26,790 bases of DNA from Woeseiaceae bacterium (GCA_036444875.1 JAZFPY010000157.1:1-26790), one strand, 5' to 3'; shown: positions 1 to 26,790, counted from the first letter of the stretch. The notes: generated by a model from the letters alone, not told the origin. A program made the numbers and translations.

Positions 1-1071
1 GTCGGCGCCGGACAACTCGGCCAAATGCTCGGCCTCGCCGGAAAGCGTCTCGACCTGGAATTCACGTATCTTGATCCGGCGCCTGAACCGCCGGCGAGAA
101 TCGTCGGCCCGGTCCTGAAGTTTCCGTTCGACAGCGATGCCGGTCTCGAGCAACTCGCCTCGCTCGTTGATGTGCTTACTTACGAATTCGAAAACGTTCC
201 GGTCGAAGCAATCGAGAAGGTTGCGGACAGAGTGACCGTCTATCCGCCGCCCGAAGCACTCAGACACGCCCAGGACAGGCTGAACGAAAAAAGGCTGTTC
301 GAAGAGCTGGGCATCCCTGTACCTGCTTACGCCACGGTCGACTCGGAACAGGACCTCCGCGCCGTCGTTCGCTTACTCGGCTTGCCGCTGGTCCTGAAGA
401 CGCGTCGGCTGGGCTATGACGGCAAGGGACAACAGGTGATAAGCGACGAATCTGATACCACCACCGCCTCCCAGACGCTCTGCGGCAGGCCACTGATCGC
501 CGAGCAATGGATTGCATTCGATCGGGAAGTCTCGGCGATAGGCGCTCGCAATGTGGACGGCCACATTGCCGTTTATCCGCTAACGGAAAACCGCCACAGT
601 AAAGGTATTTTGAAAACTTGCCGCGCGCCGGACGCATCGCAAAGCATCGCCGATCAGGCAGGACGATACCTGACCAGACTACTCGACCGGTTGAATTATG
701 TCGGCGTGCTTGCGCTGGAGTTCTTCGTAACAGGCGACCAACTCCTGGCAAACGAATTCGCGCCAAGAGTTCACAATTCGGGCCACTGGACGATAGAGGG
801 CGCGGTGACGAGTCAATTCGAAAACCACCTGCGGGCCATTCTCAACATGCCGCCAGGCGACACATCGGCCGTCGCCCATGCCGGCATGATCAACCTGATC
901 GGCACCATGCCTTCGAATTGGACATCGAGCGAAGGCGAGCGCATCCACCTGCATGACTATGGTAAAAAGCCGAAACCGGGCCGAAAACTCGGCCATATCA
1001 CGGTGCTGGCGGACAGCGCCGAAGAACGCGACAGAAAATTAGCCAAAACCAGTAATATACTGACTAATTAA
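1..1071 (+). CDS. purK: N5-carboxyaminoimidazole ribonucleotide synthase (ATP-grasp), 5'-truncated by the window edge
   Basis: The frame is open from base 1 (VGAGQLGQMLG, the PurK GxGQLG start motif), so the gene begins upstream of the ORF-track ATG at 25. Motifs GYDGKGQ, NEFAPRVHNSGH and HDYGK..GRKLGHIT. Confidence 0.95.
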   Translation, partial: VGAGQLGQMLGLAGKRLDLEFTYLDPAPEPPARIVGPVLKFPFDSDAGLEQLASLVDVLTYEFENVPVEAIEKVADRVTVYPPPEALRHAQDRLNEKRLFEELGIPVPAYATVDSEQDLRAVVRLLGLPLVLKTRRLGYDGKGQQVISDESDTTTASQTLCGRPLIAEQWIAFDREVSAIGARNVDGHIAVYPLTENRHSKGILKTCRAPDASQSIADQAGRYLTRLLDRLNYVGVLALEFFVTGDQLLANEFAPRVHNSGHWTIEGAVTSQFENHLRAILNMPPGDTSAVAHAGMINLIGTMPSNWTSSEGERIHLHDYGKKPKPGRKLGHITVLADSAEERDRKLAKTSNILTN

Positions 1072-1080
1072 CAGGGCCCG

Positions 1081-1096
1081 ATGAGGTCGGCCTCAT
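1081..1096. other. Intergenic hairpin after purK (terminator-like or degenerate REP)
   Basis: Perfect inverted repeat ATGAGG-TCGG-CCTCAT, with possible outer pairing GGGC(1074-1077)/GCCC(1098-1101). No clear U-tract. Confidence 0.4.
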
Positions 1097-1195
1097 AGCC
1101 CGAGGCCCCGGAAAGCGGGTAAACTAAAACACTCTGCCAGCGCAATTTGCGGGCGAATAACAAGAAAGGCCTCCAGATTCTGCCAGAAACTTCGA

Positions 1196-2413
1196 ATGTC
1201 TTATTTAGAACACTTCAATCTCCATGAGCAGCCGTTCCGGTTAACGCCGGATCCGGAGTTCGTCTACTGGAGCAAGCAGCACGCCCGCGCCAAGGCGTAC
1301 ATGGAATCGACTATCTGGCTGGCTGACGGTTTTGTCATCATAACCGGTGAGATTGGATCAGGTAAGACCACCTTGCTGCAGGCGTTTCTGGGCGAATTGG
1401 AAGACAACATTGTTTCCGCGGTGGTGTCGCAAACACAGCTCACGCCGACACAGTTTCTGCAGGCCGTGCTGGCAGAGTTCGGTTTCAAGCCGTTCAAGAA
1501 GCGCAAGGCCGAACTGCTCGACATGCTCAACATGTTTCTCATCGAGCAGTATGCAAATGGCAAGAAAGTAATTCTGATTATCGACGAAGCGCAGAACCTG
1601 AGCAAGAAAGTGCTGGAAGAGATTCGCATGCTGTCAGGCATCGAGACACACAAGGAAAAGGTGCTGCGAATTATTCTTGCCGGTCAGCCAGAACTCAAGG
1701 ACACGCTGGATTCGCCGACTCTCAAGCAGCTCGTTCAGCGTGTCAGGTTACGCTTCCATATCGGCCCATTGGACCGCCGGGAGATGCGCGAATATATCGA
1801 ACACCGACTGAAGATTGCGGGCAGAGAACACAACGACCTTGTCGCGGATGATGCGTACGCATCAATTTACCGTTACACCGGTGGCATACCCCGACTGATC
1901 AACACGCTGTGTGATACCGGCCTTTTGGTTGCTTTCGCCGACGACAAGAAAATTGTTGATACCGAGGACATACTACTGGCAGTTGAAGAACTGAACTGGA
2001 CGGAACATGAATTCAAGAACGGCACACCTCAGCCGGTACCACACCTTGTTCCTGACACGACCAAGCCAGGCTATCTCACGCGCATCGAGGTTCGAAGTGA
2101 AGGGAAAATGCTGTCGGAACATCTGTTCGAGGCCGGGCGGATTATTGTCGGCCGATCTCCCGACAACGAGATTTACATCAAGAGCAAGTTCGTCAGCAGA
2201 CATCACGCACAGCTGATCACCGATGACTTCGGTTGCACAATCGAAGACCTCAATAGTACCAACGGCGTATTAATTGGTGAGACCCGTGCCAAGAAGTTTT
2301 TGCTTAAGGACGGCGACGTAGTGTCACTCGGATATCACGAACTCGTCTATACCGATCTTAGAAACTCCGACAACGACGGCAAAGATTCGCTGGCGAACGA
2401 ACGACAGAGATAG
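1196..2413 (+). CDS. ExeA/GspA-like AAA ATPase with a C-terminal FHA domain
   Basis: N-terminus YLEHFNLHEQPFRLTPDP, Walker A GEIGSGKT, Walker B ILIIDEAQ, and GGIPRLINTLCD are typical of the ExeA/GspA family. The C-terminal GR..DNEI..KSKFVSRHHA...DLNSTNG matches the FHA signature. Confidence 0.88.
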   Translation: MSYLEHFNLHEQPFRLTPDPEFVYWSKQHARAKAYMESTIWLADGFVIITGEIGSGKTTLLQAFLGELEDNIVSAVVSQTQLTPTQFLQAVLAEFGFKPFKKRKAELLDMLNMFLIEQYANGKKVILIIDEAQNLSKKVLEEIRMLSGIETHKEKVLRIILAGQPELKDTLDSPTLKQLVQRVRLRFHIGPLDRREMREYIEHRLKIAGREHNDLVADDAYASIYRYTGGIPRLINTLCDTGLLVAFADDKKIVDTEDILLAVEELNWTEHEFKNGTPQPVPHLVPDTTKPGYLTRIEVRSEGKMLSEHLFEAGRIIVGRSPDNEIYIKSKFVSRHHAQLITDDFGCTIEDLNSTNGVLIGETRAKKFLLKDGDVVSLGYHELVYTDLRNSDNDGKDSLANERQR

Positions 2414-2441
2414 CGATGGTGTCGGCGCCCGGATGTTGCGC

Positions 2442-2663
2442 CTACTGGACGTCGTGGCTTTGGCTGGTTCGCCGATGCTGATTGCGATGGTCACGACGCT
2501 TCAGCCAGATGACGAGTCCGGCGACCAGGCACAGGAGACCGACGACAAAACAAATCGTTGGCCAATACCAATGGTTCAAATACATTGAGGCGGCCAGTGA
2601 GATGGCGCCTGCAAGCAAATAGAAATACGGCAGGCTTTCGTAAATTGGTTTGGACACCCACAT
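2442..2663 (-). CDS. Small two-TM membrane protein (73 aa), function unknown
   Basis: Two hydrophobic segments and a basic/His-rich tail. The start MWVSKPIYESLPYFY resembles, from memory, small conserved gammaproteobacterial hypothetical proteins. It is the only sensible ORF here. Confidence 0.75.
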   Translation of the reverse strand: MWVSKPIYESLPYFYLLAGAISLAASMYLNHWYWPTICFVVGLLCLVAGLVIWLKRRDHRNQHRRTSQSHDVQ

Positions 2664-2853
2664 ATCGTGTCGCTTCTCGTGTCAGCTTGAATTTATTTTG
2701 CTTCGCCGCCGCGCATTAGTCCAGCCAATCCCTGTGGCGGGTAAATATCCAGACTGCTTTTCCGGCAGCACGGACGTGCGCAGGCGAACGTATCAAGCTA
2801 TTGATTGGGAAGGGTTATTCGAGTGCTGCGTCCGTGTCTTCCGAATCTCCTGC

Positions 2854-3024
2854 CTACGACCGGCCAAACGTTATCAGACGAATGAACCTGGAAACAATTG
2901 ATTCTGAAAGGCCATCCACGGCCAGATCCGGTTCGAAATCATTGTTGTCATCGCGAAACCCCCGAACAAACTGCTGGGAAGTCGCATCCATATCCTGCTC
3001 TGTTATCGTGTTTTCCAACCCCAT
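2854..3024 (-). CDS. Putative 56-aa small protein, not in the ORF track: MGLENTITEQDMDATSQQFVRGFRDDNNDFEPDLAVDGLSESIVSRFIRLITFGRS
   Basis: Translated by hand from ATG 3024 to TAG 2856-2854. GGAGG lies 10 nt upstream of the ATG, with a -10 element and a CRP-like site further upstream. It occupies otherwise empty intergenic space. Confidence 0.65.
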   Translation of the reverse strand: MGLENTITEQDMDATSQQFVRGFRDDNNDFEPDLAVDGLSESIVSRFIRLITFGRS

Positions 3025-3052
3025 GACTCTCTAACCTCCGTGTAAGAGGCGC

Positions 3053-3095
3053 ACTGTACTAAAGAAAAAATCGGGACACAGTGAAGCGATTCACA
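3053..3095 (-). promoter_or_regulatory. Candidate class II CRP/Vfr/Clp-dependent promoter for the 56-aa ORF
   Basis: The - strand reads TGTGA-ATCGCT-TCACT (3095-3080), a 9/10 match to TGTGA-N6-TCACA. The -10-like TACAGT at 3058-3053 implies +1 near 3046, which centres the site at -41.5. Confidence 0.6.
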
Positions 3096-3142
3096 GAGGA
3101 GGAATCTGTCGTATTACATAAGCTAACATTTGTAGCAGATCG

Positions 3143-3206
3143 ATCGTAGGAACTGTCCGACCGCCATGGATGGCGGGAGTGCAGGTGTTGCAGGAGTATT
3201 CACCTG
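3143..3206 (+). repeat. Copy A of a REP-derived element with two GGA-loop hairpins
   Basis: 59/64 nt identical to the reverse complement of 22163-22226 (hand alignment). Hairpins CCGCCA-TGGA-TGGCGG (3161-3176) and GCAGGTG..TGC-AGGA-GTA..CACCTGC (3181-3207). The GTAGGAAC near its start matches the REP 5' end. Confidence 0.9.
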
Positions 3207-3220
3207 CCCACCGACCTGAT

Positions 3221-4678
3221 CTACCCGGTGCCACCGACAGTCAACTGGTCGATTTTCAAAGTAGGTTGACCGACACCGACCGGCACCGACTGTCCTTCCT
3301 TGCCGCAGGTACCAACACCACTATCGAGTTTGAGATCCGTACCGACCATCGAGATTTGGCCAAGCACAGCAGGACCGTCACCGATGAGCATTGCGCCTTT
3401 GACCGGAGCAGTCAGCTTTCCTTTCTCGATGAGATAAGCCTCGTTCACGGAGAAAACGAATTTGCCAGACGTAATGTCAACCTGGCCGCCGCCGAAGTTC
3501 GGCGCATAAATGCCCTTGTCAACCGAAGCAATGATCTCCTCGGGATCGTGCTTGCCTGCCAACATGTAAGTATTGGTCATGCGCGGCATCGGCATATGTG
3601 CAAAAGACTCGCGGCGGCCATTGCCGGTCGGTGCGACCCCCATCAAGCGTGCATTCAACTTATCCTGCATGTAGCCGCGAAGGATGCCGTTTTCGACCAG
3701 CACGTTGTACTGCCCCTGCGTGCCCTCGTCATCGACGGCAAGCGATCCACGACGATTCGCGAGTGTTCCGTCATCGACAATCGTGCAAAGCTTTGACGCA
3801 ACCTGCTCGCCGATCCGCCCGCTGAAAGCAGAAGTGCCTTTGCGGTTGAAGTCGCCTTCGAGCCCGTGACCGACAGCCTCATGAAGAAGAATGCCTGGCC
3901 AGCCGGGGCCAAGGACTACCGGCATCGTGCCGGCCGGTGCCGGCACTGCCTCCAGCTGCACAACTGCCTGCCGAACGGCGTCCCTCGCGTATTCCATCGG
4001 CAGATCGCTGCCAAGAAAATAATTCAGGTCGGCTCTCGCTCCGCCGCCCGCATAGCCTTGCTCACGGCGTCCGTTTTCCTCGATGATGACGCTGATATTC
4101 AGCCTCACCAGCGGTCGGACATCGGCTGCCAGCGTGCCGTCCGCGGCTGCGATCAAAATGAGATCCTGACTGCTGCTCAGACTGATAATGACCTGCTCGA
4201 TGCGTTTGTCCAGTTCGCGGATCTTTTTGTCAATATCACCGATCAATGCTGTCTTTTGTTGATCCTGGATACTCGTAATCGGGTCGAGTGCGGGGTACAG
4301 GTCCTGCCGTTCGCCGCGCGACCATGCCTGCACGGCCTTCGTCTGACCTTGTCGCGAAATCGCGCGTGCGGCTCCGGCGGCACGTTCGAGAGCGGGCAGC
4401 ATCAGTTCATCGGAATAGGCAAAGCCGGTCTTTTCGCCGCTCACGGCACGGACGCCGACACCCTGATCCAGGTTGAAGCTGCCTGCCTTGATGACGCCGT
4501 CTTCTACCGTCCAGCTTTCCTGGCGGCTAACCTGGAAATACAAATCGGCGATATCGATGTCTCGCCTCATGATGGATCCGAGCGCCCGGCTCAGGTGCCG
4601 CTCCTCAAGCCCTGCGGGTGCCAGCACGCGGGACATAACCGAATCTATCGCATTATCGTTATGGTGCGTGTCTGACAC
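3221..4678 (-). CDS. tldD: TldD metalloprotease subunit
   Basis: HExxxH motif [29 protein letters not shown] and C-terminal [16 protein letters not shown]. Preferred start is GTG 4678 (AAGGA upstream); the ORF is open to TTG 4696. Confidence 0.96.
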
Positions 4679-4741
4679 TCGTTGTTGTTCCTTCAATTAA
4701 AGCCGCGGTGGCGGCCTGGCTCGTTGTCAATTCATTACTCC

Positions 4742-5596
4742 CTATTTGAACACACGGTGACTGAGCGCGGGAAATTCCCGGCGCAATTCTTGCGGCAGGC
4801 CCGGGTCCAGATCGCTTGTAATGACACAATTACCCTCTGCCGCCTCGGCAAGAATCCGACCCCAGGGATCGATAATCAGCGAATGGCCATAGGTAGTTCT
4901 ACCGTCGCTGTGTTGGCCGAACTGACCGGGTGCAATCACATAGGCGAGATTTTCGATCGCGCGGGCCTTGAGCAAGGTGTGCCAGTGTGCGGTTCCCGTC
5001 ACAAATGTAAATGCTGCCGGAACCGACAATACGACCGCGCCCATCTCGACCAGCTTTCGATACAGTTCCGGAAAACGTAAATCGTAACAGATTGAAAGGC
5101 CCACGCACCCGACAGGTGTATCCTGAACCACGAGCTCGTCGCCTGGCATCATGCTGGCCGACTCCCTGTACCGCTCATCGCGATCCGGCAGGTCGACATC
5201 AAACAAATGAATCTTGCGGTAACAATTCTGCGTATTCCCGTCCGCATCCACGACCAGCGTCGCGCCATAGCAGCGGCCGGGATCCGACGACCTGAGGGGA
5301 ATACTCCCGGAAATGATCCATAATTTGTTGTTGCGCGCCGTATCGGCAAGAAAATCCTGAATCGGGCCTGCTCCCGGCTCTTCGGCATGTTGAAGCTTGT
5401 CTTTACCCCGCGCACCCATGAACGGAAAGTTCTCCGGCAAGACTGCCAGCGCACAACCGTCGGCTGCAGCTTCCGCGAGCAGCCGGGCAGCGAGTTCCAG
5501 GTTTTGATCCAGGTTGTCGCCACTGTTCATTTGCACAGCCGCAACCCGAACCGGTGACGATGGCGATGGCGAATCTTGTTTGCCGTTGTCGGACAC
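4742..5596 (-). CDS. Carbon-nitrogen hydrolase, Nit1/YbeM-like (deaminated glutathione amidase family)
   Basis: E-K-C triad in VLPENF, YRKIHLFDV and ICYDLRFPE, plus TYGHSLIIDPWG. Start GTG 5596 chosen because it lies just after the yhdP stop; the ORF track extends it to 5638. Confidence 0.92.
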   Translation of the reverse strand: MSDNGKQDSPSPSSPVRVAAVQMNSGDNLDQNLELAARLLAEAAADGCALAVLPENFPFMGARGKDKLQHAEEPGAGPIQDFLADTARNNKLWIISGSIPLRSSDPGRCYGATLVVDADGNTQNCYRKIHLFDVDLPDRDERYRESASMMPGDELVVQDTPVGCVGLSICYDLRFPELYRKLVEMGAVVLSVPAAFTFVTGTAHWHTLLKARAIENLAYVIAPGQFGQHSDGRTTYGHSLIIDPWGRILAEAAEGNCVITSDLDPGLPQELRREFPALSHRVFK

Positions 5597-5603
5597 GGAT
5601 TTT

Positions 5604-8600
5604 CTACTCTGCTTGCTGCAGGCAGCCAGCCGCTTCATAGGTTTTCGTGAATTGCTCCGCGTCCGTTACTTCCATCGTCGGCTCGTCAAAGGAACCGCCG
5701 ATGCGGTAGTAGATCTGTCCCATGTCTTGCAAGGGTTTCTTGAATATCTGTGAGAAAATCAACAACGCGGCCGCAACCCCCGGTCCCGCGACCACCGCGC
5801 CCACGATGGGTAGCGTATTGCCCAGACTTGCGCTGACCATCGCGGACTGTTCGTAGTCGCGCGACGCCAGCCCTGCCCGGCCGACGATGCCGATATCTGC
5901 GGCGGGACTTTTTAGTGACAGGTCGCAGGTAAAAGTTTCACCGCTGACGACGCGAAAGTTTCCGGTAATTTCGTCAAACCCGAAACCTTTCCCCAGCACA
6001 TCACGAAAATCCAGCGCCAGGCGCCTGGGCAAGGCGACTACACTCAAGAGACCGAAGACGCGGCCTGCGCCCGGTTCGACTTCGTCGAGTTGTCCGGAGC
6101 CCAGGCGAATGCCGATGTTGCCGTCCAGATGGGCAAGAATATCTTCACGCGGCCCACCCGGCCAGCTCACGTCGATATCGACTTCCATATCCTGGCCGAC
6201 AATGCCCGGCTGATAGTTCAGGCGCGCTGTAGTTTGCTTGATATCTGTGCTTATGAGTTTTGCCGTCAGGTAACTGCGCTGTCCTGCGTCGTCTGCCGGG
6301 TCGACCACCCATCGGCCGACACCACTCAGCTCGAAACTGTCGTCCCTGGACGTAATGCTCACTGCCTCGAGACCGCTCTCTATGCGTATAAATTCGGCCT
6401 CAAGGGCACCGAAATGACGCAGCCCCAACGCGAAGTCCTCGACCTTGATGGAAAGTGGTGGCAGCGTGCGTGGATCGGTCAAGTCGGTATCATCGCGTTC
6501 GACTTCATCTCTCCCCGGCAGAATCAGCCTCGCCATATCAATAACCAGCGACTTGTCGCCCGAGAAGTCGTAGGGCACAACCAGCGAACCGACCGCTCCT
6601 TCACCGTCAAGCTCGATAAGCCATTCTTCGGCACCACGGTCTACCCGGACCCGGTGCCTCGAAAAATGCTGCCCCACCGCATAGAGGTCATCGACAATCA
6701 GATCTATCGACCGTATGCGTTCACCGAGACCGGGCCTGTCAGATTCCTCAGACCGCATGTTCAGCCACTCGTTTAGCCGGACTTCGGGTGTCTCGCCGAC
6801 GATATGCAGTCCCCGGGTCTCCGGTTCCGTCAGTTCTGCACCGCCGACGGCGATAACGCCCCGATCGAAATCCCATTGCTCCTGCTCTTTCAGAAAACTC
6901 ACTGACCATTTGAAGTCTTCAGCGGAACTACCAAATGAGTCAATTCGATCAGACCCGGGGAATTCGATGTGCAATGACAAGGGCCGTGTCTCGCCGGGCG
7001 CTTTTCCGACGGGCACCGGCATTACGACGGCAAGGCCTTCGAGGTTTGTTTCAACCGCAATATGCAGGGGCACCGGCTCCTCTGTCCCGCCACGGGGAAA
7101 CAGGATTCTTGCGCTGTAAGGGGTCGAGCCTCGCAGCCGGCCCGCAACAGGCAGACCAAGTTCCCCGATCAGGCCTTCGCCGGTCACGATGCCTGTCGCC
7201 GACGCGATGATGGAGTATTTTGGCATGTCGTCTGCGGCACGAGCCAGATCAATACTGACCGGCTCGCCAAGAAAGCGTCCTGTCAGCGATTCGGATTGAA
7301 TAATGTCGCGGGTCACCGTGACCAGGCCGCTGAGTTCGGTAAGGGGAGGTGTGAATCCATCGATGCTTAAGCGGCCATTGTTACTGCGAACGCCGACCGT
7401 GAACGCGTAATTCAACTTGTCACCGAGCGGATAGCGCAATTGCAAATCGAACGACGCCTCCCCGTCGACCCGAATACGGTCGAGCTGGCCGCCGAATACA
7501 TTGGCAATCGGACTCTGGATCGACAATTGCCGAATGGTCTCGAGCGTGCCCGTTGCGTAGGCGTCAACCGTTAGTACCGGCTTCCTCAAATCAGCGATTT
7601 CGACTCGTGCGCCCGCCGTCGCGTTGCCAAGAGTTGTCCCATCAGCGTGATTTGAATAAAAGTGCATGTTATCGACGATAATATCCGCATTGACTTGTTC
7701 GACCATGGGCCAGTCTGGGTGATATCTCAGCGCCAGGTCTTCGATCTGTGCCTCGACCCGGAATATCCCTTCTCCACCTTCGAAGGGAAACTTGTCGAGC
7801 GGCCCGGTAAACCGGACCGTACCGCGCGGCACACGGCCGGCAACCAGTGCGTTATTAAACCAGGCGTATAAATTCGCTTTCATCAGTTTGCCGGGCAGAT
7901 ATCGGGGAACTGCCGAGAGGTCGGTGATGTTCCAGTTGCTGACGAAGTCGATCACCGGGGAACCGCCGTTTGCTGGCAGGCTCACCTGCAGGCTGCTGCG
8001 GGTGTCAAGTTCTGCATTTCTGATGCGCACACTGTCCGAGAGAATGATCGTGGTCTCGTTATTCCGGCGCCAGATGACCGTGCCGATTGCATCGTCGAAA
8101 TCGATGGGTTCGGCGAGAAATTCCGGCATATCCAGCCGCAAATCGCTTGTCTCGATCTCGACTCGCCCGCCGGAGCGATCCGCTCGAATCTGACCACTAA
8201 ATCCGCTCACGCCAGGCCACTTGTCCCTTGCCCTGATACCCGCTTCTTCGAGTTCGGCCGACAAGTCGAAACGGACGGATTCAGACTCAAGATCCGCAAG
8301 CCCTAACTCGAATCCATGTACGATGCCGGAAGGCCCGTATGCGTCCAGCATCGATCTTTGTCTTGCCGGCAACCAGGGGCTCAATAGTTTCAAGTTATCG
8401 AGACTTATGAACGACGCGCGGGCATTCATCGCCAGGATCTTGCCCGATGTATCAGTTGTCACATCGACCCGAATAGAGGAATTCGGCCATTCGCCGGCAG
8501 CCGTCTGGAGTCTGAAATTGTCCGCCGCGAGCAACCAGCCCCCCGGATCATGCGAAAACTCGAACCGGCCCTGAATGTCGAAAGACACATTATCGATCGC

Positions 8601-9452
8601 ATCGCCGGCTGCGAGATCCGTGACGACCAGATTTCCGGTAGCGCTACGAATCCCGTCCTCCGAGAGCTCCAGCCAAAGACTCAGATCAGCCCGGCCCGAC
8701 CTCACGAGCGGAAATTCCGCTGGTTGAAAACGTGTCCAGCCGGCGACTTCCAGGGACCTGCCTTCAACAAAGAACTGCCACACGCCATTCTCGGCCGCAT
8801 CTTCAAGGCGCTTGTTTGCTGACAACGCGATTCGCTCGCCGAGCTCGTCCGGCAAATCGACAGTCGCCTCGATATCAAGCCGCAGCTCATCGCGCAGCAC
8901 CTGCAGGCGGTCAATTATCAGCTCGAGTGCCTCCTCGGCTCCCGGAGGCCAGTAGTCCAGGCTGATGTCCTGACCGATAACAGTCACCGCAGCGCCGGCA
9001 CCTTCCGGCAAGTCCTTTCTGAGGCCAATCAGTTCTTCAAGGGGGACGCCCTGCAACAGCCAGGCACCATCATCTGCCTGCCGCAGATCAAGGCTGGTAT
9101 CTCTAATTAGCACCCGGTCGACGACCAGCTCACGGTCAACAAGCAGACGCATCAGGCCGACGCCAATGCTTAGTTCCTCGACGCCGAGCAGGCTGTCCGA
9201 ACCATCCGGCCGCATGAGTTCAGCGTTGTAAAAGTTGAGCTCAGGCCCACTCAATCGCCAGCGCGCATCCATGCCGGTGAATTCAACCTGCATGCCGATC
9301 GCCGCACTGGCCCAGTTCTTTATTTCCTCCTGGTATTCCGGAAGTCGTGGCAGCATCAGCCGGAACAACCCGACCGCAATTGCAAGAAGAATAACGATAG
9401 CCGCCGCGAAGTAAGCGAGATACTTGGCCAATCGTTGTAGCAGTTGCTTCAT
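5604..9452 (-). CDS. yhdP: YhdP/AsmA-like large envelope lipid-transport protein (1282 aa)
   Basis: N-terminal TM anchor followed by RLMLPRLPEYQ, a long beta-rich body, and C-terminal LPRRLALDFRDV..GFGFD.ITG.F. It sits in the usual rng-yhdP-nit-tldD position. Confidence 0.92.
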   Translation of the reverse strand: MKQLLQRLAKYLAYFAAAIVILLAIAVGLFRLMLPRLPEYQEEIKNWASAAIGMQVEFTGMDARWRLSGPELNFYNAELMRPDGSDSLLGVEELSIGVGLMRLLVDRELVVDRVLIRDTSLDLRQADDGAWLLQGVPLEELIGLRKDLPEGAGAAVTVIGQDISLDYWPPGAEEALELIIDRLQVLRDELRLDIEATVDLPDELGERIALSANKRLEDAAENGVWQFFVEGRSLEVAGWTRFQPAEFPLVRSGRADLSLWLELSEDGIRSATGNLVVTDLAAGDAIDNVSFDIQGRFEFSHDPGGWLLAADNFRLQTAAGEWPNSSIRVDVTTDTSGKILAMNARASFISLDNLKLLSPWLPARQRSMLDAYGPSGIVHGFELGLADLESESVRFDLSAELEEAGIRARDKWPGVSGFSGQIRADRSGGRVEIETSDLRLDMPEFLAEPIDFDDAIGTVIWRRNNETTIILSDSVRIRNAELDTRSSLQVSLPANGGSPVIDFVSNWNITDLSAVPRYLPGKLMKANLYAWFNNALVAGRVPRGTVRFTGPLDKFPFEGGEGIFRVEAQIEDLALRYHPDWPMVEQVNADIIVDNMHFYSNHADGTTLGNATAGARVEIADLRKPVLTVDAYATGTLETIRQLSIQSPIANVFGGQLDRIRVDGEASFDLQLRYPLGDKLNYAFTVGVRSNNGRLSIDGFTPPLTELSGLVTVTRDIIQSESLTGRFLGEPVSIDLARAADDMPKYSIIASATGIVTGEGLIGELGLPVAGRLRGSTPYSARILFPRGGTEEPVPLHIAVETNLEGLAVVMPVPVGKAPGETRPLSLHIEFPGSDRIDSFGSSAEDFKWSVSFLKEQEQWDFDRGVIAVGGAELTEPETRGLHIVGETPEVRLNEWLNMRSEESDRPGLGERIRSIDLIVDDLYAVGQHFSRHRVRVDRGAEEWLIELDGEGAVGSLVVPYDFSGDKSLVIDMARLILPGRDEVERDDTDLTDPRTLPPLSIKVEDFALGLRHFGALEAEFIRIESGLEAVSITSRDDSFELSGVGRWVVDPADDAGQRSYLTAKLISTDIKQTTARLNYQPGIVGQDMEVDIDVSWPGGPREDILAHLDGNIGIRLGSGQLDEVEPGAGRVFGLLSVVALPRRLALDFRDVLGKGFGFDEITGNFRVVSGETFTCDLSLKSPAADIGIVGRAGLASRDYEQSAMVSASLGNTLPIVGAVVAGPGVAAALLIFSQIFKKPLQDMGQIYYRIGGSFDEPTMEVTDAEQFTKTYEAAGCLQQAE

Positions 9453-9474
9453 AAGCGTCTTAAGTCCGACCCGG

Positions 9475-10956
9475 TCATATCAACACAACGTCAAACTGGT
9501 CCTGCAAGTACAGGGACTCGGGTTGCAGGCGAACCGTCTTGCCGGTCTGTTCTTCAAGTTCGGCGAGCGCGTTCGACTGCCCGTCGAGCAACAACTCGAT
9601 CACGTCCTGATGCGCCAAAACAAGAATTTCGTCGAACGTAAACTGCCGGTGTTGCCTGATGACCTCCCGAAATACTTCGAAACACACGGTCTCGGCCGTC
9701 ATGATAAAACCGCGACCATCGCAATGGGGACAATCTTCGCAAAGAATATGTTGCAAGCTCTCCCGCGTCCGTTTGCGTGTCATCTCAACCAGGCCCAGCG
9801 GCGACACAGCTGTGATCTGGTGCCGGGCATGGTCGCGGAGAAGCGATTGCTGCAGCGCCTGCATGACTCTTTGCCGGTGTCCTTCTTCTTCCATGTCGAT
9901 GAAATCGATGATGATGATGCCACCCAGGTTTCTCACCCGCAGCTGCCGCGCAATCGTGACCGCCGCCTCCAGGTTCGTCCGGTATATCGTCTCCTCGAGA
10001 TTGCGATGACCCACATACCCGCCCGTATTAACATCGACCGTCGTCATCGCCTCCGTCTGATCGAAAATTACATAGCCGCCGGACTTCAGCGGAATACTCC
10101 TGTCCAGCGCTTTCTTGATTTCGTCCTCGGTGCCATGAAGATCGAATATCGGCCGGCGCCGCGTGTAGAGCTCGAGCATTGGCTCCACTTCCGGCAGAAA
10201 AGTAGCCGCAAAGGACTTCATTGCGTTGAAGTCCTGCTCCGAGTCCACACGAATACGTCCGACATCGCTGGTCACAAGGTCCCGCAAAACTCTGGCCGGC
10301 AGTGGCAAATCTTCATGCACGAGTGTTTTTACCTTACCTTTCCTGCACTGTTCCTGAACGACTGCCCAGAGTTTCCGCAAAAACTTCATGTCTGCCCGCA
10401 GGGCGTCGTCGGCGGCGCCTTCCGCGGCCGTCCTGGCGATGACCCCGCAGGGGAAGTCGACCAGCAGTTCCCCAAGAAACTCGCGCAGGCGCTCACGCTC
10501 ATCCTGGTCCTCGATACGTGCCGAAATCCCGACGCTGTCGCCAGCGGGCAGGAGAACCAGATATCGCGACGGCAGCGTGATGAATGTGGTCAGGCGCGCA
10601 CCCTTGTTGCCGAGAGGGTCTTTCACAACCTGCACAGGGATTTCCTCACCTTCGTGCACGAGTTCCCTGATGTCCGGCAGTGGAATATCGTTGTCCTCGT
10701 CATCTACACGTCTTGACCGGGCGATATCCGAGGCATGCAGGAATGCGGTGCGTTCCAGTCCGATGTCGACAAAGGCGGCTTGCATACCCGGCAGGACGCG
10801 CGACACACGACCCTTGTAGATGTTGCTCACCAGGCCACGGCGGGCAGCGCGTTCGATATATACCTCCTGAAGAATGCCGTTCTCGAGCAACGCTGCACGC
10901 ACCTCACTGGGTGTCACATTGACGAGAATTTCCTCTTTTGGCGATTCATCAGTCAT
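9475..10956 (-). CDS. rng: Ribonuclease G
   Basis: S1 region GLVSNIYKGRVSRVLPGMQAAFVDIG, catalytic region EAMTTVDVNTG, and RNLGGIIIIDFIDM. At 493 aa it lacks the RNase E C-terminal scaffold. Confidence 0.96.
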   Translation of the reverse strand: MTDESPKEEILVNVTPSEVRAALLENGILQEVYIERAARRGLVSNIYKGRVSRVLPGMQAAFVDIGLERTAFLHASDIARSRRVDDEDNDIPLPDIRELVHEGEEIPVQVVKDPLGNKGARLTTFITLPSRYLVLLPAGDSVGISARIEDQDERERLREFLGELLVDFPCGVIARTAAEGAADDALRADMKFLRKLWAVVQEQCRKGKVKTLVHEDLPLPARVLRDLVTSDVGRIRVDSEQDFNAMKSFAATFLPEVEPMLELYTRRRPIFDLHGTEDEIKKALDRSIPLKSGGYVIFDQTEAMTTVDVNTGGYVGHRNLEETIYRTNLEAAVTIARQLRVRNLGGIIIIDFIDMEEEGHRQRVMQALQQSLLRDHARHQITAVSPLGLVEMTRKRTRESLQHILCEDCPHCDGRGFIMTAETVCFEVFREVIRQHRQFTFDEILVLAHQDVIELLLDGQSNALAELEEQTGKTVRLQPESLYLQDQFDVVLI

Positions 10957-10957
10957 G

Positions 10958-11551
10958 CTATTGATCCGAATCCAGGGGCAATATGACCAGGCCTGCCTTG
11001 CTCAGGAGTTCTGCCGTTTCGAAAACAGGCAGACCGACGACCCCGGAATAACTTCCCGAAATATACTCAACGAAGATGCCACCGATACCCTGCACCGCAT
11101 AGGCGCCCGCCTTGTCGCGTGGCTCTCCACTTTGCCAGTAGGCAGATGCCTCGTCGTGACTGATCTCCCGGAATCGTACTTCCGTAACCGACGTTACGCT
11201 CATGACCTCACCCGCGTAGTCGAGCGCGACCCCGGTCAATACCGTGTGCACCCGGCCGGACAGGGAGGTCAGCATCTCCACCGCCTCGCCCTCAGACTCG
11301 GGTTTACCGAGCACATGATCGTCCACGGCCACGGCGGTATCCGCGCCAAGCACAGGTATCGACCGGTCCACTGTCGCGCGCGCCGCGCCAACCTTCGCCA
11401 CCGCCAGCCGAACCACCATATCAGCGACCGGCTCACCATCGTAGCGCGTTTCGTCGATATCGACGCCGGCTGCCGTGAATCTGATGCCCATCGCCGCGAG
11501 GATTTCATGGCGCCTCGGCGATGACGATGCGAGGTGAATGTCCGTTCTCAT
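10958..11551 (-). CDS. maf: Maf family nucleoside triphosphate pyrophosphatase (YhdE-like)
   Basis: LASSSPRR, GADTAV, VLGKP and DKAGAYAVQG motifs; directly upstream of rng. Confidence 0.94.
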   Translation of the reverse strand: MRTDIHLASSSPRRHEILAAMGIRFTAAGVDIDETRYDGEPVADMVVRLAVAKVGAARATVDRSIPVLGADTAVAVDDHVLGKPESEGEAVEMLTSLSGRVHTVLTGVALDYAGEVMSVTSVTEVRFREISHDEASAYWQSGEPRDKAGAYAVQGIGGIFVEYISGSYSGVVGLPVFETAELLSKAGLVILPLDSDQ

Positions 11552-11625
11552 CGGCGCACGCCCGAATGTTTCATCAGGTGATCAAAAGCCAAGCGAGAGT
11601 GCAGCATACTGATGATAAATCCGGG

Positions 11626-12096
11626 CTATGCCCGATGGTAGGGATGTGCCGTCGAGACCGTCCAGGCCCTGTAGAGCTGCTCCACGCACAGCACCCGAGC
11701 CAGTCCGTGGGGCAGGGTCAGCCTCGATAACGACCAGCGAAAATCTGCTCGCTCCAGGCAGGACTTCGAGACGCCGTCAGGCCCGCCGATGACAAAGCAG
11801 AGATCCCTGCCCGCCGCTTGCCACACCGACAATTCCTCCGCCAGTTCAACGCTGGAAAGCTCGGTGCCGCGCTCATCGAGTACAACCAGCTGCTCGCCGG
11901 CTTTGACCTTCCCCAGGACCTTCTGTCCTTCCGCCTCAACGGCACCGAGAGGATCAGCACTTTTTGAGCGATGACCGGTCGCCACCGTGTCCAGTCGGAA
12001 CTTCCATTGCCGCGGCAATCGCTGGACGTAACCGTCAAAGGCGTCAGAGACCCAGGATGGCTGCCGATCGCCGACCACAATTAATCGGATGTGCAT
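11626..12096 (-). CDS. rlmH: 23S rRNA m3-pseudouridine-1915 methyltransferase
   Basis: LDERG, FVIGGPDG, SLSRLTLPHGLARV..EQLYRA and terminal HPYHR. Confidence 0.96.
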   Translation of the reverse strand: MHIRLIVVGDRQPSWVSDAFDGYVQRLPRQWKFRLDTVATGHRSKSADPLGAVEAEGQKVLGKVKAGEQLVVLDERGTELSSVELAEELSVWQAAGRDLCFVIGGPDGVSKSCLERADFRWSLSRLTLPHGLARVLCVEQLYRAWTVSTAHPYHRA

Positions 12097-12099
12097 GTC

Positions 12100-12453
12100 T
12101 CACCCGTCTGTCGCAGCCATGTCGCCTGATACGGTCAGCGACCAGAGCTTTTCAAGCTGATAAAACTCACGGACGCGCGGCAGCATGACATGAACGAGCG
12201 CATCCTGGAGATCAAGGAGAACCCATTCGCTGCCATCCTCACCTTCTATTCCTTGAGGGCGATGACCCGCTTCTTTTGATTTTTCCGCGACGGCGTCAGC
12301 CAGCGCCTTGACGTGACGACTCGACGTTCCACTTGCCACAATCATGTAGTCAGTGACCGTGGTTAGCTTCCTTACATCAAGCTTGACGATATCTTTGGCT
12401 TTTACCTCTTCTAACGCATCTACGACAAGGTCGCTGAGTTGTTTGCTATTCAT
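12100..12453 (-). CDS. rsfS: Ribosome silencing factor
   Basis: KAKDIVKLDV, TDYMIVASGTSSRHVKAL, WVLLDL.D..VHVM...REFYQLEKLW. Confidence 0.96.
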   Translation of the reverse strand: MNSKQLSDLVVDALEEVKAKDIVKLDVRKLTTVTDYMIVASGTSSRHVKALADAVAEKSKEAGHRPQGIEGEDGSEWVLLDLQDALVHVMLPRVREFYQLEKLWSLTVSGDMAATDG

Positions 12454-12518
12454 TCATCATTCCGAAAATGACTCATTCCAAATTCTGTGCTGCAGCCAAG
12501 CAACGATCAGGTGACGTG

Positions 12519-13190
12519 TCAGCCCTCGTTAACTGCATCTGTCACGACGTTTTCATCTGCCGCGTAGCAACCGCTTTGATCAATCAATTCACGCACACCG
12601 TCAGGCATGAGGAACCGTGGATCCCGCCGGGCAGCAACCAGATCGCGAATTTCACTTGACGAGATCTCGAGCTGGGTGACGTCATGAATAATAATATGTC
12701 CTGCTATTGCCTGATGGAGGTCTGCTATTCGGTGCGTACCTCTGTCGGCCAGCAATTCGCCGAGTGGCCCTATGTCGGGTGCTCGCCAGCCTGGCCGGTG
12801 TGCAACGACGATATGCGCCAGCTGCAGAATCTCGCGCCAGTGGTGCCACTTCGGCAACCCCAGGAACGCGTCCATGCCAATGATCAGACCAAGAGGACGC
12901 AGCGGAAACTCCTCCCGCAACGCCGTTAAAGTGTCCACAGAATACGACGGGCCATCACGCAACAGCTCCCGGTCGTCGACGACAAAACCAGCTTGAGCTT
13001 CGATCGCCACCTTCACCATTTTCAGACGCAATGCGGCATCGGCAATCGGCTCACCCCTGTGCGGCGGATTGCGGCAGGGCATAAACCTCACTTCACCGAA
13101 ACTCAGTGCCTGCAGCATTTCGAATGCCGTGCGTAAATGCCCGTAGTGAATTGGGTCGAAAGTACCGCCAAAAATACCCATCGGGCTCAT
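12519..13190 (-). CDS. nadD: Nicotinate-nucleotide adenylyltransferase
   Basis: GIFGGTFDPIHYGHL, GPSYSVDTL and ISSSEIR. Start ATG 13190 has GAGG upstream; the ORF-track start at 13301 overlaps holA. Confidence 0.95.
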   Translation of the reverse strand: MSPMGIFGGTFDPIHYGHLRTAFEMLQALSFGEVRFMPCRNPPHRGEPIADAALRLKMVKVAIEAQAGFVVDDRELLRDGPSYSVDTLTALREEFPLRPLGLIIGMDAFLGLPKWHHWREILQLAHIVVAHRPGWRAPDIGPLGELLADRGTHRIADLHQAIAGHIIIHDVTQLEISSSEIRDLVAARRDPRFLMPDGVRELIDQSGCYAADENVVTDAVNEG

Positions 13191-13230
13191 CGGTGTGGTC
13201 CTCGGCGGTAGTCGCGTGAACTCATCTGCT

Positions 13231-14250
13231 TCATGCGGCTTTGGCGCTTCCCATCGCAAGGCCCAGGACGATGTCCGTTGCCAATAGCCAGACGTCCTCA
13301 CCTGACTGGCCCTTTGCGGCAGCGTCGGCTCGCCGCGCGACTTTCAGCAGGCGGTAAAAGTCAGTTGCCCGGTGGCGGGCCACGCACGACCTGACGATAC
13401 CCTGGCGGTTGCGCCAGACTCCCGATTTCTGCAACGCCGAACCCAGTTCAACGCCTGACTGCACCATATGGGCCAGCCTGCCCAGGGTCCGCAGCTCCCG
13501 TGTAAGGGCCCACATGACAATGACCGGTTCAATACCTTCTGCCCGGACACCGCCGAGAATACGCAGCGCCCTGGCGGGCTCACCACCGACCGCAGCATCG
13601 GCCAGTTTGTACACGTCGTAACGACTGCTGTTGGCAACGGCTTCATTAACATCGTCGGCGGAAACAGGTCCCTCGCCCAGCAGCAATCGCAACTTTTCGA
13701 TTTCCTGGTCGGCTGCGAGCAGATTTCCTTCTACACGATCCGCGATCAGTCTGACTGCATTTCTGTCCGGTGTGAGACCCGTCTTTTGCATTCGCTTGCT
13801 TATCCAGGACGGCAATTCGCGCCGGTCGACGGGCCACACCTGCACCAGTGCGCCCCGGCTTTCTATGGCCCTGGCCCATTTCGATGCCGCCGCGCTCCGG
13901 TCCAGCTTAGGGGCGCTGACCAGGACAAGCAGGTCGTCCGCAGCGTTCTGCAGCAATTCCACAATAGTGGCGCCGCCCTGCCGCCCGGGTTTTCCGGTTG
14001 GCAAGCGCAATTCAATGATTCGCTTTTCCGCAAACAGGGACCTGTTTGCGCCGGCGCCATTCAGTTCCGCCCAGTTAAAATCCGTGCCCGCAACATACAG
14101 TTCACGCGCACCAAATCCCTGCTGCCGGGCGCCGCTCCGGATGGCGTCAAGCGCTTCCTGGACGAGCAGCGGCTCGGCACCAGTCACCAGATAGCAGGGC
14201 AACAGCCCTTTTTTGACGCTCGACGAAAGTTGATTAGGCGGGATTTTCAC
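13231..14250 (-). CDS. holA: DNA polymerase III delta subunit
   Basis: YLVTGAEPLLVQEA, SLFAEKRIIELRL and VEGNLLAADQEIEKL; directly upstream of nadD. Confidence 0.94.
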   Translation of the reverse strand: MKIPPNQLSSSVKKGLLPCYLVTGAEPLLVQEALDAIRSGARQQGFGARELYVAGTDFNWAELNGAGANRSLFAEKRIIELRLPTGKPGRQGGATIVELLQNAADDLLVLVSAPKLDRSAAASKWARAIESRGALVQVWPVDRRELPSWISKRMQKTGLTPDRNAVRLIADRVEGNLLAADQEIEKLRLLLGEGPVSADDVNEAVANSSRYDVYKLADAAVGGEPARALRILGGVRAEGIEPVIVMWALTRELRTLGRLAHMVQSGVELGSALQKSGVWRNRQGIVRSCVARHRATDFYRLLKVARRADAAAKGQSGEDVWLLATDIVLGLAMGSAKAA

Positions 14251-14318
14251 ACAAAAAACAGGAATGTAGTTTGGGCCTGATGATACATGGCAGCAATAGC
14301 ACCAACCAGACTCCCGGC

Positions 14319-14573
14319 TTAGTCAAGCTGATTGAGCGCAACGGACGCGCCCTCGAGCAGCACGGGAATACCATCATTGATGGGATACATGATCTTGCCG
14401 TCATCGGTCACCAGGGCCTCTTTGAGAGACTTGGACAATAGGGCGCCGTCCCGGTTCGTGAGCCTGCCTTCACTGATCGCTGTATTGATCTTCTTGAGGT
14501 GGTCGGGCCGCAGCACACTCAGGCCTTTATGTGTCACGGGACAGCAGAGAACTGAAAGCAGTCGTTTATTCAT
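14319..14573 (-). CDS. Trm112-like (YcaR/UPF0434) protein, long form
   Basis: LLSVLCCPVT at the N-terminus and YPINDGIPVLL near the C-terminus. Confidence 0.85.
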   Translation of the reverse strand: MNKRLLSVLCCPVTHKGLSVLRPDHLKKINTAISEGRLTNRDGALLSKSLKEALVTDDGKIMYPINDGIPVLLEGASVALNQLD

Positions 14574-14626
14574 CGTTATCGAAGACAGTAGAAACCTTTA
14601 AGATACAGTAACTTGTGTTTTGTTTT

Positions 14627-14649
14627 GTTATGTTATACTATTTTGTTAT
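14627..14649 (+). promoter_or_regulatory. Extended -10 promoter (TGtTATACT, 14631-14639) overlapped by a Zur-box-like sequence
   Basis: GTTATGTTATA-C-TATTTTGTTAT against the gammaproteobacterial Zur consensus GAAATGTTATA-W-TATAACATTTC: left half 9/11, right half 5/11. It lies in an AT-rich divergent intergenic region. Confidence 0.45.
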
Positions 14650-14718
14650 CTACCGACCGTTGCAAAGGCCGGCACTTTGGGAGCAATTCCCTTTTACGGA
14701 GCATAGCGGCAAGCGACC

Positions 14719-15138
14719 ATGGATGACAATTCTTCAAGAGCGACGGGGCTACTGGACAACGCCGCTGTCGCGCTGTCCGGACTCTGCTTGCTGCACTGCC
14801 TCGCCCTGCCAATGGTAATTGCAGTGCTGCCGTTTCTGGGTCAGTTCGGCGAAGGTCATTTTCATGTTCAGATGCTCATTGCCGTCGTGCCCGCCAGCAT
14901 TATTGCTTTTTCGTTAGGGTTTCGCCGCCACCGCAGCAGGAGTGTTGTCGCCTGGGGCGGAGTTGGCGTGTTGCTCCTGATGCTTGGCGGGACTATCGCA
15001 CACGGTTCGTACGGCATCGTCGCTGATCGCCTGTTGACGATTTGCGGAGTCTTGATTCTCGCTGCCGCACATTATTTCAACAATCGCTTTTCGCGCCATC
15101 GCCAGTACAACGACGAGGCAGTTCTCATCAATACCTGA
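14719..15138 (+). CDS. MerC-domain membrane protein (metal-related, no mer operon)
   Basis: LD.AAVALSGLCLLHCLALP motif, four hydrophobic segments, and C-terminal AAAHYFN.R. Confidence 0.85.
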   Translation: MDDNSSRATGLLDNAAVALSGLCLLHCLALPMVIAVLPFLGQFGEGHFHVQMLIAVVPASIIAFSLGFRRHRSRSVVAWGGVGVLLLMLGGTIAHGSYGIVADRLLTICGVLILAAAHYFNNRFSRHRQYNDEAVLINT

Positions 15139-15147
15139 CGGCCTAAT

Positions 15148-15207
15148 CCGCCTGAGGCGGTATTGTGGCTGTGACGATTAATGCGGATTGATCTTTAGTG
15201 ATCCGCA
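15148..15207. terminator. Two hairpins between convergent genes, possible terminators
   Basis: CCGCC-TGA-GGCGG (15148-15160) followed by TATTGT, and TGCGGAT..12 nt..ATCCGCA (15182-15207). U-tracts are weak. Confidence 0.35.
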
Positions 15208-15221
15208 GGTCCCGGAGTTGA

Positions 15222-16277
15222 TCATTCACCATAGTGGTCCAATTCCTTCAGGTATTTTATGAGGTCCTCGTTACCCTGACGTTCAGCCGCCGCCAGCGCC
15301 GCACCCCTGTCTTTTGCCAGCGGTTTGAATCGCTTGTTCTCGAGCAGACAGCGACTCATCAATTTTAGCGCCTCGACATCCCGTTGCTCGAGCAGCAGCC
15401 TGGTCAAGTACATTTGCGCAAGAAAGAGCGCGGCGTCTGTCGACTCCCATTTCAACATCTGCACAAAGAACCATCGGTAGGCCGCGTCAATATCGATTTC
15501 ATTTTCGATCCACCGGTAAAGATGCTGCAATCCGCCCGCCCGGTTGCCGCGGCTGACAAAGCCATAGGCATGGTTGAGCGCTTTTGTTCGGTCGCGTGTC
15601 AGCTCGGCGTCCAGTTGCTCTGCATCGGGTTCCCGTGCCAGCGGCAAATCTACCTTGATCGCCGCGATATTCTCATGCAACACGCTGCCCGTCAGTGTAA
15701 ACATGAGAAACGACGCGTACATCGCAGCAGCTCTTGTCAGTACATAGGGCGTATCGAGAATAACGAGATACGAGATCAGAACGGATATTGCGGCAATGAT
15801 CAAAGGAATCATCACATAATCGCGGCCACAGGCTTTTACAAGGACGAATATTGCTGCCGGATTGACGCTCTCGACTGGCGAATGTGTCATAGCGAGAACG
15901 GCCATCGATGCGGGAAACAGAAAAAGAACGAGCACACCTGGCACCAGAGCTGCCGCAAAAGACAGGTTCCTGGCCAGAAAATACTCTCCCACTACCACGA
16001 GGCAGAGGAGTACGAGCGGAAACAGGCCCCAAAAGTTTTCAAACCAATTAATGAGCTCGACACCGATAGCTGGTGCCTCCTGGCCCTTCGCCCTCGCTTC
16101 CAGCAAAATTAAGAGGTATCTGAAGTATACAGGCAGCATGATAGCGCCCAGGAAGATACCAAGCAGTCCCACAGCTTCAATAAATATTTCAAGGATAAAA
16201 AAAATAATCAGGGCGAGGACGACAGCCATATCCGTAAGTGGATACAGAATCTCCCTGATAATTGCCGGAGTTTTCAG
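15222..16277 (-). CDS. Multi-pass membrane protein with a soluble helical C-terminal domain, function unknown (loosely DUF4013-like)
   Basis: About 5-6 hydrophobic segments followed by a polar helical region. The frame is open upstream of ATG 16229 to a CTG at 16277 that overlaps the yidD stop (CTGA), adding [15 protein letters not shown]. Confidence 0.8.
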
Positions 16278-16567
16278 TTTCCGGGTTCCGAATTACTATT
16301 CGCTTCCCTAGCCGGTACCGGGTCGTATCCCGAACCGCCCCAGGGATGACACCTTGCGATTCGTTTCAGTACCAGCCATCCCCCCTTGCATCCACCATAT
16401 TCGCGCAGCGCCTGGTCGGCATAAGCAGAACAGCTGGGTTCGAAACGGCAATTGGCACCCAGCAAGGGCGACAGGCCTGTTCGATAGAGCCAGACGAGGC
16501 CGAGCAAGGGCCACGCAATGAGCCGCCCGCTACTCTTCACGCCGTTCGCACCGTCAGGCGCAGACAT
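16274..16567 (-). CDS. yidD: Membrane protein insertion efficiency factor YidD
   Basis: YR...[45 protein letters not shown] signature. ATG 16567 overlaps the cysS stop (TGATG). Confidence 0.93.
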
Positions 16568-17946
16568 CAGCCGGTGCGCCGCCATCGCGTGCCGCTTGGT
16601 CCGTCTTCGATGGACACGCTGTTGGCCGCCAACTGATCGCGAATAGCGTCCGCAGCCGCAAAATCCCTTTCCGCACGTGCTTCGTTTCGTTTGGCAATGA
16701 GAGACTCGATTTCACTGGCAGATAACGCGCTGTCATCAGAGCCAACAAACCATTTCTCCGGATCGCTTTGCAGTAATCCGACAAGATCGCCGGCCGCAAG
16801 AATTTCTGTCGAAAGTCGCAACCGCTCGGTCTCATCTTTGGTTTTGTTAAGTGCCCTGGCCAGATTGAATATTTCCGCCAAGGCCTTCGGCGTATTGAGA
16901 TCATCCTCGAGTGCAGCAATAACGGCCGCCGGTGGTTCTGCCCCCGCCCGATCGTCTGCCGATACCTCTATTCCGCGAACGGCACCGTAAAGCCGATCGA
17001 GCATTCGTCTTGCAGATTCAAGCGTCTCATCAGACCAGTCGAGCGGCTGGCGATAGTGCGCGCTTAACAGGGCCAGACGGATGACCTCACCCGGAGTGCT
17101 CTTGATCAAGTCATGCACAAGCAGGACGTTGCCGAGCGACTTCGACATCTTCTCGTGTGCAATGCTCAAAAACCCGTTATGTAGCCAGTACCGGGCCAAG
17201 GTGTCGCTGTCATGGACACAGGTGCTTTGCGCGAGTTCGTTTTCATGATGCGGAAAAACGAGATCCTGGCCGCCGGCGTGAATATCAATCGTGCGCCCGA
17301 GATGTTTCGCAGCCATTGCAGAACACTCGATGTGCCAACCAGGCCGCCCTCGGCCCCAGGGTGAATCCCAGCCCGGCAGATCCGGTGTCGATGGTTTCCA
17401 CAGCACGAAATCATGCGCAGACTTCTTGTAAGGCGCGACCTCGACTCGCGAGCCGGCGATCATCTCGCGTAGATTTCGCTTCGACAGCCGGCCGTAGGTC
17501 TCGCTTGCCGCGACGTCGAACAGCACATGGCCTTCCGCTTCATAAGCAAAACCCTTGTCGACCAGGACGCGGATCATCTCGATCATCTCACCGATATGCC
17601 GGGTTGCCCTGGGCTCGACATCCGGTGGCAGCACACCGAGGGCTGCCATGTCTTCGTTATAGGCACTGATGAACCGCTCGGTGATCTCGTCTATGGGCTT
17701 GCCCGATTCGACGGAGGCCGCATTGATCTTGTCATCGACATCCGTGATATTTCGCACGAAAGTCAGTTCATAACTGCGTCGCAGCAACCGCGTCAGGAGA
17801 TCAAAGACGACTGCCGGGCGAGCATTACCGATGTGCGCATAGTTATAGACAGTCGGGCCGCACAGGTACATTGTCACGTGACCCGATTTCAGCGGTTCGA
17901 ATGCGATCTTCTTAGCACTTAGCGTATCGTGCAGATATATCGTCAT
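16567..17946 (-). CDS. cysS: Cysteine-tRNA ligase
   Basis: [47 protein letters not shown] and KMSKSLGN. Start ATG 17946; the ORF-track TTG is at 17964. Confidence 0.97.
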
Positions 17947-18006
17947 ACTTGGAGCGCCCCGCAAAGGACCTGGGTCCGCGTTGCCGCCCGCGGCCGTAAA
18001 AGCGCA

Positions 18007-18015
18007 ATGATAGCA
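18007..18015 (-). promoter_or_regulatory. Candidate extended -10 promoter for cysS
   Basis: The - strand reads TGCTATCAT (TGn + TATCAT), about 60 nt upstream of the cysS ATG. No good -35. Confidence 0.35.
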
Positions 18016-18089
18016 AGGTCCGAATATCGCAACGATAGCCTAAGCGAGAGCGCAGCGGGTTGCACTCCGTAGTCGTGAATTATGCGGGG

Positions 18090-18785
18090 CTAGAAACGGC
18101 CTTCCGGCTTCGGTTGCCTTCTCGCACGCCGTTTAGCAACTGCCGGCTGCGGCTCACGCATCGCGATCACCCGGGCCTGATAGGTATATTCGATCGTGCC
18201 GATCAGCCACAGGTAATACGCGGCCAGTTCCGTGAATTCCTCGACCGCGATCTTGACAATGCGCTGATAGTCCTCGCCGAGTATCGCCATCCATAGTGGC
18301 TCGTGGACGACAAATTGCACGAAAGCGAACATGACGATCGCACCGGCAAAAAGTATCGAAAGCCCAGGTGATGGCCAGATTCGGCCCCATGCAATTCGAA
18401 ACCGCCGGCGATGTCGATAAGTATAGACAATGACCAGTGCTGCAGGTATCGCCAACAAGACCTGCCAGAGATTGTCGACGAACCGGTCCAGGAAAAAATC
18501 GAGCTCGCGAATAAAAAATGCCAGCGCAATGCCGCCGAAAAGAAATGCAATGGGTCTTTGCGACGGACAGTTGTTGGCAACCCATGCCAGCAACAGCCCG
18601 CAGATTGCCAGAATACCCAATTGAACGAGCTCGATAGGCGAGTACTCGCTTGTAGCGAGCGTGTCGGCCGGATTTAGATAAACCTGTAGTTTCAGACTGC
18701 CCGGTGAGGATATTTCGAGTTGCGTCAGGAGCCACGTAATTATCGCAACGCCGAAGAAATACAGGATGTATCGTAGGAGGGCCAT
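18090..18785 (-). CDS. Multi-pass membrane protein of unknown function
   Basis: About 6-7 hydrophobic segments, acidic motifs within or next to them (RELD, VEEFTEL), and a basic C-terminal tail. Confidence 0.82.
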   Translation of the reverse strand: MALLRYILYFFGVAIITWLLTQLEISSPGSLKLQVYLNPADTLATSEYSPIELVQLGILAICGLLLAWVANNCPSQRPIAFLFGGIALAFFIRELDFFLDRFVDNLWQVLLAIPAALVIVYTYRHRRRFRIAWGRIWPSPGLSILFAGAIVMFAFVQFVVHEPLWMAILGEDYQRIVKIAVEEFTELAAYYLWLIGTIEYTYQARVIAMREPQPAVAKRRARRQPKPEGRF

Positions 18786-18836
18786 CAGGACAGTTTAGTT
18801 TCTGAATAGGTCGCCGGCAATTCAATGAGACTCGAT

Positions 18837-18861
18837 GCAGGAACCCGTCCTGACGGGCGAT
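18837..18861 (+). repeat. REP-like palindrome, copy 1
   Basis: GCAGGAACCCGTC-CT-GACGGGCGAT: hairpin CCCGTC/GACGGG after a GYAG-type tag; 23/25 identical to 18887-18911. Confidence 0.85.
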
Positions 18862-18886
18862 GTACGACGACGCCAAAATAATCAAC

Positions 18887-18911
18887 GCAGGAGCCCGCCC
18901 TGACGGGCGAT
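18887..18911 (+). repeat. REP-like palindrome, copy 2
   Basis: GCAGGAGCCCGCCCTGACGGGCGAT, a direct repeat of copy 1 with a 50-nt period. It abuts the stop codon of the 18912-19133 ORF. Confidence 0.85.
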
Positions 18912-19133
18912 TCACGCCTGGCGAAGGCGAAATGTCGGACGTCTCTCGGACGGAAAAAGGCCGTATCTCTTGCGCCATGCGCTGGCATCTTCGGCATCCT
19001 CTTCATACCAGCGCCTGGTGCTGCCAGGACGAAAACTGTACCCCCGGTCATCCATGTCTTGCATGAGTGGTGCTCTGCCCGCTCCGGGAAGCTCAGCTAC
19101 AGAGTACGCAGCCAAATCGGATACCAGCAGCAT
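18912..19133 (-). pseudogene. Probable C-terminal remnant of a conserved hypothetical protein
   Basis: ELPGAGRAPLMQDMDDRGYSFRPGSTRRWYEEDAEDASAW resembles, from memory only, the C-terminus of a gammaproteobacterial hypothetical family (..LPGVGRARLMxDMDAWGYSFRLGSTRAWFExDAxDARAWL..). The N-terminal part is absent. Confidence 0.55.
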
Positions 19134-19134
19134 G

Positions 19135-19635
19135 CTACAGTGAGGATAGCTGCTTCAGGACGATGCGAACCAAATCGTCGACGATAGCCTCTCGAAGCAG
19201 CTCTTCTTCTCTGGCTTTGCCAAGTACAAGCGTCTCATCGTATGTGTAATCCCTGGTCAGCGTCAGAGATTGCGGCGTCATTATCGTGTCGTTGCCGCTC
19301 TCCACGGAATAATAGATCGTGTAATAAACCTCGTACTCGCGCGGCACATTACGCGCTGAAACTGACAAGACCCGTCGATCAGTTTCGTCAGCCAGTATCG
19401 AGAAAACTGCGGACGATTTTGCAGGCGAATCGACAAGCTGCACGCCGGCGTTTCCTAATTCGTCCCGGAGCTTTCTGTAAAACTGGCTGTATCTGTCGTT
19501 TGCCGATATGTAGGTGCGTGACATCTCAGCTGGAATGTCGGGTGCAGCGCGTAGCTGAAATCCGCATGCGGCCAATCCGCATCCGGCCACGAGCACACCA
19601 AGCACGGTTACTAAGAATCGCCTAGACAACAACAT
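19135..19635 (-). CDS. lptE: LPS-assembly lipoprotein LptE
   Basis: Signal peptide with lipobox LAAC followed by GFQLR, and [15 protein letters not shown]; immediately after leuS with a 14-nt overlap. Confidence 0.93.
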
Positions 19636-22072
19636 TCACCAGGCGGCCCGGTACGACAATCGTCTTACGAACCGTCTTGTCCGCGACGAAGCGCTTGACG
19701 TTTTCGTCGGCAAGTGCCTGCGCGGAAATCGAGTCGGAATCTGCATCTACCGCCACCAAGATCCGGCTGCGCAATTTGCCATTGACTTGCACGACGATCT
19801 CAACCGTGTCCTGGGCGAGCGCAGATTCGTCAAAAACCGGCCAGCCTACGTTCACCGGTGCTGATTCGTGACCGAGCGCATGCCAGAGCTCGTGGCAGAC
19901 GTGGGGTATGACAGGCGACAGCACCAGCACAATGGCATCGAGTGCCTCCTGAACCACAGAGCGTCCCGCGCAAGACGAATCATCAAAACGCTTGATCGCA
20001 TTCAGCAATTCCATCGCCGCCGCAATTGCGGTGTTGAACTTGTAACGACGGCCAATATCGTCACTCACCTTTTGGATCGTCTGGTGTGTCTTCCGCCGGA
20101 GTGCGCGCTGCTTGTCATTGAGCGACTTCGGTTCAACCGCTACCGCATCGCCCGCCGACACGTGCTCATAAATTGAGTTCCACAAGCGCTTGAGAAAACG
20201 AAACGCACCCTGCACGCCTTCGTCGGACCACTCCAGCGACATCTCCGGCGGCGCCGTAGACATCATGAACAGCCTTACCGTGTCTGCTCCGTATTTCTCG
20301 ATGAGTTGTTGCGGATCGACCGTGTTGCCCTTCGCTTTCGACATCTTGGCGCCATCTTTGAGCACCATACCCTGAGTAAGCAGATTGGTGAAAGGCTCAT
20401 CCGCAGCCGACAATCCGAAGTCACGCATCACCTTCTGGAAAAAGCGCGCATACAACAGGTGATGAATCGCATGCTCGATGCCTCCTGTGTATTGATTGAC
20501 AGGCATCCAGTAACGCTCGCGCTCATCGAGCATGGCATCGTTGCTGTCCGGGCAGGCGTACCGCGAGAAATACCAGGACGATTCAACGAACGTGTCAAAG
20601 GTATCTGTCTCCCGGCGCGCCGCTTTGCCACATTTCGGACAGATGGCCTCGTAAAATTCCGGCATTTGCTTCAGCGGAGATCCGACACCTGTAAATTCGA
20701 CATCCTCCGGCAAGACGACAGGCAGCTGGTCCTCCGGAACCGGCACTGCATCGCAATCATCGCAATAGATAATCGGTATCGGCGCACCCCAGTAACGCTG
20801 ACGCGACACACCCCAGTCGCGCAGGCGATAATTCACCGTGCGCCTGCCGCGGCCTTCATCTTCGAACCGTTTTGCGATTGCGTCGAGAGCCTGATCGTAA
20901 TCGAGACCATCAAATTCTCCGGAATTGACTACGATGCCATACTCGACATAGGGACCTTTTGTGATATCGATTGAAGACCCATCGGCCGGCGTTATTACCT
21001 GCGTGATCGGCAGACCATGCTTGTCGGCAAATTCCCAATCGCGGGCGTCGTGCCCGGGCACGGCCATGACGGCGCCGGTACCGTAACTCATCAATACAAA
21101 GTTGGCCACCCAGAGCGGAATTTCTTCGCCGCTGATCGGGTGTATGGCGGAGATGCCAAGCGGCATGCCTTTCTTTTCCATCGTCTCGAGCATCGCTTCC
21201 GCTGCCTGCGTCCGTTTACACTCCTCGATAAACGCGGCGATGTCGGGGTTGTCAGCTGCTGTCTTTTGCGCGAGCGGATGCTCTGCTGCCACGGCCATGT
21301 AAGTGACTCCAAGCAACGTGTCGGGCCGCGTCGTAAATACGGTCAGTGGCTCGTCTTCACCTTTGACATCGAAAGCCAGCTCGATTCCCTCCGAACGGCC
21401 GATCCAGTTGCGCTGCATTGATTTGACTGATTCCGGCCAGCCGTCCAGGTGGTCGAGCTCATCCAGGAGTTCATCGGCATAAGCTGTGATGCTCATGAAC
21501 CACTGTGGTATCTCGCGCCGCTCAACGAGCGCGTCAGACCGCCAGCCGCGGCCGTCGATCACCTGTTCGTTGGCCAGTACAGTCTGATCGACCGGATCCC
21601 AGTTCACGACCGAGTTCTTGCGGTAGACGAGGCCCTTTTCAAACATCTTCGTGAACAGCCACTGTTCCCAGCGATAGTATTCCGGGCGACAGGTTGTTAT
21701 TTCGCGTGTCCAGTCATAACCGTAACCCAACCGCTTAAGCTGGCCACGCATGTATTCAATGTTCTTGTAGGTCCATTTTGCCGGCGGCACGCCGCGCTGG
21801 ATCGCGGCGTTTTCGGCAGGCATGCCGAACGCGTCCCAACCCATCGGCTGCAGAACGTGCTTGCCCTGCATGCGTTGATATCGAGCGATGACATCGCTGA
21901 TCGTCAGTACACGAACATGCCCCATGTGTAGCTGACCGCTGGGGTAGGGAAACATTGTCAGACAATAGAACTTGTCTTTTTGCGGGTCTTCGCCAACCTC
22001 AAATGTCCGCTCCTTGTCCCAGAATTCGCGGGCGCTTTGTTCGACGGTTTCGGCGTTATAACTGGCGTCCAT
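19622..22072 (-). CDS. leuS: Leucine-tRNA ligase
   Basis: MFPYPSG.LHMGH, GWDAFG, CP1 editing motifs TTRPDT and [23 protein letters not shown], and a KMSK(A) loop. Confidence 0.98.
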
Positions 22073-22148
22073 TCAGTCGTTCAATCCGCTTTGAGTTTAG
22101 GCCTACAAAAACCGGAAGGATATCTGGTTCTGCCTTCGTTCGCAGCAG

Positions 22149-22226
22149 AATCGCCCGTCAGACAGCTGAATGCTCCTGCAACACCTACACTCCCGCCATC
22201 CATGGCGGTCGGACAGCTCCAACGAT
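22149..22226 (-). repeat. Copy B: a REP whose 2-nt loop is expanded by a 50-nt two-GGA-hairpin cassette
   Basis: - strand: GTTGGAGC-TGTC-C-[GACCGCCATGGATGGCGGGAGTGTAGGTGTTGCAGGAGCATTCAGCTGTC]-T-GACGGGCGATT. The flanks equal the two arms of the REP at 18837/18887/22240. 59/64 identical to 3143-3206. Confidence 0.9.
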
Positions 22227-22239
22227 TCTATTGTCACCT

Positions 22240-22264
22240 GTTGGAGCCCGTCAGGACGGGCGAA
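22240..22264 (+). repeat. REP-like palindrome, copy 3, overlapping the lnt stop codon
   Basis: GTTGGAGCCCGTC-AG-GACGGGCGAA with a perfect 7-bp stem. Its reverse complement encodes the last lnt codons and the TGA. Confidence 0.88.
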
Positions 22265-23783
22265 ATTTTTCTCGCCAGGTAAACCAGACAAGAATTCCGC
22301 ACAGCAACGTTATGACCGGCCAGTTTCCGGTTCGCACATACGGCGTTGAGCCCGTGTACGGGATGACATCTATTGTCATCGTCGCACTCTCGAACTGCGG
22401 TGCTATATCGAGCAATTCCCCTTTGGGCCCGATGAATGCGCTGAGCCCGGTATTGGTCGCCCTGACAACGTAGCGGCCCGCTTCGAGTGCACGCATGCGT
22501 GCGATCTCGAGATGCTGGTGCGGCGCAATGGAATCGCCGAACCAGGCATCGTTGCTGACGTTGATCAAAACGGTTGCCTCGGGAAGAGCATAGAGCTGCT
22601 CGGCACCGTAAGCGTCTTCGTAGCAGATTGCGACGGCGAGTTTATTACCACTTAGAGATTCGAGTAGGGGTTGCTCGTCGTCGCCAGCGCTCAGATCGCT
22701 GCTCGGCAAACTCATTAAACGCATCCATCGCCGCACGAAGTCCGGTACTGGAAAGAACTCGCCGAACGGCACGAGGTGACGTTTTCGGTAGATCTGCCGA
22801 TCGTGGCCATCAAGCATGACAACACTGTTATAGACTTTCTGTGATGCAGGGTTCCGTTCGAGGATGCCGAAAAGAAGCGTCTTCGGCTGTACCCGAAGAT
22901 CGGACTGCAGTACGCCGAGATATTTTTCGACCTGATCAAGCACGGCTGGAATGGCGACTTCGGGCCAGACGACCAGATCGCTTTGACGATGCTTCAGTGT
23001 TGCGTTCCGGTACAGATCAAGCGTTGGCTGAAACTGTTCGCGCAACCATTTTCGATCCTGCGAAATTCCACCTTGCACAATTGTGGTACGCAGTGACTGG
23101 TCCGTTGCTTTGGTCCATTGAACAGGCTGAAGTGCGGCACCGATGATCCACGGTGATATGGCGATGCCTACCGCTAGCCATCGCTGACGGCCGCTCATAA
23201 TTATCACAATAAGCAGCGCGGCCGAACTCAGAACGGTGAGTACGGACGTGCCGTAAATACCGACAAGCGGGACCCAGCCGGACAAAGGCGAATCGATTTG
23301 GCTGTAGCCGACGGCAAGCCAGGGAAATCCACTGAGAAACCAGCCGCGAAGCCACTCGATGCTGACCCATGCGGACGGTGCAATGATCAACATGCGCCAC
23401 GCATTGCCTTTGACGAGTCGTGCAATCATCCACCCAGCTGCCGAGCAGTAAGCCGCCATGATAAGGACGAGGCAAACCATGATGACAATTGCGACCCATA
23501 GAGGCGCCTGTCCAAAAACGTGAATCGAGATGTAAAGCCAGTATGTCCCGCTAAGAAACAATCCCGTGCCGTACCAGAATAGTTGTTTTGCCGCAGTGCG
23601 AGGCGGCGAGTTGAGGCAGGCAAACAAGACCGGTATCAAAAAAACCGGCATCAGGAAGTACAGGCGGAACGGTGCAAAGGTCAGCGTCGGCAGCACGCCG
23701 AATACGAAGAAGAAAAGTAGACTTACGCGTGGTCTGCTGTCGAAAAACTGCTGGACCTGATCAAGTTTGCGAATATCAGGCAC
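22251..23783 (-). CDS. lnt: Apolipoprotein N-acyltransferase
   Basis: Multiple TM segments, GFPW...GYSQ, and the nitrilase-fold triad WPE / YRKRHLVPFGE / ICYED. Confidence 0.96.
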   Translation of the reverse strand: MPDIRKLDQVQQFFDSRPRVSLLFFFVFGVLPTLTFAPFRLYFLMPVFLIPVLFACLNSPPRTAAKQLFWYGTGLFLSGTYWLYISIHVFGQAPLWVAIVIMVCLVLIMAAYCSAAGWMIARLVKGNAWRMLIIAPSAWVSIEWLRGWFLSGFPWLAVGYSQIDSPLSGWVPLVGIYGTSVLTVLSSAALLIVIIMSGRQRWLAVGIAISPWIIGAALQPVQWTKATDQSLRTTIVQGGISQDRKWLREQFQPTLDLYRNATLKHRQSDLVVWPEVAIPAVLDQVEKYLGVLQSDLRVQPKTLLFGILERNPASQKVYNSVVMLDGHDRQIYRKRHLVPFGEFFPVPDFVRRWMRLMSLPSSDLSAGDDEQPLLESLSGNKLAVAICYEDAYGAEQLYALPEATVLINVSNDAWFGDSIAPHQHLEIARMRALEAGRYVVRATNTGLSAFIGPKGELLDIAPQFESATMTIDVIPYTGSTPYVRTGNWPVITLLCGILVWFTWREKFRPS

Positions 23784-23788
23784 CGCGA

Positions 23789-24658
23789 TCAGCCGGTCGC
23801 GGCACCCCTTCTGTCACGCTGTACTTGCAACGTATCGATGCGTCGGCGATCGGCTTTCGTTACCTGAAAATGGAACCCGTCGAAGTCCAACCGCTCACCG
23901 CGGAGGGGCAGGCGTCCCAGTTTATGCATGACAAGGCCGCCGATCGTATCGTAATCGTCATCGGTCAGTTCGCAATGAAAATAGTCGTTAAAGGCTTCGA
24001 TCCGTGTCAGGGCGCGTACCATGTAGGCGGGATGCCCGTCCTTTTCCACGTCCTTCTGGATGAACTCCGCTTCTTCATGGTCGTGCTCATCGTCGATTTC
24101 GCCGACGATTTCCTCCAGCACATCCTCGATGGTCAAGAGACCGGAGACCCCGCCGTATTCGTCGACAACGATAGCCATGTGATTGTGGCTGTCACGAAAC
24201 TCCTTGAGCAGCGCGTTAAGACGTTTTGACTCCGGTATGACCGACACCGGGCGTACGAGCTTCTCTATTTGTGGCCCATCCGCTGAGGAGCTGCCGAAAA
24301 AACGCAGCAGGTCTTTGGCAAGCAATACACCCAGCACGTCGTCCTTGTCCTCACCGATCACCGGAAAGCGTGAGTGTCCCGATAGAATAATCAACTCGAG
24401 CATCACATCCAGGCTGTGGTCGCGCTCGATAACGACCATCTGGGACCGTGGGACCATCACCTCGCGGACCTGGGTTTCGGCCACCTCGATAACGCCGCTG
24501 AGCATCTCCTGCTCTTCCGGGTCGAAAACACTTTCAGCCTGTTGTAGTAAATCGTGAATTTCTTCGCGGCTCCAAGGCTCACCTTTGATGGCGCGAATTA
24601 CGCGCTTGAATACGCCGGTTGCTCCTGTGCCGCTGGTACTTGGCGGTTTGTCGTTCAT
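23789..24658 (-). CDS. corC: Mg/Co transport-associated CBS-domain protein CorC (YbeX)
   Basis: VREVMVPRSQM, GHSRFPVI and VVDEYGGVSGLLTIEDVLEEIVGEI, plus a C-terminal CorC domain (DTIGGLVM). Confidence 0.93.
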   Translation of the reverse strand: MNDKPPSTSGTGATGVFKRVIRAIKGEPWSREEIHDLLQQAESVFDPEEQEMLSGVIEVAETQVREVMVPRSQMVVIERDHSLDVMLELIILSGHSRFPVIGEDKDDVLGVLLAKDLLRFFGSSSADGPQIEKLVRPVSVIPESKRLNALLKEFRDSHNHMAIVVDEYGGVSGLLTIEDVLEEIVGEIDDEHDHEEAEFIQKDVEKDGHPAYMVRALTRIEAFNDYFHCELTDDDYDTIGGLVMHKLGRLPLRGERLDFDGFHFQVTKADRRRIDTLQVQRDRRGAATG

Positions 24659-24703
24659 CGAAGTGCTTATATTGCCTTAACTCAACATTGTAACAGCTCG
24701 GGA

Positions 24704-25201
24704 TCAGCGTACCCGGTAGGGGTTTTCAATCCCCCGATCTGCCAGTAACTGTTTCTCCAGTGCCTCCATCTCCGCCGCCTGACTGGCAGTCTGATGGTCG
24801 TAGCCCAGCAAATGCAGCATGCCGTGCACAAGCAGGTGACCCCAGTGGCTGGCAGGACTCTTGCCCTGCTCTTCGGCTTCCTCCTCTACCAGCGGGCCAC
24901 AGATAACAAGATCACCGAGCGCCTGGATTTCATCCTCCGGCAGGCCAGTGATGCCATCCGGACCGCCTGCCGGGAAAGCCAGCACGTTCGTCGCCTTGTC
25001 CTGCCGTCGAAACTGCTTGTTCAGTTTGCGGCTCTCCTCCTCGTCAACAATCCTGACGGCGACCTCGTATTGTCTCGAGGTGTTTCGACTGCCCGCCTGA
25101 AAAGCCTGTTCCAGCCACGAATGAAGTTCCGCCTTCATCGGAATACTATCGACCTGACACGCCACCTGGAAATCGACGAATACGCTTCTGGACTCACCCA
25201 A
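24704..25201 (-). CDS. ybeY: rRNA maturation endoribonuclease YbeY
   Basis: LN..FR.QDKATNVLAF, LGDLVIC, and the zinc motif HGMLHLLGYDH. Confidence 0.95.
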   Translation of the reverse strand: MGESRSVFVDFQVACQVDSIPMKAELHSWLEQAFQAGSRNTSRQYEVAVRIVDEEESRKLNKQFRRQDKATNVLAFPAGGPDGITGLPEDEIQALGDLVICGPLVEEEAEEQGKSPASHWGHLLVHGMLHLLGYDHQTASQAAEMEALEKQLLADRGIENPYRVR

Positions 25202-25219
25202 GACAGTTCCAGGTCGCCG

Positions 25220-26224
25220 CTACTCTTGGGATCCGCCGTTGCCGTCGGACTCGTACGCTTCGACGATGCGCTGAACCAGTTCGTGCCTGACCACATCGTT
25301 CGGCGTAAAGAACGTAAACAGGACGCCGTCGACATCACCAAGGATTTCCACGGCGTTCTTCAGGCCAGACTGTTGTCCCGGCGGCAAATCGATCTGCGTA
25401 ATGTCACCCGTGACCACTGCATGTGACCCGAATCCGATGCGCGTCAGAAACATCTTCATCTGAGCGACACTGGTATTTTGCGCTTCATCGAGAATGACGA
25501 AGGACTCGTTAAGTGAACGTCCGCGCATGAACGCAAGCGGGGCAATTTCAATGACATTTCGCTCGATCTGTCGCCCGACCTGTTCCGGACCCACCATGTC
25601 GTATAGCGCATCGTACATGGGCCGCAAGTATGGATCGACTTTTTGCAACATGTCGCCCGGCAGAAAGCCGAGTCGCTCGCCCGCCTCGACCGCCGGGCGC
25701 ACCAGCACGATTCGCCTGACCTGTCCGGTCTCGAGCGCATCGATAGCGCTCGCGACGGCCAAATAGGTCTTACCCGTGCCGGCGGGCCCGATACCGAACG
25801 CGAGATCGTTGGCGCGAATATTCGCAAGGTATGAGCATTGGTTCGCACCTCTTGCGCGCACGAGCTTGCGTGGCGTCTGGATTTCGAAGCGATCACTCTC
25901 TTCGTCAGTTGAATCCGGCTCCGGTTGCGCGTGGGCAAGCTCACCATCTTTCATGACAGACTCCTGCAAGCACATATGCACGTGTTCCCGGTCCAGCCGT
26001 TCACTGCTGGTGAGCTGGAAAAGCGAGAGAATTACGTCCATGCCGATCTGGGTGGCACCCGGATTACCGGAGACCCTGAAGCGATTTCCTCGGCTGGATA
26101 TATCGACGTTTAGGCGGCGTTCTATTTGCCGCAAGTGCTCATCAAACTGGCCGCAAAGATTGGCCAGGCGGTTGTTATCGGCGGGTTCCAGGACGATGTC
26201 CTGAGATACTTGTACGGTGTTCAA
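25220..26224 (-). CDS. ybeZ: PhoH-family ATPase (YbeZ-like)
   Basis: GPAGTGKTYLAV, RPAVEAGERLGFLPGD, ILDEAQN, KMFLTRIG and DVVRH.LV; TTG start; miaB-ybeZ-ybeY-corC-lnt order. Confidence 0.93.
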   Translation of the reverse strand: MNTVQVSQDIVLEPADNNRLANLCGQFDEHLRQIERRLNVDISSRGNRFRVSGNPGATQIGMDVILSLFQLTSSERLDREHVHMCLQESVMKDGELAHAQPEPDSTDEESDRFEIQTPRKLVRARGANQCSYLANIRANDLAFGIGPAGTGKTYLAVASAIDALETGQVRRIVLVRPAVEAGERLGFLPGDMLQKVDPYLRPMYDALYDMVGPEQVGRQIERNVIEIAPLAFMRGRSLNESFVILDEAQNTSVAQMKMFLTRIGFGSHAVVTGDITQIDLPPGQQSGLKNAVEILGDVDGVLFTFFTPNDVVRHELVQRIVEAYESDGNGGSQE

Positions 26225-26345
26225 TGTTTGGGTATTTGACCTCTTTCTACGGTATTTAGTGCTTGTCCCAGCACATTAGTTCAACGTTTCCAAGCCTACC
26301 TCGAAGACTGGTCACATGGAATACCGGAGTTGACATATAAAGCGA

Positions 26346-26790
26346 TTACGCAACAGCCTGAGCGTTTACGAGACGTCCCCGCAAGGAATTCGGTAAAGCC
26401 TCAGTGATCACAACCTCCACGAACTGCCCCAGGCAGGAGGCGTCGCTGTCGAAATTCACCCAGCGGTTGCATTGCGTCCGGCCGGCGTACTGGGCTGGAT
26501 TTTTCTTTGATGGCCGCTCGACAAGCACGGACTGTGTCGTACCCACCATAGCCTTGCTGATCGCCATCGCCTGATGGTTTATGCGGGCCTGCAGGATCTG
26601 CAATCGCTTCTTCTTGACGTCCATCGGCGTGTCGTCAACAAAACTCGCCGCGGGCGTACCGGGACGCGCGCTGTAAATAAAGCTGAAGGACTGATCGAAA
26701 CCGATTTCGGCGATCAGATTCATCGTCGCCTCAAAATCTGCATCGGTCTCACCCGGAAACCCAACGATGAAATCTGACGAAATAGAGATG
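26346..26790 (-). CDS. miaB: tRNA-2-methylthio-N6-dimethylallyladenosine synthase, 3' part (gene starts beyond the window)
   Basis: The frame is open from the window edge: [34 protein letters not shown], then a TRAM domain ([21 protein letters not shown]). Confidence 0.95.

Follow-up and report, generated by a model that had tools for sequence, protein, structure and literature searches.

What is the element at positions 22149..22226 (- strand) of the window, where a REP palindrome carries fifty additional nucleotides between the two bases of its loop? The window, i.e. the whole 26,790-nt stretch of DNA analysed here (Woeseiaceae bacterium, GCA_036444875.1 JAZFPY010000157.1:1-26790), is contig C157 of a MAG of 1.75 Mb in 341 contigs (77 % complete, 56 % GC, 4.4 % contamination), hereafter G000. 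The initial annotation had suggested that this locus may be a composite non-autonomous element that distributes CsrA/RsmA-type binding sites around the genome. Its observation was confirmed and proved understated; its interpretation was partly supported.

The composite repeat between lnt and leuS

Read on the - strand from 22226 to 22149, the sequence is ATCGTTGGAGCTGTC-C-[GACCGCCATGGATGGCGGGAGTGTAGGTGTTGCAGGAGCATTCAGCTGTC]-T-GACGGGCGATT. It consists of a GTAG head with the left REP arm (22226-22212), a 50-nt cassette beginning with GAC and ending with GTC (22210..22161), which sits between the loop bases C and T of the REP exactly as initially annotated, and the right REP arm (22159-22149). 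The covariance model matched positions 22159-22212 with 64 bits. The arms had been described as those of the plain REP; such arms do flank the insert, but the left one reads GC-TGTC and not GCCCGTC.

Two hairpins make up the cassette, both on the - strand. Hairpin 1 with its linker (22175..22208) is CCGCCA-UGGA-UGGCGG followed by GAGUG, and its closing pair 5-20 covaries in the alignment. Hairpin 2 (22161..22186) displays UGC-AGGA-GCA atop an outer stem. In the window copy this outer stem is degenerate (GUAGGUG/CAGCUGU, the genus consensus being GCAGGUG/CACCUGC), and with two mutations in stem 2 the copy's own minimum-energy fold was not significant (z -0.97). An intact copy from the same genome (G000:C126:1375-1452) folded as a closing stem formed by the REP arms plus hairpins 1 and 2, at -34.1 kcal/mol (z -2.8). 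The two hairpins named initially are those of the family consensus.

The composite is flanked by lnt (22251-23783) and leuS (19622-22072), both on the - strand, so that the GGA strand is the sense strand at this site. A plain REP, TGTTGGAGCCCGTCAGGACGGGCGAA, was found by the pattern census at 22240..22265 on the + strand, i.e. inverted with respect to the composite, twelve bases upstream of it and overlapping the stop codon region of lnt; it scored as terminator-like on the + strand. Together, both repeats form a REPIN-like doublet. The loop of this plain REP (22243-22263) is AG, versus CT in some 60 other copies oriented by their GTAG head, and looks as if it had been inverted between its arms.

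A second version of the same site was available from contig C231, which is 92-94 % identical to window positions 19135-22880 and was binned in the same MAG, so that the bin mixes two related populations. Between lnt and leuS, C231 displays a decayed REP and a plain REP whose right junction, GGGCGATT/CTGCTGCG, is identical to that of the window composite. Plain REP and cassette-bearing REP are alternatives at one orthologous site. As the left arm also differs between C231 and the window, replacement or conversion looks likelier than a clean fresh insertion. The corresponding site consists of a short spacer devoid of repeats in the congeners G001, G002 and G004, and of unrelated REP debris in the sister species G003.

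The carrier REP

The consensus of the plain REP, derived from 69 orientable copies, is GT(A/T)GGAGCCCGTC-CT-GACGGGCGA(T), with a loop that is nearly always CT. The pattern GGAGCCCGTC-NN-GACGGGCGA was encountered 63 times in G000 at one mismatch or less, while the reversed-pattern control gave 0; a looser regex census returned about 100 palindrome cores. Many REP pairs of this genome lie on opposite strands, 46-56 nt apart. The window also harbors two plain REPs of the same family in tandem orientation on the + strand, at 18840-18860 and 18890-18910, separated by 50 nt. Within the genus, REPs were abundant only in G000 (63) and G003 (31), as compared with one to three in G001, G002 and G004.

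These are the properties of GTAG-tagged REPs, the REP/BIME/REPIN elements associated with RAYT (TnpA-REP) Y1 transposases (Di Nocera et al. 2013, PMC3733652). The REP of this genome is a genuine and typical member: a 25-nt imperfect palindrome with a GTAG-like end, intergenic, present in 60-100 copies and arranged in inverted doublets and clusters. It is, however, no integral part of the element under study but its carrier, because the cassette occupies another carrier in the same genome (contig C290, see below).

Copies within the genus

The second copy reported in the window was found again at 3143..3215 on the + strand (covariance model match, 65.6 bits). Over 64 nt (3143-3206) it is 92 % identical to the composite at 22149-22226 (59/64). 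Head, left arm and cassette are intact, and the right REP arm has decayed (CCCACCGACC). This copy lies just past the stop of tldD/pmbA (3221-4696, - strand), downstream of it and antisense to it. At this site G003 keeps a remnant of the cassette with a 41-nt internal deletion, and G001, G002 and G004 are empty. The copy predates the split between G000 and G003, and it is decaying.

Far more than these two copies exist. BLAST and covariance model R1, built from alignment A1, together revealed 14-16 cassettes in G000 and about 20 in G003; in G001, G002 and G004 the model matched at noise level only. The consensus of the composite in the genus is GT(A/T)GGAGC-TGTC / CGAC CGCCATGGATGGCGG GAGTG CAGGTGTTGCAGGAGCATTCACCTG C / CT GACGGGCGAT, the slashes separating arms and cassette. 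Nearly all copies of both species share the derived left arm C-TGTC in place of CCCGTC, which indicates that REP and cassette spread as a unit in this genus and were not assembled anew each time. The initial reading as a composite, non-autonomous, multi-copy element, with REP arms surrounding an inserted cassette, was supported.

Two further loci, G000:C271:1532-1606 and G000:C159:289-364, display an inverted REP fused to a cassette that is truncated in the hairpin 1 loop. Both have the same junction (…CTCCAACA/GATGGCGG…), and this fusion is a second composite form that was likewise copied.

Structure, conservation and subfamilies

The general layout of the cassette is CGCCAUGGAUGGCG, a short linker and a covarying stem capped by GCAGGAGCA, over a length of ~47-50 nt. 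Among 45 dereplicated sequences, nine of the 11 pairs of helix 2 had changed on both sides. Compensated cells amounted to 105, versus 39 ± 5.5 in shuffles (reached in 0/500), and helices slid out of register were 29-53 % paired as compared with 87.6 % in the true register. An unpaired A directly after GCAGGAGC was also conserved. Helix 1 and the loop of hairpin 2 were fixed by the search pattern, for which reason their invariance in this set carries no meaning.

More informative were copies retrieved via hairpin 2 alone. Their hairpin 1 stems were entirely different while the loop remained the same, as in the subfamilies UUACA-(A/G/U)GGA-UGUAA from Methylotuvimicrobium sp. KM1 and CUGCA-GGGA-UGCAG from G003 and contig C272 of G000. 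With stems swapped and the loop kept, the constant features at the family level are CA-NGGA-UG (hairpin 1) and GC-AGGA-GC-A (hairpin 2), and conservation across the family is highest in the GGA loops.

A different picture emerged within the genus. Among 28 copies, divergence per position was 4.7 % in the cassette versus 12-16 % in the REP arms, i.e. about three times less, which could reflect selection on the cassette in each copy. The GGA positions themselves had changed in seven of 168 cells (4.2 %), versus 4.7 % in the rest of the cassette.

The extremities of the cassette can be read as CGAC...CUGC or as GAC...CUGCC owing to a run of C; GAC...GTC between the loop bases represents the second reading.

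Some loci displayed unusual arrangements. On the - strand of G000:C272 (~4100-4330; locus L211), 5.1 copies of a 19-nt unit with the hairpin CUGCA-GGGA-UGCAG are followed by 4.3 copies of a 28-nt unit with the hairpin GCAAC-GCAGGAGCG-GUUGC. This array, located near a contig end, accumulates at least nine GGA loops in ~230 nt and has a CsrB/RsmZ-like architecture. It gave no Rfam match and was rejected as a conserved Csr-type sRNA gene, not being conserved as an array in the congeners and having no obvious terminator by eye. Two G003 loci (L212:~1500-1560 and L213:~1500-1560) harbor yet another cassette subfamily, CGCACGACTGCAGGGATGCAGGAGGTAGAGCGAAGCAGGATGCC, each loop of which again contains GGA.

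Distribution among Gammaproteobacteria

Similar motifs in other gammaproteobacteria had been suspected initially, and they turned out to be numerous. Among 60 relatives, strong matches were patchy (G003; G008, G034 and G046; G016 and G040; G026; G045; G058; G054) and scattered over other genera of the host's family and order. A wide scan of one genome per species with the exact pattern CGCCATGGATGGCG-N9-22-GCAGGAGC detected the cassette in at least 119 DNA stretches, whereas about one chance match was expected as calculated from pattern length and collection size. Among the matches listed, all named records were Gammaproteobacteria or unclassified Pseudomonadota/Proteobacteria MAGs. Hosts among these listed matches included Microbulbifer, Thalassolituus, Marinobacterium, Marinobacter, Saccharospirillum, Halopseudomonas, Zobellella, Oceanisphaera, Pseudoalteromonas, Methylotuvimicrobium, Methylomicrobium, Methylobacter, Stenotrophomonas, Luteimonas, Rudaea, Woeseia, Acidiferrobacterales, Chromatiales, Sedimenticola and some MAGs labelled Enterobacteriaceae.

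High copy numbers, as matches of the covariance model, were displayed by Methylotuvimicrobium buryatense 5G (at least 151), Methylotuvimicrobium sp. KM1 (at least 144), Marinobacterium aestuariivivens (at least 137) and a Ca. Spongiihabitans chromosome (at least 89). No match was found in complete genomes of E. coli or in PLSDB plasmids.

This distribution bears on the trivial explanation that the cassette is a chance similarity, or an artefact of assembly or binning. The fragmentation of G000 (341 contigs), its 4.4 % contamination and the co-binned relative C231 would be in line with an artefact. The cassette was nevertheless present in complete isolate chromosomes (Methylotuvimicrobium sp. 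KM1, Methylomicrobium sp. wino1 and S. maltophilia ZSL2493) and in reads of independent RNA libraries, well beyond the single match expected by chance, and this explanation can practically be set aside.

No Rfam family matched the cassette, neither in the window at gathering score nor in nine loci at permissive E-values. No description of it was found in the searchable literature, nor anything relevant on CsrA together with REP or with MITE. The cassette is apparently an undescribed two-hairpin DNA repeat, the nearest published kinds being REP/BIME/REPIN and YPAL/RU-2.

Location in hairpin loops

The position of the cassette in its surroundings was the same wherever it was encountered: in every case it occupies the loop of a larger hairpin, be it a lineage-specific REP, a YPAL-like element or another cassette. 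In other genomes it is found between the arms of their own GTAG REPs, the stems of which differ by lineage (GCCCGC/GCGGGC in G008 and GCCCGTC/GACGGGC in G000; also in Microbulbifer and others). The YPAL-like carrier was encountered on contig C290, in locus L101 and in some 20 other loci. On one contig, L101 harbors two YPAL-like hairpins, of which one is empty (GCCGCCA-UCCC-UGGCGGC, loop UCCC) and the other filled (GCCGCCAUC/50 nt/CCUGGCGGC, i.e. UC/50 nt/CC). In G000, YPAL-like carriers are empty on C64 and C186 and filled on C290, where a compensated pair in stem 2 sets the cassette apart from the REP-borne one.

Cassettes also reside in each other. They were found in the AGGA loop of other cassettes (GCA/.../GGAGC), in either orientation and with up to three levels of nesting, and head-to-tail tandem runs were present as well. 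Three-level nesting was observed in L209 (Methylotuvimicrobium sp. KM1, 5027610-5027920) and L094:6337-6604 (M. buryatense), which include an inner copy reversed inside GCAGG/AGC.

The preference for hairpins was quantified on the matches listed: flanking sequences closed a helix of at least 6 bp in 71 out of 118 cases, versus 27.7 ± 4.7 for shuffled partners, and a helix of at least 8 bp in 30 out of 118, versus 3.0 ± 1.6. Thousands of RNA reads displayed joints skipping 47-50 nt, corresponding to empty forms elsewhere in the genome. No target duplication was observed in the pairs of empty and filled sites. A classical MITE was therefore rejected, also because the ends (GAC... / ...CUGCC) are not inverted repeats.

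The feature at 22149..22226 is best explained as one copy of a small non-autonomous mobile DNA module that inserts into hairpin loops and has a REP as its carrier here, a reading to which a probability of roughly 0.62 is given. Such a module would consist of ~47-50 nt comprising hairpin 1 (loop CA-NGGA-UG) and hairpin 2 (loop GC-AGGA-GC-A), and would enter the apical loop of pre-existing DNA hairpins without duplicating its target. In the present genus it may have landed in the CT loop of a resident GTAG-type REP; the resulting composite would then have multiplied as a unit, or spread via conversion between REPs, in the two sister species.

Comparison with known repeats and RNAs

Like REPs, the cassette is a short, non-coding hairpin repeat that was amplified in a lineage-specific manner and whose mobilisation presumably occurs in trans; BIMEs, too, combine REPs with other short motifs into mosaics. 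It differs from REPs in lacking a GTAG head of its own and in having two hairpins instead of one palindrome. Its sequence is conserved across orders, whereas REPs are species-specific. Moreover, its place is within the REP loop and not next to REPs, it nests in itself, and no cognate RAYT flanked by the cassette was found.

Several insertion sequences target REPs or REP loops, among them IS1397/ISKpn1 and the IS110-family elements ISPpu9/10 and IS621. These are kilobase-sized and encode a transposase, whereas the cassette is a 50-nt non-coding module.

YPAL/RU-2 elements of Yersinia (Rfam Ysr224, RF02770; De Gregorio et al. 2006, as cited in PMC2229807) are reported to insert at or beside regions of dyad symmetry (PMC2229807). 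They measure ~168 bp and make target duplications of 3-26 bp. The second carrier of the cassette is YPAL-like, with a weak Ysr224 match (26 bits versus a gathering score of 70; motif ACGCCGUGAAUACAUCCAUGUAGGCUCG). The cassette itself has no Ysr224 match, measures 50 nt and makes no target duplication. Only the carrier aligning with RF02770, and this below its gathering score, the cassette was rejected as a member of YPAL/RU-2.

The TwoAYGGAY RNA motif (RF01731; Weinberg et al. 2010, PMC2864571) likewise has two hairpins and occurs in Gammaproteobacteria, and the hairpin 1 loop AUGGAU of the cassette fits AYGGAY. The loop of hairpin 2 does not, being AGGA within GCAGGAGCA. With no RF01731 match on cassette loci at E-values up to 10, this candidate was also discarded.

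CsrB, CsrC, RsmX/Y/Z and SELEX ligands of CsrA resemble the cassette in presenting GGA in hairpin loops at two sites, and hairpin 1 fits their high-affinity consensus. The cassette is, however, no discrete sRNA gene: it lacks a promoter and a terminator of its own, is found in both orientations and matches no Rfam family.

Resemblance to CsrA ligands, gene context and transcription

This resemblance raised a rival reading, namely that the cassette is kept since its RNA binds the CsrA/RsmA dimer via the two GGA loops, the copies acting as cis-regulatory modules or as a sponge. It does not exclude the mobile module, since selection would then act on CsrA binding, with mobility as the means. The SELEX consensus of CsrA is RUACARGGAUGU (PMC4347634). 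The hairpin 1 loop C-AUGGAU-G fits its core, and the KM1 subfamily UUACAAGGAUGUAA matches it except at the first position; hairpin 2 presents GC-AGGA-GC. Both GGAs are ~26 nt apart. Such a spacing is within the range that a CsrA dimer can bridge. The constancy of the loops while hairpin 1 stems were swapped (CGCCA, UUACA, CUGCA) and hairpin 2 stems covaried speaks in the same direction, as do the better conservation of the cassette than of its REP arms within the genus, the gammaproteobacterial or unclassified pseudomonadotal affiliation of all named hosts among the matches listed, and the C272 array with its repeated hairpins of the same two types. In addition, csrA was present in 28 out of 31 relatives, including all four congeners.

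A binding site acting in RNA should, on the other hand, show some preference relative to transcription, and none was found. Where neighbouring genes are in tandem, 23 cassettes were sense and 25 antisense among the matches listed, and non-tandem contexts were convergent in 20 and divergent in 22 of the listed cases; these orientations stem from a home-made ORF caller with cassettes masked, whose errors would weaken a bias but could scarcely abolish a strong one. The tandem contexts of G000 comprised four sense and two antisense copies. At a Methylotuvimicrobium locus, one stranded RNA-seq library yielded 20295 versus 19123 reads per strand in the repeat bins, where reads are pooled from all copies, and 0 versus ~12 on the two strands of the flanking genes. 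This single raw-read library was the informative one, since RNA-seq contigs show only that a region is present in RNA libraries.

Other indirect tests gave similar results. GGA was no better conserved than other cassette positions among the 28 genus copies. Stem mismatches of the G.U and A.C type numbered 32 versus 24 (p 0.35) with unbiased pairing, i.e. without an excess of G.U; an apparent asymmetry of 32:15, counted on alignment columns, was discarded as a clue to the folding strand after it fell to these values. Three of the four congeners possessing csrA have no cassette, and neither Rfam CsrB nor Rsm families matched at gathering score or at permissive E-values. A search for csrA and a RAYT-like gene had been recommended in the initial annotation: both were present in all four congeners, and neither was found in G000, which for csrA is weak counter-evidence at 77 % completeness.

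At the level of sequence the resemblance to CsrA ligands is real, but selection for it found no support in any of the four indirect tests. Retention of the cassette for CsrA binding is held to be rather improbable, and the role in distributing CsrA-type sites, as proposed initially, was not supported. The same low expectation applies to the combined form of this reading, in which the cassette would be a mobile high-affinity CsrA/RsmA binding module whose two-site ligands are scattered through gammaproteobacterial transcriptomes by transposition into loops. If it were true, the sense-transcribed half of the copies would titrate or redirect CsrA in genomes with at least 150 copies. A selfish repeat and a global RNA-binding protein would then have co-evolved, and CsrA rather than a transposase would explain the invariant loops.

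Single copies appear to decay neutrally and to be transcribed passively with their neighbours in either sense, as judged from the absence of gene-orientation bias, the equal amounts of RNA from both strands and the uniform decay. The close match of the invariant loops to the CsrA consensus is not predicted if the cassette is selfish DNA.

Alternatively, the cassette could be a host structural element like ordinary REPs, with loops bound by a factor other than CsrA or a transposase. It might act in RNA as an mRNA 3'-end stabiliser, as transcription or translation punctuation or as an RNase target, or in DNA by binding a nucleoid or topology protein (gyrase or IHF, for example). REPs have been credited with such roles (PMC3733652), and the cassette is intergenic, often ~70-200 nt from gene ends, transcribed along with its neighbours and able to form stable hairpins. 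This fits poorly with its being as frequent in divergent regions, on the promoter side, as in convergent ones and in one orientation as in the other, and with its patchy presence among close relatives; self-nesting and tandem pile-ups are the behaviour of selfish DNA. A structural host role is considered quite unlikely, more so than a role in CsrA binding.

Possible mobilisation of the cassette

For the loop-inserting mobile module, the preferred explanation, movement would depend on an enzyme acting in trans, most likely of the single-strand, hairpin-recognising HUH/Y1 type (RAYT or IS200/IS605 TnpA). The loops would stay invariant because this machinery, or a host factor, recognises them.

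If this explanation is correct, a class of very small mobile DNA common to Gammaproteobacteria has gone unrecognised, and a module entering the loops of repeats, its own copies included, builds layered intergenic palindromes that break assemblies. The cassette offers a concrete and tractable system to study how REP-like repeats move, particularly in M. buryatense, which is cultured, genetically workable and harbors at least 150 copies. With loops so near the CsrA consensus, it also permits a direct test of whether a selfish repeat feeds into a global post-transcriptional regulator. In annotation, hundreds of 'structured intergenic' matches that are neither riboswitches nor sRNA genes would moreover be explained by a covariance model of the cassette.

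The four high-copy genomes and the four congeners all possess genes of the Y1_Tnp type (RAYT-like); none was found in the 77 %-complete G000, nor in a genome with only six copies of the cassette. Ten Y1 genes were examined for nearby cassettes, and none had one within 1.5 kb. Four Y1 genes from three congeners, two of them belonging to the REP-rich G003, were examined for REP cores of the present type, and none had one within ~1.4 kb. The distribution of Y1 genes is compatible with mobilisation by an HUH enzyme and is no demonstration of it.

A strong lagging-strand bias is known for IS200/IS605 elements. On the complete chromosome of KM1, the GGA strand was leading in 69 of the 124 full-length copies and lagging in 55, which is not significant, with dnaA at position 0 and the terminus assumed at half the chromosome. 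On this assumption, no strong replication-orientation bias of the IS200/IS605 kind was apparent in KM1. Compared with an IS200/IS605-derived element (PATE), the two hairpins and the lack of target duplication fit, and the orientation is that just given for KM1, on the same assumed terminus.

The 830 ORFs surrounding the cassette in 119 loci were clustered among the matches listed; only generic families recurred (ABC ATPases, GGDEF/EAL, PilB-like ATPases and SDR), none of them enriched, and no transposase was found in cis. In five loci (L062, L077, L094, L122 and L134) the cassette lies ~70-500 nt from a gene for a PilB/PilT/MshE-type (T2SSE) ATPase, a proximity that is probably due to chance because this gene family is large.
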